A stretch of DNA of 60,265 nt, counting the filler, from Hausera hauseri (taxonomy: Eukaryota): the NCBI GenBank assembly GCA_046269625.1. It is 10 parts of 10 records of this genome, joined end to end, with 100 filler letters (N's around TTAATTAATTAA, not from the genome) between each part and the next. Parts side by side here need not be neighbours in the genome. Positions count along the whole stretch, not along the records: positions 10,225 to 14,411 come from JBJURY010712659.1; 9 more parts are not named here. One strand, 5' to 3'. The notes under the pieces were generated by a model, which was given only the letters and a program-made list of their open reading frames with translations, had not been told where the DNA came from and searched no databases. A program made the position numbers and the translations under genes. Numbering within the stretch: position 1 is the first letter of the stretch; each line of letters begins with the position of its first letter. Below are positions 1-60,265 of the stretch, piece after piece.

Positions 1-77
1 GGGGGGGAAGATCCTCCCACCGATCCACCAACCCCTCCAGTGTGACTACGCTCTCAGCACTACATCACCCCCCCCCC
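1..77 (-). repeat. Polypurine tract (68-77) and start of 3' LTR (1-64) of gypsy copy A
   Basis: Minus strand reads G10-TGA-TGTAGTG..., a PPT followed by the canonical TG LTR start, downstream of the pol stop at 144. Confidence 0.8.
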
Positions 78-143
78 GTGGCAAGATGGAAACTATAAAG
101 AAAGAAAATAAAGATATTATTGTAGGAAAAGAAGAACTTGTAC

Positions 144-3100
144 CTATTCGGTTTTGGTACGTGTTAAACGTTGGATTCCATCTATAAACTTCTCCCTGCT
201 GTACGTATTGAATGTCACTCTGCGTGCCTTACTCGATGGATTTGTGATGGGCTGTTGAGTGATATTTCGTGATGGAGATGATAGTGAATAAGAGTCAAGC
301 AAAAAAGGCGATGCAATTGGAGGTGATGTAAAGACATTTAGAATATCGCTAGGAGTGCTAGCTGAGTTTGAGTTGGAGGTAGAATTGGCATCTGGAATGT
401 CGTTAATGAAGAAAGCGGGCTTCAAGTTCGAAATATGGATGTTGTAAGGTTTATCTTGGCGTAAGATGGTTGCAGTGTGAGATGAAAGATTCAACATATT
501 GAGGTCTAAAACCAGAGGGAGATTGATCCTTGTGGGAATATATATCCTTAGGCATATAGAATTTGTTGTTATTGAAGAGGCGACAGAATGAATCTGAGCT
601 AACCCCGATGAAGTGAGATAGTGCCGCACGAATGTTTTCGCCTGTAGGGTTGTCGTCAAGATCAGAAAGCTCAAATAAGGCCCGAATTGGAGTCCCAAAT
701 AGTGCTTCGTCTGGAGTACAACCAGTAGTGGTAAAGTGCGTCTTGCGCCAACCTAGTAGAACAAATGGTAGAATGGACGTCCAATTACGATGAGTGTCAG
801 CCAATACTTTTAAGGAAACTTTTATTGTTCGATGGAACCTTTCAACAAGACCATTTGCTTGAGAATGATATGGTGTAGTATAAAAATTGGATATTCCCAA
901 GCGTTTGACAAGTGATTTTAAAAGTTCCGACTCAAATTGTGGACTTTTATCCGTTATTATGTAATGTGGGAAATCAAAGCGACTGATCCAGATTTTAATA
1001 AAGGCGTCGGCAACTAAATCAGTGTTCGTTGAACGAAGAGTAACGGCTTCAGGCCAGCGAGAAGCACGATCCATCATGGTAAGTATATGTTGATATCCGT
1101 TGTCTGAAGGTAAATGACCAACGTGATCAAGATGAACTGTATGAAAACGTGATGTACAGGGAAAATGGTACAGCGGCGGTTTAAGGTGTTTGTTGATTTT
1201 GTATTTTTGACAGGCTACACATTCCTTAACCTAGCCCTGTACATCTTTGCACATTGATGGCATATTACATGACGTTGAAGCAGGCGAAAGATTGCTTTCA
1301 AACCTGGATGATGGAGTGAATGCGTATAAACAAAAGCTGGCTTTTGTAAAGGTGGTGCTAGAATGATCTTTTTATTACCGATGTTCGAAGTATTATAAGC
1401 GATGCCACCGATGATCTCGAAAGATTTGAAGGAAATAAGGAGGTCAGCAGACGGTAGATTTGCCTTTAACATTTCGGATGAGAAAATTGGCTCAATTGTG
1501 ATGGAGTCAACCGACCCCGATAGAAAATCTGCTACCAGATTATCTGTGCCTGAGACGTGTTCCAAAACAAAGCTGAAAATAGACAGGTATGATATATGTC
1601 GCTCTTGCCTCGGTGATGGCTGTTTTAATGACATGATGTGCAGGAGAGGCTTGTGATCAGTTTGAATGACAAATGAACGAGAGAGAAGTAGATGTTTGAA
1701 ATGTTTTACTGCCAGAACTATCGCGAGTAACTCACGGTCAAATGTTGAATAACGGCTTTTGGGTTGCGTGAGCTTTCGGCAATAGAATTCTAATGGTTCA
1801 TCGACGCCGGTTGTATATTTGGTGTAATATCGCACCAGTTGGTGTGGTCGAGGCATCGGTGGTAAGTATAAGATCTGCGTTGGGTTTTGGATGGGCCAGT
1901 ATTTCGACGGATTTTAGGCCATCGCGTAAGTGGTCAAACTTAGTGACTAAATCAGGAGTCCAGTGAATCAACTGCCTCTTTTTTCCGGATGATAAATGTG
2001 CAAAAGGTGCTGTGAGCTCAGACCAATGAGGTACGTATTTGTGGATGAAGTGGAGTGTGCCTAAGAAGCTTCTCATGTCCGTGGTAGTCGTTGGTAGAGT
2101 TATGTTCTTCAATTGTTGTAGTCGATCCGGTTGTGGAGAGTGGCCGTGAGGAATGATGACGTGACCTAGGAAATTTACACGTTTCTGAAAGAAATGACAC
2201 TTGGAGAAGTTGACTTGCAAATTGCTATGATGTAATCTGTGAAAGATAGTACGAAGGTGCTCTTGATGTTGTTTGACAGACGTAGAGGCAACTAATGTGT
2301 CATCAATATATGGATCAGCGAAGTCAAGGCCTGTGAGTACGGTATCAATGTGCCGTTCGAAAGTTTGAGAAGCACTACGTAAACCAAATGGCATAAAGAT
2401 ATATTCGTAGAGGCCAAATGGAGTAATAATAGCAGTTTTTGCAATATCATCAGGTGCAACAGGAATTTGATTATATGCTTTATGCAAGTCAATTGTGGAG
2501 TACGTATTAGTGTTGGTAAGGCTGTGCAGGATGTCATGAGAGGTAAAGGATAAGCATCCATGACTGTTAGATTATTTAACTGGCGATACTCACCGCATGA
2601 TCTGTATGTGCCAACTTTCTTCGTCACAACATGCAAAGGCGAAGCCCATGGTTATTTGGATCGTCGAATAATGCCAGCCGTTGCGAGTTCATTGAACTCT
2701 GATTCAACGGCTTTTCGCCTACGAGATGACAGTGGTCTGACCTTTTGTCTGATAAGTCTTTGGTGTTCGGTGACTACGCGATGATAAGTTGTAGAATGCG
2801 GCTTGAAATTGACGTCCTTCTTGAGAGTACGGAAACAAGAAGTTTTGATGTAGGATTTAAGATTGGATTCCAACGAAAAGAATGATGAGAGCATATTATT
2901 GAGAGTCAGTGGCTGTAATTGATGTAGAATAACTAAACACTTCATTAATGACATTCGGTTCAACTGATTGTTTCAAAATTAATTTGTTCCCACTTGACGA
3001 AATTGAAAATATAGATGAAATGTTAAGCGTGTTGTTGTCAACTGATGAACAGGATGTCACATTGACATTTGAATGAACCGAGGAAGACAAAGTGTCCGAC

Positions 3101-3450
3101 TGGTAGTTTGATGATCATTTGGTAGAGTTTGCAATAAAGTTTCTGCGCAGAAGGCATTTATGCATGCAATCGACTAAAAAATCGTATGCAGCCAAGAAAT
3201 CGGAGCCTATTATGGGCGATTTGATGTTGGCTATATGAAATTTCCAGGTGAATTTCCCTGGTACGTTGTAGAATGTGAAAGTCAGTTCTGTGGTACCTAC
3301 AATGTTCAAAGGTTGATCACAGGCAGTGAAGAGTGGAGGATAAAAAACTGTGTTAGATGTAAGAGCAAAAACAAAAGAAGAAGTAAAAAAGCAGCTCCTG
3401 AATCATTAAGCAAATCAATGTGTGATGTGTCTCCAAATAACAGATCAGCT
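144..3450 (-). pseudogene. pol: gypsy pol remnant (PR-RT-RH-IN plus C-terminal tail), copy A
   Basis: ORF fragments 3115-3309, 2652-2963, 2292-2636, 1798-2487, 1215-1856, 451-1077 and 144-698 tile the pol domains in order. Confidence 0.92.
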
Positions 3451-3451
3451 T

Positions 3452-4480
3452 TCAACAGAAAGACTGCAGAGGCGGTGTTAAAACGGTCAGAAGATTGAGC
3501 GATGTTTCCTGCGCCAGGTGCCGTAGAATCTGGCGGTATTGAGTTTTTTGGAGGATTTGGAGGAAAGGAAGAAGATGAAGAAAAGCTAGGAGATTTTTAT
3601 TGTAATATATACAACCAGGCACACATGATCTGGCCTGTGACTGATATTTGTTGTGGTATATAAAAATAGTATTATTTACAGCGAATCGCTCACTAAAGAA
3701 TCGACAGCCCAAGAAACATTTCCTTGCTTCCTTTCGAAAACGTCTGTGGTAGAAACAGGTCATACGTCCGCCAGGTGAAATAGACCAAGAGTGCATCGAA
3801 GTGCTTCGTACCCGTGAACGTCTGGTTTCACTTCGTTGAGGCCCATTAAGATTATTTTGTTGGGTAGTAATGGCCAAAATCGATTGTTGTAGCGTGTCAA
3901 ACTGTTGCAGCATCATTTGCAATTGTTGAGTAAAGAATGTTGTATCTGTAGTTGGAGAACATGTGATTGCAGCAGCAACAGTGAGAGAACTGTTAGTATG
4001 AAAAATATCAAAGGATTTGTCGGCTATTATTGCCAGTTTTTCGATAGCAGTGGATTCGTCAAGAACAATTAGTAAGGTACTGATTGAGTTGGGCAAAGAC
4101 GATAACAGCGAATTAAATCCGCGTTATTCGTAGGGGTCAGTACAAGCGCGCTGAGCTGCAGAATGGCCGTTTGGAGAAAGTCGGATGGCTTTTGGTTTCC
4201 TATTGCGTGGTTAAAATACTTTTGTGTTATGTTGTCAATCGAAGGATCCGTGACATGCAGTACAGCTTCACAAGGTGTCTCGTAAGGTGTCGAGGATTGT
4301 AACAGAGGAAGAATTCAACACAAGGTATGTTTAACAAACCTCGTGTCTGTTGGGAATGTGGCAAACGATAGACGTTGCCTGTATTTGTGGATTTGTCATC
4401 CGATCAGGATGCATTTGGATCCGATCCACCCCGGAGGCGAAAATAGAGCATAAGGTGGATGACTGGACGTTCATGGCATA
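3452..4480 (-). pseudogene. gag: gypsy gag remnant with two CHCC-type knuckles, copy A
   Basis: ORF 3452-4096: LAIIADK, coiled-coil, CFYHRRFRKEARKCFLGC and IYHNKYQSQARSCVPGC. Confidence 0.85.
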
Positions 4481-5180
4481 CGAAAGACGAGTGAGTCGAC
4501 AAGATGTACAGTGATACCACGATGTGTGAAATAGAAATTGGCAGTGCCGACTGAGGAGAATAGAGAGGTGTATAGTAGCTCTGCCGCGGATATGAGTGGA
4601 GCCTTAATGGTCGTTGTGTTTATTGTTATTGAAGATAAGGAAAGAGAGTTACAACGAAGCAATTCCAGGAGAATGGTAAAATGTAAAAGGAGCTTGTGCG
4701 GTTTGCTTCCGTGTTAATAAGAGATATGGGTGTGCAGTCGGGATAGCGGTGGCAAGTGATGATTGGAGTAAAGGAGTATCCAAAGATATTAAGTTGAAAA
4801 ACCTTTTAAAGTGCAAGAGGGTGTGAACTATAAAGGATTTGTAAATGCAAAGAACATGGCCGCACCGGTAAACATAAATCAGTAAAAAGAACTTCACCCA
4901 CCTGTGTTTGAATATCTGAGTCCTGGCTGCCGACTTTGGCCACATCTGAAATGTTTTCCCCCATGGATCATCCTTGTTGATTAAATTGACGCAGGTCCCG
5001 TCGACACCTCACAAATATTTGTTCTTTCTTTCTAAGGTTTCAATAGTATTTCAACTAGACTTTTGCTGAACATTTTGATTTCCAAGTTGATATCCTGTTT
5101 TCAAGTCATCGTTTCGAATTTCTTAGCAGTCTTCTCCAATTCTTTGTTCTGTTCAGCCTTTTTCTTTTGCAATTCATCGA

Positions 5181-5280
5181 NNNNNNNNNNNNNNNNNNNN
5201 NNNNNNNNNNNNNNNNNNNNNNNNTTAATTAATTAANNNNNNNNNNNNNNNNNNNNNNNNNNNNNNNNNNNNNNNNNNNN
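5181..5280. other. Artificial contig linker (N44-TTAATTAATTAA-N44)
   Basis: Exactly 100 bp with a six-frame stop core; identical linkers occur nine times in the window. Confidence 0.99.
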
Positions 5281-5360
5281 GAAACGGAGGCCCGGCCGGA
5301 CCCAACCAAATTGGCCAAAAAACACTGGCCGGTGTGGGAACGACATTACCCCCCCCCCCC
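5281..5360 (-). repeat. Polypurine tract (5349-5360) and start of 3' LTR (5281-5345) of gypsy copy B
   Basis: Minus strand G12-TAA-TGTCG...; the sequence just upstream of the PPT (plus strand gtggcaa...aaactataaag) matches copy A. Confidence 0.8.
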
Positions 5361-8300
5361 GTGGCAAAGTGAAAACTATAAAGATTAAAACAGACGGAAA
5401 AAAACAGGCACTAAACGAAAAAGTGTAGGTGTCAGTCGGTCTTAGCGTGGACAAGACGTTGGGTGCCTTCTACTAATTTTTCCCCGCTATACTTGCTAAA
5501 TGTGACTCTGCGTGTTTTTTCTTTATGCGGTGTGTTTGCTTTCAGAGTTTGAAGTTGGGGACAAATTGTCGGATTTTGTTGTGAGTGTTGTGTTGTGCGA
5601 AGACGAGTCAGAATGAAGAGAATAAAAAGGTAAAGGAGGAAGAGAGATTGTTGAAGACGGATGGTTAAAGGTATTCAAGAGAGTTTTAGAAGACGAAGGA
5701 ATGATAAAAGGTGTAGCGGCGGATAAAGGAAGAGAGAAAAAGATGGAGTAGAAGTTGGAATTGAATTGTGTAAAAGAGTGGAAATGGAAGATGAAGCACA
5801 AGTAGCGGTAGAGAGAGGAAGAGAGATAGGGATAGAAGTAAAGAGAGAAGGAAGTTGAGAAGCGGAAATGAAACGGGTAAAAGACTGTGTGAGGAGAAAG
5901 GGAGAAAGAAAGCGCCGAAGATGAAAAAGATGTGGAAGGAGAAGGCGAGAGAAAGAAGACGACGAAGAAGGACAAAACGGAAGAGAATAAGAAGATGGAG
6001 AAGGCAAAGGAAAGTAGTTGGAAAGTGGTATGCAAGAGGTTGAAATGATGAAAGGGGTAGAAGGATAGATTGGTGAAGTCGAAGTGGTGTTTGATGGAGG
6101 AGGTATTCTAAGAGGAAAAAGCAGGTTGTCATCAGGGGATGAAAGAGGTGTGAAAAGGCTTGAAGGTGCAAAATCGGATGGGGAAAAAGAGTCTGAATTG
6201 TCAGAAGATATTGAAGTAGAAGTCTTTGGAGAAAACGTAGGTAAAAGTGGATTAAGAAATTGAGCAGAGATGGTAGATGAATTTTTGGATTGCTGCGCGT
6301 CATGTAAAGATGTTGGTGGAGAAGTGGTTTCGATGGGAGCAGTATCGTCAATAAAGAAATCCGGCTTAACGTTGTTGATGTAGACTGTTACTTCTTTGTC
6401 GTTTTTAAGAATGATGATGTTGTGAATGTAAACGAATTACTTTGTAAGGGCCAACATACTGAGGTTGAAAACCACACGGCGTCTGATACTTCAGCCATAC
6501 GAACTTGGCAGTATATAAATCGTCGAATATGTAAGGTTTATTTCCATGTAATAATCCACAAAATGAATCTTTACTGATGTCAACGAAGTGTCTCTGTGGC
6601 GCCTGTATGGTTTCGTTTGTAGGAATATTGTCCAGCTCAGCCAGCTCGAATAATGATCTGATAGAAGCACCAAATAATGCTTCTGCAGGTGAACAGCCTG
6701 TAGAAGTAGATAATGTGTTCCGCCAGCGCACTAAAACGTACGGAATGAGTGTAGTCCTACTGCGATTGGACTCAGCAAGGATTTTGAGAGACGTTTTCAT
6801 CGTTCGGAGAAAGCGTTCAAGAAGGACATTCGATTGAGGGTGATATGGTGACGTGTGAATGTGATTAATTCCCAATCGATTGACAAGAGCTTTAAACAAG
6901 TTGGATTTCAACTGTGGACCTAGGTCCGAAATGATGTGGCGAGGTGATCCAAACCTGCTGATCCAAGTGCGGATGAAAACGTCTGCGATTGTTTCTGTGT
7001 TGGTGCTCCGAAGCGGGACATCTCTGGCCATCGCGAGGAACGGTCCATCATTGTGAGGATGAACTGATAACCGTTGTATAAGGGTAGTGGGCCTACAATG
7101 TCAATGTGAACAGATTCAAAACGAGACGTGCAGGGAAAATTATATATTGGTGGCTTTAAGTGCTTAGTAACTTTGTATTTTTGGTACGCCACACACTATC
7201 TAACCCAAGCCTGCACGTCGGAGCGCATTGACGGCCATACTACTTGGTGTTGTAACAGTCAAAAAGTGGCCTTGGCACCAGGGTGGTGCAACGCATAACT
7301 GTTGTTGAGTGCTTCTTTTTGAAGCGACTCAGAAAGGATGACTTTAGGATTATTAGGTTTGAAGGTGTCAAGGGCCACACCGTCAATGGTTTTGCATGAA
7401 TTAAAAGATTTAAGGATGTCAGAAGGTGGCTGGTTTTGCTGAAGTTTGGATTAAGGGAAAATTGGTGCAAAATCAATCGATCTGACCGATCGGGACAAAA
7501 AGTCAGCTACTAAATTGTCGACTCCGTTTAAATGCTTAATTTAAAAATTAAATGTGAACAAATATGATATTTGCCTCTCCTGACATGGAGAAGGGGATTT
7601 CATGGTGAGAATTTGAAGCCAGGGCTTGTGGTCTGTTTGTATTGAAAAAGTTCTTGCAGTTAGCAGATGCTTAAAGTGTTTTACGGCAAGGACCATTGCA
7701 AGCAACTCTCTCTGAAAGGTAGAATATCTTTGCTCTTGTGCCGTAAATTTTCGAAAGAAAAATTCTAATGGCTCATGGGATCCATTTTTAACTTGATGGG
7801 GGACAGCATCTGCAGCTGTTGTGGATGCATCCGTAGTTATGAAGAGTTCTGCATAGGAATATGGATAGGCCAGGATTTCCACGGTTTTTAGATTACCTTT
7901 GAAGTGATCGAAAGCGTTGATTAGGGTGGCTGTCCATTGAATAGGCTGTTTTTTCTTGCCAAAGCTTAGTGATACAAATGGAGCGGTTAGTGTGGAGCAG
8001 TGTAGAATATACTTATGAATAAATTGCAAAGTTCCGAGGAAAGAACGCATCTCTGTTGATGTACGTGGTAGCTGTATGTTTTTGAGCTGTGTGATGCGCT
8101 CTGTCTTAGGTGAATGTCCGGAGCAGCTAATGACATGTCCTAGGAAGTTGACCTTATGTTGAAAAAAGAACATTTGGAGAAATTAATTTGCAAGTTGTTT
8201 TGGTGAAAGCGCTGGAAAATTAAACATAAGTGCTCGGAGTGTTGTTTTGAGGAATATGATGCAATTAGGATATCATCGATATAGGGATAAGCAAAGTCTA

Positions 8301-10000
8301 AACCTGAGAGAACTGTATCAATATGCCTTTGGAAGGTCTGGGAAGCGCTACGGAGTCCAAAAGGCATGAAAAGGCATTCGAAATGACCGAAAGGTGTAAT
8401 GACAGCCGTTTTCTGAATGTCTGCTGAGGCCACCGGAATTTGGTTGTATGCTTTATGCAAATCACTGCAGGAAAAAATGGTCAAACCATGGAGCCTGTGA
8501 AGGATACCGTTGATTAATGGTAGAGGGTAGGCATCCATTGTTATGATGTTGAGTTGGCTGTAATCACCGCATAGGCGAAAGGTACCATCTTTTTTTGGAA
8601 CCACATGCAGTGGTGAAGACCACGGGGATTCGGATCTTCTGGTTATTCCTGATTTTTCCAGTTCGTAAAACTTAGCCTCCACCGCCTGTCTGCGGCGAGG
8701 CAATAGCGGGCGGACCTTTTGACGTATTCGTCTTTGATCTGATGTTATTATGTGATGGAAGATGGATTGAAGTGGTACGAATGATTTGTCCTTTTGCAAC
8801 AGACGCGTGCAGGAAGACGAATATATTGCTATAAGTCATAGGGTAACAATAAAAAGTTATCAGGCGGTGTCGATGCATCGTGACTGGATGCAGTTGAGGT
8901 ATGAGTTGTAGACAAGGTATTGTGATAAAGTGGTATTTGGTGCAGGATCTTTGTGTTGAAGATGGTGTAGGCAGATGTAGTATTAGTAATAGGTGCCACG
9001 CAGTTGGCAATATCGTATTTGTTTCCGTAATAAAAATTTCTTTACAATGAATGATTATAAAAATAATTTAAATCGCAAGTCGTTTTCTTTATTATTGACT
9101 TGCTGGAAGCGATCGTCCGGATGGTTACCGAAATGCTGCTAATTTGATTAAAATTATTTCCGATCTATAAGGAATATCGTTTGCAGTCTACAAGTAAATT
9201 GTAGTGGGACAGAATGTCTGAACCCAATATAGGTGTGCGTACATTGGCTACTGTAAATTTCCATTGAATGTGTTTGGGAAATTTGGAAGGGTAAAAGTTA
9301 ATTTAGTAACACCAAAAGCTTGTAAAGTTTCACCGGACGCGGTGAACAGTTGATTTTTTGAAGCGAAATTGTTTTGGATGTTCTGTGTTTGTGGTAGTAA
9401 AGAGATTACTACGCTGGTGTCTATGAGAAAATTAATGTTTTGCTTTGTTGAAGTGACAACTGCTGCTTCCAACGTGAAAACGGCAAAAGAAATGTGTCGG
9501 CTTTCTTTTTATATGTTGTTGCCTTTGCTAGAACTTGCCGTGTGTCCTAGCGGCGAAATCAGTTTTTTGTAGCTGGTGAGTTTGGTCTGCTATTTTGTGT
9601 GAGTTTTGCAGTGTTGATTTTATTGTGCGTGTTGTAGTTACAGCCAGGTAGGAATTTTTGTGCTTTTATTCCAAATTTTGAGTGATAGATGCAAACGATG
9701 TTGCTTGTATTAAAATCGGGGAGTAAAATTTACAATCGATGCAGCATTTCTGAGCATTGTTACCAAATTTGTTGTGATAGTAGCAAATAGACGACCGCGT
9801 GGGTGAAGGCGACCGTCTTTGTCGTTGATGAAATATATTAGGGGAAGTAGCCCTAGAAAACCTCGTCGAGACAGCGTTAACTCATTTAATTTCTCATTTA
9901 TGTTATTGATTGTTTCTTGCAAAATTTGTTTGTCTGAGCGTAATTGCGCATTTGTTGCTGTAGCATTGCATTTTGTTGTTGGTGGTTTCTTGTTCATGCC
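5281..10000 (-). mobile_element. Degenerate Ty3/gypsy LTR retrotransposon, CsRn1-like (copy B)
   Basis: gag (ICYYHNKFGNNAQKCC ~9740-9790), protease (FLIDTS ~9420), RT 8140-8799 (YIDD), RNase H 7541-8173, integrase 6405-7192, long low-complexity tail 5432-6360. Confidence 0.95.
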
Positions 10001-10124
10001 GCAGAGACAGTTGGTGTTGTGTGTGAATGCAGCACTTCATAGGCTTTGTCCGCTAATTCGGTTAACTTTTCCAGTGCCATGGAGTCCTCGATCACAGTTA
10101 GCAAAGCTCTTATTTGAAGGGGCA

Positions 10125-10224
10125 NNNNNNNNNNNNNNNNNNNNNNNNNNNNNNNNNNNNNNNNNNNNTTAATTAATTAANNNNNNNNNNNNNNNNNNNN
10201 NNNNNNNNNNNNNNNNNNNNNNNN
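10125..10224. other. Artificial contig linker
   Basis: N44-TTAATTAATTAA-N44. Confidence 0.99.
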
Positions 10225-13200
10225 ATGCAATATTGGTGGAAACCGAAGGGATATAGTGGGTTATTGAAGGGGGAGAATGTGCGATGTCAAAACGAGTTTA
10301 TCATTTAAATATTATGTAGATCCACCAGTGGATGCTAGGTTGTTTGCGAATTTATTCTTGTAACAGTTATAATTAAGAGGTATTTTGGATAATATCACCG
10401 GTGTTTTCATTAGGGGGATTGGAGTTTTTAGTAGTTTGGTTTATTTTATCAGGTATATTAGTGGAATCTAATGGTTTTGATCTAGTTTTGTTGTGGGTGT
10501 TAAAGATAAAGTAACTAGCTTTTATGACTGCGGCCGACATACGCTCAGCGAGAGGCTTGACTTCGGTTGAGAGGAAACCTAGTTGTTTCAGGATGGGATT
10601 ATTTTGAGTTAACTAGCTCCCAAGACTGCAGACGACAAAAGTGGAGACATGCATGTTTCTATTGTTAAAGCCTAGTTGAGATGGGTACATTGATTTTAAG
10701 GGGGTGTATTTGGTGACATAATCTTTGGCAACTTGTTGGACGGTTCTGAGACTGTCAAAGGACGATTTTACATCTGTGATGAAAGGTTGACCAGTTTTCT
10801 GTATGACGAGGTCTGGAATGTAGGTCATGTGACGCCAGGAGTGTTTTTTCTCTCTAGCAACATTCAGGCCTTTTGCCAGGATAGCTTCTGTGAGAATATC
10901 TAGGACTTTGTCGTGACGAGAAGTAATTAATAGTTCATGGTGTTTACATAGGTTAAGTACATGTGGTTTTGATTCTTTATAATCATGGCATAGGCAGCAG
11001 TGGCGAGTTAGACATAGTTTATCCTGAAATCCTCGATGGTTTAGTGGGAGTAAGTTGTTTCTGGCGACATAGGCAAATCTCCACGTATCGGGACTGAGGA
11101 TTATAGATGACATAACTAGGTTAGAGTAACTATGAAGTGCTAGCATGTTGGCGCATTTTCCTTGGACTTTTTTAAGTTGAGCTTTAGATTTGATCAGAAG
11201 AGTTATGGTGATGGATTTGCCTTCGTGTGTGTTTGGAGTTTGGTTAATTGGTTTACGCCATTTCTCAAAGTAGTACGTGTGAATAAGTTTGTGAAGTTCT
11301 TTACAGCAGTTATCGGCTTTGGTGGGAAGAATTTCGAGATCTTGGCCCAGTCTGTGGACCATGAGGATTACGTCGTCATCAGCATCAAGTTCAAATTTGC
11401 ACGTTATTTCTTTGCGGCGGAGATGGAAGACTGAGTCGCGAATTTTTTTCCACCAAGTAGTGCTTGGAGCATGTTTTATTTCGGTAGAGGCGGAGCTTAT
11501 CCACCTCAAAGATTCAGAGAGTTCTATACTGTTGTGGAATCAGTCACGAATGACTCACAGTAGGTGGCATTTGGCAAAGTATCTAATGTTGTGGTCGTCG
11601 CTATTAAGGAGTTGATGAGCTTGCACAATATTTTGGATCACATATTCATCTTTCATGGACAGTAGGCCTAGTCCATCTTGGTCAGAGCCCACAAAGGGGA
11701 AATCTGTACCAGCATCGTTGGTTGAGGGTTTTAGGATTTTGTCTTTGAGAATGCACATGAATTTGGCATTAAAGTTTAGGTAAGTGAGATTGCCCGATTT
11801 ATGAGTAGTGTTACGTCCCAGTGATGTCTAGTTAATTACGCTGTTGCTGAAGTAGAATTGTGTGGTGGAGAAAATAAATGTTTTGTATGCGTGGATTTTT
11901 TGGGCTGGATGGAGAGCAGAGTCGGTAATGATGTTTCAGATTTCGAGATTGTGATGCAGTAGATCATCGAGTTTTTGTTTCTTTTGGTTGTCGAATGGAA
12001 CACCGAGGTATCTATAATATTCATCACCTATTATTGTAAGTACTATTTGTCCATTGATAAGTAGGTCCGGCATATCATCCTTTTTATTCATGCTAAAGTA
12101 GCTACATTTGCTAGGATTAAATGTGAGATTGACCTTAGATGCTAAGTCTACTATTTTATTGAGGTATTTTTGAAGGTCAGCGTGAGATTTTGCAAGGTAG
12201 ACTACATCGTCTGCGTATGCCAAAGAGCGTAATGGTTTGTAAAATAGTGTTACTGGATCGGTGATTGTTTGTTCAGTTTTGGTTAAGAGGAAGTTGATGA
12301 CAAGCGAAAAGATTGTCATGGATAAGGGACCACCTTGTCTAATACCACGTTTGATGTCTAGAGCAGGTAGAGTTTTTGAATGAGGAGTCTTATATGTGGG
12401 TTTAGACCCATTTTTCTAGAGCGTGATTGATGAAATGGTGTGGGGTTGAAGAGAATGCTTCCTTGAGATCAACGAAGCACATATGTACATGTTCTTTAGG
12501 ATATCGGACTACATATTCTTTGAGCGCTATCAACAAGAAATTATGTTTTGAGTATGCATTGGAGGCTCCGATGGCTTTTTGATAGGGACGTAAAAGGTCT
12601 CCAAAGGCTATCCATTCCATAAGGCGACTATTTATGAATTTGGTAAAGATACGGTAAGAGGTATCCAGGACCTCAATGGGACGCCATGAGGATATTAAAG
12701 TATGAGTAAGCTTCTTTACCTGGTTATGTATCAAGGTAGTTTTGAATGATTTCCATTATGTGGGGATGTCTAAGTTTAGAAGGACATGGTTGAATAACGT
12801 TTCCAGAGCAGTAAAATTAGGGTCTAATGTTTTCCAGTGTAAATATTCAATCTCATTTTCGCCAGGGCTGCTTTTTTGCATTTCTTGAAAGCCTTTTTGA
12901 TACCGTCAGTGGATATTGGTGAGTTGGTGAAGGATTCTTTGGCAGAGGGCGCATTATAGAAAGTATAGTTGATGTTTGGAATGTTTGGAGAGGTTTGTGT
13001 ATAGTGGCTAATCACCGCTTGTCTAGAGAAAAGTGAGAAGTTTATGGACGGGTGTAAGATTTTATTGAAGACAATTTTTGGAACTCTTTTGTATTTGAGT
13101 GTAAGGAGGAAATCAGATTGTTCCGTTTGACGAGTGTTTGTGATTGCGTGTCTGGTATTTTTTCAGTTGTTGGGAAGAGTTCTTTTTTGGCTCTTGCTGC

Positions 13201-13389
13201 TTCTTTGAGAAAGTATGTGGCCCCTAGGCCTGATGTGTTTAGATATAATATGGCTTTCTCAATAAGGGGATGGGTGGTTTTATCTTCTTTTTCTTGAGAT
13301 TTTGGAAGTCTACGTACTCGAGTACGAGTTGTGCTACATCTTTTCTCATTTTATCAGGGTCGCAGTTTGGAAAGAAAGAATTTCTGTAT

Positions 13390-13830
13390 TGGCCGTAGTG
13401 GACAGCATAGAGGAGCACAAAGAAACCACCATCCTCGCATTTTTATTGTAATGAGTAGTCACGAAGGAAAGAGATGTCCAAGCGTTCCTCTATTGAGATG
13501 TATGAGAAGTGGTATAGTAGTTCAGTAAGTTTGGCGGTTATGTCGATGTGCTCTTGAGTGGGTTTATTGGTGGCGGGGTCGATATTGAAGCAGAAGTGGT
13601 CAGGGCGTTCAGAGACAAAGAGTAACCAGTGAGAGGCGCGTACGCGTATGGGCCACAAAATAATTTGCCAGTTGGCGAAATAATTAAAGGGAAAAAGTTG
13701 GAATAGAAATCTTTCATCAGATTTTAGCAGTGCTGACGCCGATAGAGGATTCACAAACAGAACACCCAGATAATCAGCGCATTTCACCCGGATGGAGAGT
13801 TCGATCGTTTAGTCCCTTAGTCATGCACTG
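13390..13830 (-). pseudogene. Ulp1/C48-like cysteine protease domain 2 of the NeSL-like element (catalytic Cys degenerate)
   Basis: GLND...ILWPIRVRASHWLLFV...NIDP...LQ*KCEDGGFFVLLYA matches the C48 pattern WLND / HW / D / Q..DCG.FV; the expected TGT codon reads GGT. Confidence 0.75.
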
Positions 13831-14279
13831 TTGGATATCTATATTGGGATATCTATATTGTTAAATTTATGGGATTTTAGAAAGTTGTTAGAGGTAAGGT
13901 TTTCTTGACTGAGTTCGTCTCGATGAGTATCACGGCAATGGCGGGTGGCTGTTGTTTGTGGTAGTTGGGTTTTACAGAGTAGGCAATAGAAGGCTACGTC
14001 GTGTAAGACGGAGGTGTGAGTTTTCAGTTTTAAGTGTTGAAAAGTTCTGTGTTGGAATCTGGAGGTGTTAGGTAGGTATGTCGATTGGAAAAAACAACGA
14101 CCTAAGTTGCATTGTAGTACTAGTTGGTTAGTTGATGTTTTGATTAGGAGGAAAGCAGTTTCTGTGGTTGTGGAGGAGTCATCAGAGGTGGAGTTTGGCG
14201 CTCCCGCGGTATATGAGGGTTTCTCAGGAGTACTGGTTGATAGAGGAGATTCTGGAGAGAGATTAGTGGAAGCTCGTAT

Positions 14280-14411
14280 AGACTCTACATCGACTTTAAG
14301 ATATGTGGCATCTGCAGCTAGTTGGAGCATGTAACCACAGACATAGGGACCACAGTCATTAGAGTTTGAAAGAGGTTGGTGGTCTTTATGTTCATATTGA
14401 CCTCTGAAGGT
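14280..14411 (-). pseudogene. C-terminal part of Ulp1/C48-like protease domain 1 of the NeSL-like element
   Basis: In frame upstream of ORF 13839-14330: HQPLSNSNDCGPYVCGYMLQLA, the Q..N..DCG.YV catalytic-Cys motif. Confidence 0.72.
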
Positions 14412-14511
14412 NNNNNNNNNNNNNNNNNNNNNNNNNNNNNNNNNNNNNNNNNNNNTTAATTAATTAANNNNNNNNNNNNNNNNNNNNNNNNNNNNNNNNN
14501 NNNNNNNNNNN
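14412..14511. other. Artificial contig linker
   Basis: N44-TTAATTAATTAA-N44. Confidence 0.99.
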
Positions 14512-14620
14512 CTCTTTCACAATGGAAAATGAAATAAAAAATAAAATTAAAAATAAAATCACCGGTTAAAAAAAAAACAAACTGAAAAGTAATTTCGCAC
14601 ATCTAATGTATCTTAGTATA

Positions 14621-14905
14621 GCCGCGGTGGCGTTGTGGTTAGTGCGCTCGTCTGCCGATCCTGTGGTTACGGGTTCAATACCAGCTGTGGGCATTGAATT
14701 TTTATTAAATCAAAAGGCTCCAGGGGCCCACCAAGCCTCAAAAATGGGTACCGGAGAAATTCTCTGGGAAAGTAAAGGCGGCTTGACATTATGCTGACAA
14801 CGTAACCCAATTATGCGCCGATGTCTAGGAAAATGTGTGGACACTAACTCTACATTGACCTATACGCCTTCTTAGGCGTGTACAATGGACTTTACTTTTT
14901 TTTTT
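14621..14905 (+). mobile_element. tRNA-headed CORE-like SINE
   Basis: Pol III A box (gtggcgttgtggt) and B box (ggttcaatacc), central aatgggtacc...gtaaaggcggct...gctgacaac, T-rich tail, imperfect flanking repeat taatgtatc; related copies at 50245 and 58012. Confidence 0.8.
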
Positions 14906-15254
14906 AATGTATCCTACTGCGGGTCGGAGGTGTGCTTGCAAATTACCGCTTAGTTCCGCTGGCCGCTATGCCAGCCCGCGTTAACAAATAATAAGTAATT
15001 TCCTAGTCGTTTCTTTATTTTTGTGTTTCTTTCTTTTATTCTCTTTCCGGCGCAGACCTCGTGATCGCAATGAAGATATGTGCTTGTTCATTCACATTCC
15101 CTTTTTTTATCATTTCTTGCCAAAAAGTAGTAACCATCATCCCCTTTAATTAAATAATTAAACAAGCCTGCGACAGGTTGTATATTAGACTAAGATTGTG
15201 AATTCTATTAAATAAATAGAAAATATCGTGATTATATCAAATAATTAATTCTAC

Positions 15255-15745
15255 AGGAGGAGTCAGCCTTCTTCTTGCTTTTGATTTTATTTTTTCAGTG
15301 TGCTGCTTCCAGGTTAGTCTGGTGTTTATTGTGACGCCAAGATATACTGGGTTTTCCTCTTCTTCTATTGTCGCTCCACCAAGTTTGATTTTTCTTGCTT
15401 TGCCCTTGTTGGACAGAGTGAAAAGTGTTATGGAGGATTTCTCTGTATTGATTGTTACCATCCAGTTCTCAGCCAATTGCCAGATTGTATTGGCTGTAAT
15501 TTGTATTTTCGTATTTGCTACACACCACAATGCCAGGTTATCCTCATGTAAGGCAGTTTTGATGCCTTTTGGAAGCTCTTGAAAAGGTCGTTTATGTAGA
15601 CCAAGAAGAGAGTGGGTGATATAACCCCACTCTGAGGTACTCCATTTCGCAATAAGATCTTTCTGCTAATGTGGCCTGCTTTTGTTATTCTAGCTCTTCG
15701 ATTGTATAGGAATATCTGAATCCATTTCCCATTTTTCCTAGAATG
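15255..15745 (-). mobile_element. LINE reverse-transcriptase fragment (I/Nimb/Jockey group)
   Basis: GVPQSGVISPTLFLVYINDL, WMVTINTEKS, YLGVTINTRLTWKQH. Confidence 0.85.
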
Positions 15746-16244
15746 CAATTTCTTTGCATATTTTTCATATTTTATCTGATTTATTTCTTTATAAGTGAAT
15801 GATTTTAGACCCTTATATATTCATATTGTGTTAGATTGATCTTCATCTAAATTACAAACTTTGCACACGATAGCATTTGTTTATCTTTATCAGATGTTTA
15901 GTTATATTAACATTTTACATAACCTTTACCCCCCCCTCCTTAAAAAATTTGAGACCTCCACTTGTCATTACAAATTATCCGAATATCTTTGTTTCTTTTG
16001 ATTTAAAGCAAACCTCCTTTGTAAAATTTGTTAAGAAGTGACTGTCAGAAAAGTATTTCAAACTACAGTTTACAACAGTAGGTATTAAAAGTTCATGGGG
16101 TTTAATTTCATGAACCAAAAAAATGCTTGTTTTCAGATATATATATATAAAAAAGTCATTTCAAAGTGCCATAATACTTTTGAGGCCATTTAATGCGTAC
16201 AATATATTTGAGATGGTATTGGTATTATGATAGATTTATTGATT

Positions 16245-16596
16245 GATGATCTCCACATCACCGAACGTCAAATCTTCTGGATGAGACTGATCAAAGCTGT
16301 TGTCCTAAGAATGACTATGGAGTAGTGGCGTTGAGCTTTCTTGCTGACCAGGTGGTGTATAGGAGGGTGGATCGAGATCCTCCAGGCTTTAGTGCAATGC
16401 TTGGCCTCCTGAAAGTGATCCAACTGTATCTGGGGACCATCTCGAGCCTCCGCCAGTTAGCCAACAGGTATCCCTAACGTTGTCTTGGAGGAGGACGGAC
16501 ACGTCTGGCAGAGGATCTTCGCTGACTATGTTTCGTCAGCCCTGAGACTGTGTATCAGGGTCGGCTTTGGGTGGCCGCCACACAACACATCCGTCC
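16245..16596 (-). repeat. ~350-bp dispersed non-coding repeat, probably a non-autonomous RTE-related element
   Basis: Collinear similarity to 47230-47556; its 3' half matches 59210-59365 and its head matches 53395-53480. Confidence 0.7.
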
Positions 16597-16989
16597 TATT
16601 GGTATTATAAAAACATAAAATAGAAATGAGGAACTAGTTAACAATTTAGGACTTTCAGCAGAATTACACCATAAATGAATTTATAGCCTAAAACTTGAAT
16701 TATGTTTCACTTGTCTTTATTTGTCGTACATACTTCTTACTTTAAATTGGCAATCATGAATTACTGTGAATTTGTTTTACTTATTTTCATTAATTTCAGA
16801 GCCCAGTGCTGAATCACCACGTGAGTTAAAAGAATGTGTTTGAGCAATGACATAACGACTAATTAGTCAGATATCTGAATTTCTTTTCGCTTTCATAACT
16901 GCCATTACGTTTTTTTATTATTATTTTTACCACAGTCTTATCACATTTGGAAAAAAGCTATTTTAATATGCTTATTATATATCTATAAA

Positions 16990-17115
16990 CATCATCTTTG
17001 GTCTCCCACTTGACCATGTCCCCTCTGCCAATTCGCTTAGTAAACCTGGTCTGGGAATGCGACTGTCATTCTGTCTACTAATATGTCCCAACCATTCAAG
17101 TCTTCTGTTTCGAGG
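16990..17115 (-). mobile_element. RTE-like LINE 3' fragment
   Basis: RNRRLEWLGHISRQNDSRIP...GRPK pattern typical of RTE C-termini. Confidence 0.6.
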
Positions 17116-18795
17116 AAACGCCATGAAAGATATCTTGGCACGCTACGTTACTCATGTAGTCCTCTTTTTTTTTCTTTTTTGTCTGTTTTCGAAATTTGAT
17201 CTATCTCTTGCTCACCATACAAGGCAAGTAGATATGACGGGTTAGCACCTTGCTGACAGGAGGATGTTTGACGGTAACTCTATTTTGACTTTTAACCTGT
17301 GTCACAATCATCCCTTCACGTGCTTGACTTTATTGTATGTTCTAGATTTTTTTTCACTTTATAACTCCAAGATATTGCATCCTATTCTTGAACTGGAAAG
17401 CTGGTGATTTCAACAAAGTTGTACTGCCTATCTCAATCTTCAAACATCAGTCAAACCAACATAATTATTCATGATGACAATTAATCGTAAACGACATCAA
17501 GAAAGATTTATTTACAACTGAGATAATACAAGGAAAAAGGAAAGATCTCAATGATCTTGTCTGATACTCTTGAATGTCACATCTCTGCTTAACATCATAG
17601 AAAGTATTCTGTCCAAACTCTATTCTGCATCGTATTTTTATATAGGCACGTGACGCAATCGAGACTAGCGGGAAGCTTCCCAAGTAGCTAGTGTTACCCA
17701 GTTCACCGATCAAGCTCGTATATTCTGATTATCTATGTCAAATCTGCGACCCTCATAATGCAAGGACTTTTCTAAAATCTGAACTGATTATTATTCGAGA
17801 ATTGACAACTGCATATCAATCAATTGTACAAACAACTTGAAACTGTTTCTTTGATTAGAGCATTTGAGAATATTCGTGTCCTTCAACGTTCACCACCTTG
17901 GAGAAGAAAATTCTTGTCTCTTGATAGTAACTCGAAAACATTCAAACTCACACAATCTGACTTCTGCTTCTGCAGGCAGGTTGAATATAAATGAACCAAT
18001 GTTACTTACTTAGCGTTGCACCATGAAATAACACAAATAACACACTATTAATATTTACTTCTCTAATTTCTCAAAAATACTCAAAATGGCGAAGTCTCCT
18101 CTTCACAGTATCACAGCTTTGACAAAACATTTCCAACAACATTCGGAAAGTAAACATTCCTTTCATAGTGTAAGATTCGGCTTTCTCTTCAGTAATGCTG
18201 AACTCAACTATAGGTTTCGACTCGATTAATCATCGTTATAGGGAGCCACGCTGTGAAGCAAAGGTCGTAGACACCGGGAATCGAACCAGCAACACTGCAA
18301 AGACATCATCGGCTTGCCATCGGTTTACCAACTTCACTAACTATGCACACCATGTGATATTGTAACGTTGTTTTCAAAACATTATTTTTCCCTTAGTACT
18401 TGTCTCGTCATAATGTAATGAACGCGTGTTTCTAAGCCCACAAACCCATATCTGCACTATGTTCTATAGATACTTACTAACCTATGTATACTATAATATT
18501 TCTATTACACGATAACAGTAACGACACAATAGCAACGACAATGTTCATAGAGCAAAAAAAAAAAAAACTGGCATACAAAAAATCAATGTATACCTATAGA
18601 GCCGATACACTTATCTGAAGAATGTTAATAATAAAAATGCAAATACAGTGCACTGAAATCTTAGTGCCTACGTGTGTTTCCATCAGATTAAGGTGATCTC
18701 AAGTGGCGGGGATATATATGGACATTTCACGACTATAACAAAACAAGAGTATCTTTATTTACATCTTTAAAAAAATGAAAATGTATTTTAAAAGA

Positions 18796-18895
18796 NNNNN
18801 NNNNNNNNNNNNNNNNNNNNNNNNNNNNNNNNNNNNNNNTTAATTAATTAANNNNNNNNNNNNNNNNNNNNNNNNNNNNNNNNNNNNNNNNNNNN
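18796..18895. other. Artificial contig linker
   Basis: N44-TTAATTAATTAA-N44. Confidence 0.99.
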
Positions 18896-18969
<74 letters not shown>

Positions 18970-18970
18970 C
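18896..18970 (+). repeat. (AAC)n microsatellite, about 25 units, cut by contig start
   Basis: Perfect trinucleotide run; reads poly-Thr (ACA) in the PolB frame. Confidence 0.97.
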
Positions 18971-21900
18971 CAATAGTAAACGTCAGGCCTCAACAAGTCC
19001 TGACGACTTAATCAGAAACAGTACCCAGCAATAGCAGAAGCAGCAGGAGGAGGAACAGCATCAACAAGAAGAACAGGAGGCAAATATTCCCAACATTACA
19101 GTTAAGTACGACCTGAGCAGATCGTACGCAGACATGAAGGTGGACATGACGGCGAAAACAGCAACGCAATTGAAGGATGTACCCGCTCATGTGCGTAACC
19201 GGTTGCAAATAGAGGTGGCCAAATTCCAACAACACCACTGCAAAGTGCAAAATTATGCACTTGCAGAATTTGAAAATTTGGAAGGTGACAGGAAACAATG
19301 GTGCCTGTCACATCGAGCCGTACCGTATTCTGAAGATTTTATTGCCAATGTAGGCGAAAGGCTCGAGGACAAAATCGCCAACTACACTGAAAAGGGTAGT
19401 AGATGGATAATTATACAAATTGTCACTCTCGGCTTTATCATAACAAAGTCGAGTGATGTGATATGTTTCTCTGGACGATCATTCATACCGACACCTGCAG
19501 CTCTAAAGCAGTCTTTAGAGGTACTGAATGTAAAAAATATCAACGATGAATACTGTTTTCTTTACAGTATTCTGGCGATGTTGAAATATGACGAAGAGGA
19601 CAGACATAGTGCATCTCGTCCAAAACAATATCAGAAATATTTTTTCGAATTGGATTTCGATGAAAGCTGGATGCCGATGAAACTGAAATCCATTCCGGAT
19701 TTTGAACGGTGTAATCCGACACTGACAATTAACGTGTTCCGGTACAACACAATCGTAGAAATACCGGCGGATGAAGAAATTTACAAAAACCCTCATGTAG
19801 ATATGCTCTATCGAAGTCGGAATTCAAATGGTCACTCAGTAGTAAATTTATTGTTACTGGAGCAAGCAGATAAATTTGCTACGTGGCAGTAACCAACTTG
19901 GACATACTACTTAACATGGATCACCATCAATTCATCAAAAAGCGTATAAATTATAAATGGTGTCCTGTATGTCTGCATGGATTCAGGTCGGAAACATCTC
20001 GGGAGAAACATGTGACTCTGCAGAAAAAATTCATCAGGAACCACAATGTATGTCATGTCCGTCAAAAAGGAACTCAGGTTCACAGATTGGTCAAAAACAG
20101 ACAGTCCGGCATATGTGGTATATGCCGATATTAAGGCAATTCTACCACAGCACAACGTGTATGATCAAAAACACATTCCAATCGCCGTTGATATGTTGAT
20201 TGTCCCAATAAAAGCGGTTGGTCAGCCGCAGTTTTACGCCTTTCACGGCTAAACCTGTGTGCGTAATTTCCTGCAGCGTTTGGAAACGATAGTAGAAACG
20301 AAAATCGCACCGTAGTATCGCAACAACAGCACAAAACCTCTGATTTGGACAGATGAAGATGAACGCCTTGCCGAGACCCAATTGTTGATTGGGGAATCTG
20401 GCGAAACTCCGATCGAAAATCGAGATTAGGACAATGAGAGAGTATGTGTGTGTACATAGATTGTGTGTAAATGGATGGAAACAAGTATATTTTGTATTAT
20501 ATATGTTGTACATAAAACTTTGTTTATAGCACTAAAGTTGTGTGTGTGAATGAGAAACGTTTGAAGAAAAGAGGTATGTTTGATCAGTAATGTAAATATG
20601 TGTGAATTATGTAATCATGACGCAACCCCGTGGACACCCAGAGGCGGAGAGAGGAAGAGCTGTGTGGGCGTTTGTACATGAAGTGCCTATTATGAACATG
20701 GCAATGAATATATAGCAAATTTATAATGATAAGAAAAATTGACAAATTGATAAAATTTGAGATTTAAAAAAGATATAATTGGAAATTAAATGTCAGATAA
20801 AAGCTGTAAAGAGCTGTTAATTGCTTATATCTGTACGTTTCACTTCAAAGGCGAAAAATCTAATGAAATTGTGAAGAAACGGATGAAGCATTATACTGAA
20901 ATCAAATTCCGAAAGTCGGTAATGATGGTGTTCACTCTGATCTCAAAGAAACTGTCAATTTTGAAATTATTTTGTTCTAAAATAAAAGATCATTTGGAAA
21001 ACATTGATACATTAGATGAGGTTGGTAAACCTGTCGCTGATTTGATGAAAATAAAAGATGAATTTGATATCAACCATAATGATGTGACCTATTTCTGGAA
21101 TTTAAATACGTCGAGCAAGCGATTGAGCCTGCATCAAAAAATAGATAAACAATGTTCTTCGAAACTACTATCACAACAAAAGTTGATTTCCGAAGATGAT
21201 ATGTATCAATTTATCGTTTTTTCAAACAAAGTATATGCTGGATATAAATATTCACGATATGATCTTCAAAATTACTCGACCGCCTTGAGACGTTCATTAT
21301 GGACCTGTCGGTGGGACTCGCGAACCTCGTTTGGAATGATTCTGTTCTGTGATCTCTCGGTGGTGACATGTAGTTATTTACGTGATATTGGTAGTCGTCA
21401 GAATGGACTGGAGATGCTGTACAAATTGAGAGGTATTGTTTATTATAATCGTTTTCATTGTTTCTCTTTATCTTGTCTAGGAGGTGTCGGCGGAGGTTGC
21501 AAGCCAAGTATGAGCGTATGTGTGTTTATGTTAGTGATTGATGGGGTTTGTGTGATCATGCTCGGGTTGGATGCTGGGGTTATAGGAGGAGTTATGTGTA
21601 TTGGTCAAACCGAACTAGAGGAATTGAAAGAGGAAAGAACGGATCTTGAAAACGGGGAGGTCAAGGTGGGTGTAGTAAAGAACAAGTTTGTTGGAGGTGG
21701 AGGGTACATTTTTTGGACGATCAAGCGTGATCGACGAGGTAAATCAGTATTAAAACAAAAAAGTTTGAAAAGAAATGGGCCCACAGAGAAACTTATAAAG
21801 AAACTTATACGTCGTGATGTTATGAATGAGGTGTATTATTTGGGTGAAGGGAAAAATAACATCGAAAGGAATATAACGTATATTTTCTCTTTAAAGTTTC

Positions 21901-22992
21901 CACGTCTGACGTTTGCAGCCAGCGATGAATGTTACCTGTGCCACAAAATATGACCGGAACGGCTCGTACCGGATCATGACCATTTTACCGGTCGATATTT
22001 GGGAGCAGCAAGCGACGCATGCAATTTGGCAAGACGGGTGCGGCCATTCCTGCTGGTGATATTTCAAAACTTCAGGGGTTATGACTGTCACCATATTTTG
22101 AAATGGGCCATAAAGAAATGTGCCGCTAACACTGACGCAGTTCCCCACACATATTGGACGCAGCAAAGGCATATTACCGTGTGACTTTGCCGTGTCATAT
22201 CAGCGACTCCGGACAACAGAGAAATTACCGTCGCGATGGACAGGTATCACAGAAGATAAATATCAGAGAGCACAGGAATCTTGGACAGAGCGCGGTTGTA
22301 GCAACATGTTAGACTACATGCTTCAGTATCTAAAGCTCGATGTATATTTATTAGCCGATGTGTTTCAGACATTTCGGGCGAAAGTGTTGGAGGACGATAG
22401 GTTGGAACCGCTCAACTTTTACTCAATACCGGAAAAAAGTTGGGCATCGGCACTAATGTCACTTGATCAGGACATTGAGCTGCTACGAGACCCTGAAATG
22501 TGCCTACTGTTTGACGTTGGCATTCGTGGCGGCATGACATTTGTCAACAAGAATCACGTAACCAGTGATGACGGTGATACAACGTCAATGTTGTACATCG
22601 ATATTAATAACATGTACGGCTGGGCGCTTTCACAACCCTTGCCGTACGATTTATTTGAATGGATAATGGACAGACAAGAACTGGATACATTGCTGGACAG
22701 TCTGCCAGCAGCAAACACGACGGAAAGCCACTCAGTCTGCTACCTAATAAAAGTTAATCTTGTAGCACAAGATGAGTTGCATGATTTCCTGGATGAACTG
22801 CCGGTCGCACCAATTAGCAAATGTCCACCCGGCGGCTCAAATATAAAGAAACTGCTCATAACACATGAACCCAAATCGAATTACGTGGTTCATTGGTGTC
22901 TGCTGCAGTTTTACCTGCAGCTCGGTGTACGCGTCACACAGCTGCATCGTGCAATCCGCTTCAATCAGGCGCCGATATTCAAGGCGTACATT
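18960..22992 (+). pseudogene. Polinton/Maverick protein-primed family B DNA polymerase, copy 1 (interrupted, 3'-truncated)
   Basis: NVKNINDEYCFLYSILA, VVYADIKA (Exo I), ECYLCHK..DHDHFTG..CNL (endonuclease VII-like insert), FQNFRGYDCHHI, YLKLDVYLLADVFQTFR, GIRGG, YIDINNMYGWALS; collinear with 41754-45436. Confidence 0.93.
20369..21902. mobile_element. 1534-bp TG...CA insertion with imperfect 5-bp target-site duplication inside PolB
   Basis: Absent from PolB copy 2; flanked by cgcct (20364-20368) and cgtct (21903-21907); removal restores DERLTFAASDECYLCHKI versus DERMTFAVTGECYLCHKI in copy 2. Confidence 0.85.
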
Positions 22993-23092
22993 NNNNNNNN
23001 NNNNNNNNNNNNNNNNNNNNNNNNNNNNNNNNNNNNTTAATTAATTAANNNNNNNNNNNNNNNNNNNNNNNNNNNNNNNNNNNNNNNNNNNN
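22993..23092. other. Artificial contig linker
   Basis: N44-TTAATTAATTAA-N44. Confidence 0.99.
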
Positions 23093-23191
23093 ATCCAAAG
23101 GATTGTTCCAATCTACAACGTATTCACTGGCTGAATTGTTCGGACGAGTCGTCGGACAACTGTTGCTCGACAACACCATGTAAATACTCAT
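23093..23191 (-). CDS. Second minor capsid (penton)-like protein, N-terminus only
   Basis: MSIYMVLSSNSCPTTRPNNSASEYVVDWNNPLD resembles the penton N-terminal motif (FY..L.SNS....P.N..S.F) and the adjacent penton IYLVLDSNRS. Confidence 0.65.
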
Positions 23192-23230
23192 GATCTCGAT
23201 GATGATGGTGATGACGCAGTTTATTTATTA

Positions 23231-24290
23231 TTAACGTTGACGACGTCGAAAATGTAACGTCAAATATGTCGTTCACTCAAACAGAAATTTAATGGGTTCC
23301 CAAAATTCATCAGGCGTATACATGGAAATATTGTGCACAATATTGTGAGACAATAATAAGTACATGGGTCTGAGCATATTAACGCGAACAGTTTCATCCG
23401 ATGTTTTGTACATGTCAGAATCCAGTTCGATAGAAGCCAGCAGTTATTTACGTTCTCCATCAACAAGTACGGATTCGGTTAAGTCCGTAACAATGTTGAT
23501 TCGGTGAAATGCTCCAGAGTTGTGGTTTGTATTTGGCAACAATAAATCGTCCAACAATGTTTTGATAGAATTCGCCTTTTGAAAAACCCCGATTCCGAAC
23601 CAATAATTCATCAAAGGCAAAATATGTAACTGTCATGTAGTATAATCGAAATATGACCATCTGCGTTTATTTCACATTTCTTTACGGCTAATGTAGCCGT
23701 TTTCTTGACGTATTCACACAATTCCAGTTCCGCTTCCATTAGTAAATCGTGTGGTATAATACATAAACGGAAGACTGATTCTGACTTACTCCACTTTACT
23801 GTAATATCGGATTCCGCATTGGATGAAAGATCAAAATGTTCATCAATTTATAACCTTGCCACCTAGCCGTAGACGTTTTGAGTGTACATAGACTGATTGA
23901 AAACCCCATACTTGAGCATCAGCTATAGAATGAAACTGCATTTCAATTGGATTTCGATGCATTAGTTTCATACCGTAGTGTGAAAAATAAGCTTTAACCG
24001 AGAAATTTCTCCGTGAGTAATTGAGAAGAGTATATCGTTTGTGTCAGATTGTCCGCAAACGACTTAAAATAGGGTACGTGTCTTTTCTGGTAAAGTAAAT
24101 ACCATTGTTTTGACGTATTGTCATTGGTGAAAATGTAAATGTGAATTCCGTCAAAGCCACTTCCCAGGCGCCCTGGCGTAAATCGATCGGTTGGTCCAAG
24201 TGCATGGTAAACTGTTTAGCGGCCTTGTCATTGTCGTCATGTTGTGACAATGATCTGTTACTATCAAGTACCAAGTAAATGCTGCTGCTG
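23231..24290 (-). pseudogene. Polinton minor capsid protein (penton)
   Basis: N-term IYLVLDSNRS..FTMHLDQPIDLRQGAWEVALTEF; C-term INIVTDLTESVLVDG..RPMY..TLHFRRRQR*. Confidence 0.85.
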
Positions 24291-25447
24291 CTCACGGAAT
24301 CTGCTATGCAAAAATCCAACTCAATGCAGTGTATCCGTGCCACTTGACGAGATATTGTTTATTCGAACTTTGCCGCGTGAACGTAGAATTTCCGGAATAC
24401 GATACATATCAGGTTTTTCCGGTAGTACTTGCAGTTCCTGTTCGTAAAATTTGCCACGTATTTTGTCACCATTTTCATCTTCTAACACGTACATAACCGG
24501 ACTTTGTTTTGTGTTGATTCCTGAAATTCGGAAAACCTCGTCGCTCCAGTTCTGATTGAAATTCTTAATGAATGGTGTCGTACTCAGCTTTGAAATACGT
24601 ACATAATTACCGATTTTATACTTGGGACATTTGGTTGGTCGTCGTTGTGTTTGGTTTTGGTAAAGCCACATGTTCAAATGATTGATTACATCAACTGGCC
24701 GTAATCCATTGATGCCACGATGTGTCGAATGATTGTATGCATGAATAATATCCGGCAGTACATCTACTCTGCGTTTGTTGCCTTGGTTCGTAAAGAATTT
24801 GTTTAGGCGACCACGCAGTGTTCGATTAAATCGTCCCACTAGTGCAGCCTTTATTTGAAAAAATACAGAGTAATGATATACGCCGAACCGTTTTAAGACC
24901 GCTGCAACGTGGGCGTTGTAGAATTCCTTGCCCAAATCCATATGTACGTGTTTCGTTGGTTGTTTTTTTGTTGTTGTTGTTCAATTAATCTGTCAACATT
25001 GTCGGCAATCTCTTTACCGGATTTAGATTCCACGGCAATTGCACGTGCAAAACGACTAAACACATTAATACATATAAGCACTTACCGATACCCATCGTTT
25101 ATTCTGGCATACGGAATTATTTCCATCAGTTTCATTTGCCATACATTATTTACACCGGTAGCACGATATGCACGGGTTGGAAACCGCCTTCTTATCGGTT
25201 TCTTTAGGCTGTATGCTAACTGTATCCCCAACCAACGTTAGGTTTGTCGCCGAGTCTGTTTGACAGTCTTTGCCAGTTTGTCGACATCAGTATACCCGAC
25301 AGGATGACGCGGATCGAACCACACGTCGCCTATCATGCCGTCGGTGTTGTCGGTAATGTCGTTTTCGTTAGTATTACAGCAATTAGAAAGAAACGTTAAT
25401 GAAAAAATTGGTAAACTGGGACAGAAAGATGAAAACCATGCACCCAT
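24290..25447 (-). pseudogene. Polinton retroviral-like (rve) integrase with C-terminal chromodomain
   Basis: WFDPRHPVGY, INVFSRFARA, DLGKEFYN, KAALVGRFNRTL, AYNHSTHRGI, NWSDEVFRI, GKFYEQELQ, then frameshifted KQYLVKWHGY..SWI. Confidence 0.93.
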
Positions 25448-25473
25448 ATCGGAGAATCATCATATATTTACCG

Positions 25474-25985
25474 TCATTGTCCACCCAGTACTGACGTGAC
25501 AATCGGTAGAATTGCACAAAGGAATCCTCCGTCTTGTTGGTACATGACCTCTTGTTTCAGTTGTTTACTACGAGCGTTGGCAAGGCCAATGAGTCGTTTT
25601 CGATAGTTTAGTAAATTTCGCTTTCCACTACCAACGTCAACGTAACCCACAACGATATTGTACAAAATTTCCATCAAATCGTCCATAAAAAATAGTGGGA
25701 ATGATCGCAGCATGTTTCGCTTATGTCTCATAGATGCCTTGAGCAAAGCAATAAAGTACGTCTAACTACGTTTGTATTGCATTTTTTGGACGTATTGATG
25801 CTGAGACGTAATTGTTTATAACTGTTGCCACTGTGACGGTAATTTGCCTCTAGTTGCGCTGCTTTTGTTCGAAACACAGAATTGATTAATTGCTTGACTG
25901 TAGGGGTTCGTTTTGATACATATTTCTTGCCGGACACCCGCTTGGTAGGTTTACGTTTAACAATTGTTTTTCGGAAAATCTTCAT
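25474..25985 (-). pseudogene. Polinton PW-like protein with basic N-terminus
   Basis: K/R-rich start (MKIFRKTIVKRKPTKR), frameshift, then EILYNIVVG..QQDGGFLCAILPIV, the Q.GGFL signature; lies between ATPase and integrase. Confidence 0.72.
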
Positions 25986-25994
25986 TTTATCACA

Positions 25995-26277
25995 ATCATG
26001 TCGATTTTCGAATTTTTTATAAACATGTACACCTTTCTGATTGAACATATCTGTTCGTATACGCATGTCATCGGGACACTGTTGCGTAAAGTCAATGAAC
26101 AAGTATCCGTGTGTCTCGGTTATGATATGCATCTATCAGGTAGGCTCGGTTGTGAGGAAATGCTTGTCGTGCAACATAATCAATGATAGTCTGATCACGG
26201 GGATTTTTGAACAACACGAAATAGTGTACGTTTAGGTTTCTTGCTCGATGCTGTCCGTTTTGATGGAACATGTTTGC
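25995..26277 (-). pseudogene. Polinton packaging ATPase (A32-like), C-terminal part
   Basis: NMFHQN..RNLNVHYFVLFKNPRDQ..VARQAFP..HGYLFIDFTQQCPDDMRIRTDMF. Confidence 0.88.
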
Positions 26278-27238
26278 CTAATAAAAATAAACATCACACC
26301 CCGGTATCGTGTTAGGGTTCGTTAACATATAAATCCCAAACGAACCCCAAAATTCCAAATTCCAACTCCAATTCAAACCCGAATACAAATCATTAGCCGA
26401 ACCAGAAGACCATATTTTGAATTTCAGTACAATCCCAAAATATGATCCAAACATTAACAATAAGTTGTTGATCCGAAATAAATGCAAAATAATTAGTTAA
26501 ATAATTATTACACAATCAACGCAGGCCTAATATTGGGAAAATCATCTATATTCCACTTTAAATATAGGAGGAACCAAATTACCGATCAGAATCTATTACC
26601 ATACCCTGTCCCCGATATAAAACCCCTAAGAGGCAATAAAATAATAGAACTCTAAAACTTACAGAAAGTCAAATTATTTTATTAATTAGATTCCCTTATG
26701 AAAGCACGAGCTATAGCAACTAACAAATTATCGGAGGAAAACTGGCGTAATGTTTATCCAAACCGATAGAATTATCTAAAATTGTCAAACCCAATTCTCA
26801 AAACTCAACCACCTCAAAGAACCCCGCAATAATTAATCTAAACATACCTGTTTAGAACTGTCAAAACTGATTTACAAAAATTAAACCACAATAGCAAAAT
26901 CCGGACTTACCGATTACAAAAATTGATAACAAAATTTAGATGAAATAAAAAAATAAAAACAAGAATATTATATATACCATCCTACGAACACAAAAAGAGA
27001 ACACATTTTTCTTAGACAAACTCAACAATTGTTTTAGCGAGTAGTGGGTAGGTCGCATTTTTCTATTCTGATGACTGATGATCATTTTTATCAGCAACCA
27101 AATTATCCAGTTAATTAGAATTTGTACTAGGAGGCGAGAATCGTTTAAACTGCTTAGTATCATTGTATTAGACTGGTATTATTCACTAGACGTACGATAT
27201 CTTCTCCAAGATGGCCCAACAGTGTAAATCACCATGAA

Positions 27239-27338
27239 NNNNNNNNNNNNNNNNNNNNNNNNNNNNNNNNNNNNNNNNNNNNTTAATTAATTAANNNNNN
27301 NNNNNNNNNNNNNNNNNNNNNNNNNNNNNNNNNNNNNN
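27239..27338. other. Artificial contig linker
   Basis: N44-TTAATTAATTAA-N44. Confidence 0.99.
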
Positions 27339-27994
27339 TTTAAGTAATTTTTTAAATAATTTGCTTCTTCAATTTAAAATATAGCTATTTTCTGTTATGG
27401 TATTTCTTCTTTTACTTAGTTATTTAACTATTTTATACACCTCTGATAATAACTGACCCAGATTCTGCAAAATTAATGGAAACACACAGCTCCACAGTAC
27501 AGTACATACAAGGCAAAGTTCTTAAGTCTTGACAGAAATGCCAGAGTACACTATCACTGACACGCAGCCTTTTTCTTATCAACCTATTTTAACTGCAAAT
27601 GCCACATTGTGTGGTGACATTCAGCACTCTCGTGACAGTTTCTGTGATTTGAAAGGAAAGCTAAAACTTGTGCCCTTTACTCCTGATTCCCTTGTGGCTT
27701 TTTGACTGCCTATCAAACTAAATGACCACAGATGCATCCTAACTGCAGGACTGCCTGTCAGTGAGGTCTCAGAACAATTAAAGTAAAAGCAAATGTCAAA
27801 ACACAGACAGTCATAGGTGCCTGCTCAGGTGGAGCACCTGCTCCCTCGTCTTTAAAAGTAGAGGTTGATGCTCATGTTTGTTTTACTAAAAACATGTAAT
27901 CCCTCCAGAATTACAACCAAAGCAGGTAGGTAATTTTTATGTGTCAGTGGAACAATATAAACACAGACTACACAAACACAAAAACTCTATAAAA

Positions 27995-28080
27995 AAAATG
28001 CTACTCAAGTAAAGCATACATTCTCAAAAACTGTACTTACGTACAGTACTCAAGTAAATTCACTTTGATACCCACCTCTG
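27995..28080. repeat. TACTCAAGTA-type non-autonomous DNA transposon terminus (teleost-like)
   Basis: tactcaagtaaa...aaactgtacttacgtacagtactcaagtaaa...ccacctctg resembles, from memory, a repeat family abundant in teleost genomes. Confidence 0.55.
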
Positions 28081-29402
28081 GTGACAATAACACTTTAAGA
28101 TAAATCCATGAGTTCAAAATCAGTTAGTTTTCATTACAGCGTCTGGTCAAAGGTCAGTGGTGCTTAGATTTGTCTATTCCTGATTTTGGTTCCCCATTTT
28201 CTAACACAAACAGGCCTCCATGCTCACAGTAATATTGCATTTTGTTCCATTCAGTGATTTATTTTTTGTTGTTGTCAATGCTCTTTAATTACCTCATTTA
28301 AACAAATCCATTGGGCCACATTGGGAGCTGTAGTTGAAAGGAATGAAGCGGGGTTGAAGTGAGAGAGTCCTGCAGAGAAGACTGATGTTCTGCCAAGGCT
28401 GTTGTCACTCCCCACAGTCTAATGAAGGCAGTTAGACGAGTTCATGTCAATCCGAACTGCCAGTCTTTGAATAATATTTAAGACCTAATTGCACCTCGAG
28501 TGCTTTAAGACAGAACGGGATTCTTCTGAGATCCGTTAACTAAACCTGGGACTGTTAGATTACACTGTCTCATTGTTAGACATGCTAACAGGATAAACAG
28601 CCTAATTATTATCATCCACCATCAAAAAGCAAACATGTATGATCATCTTTTTGCCTGACTGTATTTTATAAACCACTACTATGAATTTTAAAGGAAACAA
28701 GAGTGAGATACACCTCTACAGCAGATTCACTTCTGGAGCCAACCCAACTCAAAATCAACTGACCTTTTTTGAAACACAAAAACATGTCTCTCTGTTCAAG
28801 GCATCGAGATGCACCAACGGCTGTCCAACATTGAGAGGAACTGGCCGTATTACTTTGGTTTTGGTTTACCGATGGCTCTGCTGACTGCTATGCCCTCTTC
28901 ATACATCATCAGGTTTGTTACAATGCAGCATTTCTTTTAGTTTAGTCTTGAGCAATAAGAACCAAAAAGCAGGCAGATGGTTTAATTAGAAAAATGAACT
29001 GTATTTTCATTATTAAACGCTTTGACTGCAGCTAACAGTTTTATGAATCCAATCAAAGTCCAGGATTTTAATCTTCTTGTTTGAGTTCAACTCTTACGTT
29101 TCATTTTCTTTATACTCTTCAGTTGCAAAACGAAAATGGGATAAAATAATGTTCTAGGCATGTGCTACCATCGTTTGTATTTATGGACTAGATTTATAAA
29201 CTTTGCAGTAGTTCGAATCGGATGTAGTATTGAAGCTATTTATAAATAATTTCTAAATACAACAAAAGTGTGTACTAAATCAAATATTCAGAATCACTTA
29301 ACCAATGAAAATTATACGAATATTTAATTAAAAATGCGGGTAAATTGGCCATTTAAAAATTTGTTCAAATTTTGGAAGAAAAAATTTTCTTTAAAAACCC
29401 CA

Positions 29403-30778
29403 ATGATCGATTACCACTGTCCGCAATGTTTGGAATCGTTTTCACGGAATATTCTACTGAAGAAACATTTAAAATCCCACCATAGCATCGATGCGAATGT
29501 TTGTAAAAACTGTCCTCTCGTTTTCCTCACACTTACAGATTTATATCTCCACGCACGTCAAGTGCACAACGAAAATTCCCGAAAAGCAAAAGGCGAATGT
29601 AAAATCAAATGCCCCGATCCGAATTGTAATTATCAGACAAACAACGGGGGCCTCATGAAGCACCATATTCAATCGCACAAAAAAATTCGGCCATTCACAT
29701 GCAGTATTTGTGGGAAAACCTTTACGCAAAAATCGAATATGAAGACTCATTATCACAGGCATATTGAGAAGGTGACGAAGTACGAATGCAAGGCTTGCGA
29801 GAAGCAGTTCAATTTCCATGATACATACTTATCGCATCTGGAGACGAAAGAACACCGAGTTTCAGAGGTTCTGGCAGAAAGATACAAGGTCAGGTGTCGA
29901 TGGTTTCTTTGTGACTATTAATTAACATTTAGATATTATTTCATTGCATGTGCTGCAGTAAGTTATTGGATAGCTATGAACAAATATCAATACACTTACA
30001 ACAAACTATGTGCAACTGCTCTGCGGTTTGCTCGCCATTTTGTTGCGAACATTGTCATGAAAGACTACCGCAAGATATTGGTACTCTGATGAACCACATG
30101 AGACAGCACTGCACCAAACTGGAGTGCCCATATTGCGACAATAAAGTCTTCACAGACAAAATCAAACTGATAACGCACATGACAAAGGCACACAATGTCG
30201 AATTATCGAAAAGATTTGTTTGTCGATACTGTGAACAAATTTTCGACTTTGAGGACGAACGAAACCAGCACATTACGACGGATCACGCTAATGATAAGAA
30301 TAAACATGGAATAAACAGCGAATTTGGAAGGCTTTCCTGTCAAATTGCCGAATGCCCATTTCGAACAAATTCGGACATAATTCTGCGAAATCATGAAAGT
30401 AGTCATTATCAGAATTTGAATGCAGAAATGACATATTTAATGGTACCACCGATAACAACTACTCAGTATAAAGAAAAGAAACGTGGACGACCACCATTGT
30501 GTAGGAGAGACAAAACTTTACCACCAACTCAGTTAAATGTCAATAAGGAGGTAACACGAGGACGACCCAGAAAATCTACTTCCGTGCACGAATTTACATT
30601 AACGAAAAAAAGAGGTCGTCCAAAAAAGATAAAGGAAGAAATGCATGAGCCAATTGATACGGACATTGGGGGTACAGATAATCATTGTGACACCGAATAT
30701 TCAATTGGGGACATCATGCAGATGCCATATTTGTTTTCGAATCAGACTAAATTCCACATTGAAAATGAGCTGTGGTAG
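29403..30778 (+). CDS. Multi-C2H2 zinc-finger protein with three AT-hooks; join(29403..29888,29933..30778), about 443 aa
   Basis: Two open exons joined in phase 0 by a 44-nt GT..AG intron (29889-29932); about 10 C2H2 fingers incl. RPFTCSICGKTFTQKSNMKTH; KKRGRPP, TRGRPRK, KKRGRPKK; AATAAA about 40 nt after the stop. Alternative ATG at 29334. Confidence 0.9.
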
Positions 30779-30865
30779 AAATTGAAAATATTTTTTGAAT
30801 CTTCAGAATCACAAGATAAATAAAATATTTTATTCGTTTTTTGTCAATTGTTTAAAAAACCAATT

Positions 30866-31547
30866 AATAAGCATAAAATGCAACTTTTAGACGTATTGGT
30901 TTTCTGTCTAAAATTTCAACTTTACACGAATTCTCTTGCTATTTGAATTCTATCGAAATAGGCACGTCAGTAGTTCAATTTATAGCTCTATATTATGTTT
31001 CAGAACGAATCTGTTGAGGATTGCTTTTAGGCAAAAATTCAAAAATCCAATGGTTAATATGGCTAGTATTTTTATGTATGGGAAAAGCTTTTAATAGAAG
31101 AATTTCGTAGTCTTTTTGTGATTTCGGTACGAAGTAAACAAAGCAGTTTAGTTCCGATTCCAGAGAGAAAAACGGAATTAAATAATATATTTTAGGTTGA
31201 CTACTTTTTTCAAAACTCTTGAATAACTTTTGGATTAAATTTTGTTGAGATAGGTTTTTTATGATTCTTGTGTAAATTTCTTTAATAAAATTCAGCTTGA
31301 ACAATGAAGGTTATTTAAACCAAAAAGAAAGAATTATTTCAATTCTAATGTTTTATTTTATTTACTTTGTGTGTAGTAGCTTGGCCTACTAGTGGTTCGG
31401 CCGCTGACGCTCTTAGTTAATGGGAAGAAGGTTAATGTTACTTACGAAGAAGGTAAGTAAAACAAACACAGAATTTATTGTGAACAAAAGAAATGTTACT
31501 TACGAATTGACTGTGATTCTCCCAATAACCAAAAATTTGATTGACAT
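30866..31547 (-). other. Possible small convergent gene or pseudogene of unknown function
   Basis: ORF 30993-31304 with protein-like continuation past stops (CKVEILDRKPIRLKVAFYAY) and upstream GTAAGT donor-like sites; no recognisable domain. Confidence 0.25.
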
Positions 31548-32029
31548 AATTTGTATTTGATATGAAAATCACAAACGGCGTCGAATAATATGCTACAATT
31601 GCTAAGCACGGAAATTCGAACTTTTCGGAATCGCCTAGCGACTTGTATTCGCAGAAATTTTTACGTGTTAAGCGGCGTCACTAACCTTGGTTGTTCGTTC
31701 AAATTTTTAGTTGGGTATTTATAAGATTTTATTAATTGTGGGTGTTTTTTGATTTTTAAGACTTTACGAGGTATTCAATTTTTAGAAAGGATACTTTATG
31801 TAGTATCACTATTTTAATTTATTGCCTTTAATATAATTTGTGTGGTGTGACTAAATACAAATAGTACTTTTTGTGTGGTATTGTTATTTTTATCTGTCAA
31901 ATTTAATGTAATTTTGTGGTTTTATTTTCCACTGTCTCTTAAAAAACTATATTCTGTGGTATTGTATGTGTGGTATTGTATATTGTTACCAAACGGCACG
32001 CGAACCATGCTAATTTAGTAACTGTCAAT

Positions 32030-32129
32030 NNNNNNNNNNNNNNNNNNNNNNNNNNNNNNNNNNNNNNNNNNNNTTAATTAATTAANNNNNNNNNNNNNNN
32101 NNNNNNNNNNNNNNNNNNNNNNNNNNNNN
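32030..32129. other. Artificial contig linker
   Basis: N44-TTAATTAATTAA-N44. Confidence 0.99.
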
Positions 32130-32207
32130 AGTATTTATTATTTATCCATTATTTAAACAAATTAAGAATAAATAATAATTTGCTTAATATTTATTTTTGC
32201 TTCTCCA

Positions 32208-35200
32208 TTACTTAAGACGTTGAGTACCTTCGACTGATTTTACCCTGCTATACTTGCTGAATATGACTCTGCGTGTTGTGCCTTTATGCGATGTGTTTGT
32301 TTGCAGAGATTGAGGTTGGGAAAAAAATTGGTAGATTTTGGTGTAGGTGTTGTGTTGTGCAAAGATGAGTCGGGATAAAGAGACGAAGACGAAGAAGGAA
32401 GAGGGATTGTTAAAGACGGATGGTTAAAGGCATTGAAAAGAGTGTTAGAACACGAAGGAGTTATGAAAGGTATAATAACGGATAAAGGAAGAGGGGAAAG
32501 AGTTGGAGATTGAAATTGTGTTTACTGAAAGAGTGGAAGAGGAAGATGATACAAAGGGAGTGGTAGGAATAGAAGTATAAAGTGTAGAAAATGATGGAGC
32601 AGGACTATATACAGAAGAGGAAAGTGGAAATGATGTAGCAATAGATATGGGAACGGCAGGGACTGGAGGAATGAGAAATGAGTTAGGCGTGTCGGCTGGT
32701 AAGGAGTCGTCGACAAAGAAAGCGGGCTTTAAATTGGTAATGTGTACTGTAAGGTCTTTGCCGTCTTTAGAGATAATAGCGTTGTGCGAGTGCAGCTGTA
32801 TCAGTTTATAAGGCCTCAGGTACCGCGGCTGGAAACCCTAAGGCGTTTGATTCTTTAGCCATACGAATTTGGCAGAATACAAATCTTCGGGTAAGTATGT
32901 ATTGTCTTTGTGAAATAGCCTGCAGAACGAATCTCTACTGACCGCGACAAAGTGATTTTGCGCCGCTCGTATCGTCTCATCCGTGGGAGTGTCGTCTAGG
33001 GCGGTTAGTTCGAATAATGATCATACAGGAGCTCCGAATAAGGCTTCAGTAAGTGGGCATCCTGTAGAAGGGGACGGAGTGTTCCGCCAGCCTTGCACAA
33101 CAAACGGAAGATTCGTCCAACTAGCGTTGGACTATGCGAGGATTCGTAGTGACGTTCTCAATGTTCGGTGGAAACGTTCTCGAGGGCCGTTCGATTGGAG
33201 GTGATAAGGCATAGTATGTATGTTGTGGATCCCCAATAGGTTAACAAGGAATTTGAACAGGTTGGATTCAAACTGTGGACCCTGGTCCGTGATGATGAAG
33301 CAAGGTGATCCAAACCTGCTAATCCATGTGCGAATGAAAACGTCAGCTATGGTATCCTTGTTCGTGCTCCGCAGAGGAACGTTCTATCATGGTGAGAATG
33401 AATTTATGACCGTTATCTGGAGGAAGAGGGCCAACGATGTCAATATGTGCAGGAAAAGTGAAATAGTGGTGGCTTTAAATACTTAGTTGTTTTGTACTTT
33501 TGACAAGCCACAGACTCCTTAACCCATGCCTGCACATCAGAAGGCATAGACGGCCATATTACTTGTCGATGGAGTAAACGTAAAGTGGCTTTAGCACCGG
33601 GGTGGTGTTGCGAATGTACGCTATTATATGCTTGCTTTGCGATGATGGTGCGAGAATTATTATGGGATTACCTGGTTTGGAGGTGTCTAAAGACACGCCG
33701 TCAACATTTGTGCAAGACTTGAAAGAATTAATCATGTCTTGAGGTGGCTGGTTGAAGTTGAGCTTGTATAAAAATCGGAGAACAATTAATCAAACTAACC
33801 GACCTAGATAAAAAATCGGCAACTAAATTATTAACCCCGTTAGTATGTTTTATGTCGAAGTTGAATGTCGACAAGTATGACATCTATCGTTATTGGCGTG
33901 TGGAAGGATGTTTCATTGCCATGATGTTAAGTAAGGGTTTGTGATCGGTCTGTATAATAAAATGACTAGCGACAATTAGGTGGAAGAAATGCTTTAAAGC
34001 AAGAACGATGGCCAATAACTCTCGATCGAACGTTGAATATTTGGTTTCAGGGGATGTTAGCTTACGAGAGAAAAATTCTAGCGGCTGATTTTCTCCTTTA
34101 TAGCACCTACCGCAGTGGTTGAAGAGTCTGTAATAAGGATTGGTTCCGCATCAGGCTTGGGGAAAGCGAGAATGTCGACGGTTTTAATTCCTTCGAGTAA
34201 CTTATCAAATTTGTCTACTAACTCAGGTGTCCACTGAATTGATTGATGTTCTTTGCCACCGCTTAAGTGTGCAAATGATGCTGTCAATTCAGAGCAATAT
34301 GGTACATATTTATGTACAAAGTGTAGTGTACGAAGGAAGCTGCGCATTTTGGTGGTCGTGCGTGGTAACTGGATATTTTTAAGGAATTCAACGCGGTCTG
34401 GTTGAGGAGAGTGGCCGTCTGGTGAAATAACGTGGCCTAAAAAGTTGATGCGCTTTTTGAATAAATGGAATTTGTCGAAATTGACTTGGAGATTATGATG
34501 GTTAAGGCGTTGGAATATTGCGCGAAGATGTTCCTTGTGTTGTTTGATCGAAGACGAAACGATCAGAATATCATCAATGTAATGGTGCGCAAACGGAAAA
34601 TCTGACAGAATTGAGTCAGTTTGTCTCTGAAAGGTCTGCGCGGCATTTCGAAAAACGAAGGGCATAAACAGGTACTCGTAGAGGCCAAAAGGAGTAGTGA
34701 CAGCAGTTTTTTCTATGTCTTTACGTGCCACCGGTATCTGGTGGTATGCTTTGGCCAAATCGATAGTCGAATAAATGGTAATTGAATTAAGCAATGCAGG
34801 ATGTCCTTGTTGAGTGGCAAGGGGTACGCATCCATGAGTTTCAAGTTGTTTAACTGGCGGTAGTCGCCGCATAGTCTAAAAGTACCGTCCTTTTTGTACG
34901 ACGTGTAAAGGTGATGACTAAGGAGATTTGGAACGGCGTACAATTCCGGAGCGTTCTAGTTCAAGAAATTCCGTTTTTACAGCCTGTCTACGACGAGGTG
35001 GCAGTGGTCGTACCTTTTGGCGTATTTGTCGTTGATACTGTGAAATTGTCATGTACAGTGCTATTTGTAGGGGTAAACGAACGATCTTTTTTTAAGTACG
35101 CGTGGACATGATGTGGTAACGAATTTCTGTAAAGTTGTAGGCAAATGTGATAGATTCGGTGGTGATGGTGAAGCAAGTTGAGTAGTAGCGGATGCAATTG

Positions 35201-37311
35201 GTGAATTGCTTTGTGATGTACAATCAAGTGGTATTTGGTGTAAGATGGTCGAATTGAAAATGGTGTTGGATGAAGTGATTTCGACGAGTGAATGAACATT
35301 GGTGGCAGTACCACAATTATCGACATTGAACCTCGATCGAATATCAATATTATAATATAAAAATTTACGAATTGAATTATTGTTATGGAAATTCGAATTA
35401 TTTATTGATTTTCCCAAATTGACCTCCGTGTCCCGATCGACTGCACGGTAGTCGAAATGCTATTGACATGCTCAGCAATGCTGCCAGTGATGCCGCTCCT
35501 CAGACATCGGTGACTGCCGTCAACCAATAAACTATAATGTGATAGAAAATCGGACTCTAGAATTGCCGTCTGGACGTTAGCAACTGTGAACGTCCAGTGG
35601 AAAGGTGAAGGGAATTTTGGTAAGATGAAAGATAATTTATCCATGCCAGAAATGTGCAGCGGTTGACCTAAAGCGGTGTATAAGGGCTTAATTCTGAATG
35701 GTGAATTTTGTACAGGAAAGGTTTGTGATATTAAATAAATTGCTGCACCTGTATCGATGAGGAAATCAACGGATTGCATTGTAGGGGCGGTGATTGCAGC
35801 CTTTAGAGTAAAGACAGCAAAAGAAGCGTGTCGGCATTCAGAAAGTGAAGTAGTGCCTTTGCCAGAGTTTGCCGTGACTTCTGGCGGCAAATTTAGTTTT
35901 TTTGAACAGGTGAACTAGGGCGACTATTGGAAGAAAAGGCAGTACGTCCATCGCTCGTGTCTGGTTTGAAAGTGCAGCCTGGAATGCATTTATGGGCTTG
36001 ATTTTTAAACTTTGCGTGGTAAATGTAAACAAAGATGTCTGAAAAAAACTTTTATTATAATATTTGCAACCTATGCAGCATTTTTTGCACTTTTATTGAA
36101 TCTTCTGTGATAGTAGCAAATAGACGACCGCGCAAGCGATGGTGACCGGTTTCCAGACGCAGAATGCGTGCGGTCAGCAACAAAATTCCTTGGCCGGGAC
36201 AGGGAAAGTTCGTTTAATTTGTTGTTTATATTGTTAATTGTTGCGTGTAGTGCTGTATTTTCGGCACGTAACTGATTTAGTTGTTGCTTTATTGATGTGT
36301 TATTGTTTTGGATACCGGTAGTAGCAACTGCCGCCGAAACGACTGGTGGGAAATTTAAGTATAGAACGTCGGCTAATTCGGCCAATTTCTCAACAGCCGT
36401 GGAGTTCTCCACCACGGTAAGTAGATTCCGAATCTGGATGGGTAAGGCGTTGAGAAAGTAGTGACGCAGTAGTTCGGGATTGTGTTCTTTAGTGACGCCG
36501 AGTGTGCAGATGTACCAAAGACGTGCGTAAAAATTTTGATGGTCGTTGTGTGATTATAGCATTGTCGTGGAAGAAGCGTTGTATGATCGTGTCCATTGAG
36601 GCTTCTGTGATCTTAAGGACTGCGTTGGAAAGTTGTGAACATGGATAAGGAAGTTCAGATATTTCAAGGATGTTGTGAATTCGTGTTTTGATATTGTTAG
36701 GGAGTAAGAAGAGGAGATTGTATGCCTTGGTTAAGGAATCGATAATATTGTTTGCCTGTAGCCACAGTTGATGGAAATGCAACCAAGGTTTGATGAGGCA
36801 TTAGTTATCAATGAAGAATTCAGTGCAGTGAGGGAAAGGACCGGAAGAGGTAGAAGGTAAAGGGTTATTAGCGGAAGTAGGGGTGGGTTTTTGAAGCAGT
36901 ATTACAGATTTTGGTTTCATGGTAGTTTAATGCGTGATGTCTATGGTTGGCGATGGGTTCATGCCACCGCGGTTACGGAAGTGTATATGGAGGTGGATAT
37001 AAGTTGAAGAAGGTTGCAGGGTCCCAACGAGGGGTACTGTGGATCCGTGATATATGAGGAAAAGTCAGGTGAGCGAAGAAAATTGGAGATGACGTAGATA
37101 GCCAGAGTGTTTAGGTGTTAATGCAGTTGTGTAAATATGTTTATTATTTAAAAACAGAAGAGAAAATACGGAATGGTCGTGCAGCCAGGGGCGTTTCGTG
37201 GGGCGTCAGCGAACGGTGCCGTTTGACCAAATGGTATAGGGTGGGCGGCCGGGACTTCAGCCTCGCAGCGGCGAATCCCAAACTTCGAGGTGACCGAGTT
37301 CCCCGCATGCA
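32208..37311 (-). mobile_element. Degenerate Ty3/gypsy LTR retrotransposon, CsRn1-like (copy C), with 5' LTR, lacking PPT/3' LTR
   Basis: gag 36000-36900 (ICYYHRRF), protease FLIDTGAA (~35750), RT 34078-34943 (YIDD), RNase H ~33800-34140, integrase ~32720-33500, tail 32208-32720 homologous to copy B. Confidence 0.95.
37122..37311 (-). repeat. Putative 5' LTR (about 190 bp) of gypsy copy C
   Basis: GC-rich block bounded by TGCA...TGCA with AATAAA near its 3' end, upstream of gag, starting where CDC5L similarity ends; 3' boundary could extend to about 37108. Confidence 0.65.
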
Positions 37312-38212
37312 ATGTTCCTTCATCAGTCACTTTCGGATCTGATAGAATGAGTTTTGTTCTTTTAATTTGTGCAGAATTTGTCGTTGAATTTTTTAGTACT
37401 TCTGGAAGATTCTTCTCGTTTGCGTTTTAATTCTATGTCTTTCACACGTTCCCGCTTTTCGCGTTGTTCTCGAGTTTCAAACTCTAATTCGCTCAATTTT
37501 TACCAATAGCCGACTCAACTGGCTGATAAACTTCGTTGGATGTGTCCTGGAATCCACGTGGAATTGCCTGGTAAAATGGAATGTCATCTCTGTAGTTTAT
37601 ACCAGGTTTCTTCTTGTTGTTTATCGGTTTTCCGATTATTCTCACTTCTGCAAATTCACGTTTTTCCTATACAGCCACTAATCTCCTTGCCATTATCAGC
37701 TGCCTTCCTCGTTCTTTATGTTTGGCCTCTTTTTCTTGTGTATTTTTCAGCCTAGCACGTGCCTTATTCAACATATCAATGTCATCTTCTGCCATGTCAA
37801 TTGGATCAGGTTTGGCTGGTCTACTCTTTGGTCTAAAGTCGGTATCATCTTGTCGTATATTATCTATGTCCGTAATTGCTTCTTTATGAGCACGACTTTT
37901 ATCGATCAGTAAATTGTACTGCTGTACGCATTGTGATGCTGTACATCCAATTATATCTGGTATAGTTCGCCATTGTATCGGCAAGACCTTTCCTAAATGT
38001 AACAGTTTTTCATTTTCATACTTCGTCCATTCGATCTTTTTGACTGTCGGTGATAACCATTCGTACCATCGGGATTTGCACTACTGTGCTGATTTACGAT
38101 GTAACAATGAGGCCACACTGGCCCACTAATTTGTGTCGTATTTTGTGATGGTCTATTTAAGAACTTCATCCTCAACATGTGTCCAAATACCACCCTTCCA
38201 CAAAAGACCCAT
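37312..38212 (-). pseudogene. CDC5L: CDC5L/Cef1 (Myb-domain splicing factor) N-terminal pseudogene, intronless, truncated by gypsy LTR
   Basis: [95 protein letters not shown]; TAG stops at 38153, 38126, 38081 and 37667. Confidence 0.93.
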
Positions 38213-38309
38213 ATTGGAACCGTTTCTCAGATTAGACGGGGGCTTCCTTGGTTGTTGTTTGCACGCAGCAGATAAATCATTGCCTTTGAGTAGCGTTTGT
38301 TTGTTAGCT

Positions 38310-39420
38310 TGTTTGAAGTCGACAACCATCATATCGTTAGTGTTCCTACTGGGGGCTACATGGATAGTTAGCGACGTTTCGTTATAAACTATTTCTGATT
38401 TGTATAAACCGATGTCAACAATGCGGCTCTTTGTTAATCAATCAGGCATGTGTGCCTTCCTGCTGTATACCTCGACATATCTCAGCACCTTACTGGAATC
38501 AGCAGAATTGATACCAAAGTGTACACCAACGATTGCTGAGTTCGGTCGCCGGTTGCTAATGACCATTGCTACTGGGTTTTTGCAAACAACTGTGATACTC
38601 TGTTCCTGATTGGCCGTGAGACTATTAAGTACATCCTGTGAGTACAATTCCAACAGCCGATCTCCACTGAATGAAACATCGTTCGTCTGTTCACAGTGCT
38701 CGAAAAAATTAACGGGAATATGACCACATAATGGATCATCAAGAAAAACGCTATGCTGAGACATGTGCTGCTCTTGTTGACCCTCAATGCTTGTCGTTGG
38801 ACCATAGGTAACTTGATTAAACACATGTGCGAAACCCAAACAATGATATAAATATGATTTTCTGAATGGGTCGCGTAGCCAGTACAATCAATCATAGGTA
38901 GCGGTGGGTTGAGAAGTTAGAAGCCGGGTACGTCAATCGTAGAAAAGCGCTATAGGTACTGTAGCAGTGTGACTACCTATATTATTGACTGTGCGCTATA
39001 GAAAAGTGATAGCATCCGTAACGTTGGTAAGACTGGCTACCGATATGTTAGGCATGTCGAGTGATACTGGTTCGGTACCATTGTGTTTCTCCATTATCTG
39101 AAAAGCAAATCTGTTTGGTTCAACAGCTAAGTAGAATGGTGTGTTGTAGCGTGCACAAACGGCCGTCGGTAAACCTGGTTGAGGGGGAACAGATGCCTAT
39201 CCGGCTAGAGTCAGCGGAGGGTTGTTGCAAGTTATGTTGAAAATTTAATTGGTATCAACGTACAGATCATTAGCACCTATTTCCGAAACGGAACAGAACG
39301 TATATCGGTTATTATTGTAAGAATTTTTAAAATTTGAAGTGGATAAAAATACTAACATTACCTTGTTGGAAAATTTAATATCCGATTGTGAAAAAATAAA
39401 TATACAGATTTTCTGACACC
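38310..39420 (-). pseudogene. UBR4: UBR4 (p600/BIG/poe) internal fragment
   Basis: LAG*ASVPPQPGL..TPFYLAVEPNRFAFQIM, YWLRDPF, IPVNFFEHCEQTNDVSFSGDRLLELYSQ..MVISN..YVEVYSR..SRIVDIGL align in order to recalled UBR4 [78 protein letters not shown]. Confidence 0.8.
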
Positions 39421-40689
39421 ATTTATAGTTTATGTTACTGTTGTAAAATGGAAGCCGTCGAAAAGCGAAAACAATAACTACATAATTAATAATGCTATTA
39501 TAGAAATGACGCCATTTTGTTTTACATTATTCACAATTAATTTGGAAACCGATGTATTATTTAAAGTTTAATTGATGTCACTACAGTCGAAAATTAAATT
39601 ATTTAATCACAAACTAGTTGTAAAAAGGAATATTGCATATAATTCACGAAAGTAAGCAATCGTCAAATGAATTAATTAGAAGCTGCGTACTATATAAAGA
39701 AAGGATCAAAATCAGCAAAAATCATTAAGAATTACGGAGTAGAGACTGATGAAATTTTGTCTTCTGAACTTGACTTGCTATTGATACTGACGAGTTGTGA
39801 AAACTTTTGTCGTTATTGAGTGATTAAGGGTACCCTTTATTTGTTTTTGTTTAAAAATTACATATAATTTTTCATCGTCCCTTAAGGGTGATTTGACGTC
39901 ATTAAGGTCAAACTGATACTTAAATTTTATAGTTAAGAGAGACCATTTATAATCACTGACACAGGACCGCAAGCAATTACCGGCATAGCAATATTCAAAT
40001 CGCTAAGGTACATTCTGTCTATTCTATTACGGTAGACCAAACCGCATATGATTTCGAAATTTCAAGTTAAACTATTATTATTAAGTGGGAGTTGATGAGA
40101 ATTAAGGAAGAACAAGAAGGCAGTGGTGAACCTCAGGTTTGATAATCTTTCACTAAAAACATTAATTTGTCTATTGGATATGGATACTGTTGTCGTTATG
40201 GAAAGTTTCTCAGACTGTTTACTTTGTTTCTTGGTGGCTAATGCCAGTCATCTTTGTGAACTGTGTAGATAAAGCACCAGGCTGAAGCAGGCTGCAGTAA
40301 CTTTCCTGAATCACGTAACTTGCATGGCTTAAGTCCCACCTTTGCAGGGATTGCTGCAAGGTTCTTGTCTTCCTTCTCACTGTGGGATGGTTGTATTGCA
40401 CTGTCTCATCATAGTTCCACTACCGTGGAGAACGTTGTAAGCAAGATTTGCCTCTGACTCCAGGCCACACAAAGTGGAGGTGTTAATCTTGTTGTTAACT
40501 CTGGTATTATCCCAGATATTAATTTAGATCTTTTCTTTTTCAGCCATTTAGGTTTTTGACATTCTGGAGGGGTGGGCCCACTTGGGTCATGACCCCTACC
40601 TAAGTATCATTTCTGTCAATATGTGTGTTTGTGTGTGTCTGATAAAATCCGTATGAGTGTTTACGGCCAGATTAATGGTGGAGAAACTC

Positions 40690-40789
40690 NNNNNNNNNNN
40701 NNNNNNNNNNNNNNNNNNNNNNNNNNNNNNNNNTTAATTAATTAANNNNNNNNNNNNNNNNNNNNNNNNNNNNNNNNNNNNNNNNNNNN
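40690..40789. other. Artificial contig linker
   Basis: N44-TTAATTAATTAA-N44. Confidence 0.99.
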
Positions 40790-41081
40790 CCCTCCAATTC
40801 TGCTCAGCAAGTAGGAGTAGCTCTTCAGGAGGCAAATACCGAGCATTGTCCAAAGGCCGATCGAGATTGTACAGTGGTTCCTGAGACCGTCAAATGAGTA
40901 GTATAAGCTAATGCGTTGTGTCAAGTGAGACATTGTATAACCTTATGGGAAAGAAACACAAGTATTTATAATGCAGTGTAGCTTGAACACACGCACACAC
41001 ACAAATTAAATTGCATTAATACATAAAAACAAACACGTAGCGAAATTATGTATGATTAAATACGGTCAATTAACTTTTTCA

Positions 41082-41318
41082 TTACAATACAAGAGAAGCA
41101 GAAGATACAAGTTTAATGAGGAAATTAATCCGTCGTTGTTGTTGTTGTCGTTTTCGTCTCATTTCATCCTCGATACGTTTTACGAAGAGAAATCTGACTA
41201 GTAATTCAGTATATTCTCGCCTGCTCATTATTCGCGTTTCTGCCAGCTCACATAAAAACTGTTCCGTCATTATATCATTATTCAATCTTTGAATCTCACT
41301 TTCAATTTACTTTTCCAT
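41082..41318 (-). other. Small helical ORF divergent from PolB, possibly a Polinton accessory gene
   Basis: ORF 41082-41285 extends upstream to MEK*IESEIQRLNND; separated from the plus-strand genes by a very AT-rich spacer. Confidence 0.3.
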
Positions 41319-41542
41319 TTGATTAGTAGTAGTAGTAGAAGTATTGGGAACAAATGTTTATAACAGAGTCAGGCAATTTTACAGACTATTCGGGTTATGT
41401 TTAATGTTTATGTATTTTAATTTATTTTATTTATAATTAAAATCTATTTAAATGTTAATTTGTTTAAATTTAAAAATGCTAGCAATATCCCATGTATTGC
41501 GTTTCTCGCATACATGCGGAGGGGGATCAGTGCCATCAACAG

Positions 41543-41737
41543 ATGGCGAAATATTACAACATTGGTCCGGACATATATCTGTGTCCGACGTGTAATAATA
41601 TTTCAGCTCAATGTCCGTACCCCGATTTTTATGAGATGCACATGCATCATCTCGGACCGTTTACGCGATCGAAGAAGATGATGCTAGTGCATTTCCCATG
41701 TACTACGGTACTGTACAAGTACAGTTCACGACGTTGA
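41543..41737 (+). CDS. Small CxxC-x15-HxxH putative zinc-binding protein upstream of PolB
   Basis: IYLCPTC..YPDFYEMHMHHLGPFTRSKK aligns without gaps to the PolB N-terminal module at 41796-41909. Confidence 0.55.
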   Translation: MAKYYNIGPDIYLCPTCNNISAQCPYPDFYEMHMHHLGPFTRSKKMMLVHFPCTTVLYKYSSRR

Positions 41738-41753
41738 TGGTTGCCATAGTGCA

Positions 41754-44700
41754 GTGGAGCAATACTATGGCGCCACAACGGTGCACGGTAAACGGGTCTA
41801 TATTTGCTCCGGTTGTTCAATAGTTTATGATGAAATCAACTATGAACAATTTTATAATGAGCACAAGGACCACTTGAACCAGTTTCAGAGGTCCAAAAAG
41901 AAAATATTAATGGAGGTAGCAAAAAGAAGCATTACCTCAACAAGCAGGAAACGTCAAACATCAATAAGTTGTGACGAATACCTGTACAGAAGCAATATAG
42001 AGCATCAGCAGCAGCAGGAGCAGCAGCAGTAACCGTCCATTACAGTCAAGTACGATCTGAACAGATCGTACGTGGATAAAAGCGAACATGTCGGCGATGA
42101 CGAAAACAACAATTATGCCACAACTGAGACATGTTCCGCAAAATGTGTGCAACCAGTTGGAATCCGAAGTGGAGAAAATCAAGCAACATCGCCAACACCA
42201 CTGCAAAGTGCAATATTATGCACTTACAGAATTTGAAAATCTGCAGGGCGACAGGAAACAATGGTACCTGTCACATCGAGACGAAACGTATTCCGACGAT
42301 TTTATTGCCGACGTAGGCGAAAAGCTCGATGAAAAAATCATTAACTACACCGAAAATGGTAGTGGATGGTGAATTATGCGAATAGTCACCCTCGGCTTTA
42401 TCATAACAAAGTCGGATGATATAATTTACCTGTCCGGGCGATCATTCATACCGACACTTAGAGCTCTAAAGCACTCTTATGCGGTAGTGAATGTAAAAAA
42501 TACTGACGACGAATACTGTTTCATTTACAGTATTCTGGCCGTGTTAAAATATGACCAAGTGGATAGATATAGTACATATTGCCCAAATCAGTACTGGCAG
42601 TATTTTTCCGAATTGGACTTTGATGAATGTTGGATGCCGATGATACTGAAAACCATTCCCATTTTTGAACAGTGTAACCGGACACTGTCAATTAACGTGT
42701 TTCGGTACCATACAATCGTAGAAATACCGGCAGACGAAGAGATTTACAAGAACCGTCATATGGACGTAATCTATAGAAGTCGGAACCCGAATGGACGCCC
42801 AATAAATTGGTTTCTGTTAGAGAAAAATGATGGTGAAAAATTCCATTACGTGGCCGTGACGAATTTGGACAGACTGTTGAACATGCAACATGACCAGTTA
42901 ATCGAAAAGCGTATAGGTTGTAAATGGTACCCTGTATGTCTGCATGGGTTCAGGTCGGAAACAGCATGGGAGAAACATGTGACATTATGCAGACAAAATT
43001 AATCAGGAACAACAATGTATGTTATGCCCGTCAAAAAGGAACTGAAATTCAGTGACTGGTCAAAAACCGACAGTCTGGCATATGTGGTATATGCCGATAT
43101 TAAGGCAATTTTACCACAGCACTACATCTACGACCAAAAGCATGTTCCAATCTCCGTTGGTATGTTGGTTGTTCCAATAAAAGCCGCAGATCGTCAACCA
43201 CAATATTACGTTTTCTACTGATGGAACTATGTCCGCGATTTCCTGCAGCAGTTAGAAACAATAGTAGAAACGGAAATCGCACCCCGGTACAGTAGAAATA
43301 GCAATAAACCTTTGATATGGACAGGTGAAGATGAACGCATGACGTTTGCAGTCACAGGTGAATGTTACCTTTGCCACAAAATATTACCGTTCGACGCCCT
43401 GGAACGGCTCGTACAGGATCACGACCATTTTACCGGTCGATATCTCGGAGCAGCATGCAATTTGTGCAATTTGGGAAGGCGTGTGCGGCCATTCTTTTCG
43501 GTGATTTTTCATAACTTCCGGGGTTATGATTGTCATTATATTCTTAAATTGGCCATAAACGGACTTCCGCACTGGGAACTATATATAATGCCAACAACGA
43601 TGGAGAAATGCCTGTCACTGTCTGCTTGTATTAATTGGTTACAGGTACAGTTTCTTGACTCATTGCAGTTCCTCAATGAGTCTCTAGGAAAGCTGGTAAA
43701 AGCATTGCCAGATGTGCCGCTAACATTGACTCAGTTCCCCATGCATTGCACGTAGCAAAGGCATGTTCTCATATGACTTTGGTATATCGTACAAGCGGCT
43801 TCAGACAGCAGATGAATTACCACCACAATGGCCCGGTATCACAGAAGAAGAATATCACAAAGCACAGGATGCGTGGACAGAGGTTGGATGCAGAAACATG
43901 TTGGAGTACATGCTCCAGTACCTGAAACTGTACGTGTACTTGTTAGCCGATGTCTTTCAGACATTTCGTGCTAAGGCGTTAGCGGAAGATAGACTGTAGC
44001 TGCTAAACTTTTACTTCATACCGGGGATGAGCTGAGCATCGGCAATAATGTCGCTGGACAGGGAAATTGAGCTGTTTCAAGACCCGAAAATGTACCGACT
44101 ATTTGATGTTGGTATTCGTGGCGGCATGACATTTGTCAACAAGCATCACGTAACCAGTGGTGACGATATACAACATCAATGTTGTACATCGATATTAATA
44201 ACCTGTACGGCTGGGCGCTTTCACAACCATTGCCGTGCGGTTCATTTGAATGGATAACGTACAAACAAGAACTGGATACATTGCTGGACAGTCTGCTAGC
44301 AGCAGCAAACACGACAGAAAGCAGCTCAGTCGGCTGCCTAATGGAAGTCGATCTTTTGGTACCAGATGAGCTGCATGACGCTCTAAACGAATTACCCATG
44401 TCACCAATCAGCCAATGTCCACCCTGCTCAAAAGCAAAGAAACTGCTCATGACGCATGAACCCAAATCGAATTACGTGGTTCATTGGCATCGACTGCAGT
44501 TTTACATGCAGCTCAGTGTACGCGTCACACAGATGCATCGTGCAATCCGCTTCAATCAGACGCCAATATTCAAGGCATACATTGATGAAAATTCCGTGAA
44601 ACGAGCCGCAGCTTACACAAAGTTTGAAAAGGACTATTACAAGCTCAAAAACAATTCACTGTACGGGAAAGCAGTGAAGAATCTGAAGAAGCGGCTCAAT

Positions 44701-45436
44701 GTGCGCCTGTGCAACAACGAAAAACGACTGGTTACATACACAAGAAAGGTTCAGTTCAGGCGGTCAATGCACATTGCCGATGGATTGGCTGCGGTGCTGT
44801 GAAACCGGGAAGAAGTCGCTCTGGACCGGCTTAGCTATATCGGACAAGTGGTATTGGACCTGTACACGTTGCGAATGTACGAGCTCCAGTATCGCGACTT
44901 GGCACGTCAGCGCCAAATGTTCGACGGCTGTGAGATAAGTATCGCTGCCGGTGACACAGACAGCTTTTTCTTTGAGCTGGAAAACATCAACCAAGACCAA
45001 CTGATCCGACAAATGATATCAGATAGACTACTGGACACATCCAATTTCCCCCAGAACCATCCTCCGTACAGCAGCGCGATAACAAACAAAATCGGCTGCT
45101 TCAAGGACGAAAGTAAAGGCCGGGTTCAATACAGGGAATGGATATTTTTGCGTCCAAAGTGTTCCAGTCTTCTGAAAGACTGTGAGCCGAAAGTGTGGGC
45201 AAAAGGCATCTAGCTGTAACAGACGGAAATAAATCACGGTGATCATCGCCGTCTATGATGGACAAAAAAACAAAGAAGGAGGAAAGGCTGTTGTGTCTCA
45301 AACGACCATACAATCGATTGAGCACCAGCTGTATACTATCACAAATAAAAAGGATGCTTTGTAATGCAACGATGACAAGCGAAAGTGGGTGGGGCAAAAT
45401 AAGAGTTAGGCGTACGGACATGGGCGTTTAAGATAA
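41754..45436 (+). pseudogene. Polinton/Maverick protein-primed family B DNA polymerase, copy 2 (near full length)
   Basis: VVYADIKA, endonuclease VII-like DHDHFTGRYLGAACNLCNL, FHNFRGYD, FLDSLQF, YIDINNLYGWALS, KLKNNSLYGK, GDTDSFF, FLRPK, AKGI, DDKR..AYGH; multiple stops and frameshifts. Confidence 0.95.
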
Positions 45437-45623
45437 CACACAGTTAGCAACAAAACAGTTCAGTCAGTACAAAGATCACTTGCGACCAGCCAGATCATTG
45501 TGAAATTTGTGATTTTTGTTTGTTTTATATTCATCTGCTGTACATGTGATCAATAACGTATTTGTGCACTAGTTTTTGTCTTCTGTTTTATAACAAGGAA
45601 ATAGGACTCAGTTTGATTATCGA

Positions 45624-45723
45624 NNNNNNNNNNNNNNNNNNNNNNNNNNNNNNNNNNNNNNNNNNNNTTAATTAATTAANNNNNNNNNNNNNNNNNNNNN
45701 NNNNNNNNNNNNNNNNNNNNNNN
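45624..45723. other. Artificial contig linker
   Basis: N44-TTAATTAATTAA-N44. Confidence 0.99.
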
Positions 45724-46029
45724 TGTTTAATGCTTTGTAAATAGATTGTGTTTTCATTCAATGTCTCCATTCTGGACAGCATTTAAGTATGAAATTGACT
45801 GTTTTTTTTTTCAAATGGTTCAAATAATTTCTGGAATATATTCTTGGAAGCTGGATTACTTGTGTAGACAACAATGGAACCAACAGACAACATTGGAAGC
45901 AACATTTGTAAGTCTATGTGCATTATTTTATCAAATGGTAACAAAATAGTGTCGCGCGTGAAGATCATTAAAAATCGCGAAAAGCTGATTAAAAATCATT
46001 AAATTTGGTCTTGGAATTTCTGTAGATAC

Positions 46030-46255
46030 CCTGCATTGGTGAATGCCGTAGGGGAAAGAAGTGTTAGTGCCTTCATTTTTCTAGGCTTCGGCTTTGTGAG
46101 TAGGGGCGCCACTACCTTTTCTCGCCGCATTTATTTCTCTGGTGTTACCCTGGTACCCATTTAAGGCTGGATGAACCTGAGGTCCGGTGGCTGGAATTGA
46201 ACCTACGCCACTAGACCCAGCAGCGAAGTACACTAACCACTCGGCCACCGCGGAC
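46030..46255 (-). mobile_element. tRNA-headed CORE-like SINE, second subfamily
   Basis: Minus strand ccgcggtggccgagtggttagtg..ggttcaattcc..aatgggtacc with a different 3' half. Confidence 0.65.
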
Positions 46256-46494
46256 CTACTTGATCATGTATACTTAAAGTATATAGCAAATCATTCCACT
46301 TAAAATTACGTAGACATTAATTGTGATAGTTTACATGAATCTTCAACGACGGTGCACCTGGACATTAACAGTCCAAGTGGCAAAGCGGTTACAGAGGCTA
46401 GTGGCGTCTTTGCCATAACTGTAGTTTTACAGACCGGTGTTATTCAAATAAGGGTATATAATACCCTTAGGAGAACAAGGGACCTCTCCATAGG

Positions 46495-46930
46495 TCATCA
46501 TCATCATTCATAGCTCCCTACTTTGTAGAACGTCACCCTCATCACAGCCCATCTAAAAGATTCTCTGTCCTTAGTCAGCTTGCCTGCCTCCTTTATATGC
46601 ATTTCATTGTCTCCTTGATGTCCCGTGTACTGGGTCGTCTCTTGCCTTGTGTACCATGAACGGTACCTTCCATTACTGTTATCTCTAAGCCATTATGGTG
46701 TTTAACGTGGCCAAAGTATTTCAGTTTTCAGGACGTGATACTGTTAATGAGCCAGTTGTTCGTGACTTTCAGTTCTTGGAGTATGTGTTTTTTCTCTTTT
46801 TGGTCCATGACATTCTTAGGACTTTTGTGTAGCACTTTATTTCGAATGAATCTATCATTTCATTTATTGCTTGTATAGTAGTCCATGATTCGCATCCATA
46901 GGTCGCCACAGGGAAGAATCATGTTCTTAA
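46495..46930 (-). mobile_element. RTE LINE 3' fragment
   Basis: YGCESWT..IDSFEIKCY..KLKYFGHV..MEGTVHG, ending in a (TGA)n tail. Confidence 0.75.
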
Positions 46931-47229
46931 ATATCTGTGTTGGTTCGTATCATTTCTTTCCTGAACATCTGGAGTCATCCCTTGTCTAAATGTACATATG
47001 CTTATTTGTTTTCTTTTTTATTTCTGCCAGTTCTATAAAACTAACAAGACATATTCTTGAACGTTTTACTCCAACATCAAATTCAAAAGATGCTTTGAAA
47101 ACATCCTCGGAATGAACTCTATTAGTGGCTAAATGTACAAAAAAAGCAATCATACACAACGGGTTGAAGCATTTATTGTCTCTAATGTTTTAATAAAATG
47201 TGAGTTTGATGAGTTTTTGACACTTGTTT

Positions 47230-47556
47230 GATCTCCACATCACCGAGCGCCAGCTCTTCTGGATGAGCCCTAATAAGGGCTGTTGTAGGACTATGGAGGA
47301 GGGTAGTTGAGCTTTCCTGTTGACCCGACGGTGCCTAGGAGTTGGACCAAGCTCCTCCAGGCGGTAGTGAAATGCCTGGCCTCCTAGCAGTGACCCACCA
47401 CTCAACTAGAGACCATCATGAGCCTTCGCCTGTTAGCGGAAGGTTTCCTTACCGTTGTCCTTGGACATGGGCAGAGAATCTTGGCTGACTGATTCGTCAG
47501 CCGGGCACTGTGTATCAGGGTCGGCTATGGGACGCCGCTCCACAGCACCTCCGTCG
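47230..47556 (-). repeat. ~330-bp dispersed repeat, same family as 16245-16596
   Basis: Collinear similarity from gatctccacatcaccg to tgtgtatcagggtcggct..ccgtc. Confidence 0.75.

Positions 47557-60265: not shown

Follow-up and report, generated by a model that had tools for sequence, protein, structure and literature searches.

The window analysed here is a stretch of 60,265 nucleotides from Hausera hauseri (assembly GCA_046269625.1), in which ten parts of ten records are joined end to end. Positions 10225–14411 are the whole of one contig (G000:C712659) and hold, on the minus strand, a copy of a non-LTR retrotransposon of the restriction-like endonuclease (RLE) type that is interrupted by stops and frameshifts. 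Because the contig ends at position 14411, the first of its two protease domains is truncated in this copy. The features are:

10225–10327, no strand assigned: end of another multi-copy repeat, unrelated to and outside the element, interrupting the 3′ UTR of the window copy
10328–14411, minus strand: decayed RLE non-LTR retrotransposon copy, 5′ part missing, 3′ UTR broken after ~45 nt
10373–10999, minus strand: CCHC knuckle and RLE (RH..PD..D-x-K), with the ORF end TAA at 10375–10373
11990–12830, minus strand: reverse transcriptase (RT), YADD at 12217–12206, RVT_1 E 3.7e-15 and 5.3e-6, broken by stops and frameshifts
13325–13823, minus strand: C48 domain 2, with His 13631–13629, Asp 13580–13578, Gln 13448–13446 and the nucleophile codon 13430–13428
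13741–13814, minus strand: extended hairpin (predicted) beginning 6 nt downstream of the stop; the window copy has it in eroded form
13818–13823, minus strand: in-frame TGA-CTA, where the domain-2 W-L-x-D has its Trp codon; likely readthrough site, from copy comparison
13923–13985, minus strand: zinc finger 2, C-x2-C-x11-H-x4-H, ligands kept across families
14016–14111, minus strand: zinc finger 1, C-x4-C-x19-H-x5-H, ligands kept in the L074/L113 and L143 families
14199–14213, minus strand: Y-T-A-G-A in the S/T/P linker; by sequence comparison a candidate self-cleavage site
14261–14411, minus strand: C-terminal part of C48 domain 1, with Gln 14378–14376 and the catalytic Cys codon 14354–14352

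The original prediction was of an RLE non-LTR element whose two Ulp1-like domains flank a pair of zinc fingers, and motifs, Pfam and sister copies agree with it. On the minus strand, QPLSNSNDCGPYVCGYM (14378–14328) is followed by the S/T/P linker between domain 1 and the zinc fingers, CNLGRC (14111), HLKLKTH (14036), CLLC (13985), HCRDTH (13940), HWLLFV (13631), IDP (13583) and Q*KCEDGGFFVLLYA (13448–13404), with RT, CCHC and RLE after it. The motif ‘GLND’ had been read in the wrong frame; in the correct frame, domain 2 opens Ala-[TGA]-Leu-Ser-Asp-Trp. The conserved stop, the Gly-Gly site and the U1 target described below were absent from that prediction. A neighbouring stretch of the window (14560–14905, plus strand) holds a SINE-like repeat with a tRNA-like head, as judged by eye.

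A DNA search gave 30 matches, and 19 other loci, 84–92% identical to the window copy, were fetched. Further searches extended the element by ~4 kb on the 5′ side and 0.9 kb on the 3′ side. One locus, L063, overlaps the start of the window copy over 75 bases, all identical, and has 1,391 open codons ahead of the domain-1 Cys, which gives a full frame of roughly 2,700 codons. The loci fetched after a protein search of G000 (67 matches) form five families. Among them, L143 is near-intact, with 1,356 open codons, TGA-CTT, and then 948 open codons; its three C48 domains, two of them with Cys and the other with Ser, all score above the Pfam cut-off. In the element, an N-terminal region is followed by one or two C48 domains with Cys, a pair of zinc fingers, the UGA, a Ser-C48 domain, RT, CCHC and RLE, where the segment before the UGA comprises ~1,500 codons and the segment after it is in the same frame. 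Within the N-terminal region a domain of ~90 residues is duplicated (L143:4917-8984, residues ~330–620; L063, residues ~790–1030); it has no Pfam or Atlas match, and the N-terminal 620 residues have no ESM Atlas match. In the ESM Atlas search the top match scored 0.88, and RVT_1 occurs together with C48 in 28% of members. No fused relatives of 2,548–5,000 residues were found by search, which we take as weak evidence. Locus L069 (G000:C718102) carries an internal deletion that fuses the N-terminal region to the middle of domain 2. The 3′ UTR is long (~0.9 kb), conserved, ends without a poly(A) tail (L047:640-1440, L043, L070) and has no Rfam match at these loci.

The RT is nearest to the R2 type, matching R2 chains at E 1e-94 to 1e-51 and LINE-1 at E 1e-37. 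The RLE motif matches that of relatives (BLASTP E 1e-8 to 1e-31), and phmmer against PDB sequences gave no match for the RLE. By sequence, the element is an RLE (R2-group) non-LTR retrotransposon. A profile search of 1.84 billion representatives was carried out, from which the best 150 matches were taken; among these and the earlier matches scanned, 56 proteins have C48-like domains, several of them in tandem. In a quick RT tree, supported by SH-aLRT only and covering 54 of 143 RT rows, the element clade of 10 rows (99) groups with multi-domain relatives (92), and the nematode NeSL branch (98) is separate from it. The anchor of that branch, P0164, was identified by eye, its protease start being that of the NeSL-1_CJap row in S5 Fig of PMC4640811. 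As judged from this tree, the element is outside nematode NeSL. The R5/LIN lineage of flatworms is probably its place, on a basis that includes the tRNA-like end of L161. R5 elements have two ORFs, a layout present in the element family.

Domain 1 is complete in L002, L003 and L063. The original prediction would have failed had its first protease segment, once extended, lacked the remaining motifs; the other copies extend it with the Trp, His-Trp and Asp motifs, and there His is present in 13/13, Asp in 12/13 and Cys in 15/16. Together with Gln, the His-Asp-Cys set is thus intact, as expected of a C48 active site. In the proposed Pfam check both domains matched Peptidase_C48: domain 2 passes the cut-off in L004 (E 6.5e-6; 0.016 in the window), domain 1 stays just under it (E 7e-4 and 1e-3), and neither the window’s own domain-1 fragment nor L017 matches. 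The Gln-to-Cys spacing in the window family’s domain 1 is two residues longer than in SENPs.

Viral clan CE proteases cut after Gly-Gly or Ala-Gly. Such motifs accompany the active domains here: Ala-Gly is found in all ten window-family rows with the linker in frame, and Gly-Gly or Ala-Gly follows the zinc-finger-proximal Cys domain in 4/4 G000 families. Furthermore, nine of ten relatives with a further domain downstream have Gly-Gly 44–52 residues after DCG (the tenth has Gly-Ser-Gly), compared with none of eight whose Cys domain leads directly into RT; the background is 3.5% of 16-residue windows. Counting against self-cleavage, the window family has Ala-Gly-Ala rather than Gly-Gly, and no such motif follows the first Cys domain of L143. 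We lean slightly towards domain 1 cutting its own protein at this site, as the motif comparison suggests, and the polyprotein processing envisaged earlier stays a live option. The reading as a ‘dual protease’, with two active enzymes in one protein, is unsupported because an in-frame stop separates the domains and domain 2 has no Cys.

Ulp1 and NeSL domains start with Trp-Leu-x-Asp (S5 Fig, PMC4640811), and it is at this Trp that the stop is located. TGA is present in 14/15 copies of the window family, L009 having TGG, and no other stop reaches a majority at any of the 2,302 positions covered, against a background of 164 stops in 23,788 cells. Across 28 aligned loci in five families that are 36–63% identical, TGA is found in 24 (the exceptions being TGG, TAA, TGC and GGA) and CTA follows in 27. 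In L143 the codon is unchanged in contigs of runs X1, X2 and X3, of which X1 may be the source of the assembly. Four of 79 metagenome loci match the front of the query, and three of these have an in-frame TGA-C upstream: L160 and L163 carry TGA-CT at the same Trp, with Cys retained in the domain, and L161 carries TGA-CAA ~17 codons ahead of it, flanked by frames of 734 and 1,148 codons. The fourth, L200, has what we take to be an APE-type motif. All nine close-clade database proteins (FastTree) start inside the domain, several on contigs far longer than the ORF, as would fit a stop upstream of it. Because gene callers place the start of these proteins inside the domain, databases do not show the layout.

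The frame downstream of the stop is, by its substitution pattern, under purifying selection. Thus, dN/dS is 0.13–0.21 in six between-family pairs and 0.15 and 0.31 in two within-family pairs (13 of 21 pairs being saturated), and 0.07–0.17 over the first 50 codons in three of seven pairs (the other four saturated). No in-frame Met reaches a majority until 159 codons downstream. In addition, UGACUA with a 3′ stem-loop is a type II readthrough context (PMC13517186), and the stop here lies in one of the two type II hexamers, UGACUA and UGACGG. In-frame TGA-CGG or TGA-CGA also lies upstream of RT in L162, L169 and L171, which are broken relatives lacking the Ulp1 domain; UGACGG, the other type II hexamer, is the one in L162 and L171.

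The predicted hairpin of 17 pairs has 89.7% of cells paired, compared with 83.2% in shuffles and 27–45% in slid controls, scored on the same sequences from which it was drawn. The number of pairs with double-sided changes was not significant (42/500 shuffles). Single-sequence z ranges from −3.9 to +0.34 over nine sequences, with +0.34 in the window and −1.5 to −3.9 in other G000 copies; L160 (z −0.8) and L113 (z −1.5) are weak cases. As a caution, UGA plus structure alone did not direct readthrough in Tca2 (PMC2194720). On the strength of codon conservation and context, we nevertheless consider programmed readthrough of the conserved UGA probable.

Two other explanations of the codon were rejected. 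A host code with TGA as Trp is contradicted by L143: its 2,305 codons include 28 TGG and one TGA, despite a preference for A over G at the end of Lys, Gln and Glu codons (274 versus 93). Selenocysteine was dismissed since an Rfam search of four 3′ UTR loci at E 0.5 gave no SECIS and the position is that of Trp, not Cys.

The absence of a catalytic Cys from domain 2, noted in the original prediction, is borne out by multiple copies: the nucleophile codon is AGT/AGC (Ser) in 13/15, Gly in the window and Ile in L069, and Cys in none of the 15. As the family codon is AGT/AGC and never Cys, the window’s GGT derives from AGT rather than, as had been suggested, from TGT. His and Asp are each kept in 16/16 of the window family, with Gln six residues ahead of the nucleophile, and L143 likewise has Ser with His, Asp and Gln kept. 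The TAA at 13445–13443 is decay private to the window copy, 12/15 copies having CAA/CAG there. The closest solved structures are SENP/Ulp1, at 16–20% identity to SENPs; two PDB sequence matches have DSG at the nucleophile place, one of them titled SENP1 C603S (2G4D). The structure predicted for L143 domain 2 from a 17-row alignment has a pLDDT of 87, with the stop position inside its confident part, and Foldseek placed Ulp1 at the top (TM 0.72–0.77); prediction from the single sequence reached a pLDDT of 42. The Trp at the stop-codon position presumably roofs the di-glycine tunnel of the Ulp1 fold.

The original prediction also allowed that domain 2 had simply decayed. This we reject, given Ser across families, dN/dS of 0.13–0.21 between families for this domain and the Ulp1-like predicted fold. 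Several facts instead point to a conserved non-catalytic module, as far as sequence can tell: His is lost in two families (L110/L113 and L114), Ser is replaced by Ala in the L150 family and P0169, and distant relatives show all grades from Cys via Ser to fully degenerate. A role as a SUMO trap would be plausible by analogy, because Ulp1 C580S binds SUMO tightly and acts as such a trap (PMC3216068). The loss of His in two families fits a dead enzyme and less clearly a trap. Whether domain 2 would bind without cutting is, on this analogy, evenly balanced in our judgement.

Where the element inserts was sought by mapping its 3′ junctions, as originally suggested. The 3′ end joins U1 at nt 28, and the 5′ end is joined up to ~U1 nt 52. 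Five contigs share one upstream flank and then a U1-like 5′ end; five more have part of the U1-like leader without that flank, one of them beginning at the contig’s end, as would be expected if a U1-driven transcript had given rise to them. At its 3′ end, L087 continues into a match to U1 nt 28–68, which was equalled by 0/1,000 shuffles against three of five U1 genes and 3/1,000 against the other two; Rfam made no U1 call on this flank and gave E 0.1 on the L099 junction. One X3 contig runs from the leader into the U1 loop II motif ATTGCAC and is thus an empty U1 gene, and no empty U1 target was found in G000 by pattern search. Loose ends in X3 and X4 run from an element 3′ end through U1 nt 28 to a new 5′ end, contigs across this segment are present in 4/4 runs, and the implied target duplication is ~24–26 nt. 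Depth in X1 is 2,400–10,000 over leader and flank and 420–710 over the element start, a contrast that suggests a U1 array, although depth cannot be equated with copy number. The 3′ end is precise and the 5′ end variable across copies. An ATG at U1 nt 22–24 is in frame with the ORF in seven of nine junctions and out of frame in two.

These junctions make it very likely that the family targets U1 snRNA genes at nt 28. The specificity is loose: only 1/17 assembled 3′ ends lies in U1, and 10/17 continue with GA. Rfam and tRNA gene searches at the ends of the other families, L160, L161 and L163 found nothing; L161 ends by eye in the 3′ part of a tRNA-like sequence, where ARAGORN called no gene. No U2 match was found at nine end-bearing loci.

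Some internally deleted copies (L059:1248-1404, L060:1089-1248, L018 near 2216) are joined to an antisense, near-complete U1 of another type. The joints sit at a 7-nt microhomology, and the same joint in three contigs implies that the chimera was multiplied. At least three distinct U1 types occur in G000 (L128-L139), which suggests a mixed assembly. Some of them are, we assume, vertebrate-like.

Taken together, we propose, with a probability of roughly 0.6, that this is a U1-inserting RLE family in which a frame split by UGA is read through and the polyprotein, which includes a Cys-less binding module, is trimmed by a Cys protease. The U1 promoter would drive transcription of master copies, and the ORF would begin at the ATG of U1 nt 22–24. 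Most ribosomes would stop at the UGA and a minority would insert Trp or another near-cognate residue, such that rare readthrough would set a gag:pol-like ratio. Domain 1 would then cut after Ala-Gly/Gly-Gly to give a ZF-ZF-pseudoprotease-RT-RLE protein of R2/NeSL-like layout. In what is the weakest step, domain 2 might grip a di-glycine tail, SUMO-like or the element’s own cut end, without cutting it. More tentatively, one might see here a LINE lineage with retrovirus-like expression, resident in U1 snRNA arrays, in which U1 supplies promoter and start, type II readthrough of the UGA at the Ulp1 tunnel Trp sets the RT dose, the SUMO-type protease carries out maturation at a SUMO-mimic tail and a natural Cys-to-Ser change puts a SUMO trap on the RT.

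Counter-defence might alternatively be the main job, with a stop-terminated deSUMOylase stripping silencing factors and domain 2 tethering the RT complex to SUMOylated chromatin. The kinship to SENP/Ulp1 is in keeping with this, as is the large excess over RT in which the stop would put the Cys domain; L143 also has two Cys domains, beyond the need of one self-cut, and in the G000 families domain 2 keeps an acidic residue at the place of Ulp1 D451 (for its role, PMC3216068). However, substrate choice is unreadable from an identity to SENPs of only 16–20%, the two extra residues between Gln and Cys set the window family’s domain 1 apart, and the Gly-Gly motif beside the active domains points to the element’s own protein. 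Our literature search found no paper tying a transposon Ulp1 to silencing. We regard counter-defence as unlikely. Somewhat less likely still, the second ORF could be made by non-AUG reinitiation, an internal promoter, trans-splicing or A-to-I editing of UGA to Trp. There are precedents in the termination-reinitiation of SART1 and LINE-1, in SART1 with downstream structure (PMC5972666), and in the junction promoter of Tca2 (PMC2194720), and the TGG of L009 would suit such a route. Against it, a conserved in-frame AUG is absent for 159 codons, the overlapping ATG in the window family lies in another frame and has no counterpart in the L150 family, and AG dinucleotides after the stop are in differing frames among families; the stop falls on the first conserved residue of a folded domain, within a known readthrough hexamer, and Rfam found no SECIS in the four 3′ UTR loci.

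It seems very improbable that domain 2, on its Ulp1 scaffold, works as a serine protease. The conserved His, Asp, Gln and Ser of the window family and L143 would allow it, but the same His is lost, or Ser turned to Ala, in the families named above, fully degenerate domains are kept in more distant relatives, and a Cys-to-Ser change inactivates Ulp1 (PMC3216068). Finally, the stop and the Ser could be lesions of a dead master mobilised in trans, as the broken state of the window copy might suggest. This we rejected and give almost no credence: both features are common to five families with saturated synonymous sites and shared by metagenome relatives at 27–34% identity, and L143 is otherwise open over 2,305 codons.

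The proposed readthrough family resembles nematode NeSL and Utopia-1_TSP (PMC4640811) in its RLE non-LTR type, in a Ulp1-like domain that precedes RT, in its W..D, HW, D and Q..CG motifs and in inserting close to where a small-RNA gene begins; Utopia, too, shows tandem insertion and a ~20-bp TSD (PMC4640811). It differs in its internal UGA and U1 target. Furthermore, all 12 element rows of S5 Fig in PMC4640811 have one Cys-bearing domain, whereas two or three domains are found here, the last with Ser. Nematode NeSL targets the spliced leader, whereas the junctions here are U1-like or unrelated, and the RT does not group with NeSL-1; Utopia targets U2 snRNA. With R5/LIN of flatworms the family shares varied small-RNA targets and many off-target copies, but the LIN targets published in PMC4640811 are 28S, tRNA-Arg and tRNA-Glu, and the available part of that paper gives LIN neither a protease domain, as found here, nor readthrough, as predicted here. 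Dada-U1 and Keno likewise have snRNA gene targets; unlike the present RLE element at U1, Dada is a DNA transposon and Keno is APE-type and U2-specific (PMC4640811, PMC8869645).

The stop and its predicted 3′ stem-loop before the polymerase have counterparts in the type II UGA-CUA of alphaviruses (PMC13517186) and the gag-UGA-pol of the LTR element Tca2 (PMC2194720). Here, by contrast, the element is non-LTR, the stop replaces a conserved Trp within a protein domain and readthrough is a prediction. Domain 2 has the same fold and substitution as Ulp1 C580S (PMC3216068) and SENP1 C603S (title of PDB 2G4D); those are engineered, whereas it is natural, transposon-borne and 16–20% identical, with binding predicted by analogy only.

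The available part of PMC4640811 (2015) lists no non-LTR element for U1. Our literature search turned up a paper on NeSL proteases and, among the papers examined, no description of tandem or dead copies of them, of readthrough in an RLE element or of a U1-targeting non-LTR element; Repbase and the original accounts of NeSL-1, R5 and R2 may already describe a two-ORF junction or extra proteases. Within this scope, the locus contributes the combination itself, a Ser as the replacement for Cys, a stop placed on the domain’s Trp and U1 targeting with a U1-borne start codon.

To our knowledge, the role of the Ulp1-like domain in NeSL-type elements is still open. The family supplies a named candidate cut site, a live and a dead protease copy and the near-intact L143 for testing it. 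Non-LTR elements are known to use reinitiation and 2A skipping as coupling routes (PMC5972666); stop-codon readthrough, if true, would be a further, gag-pol-like one. As the target of an RLE element, U1 would be new, and as such relevant to site-specific insertion tools.
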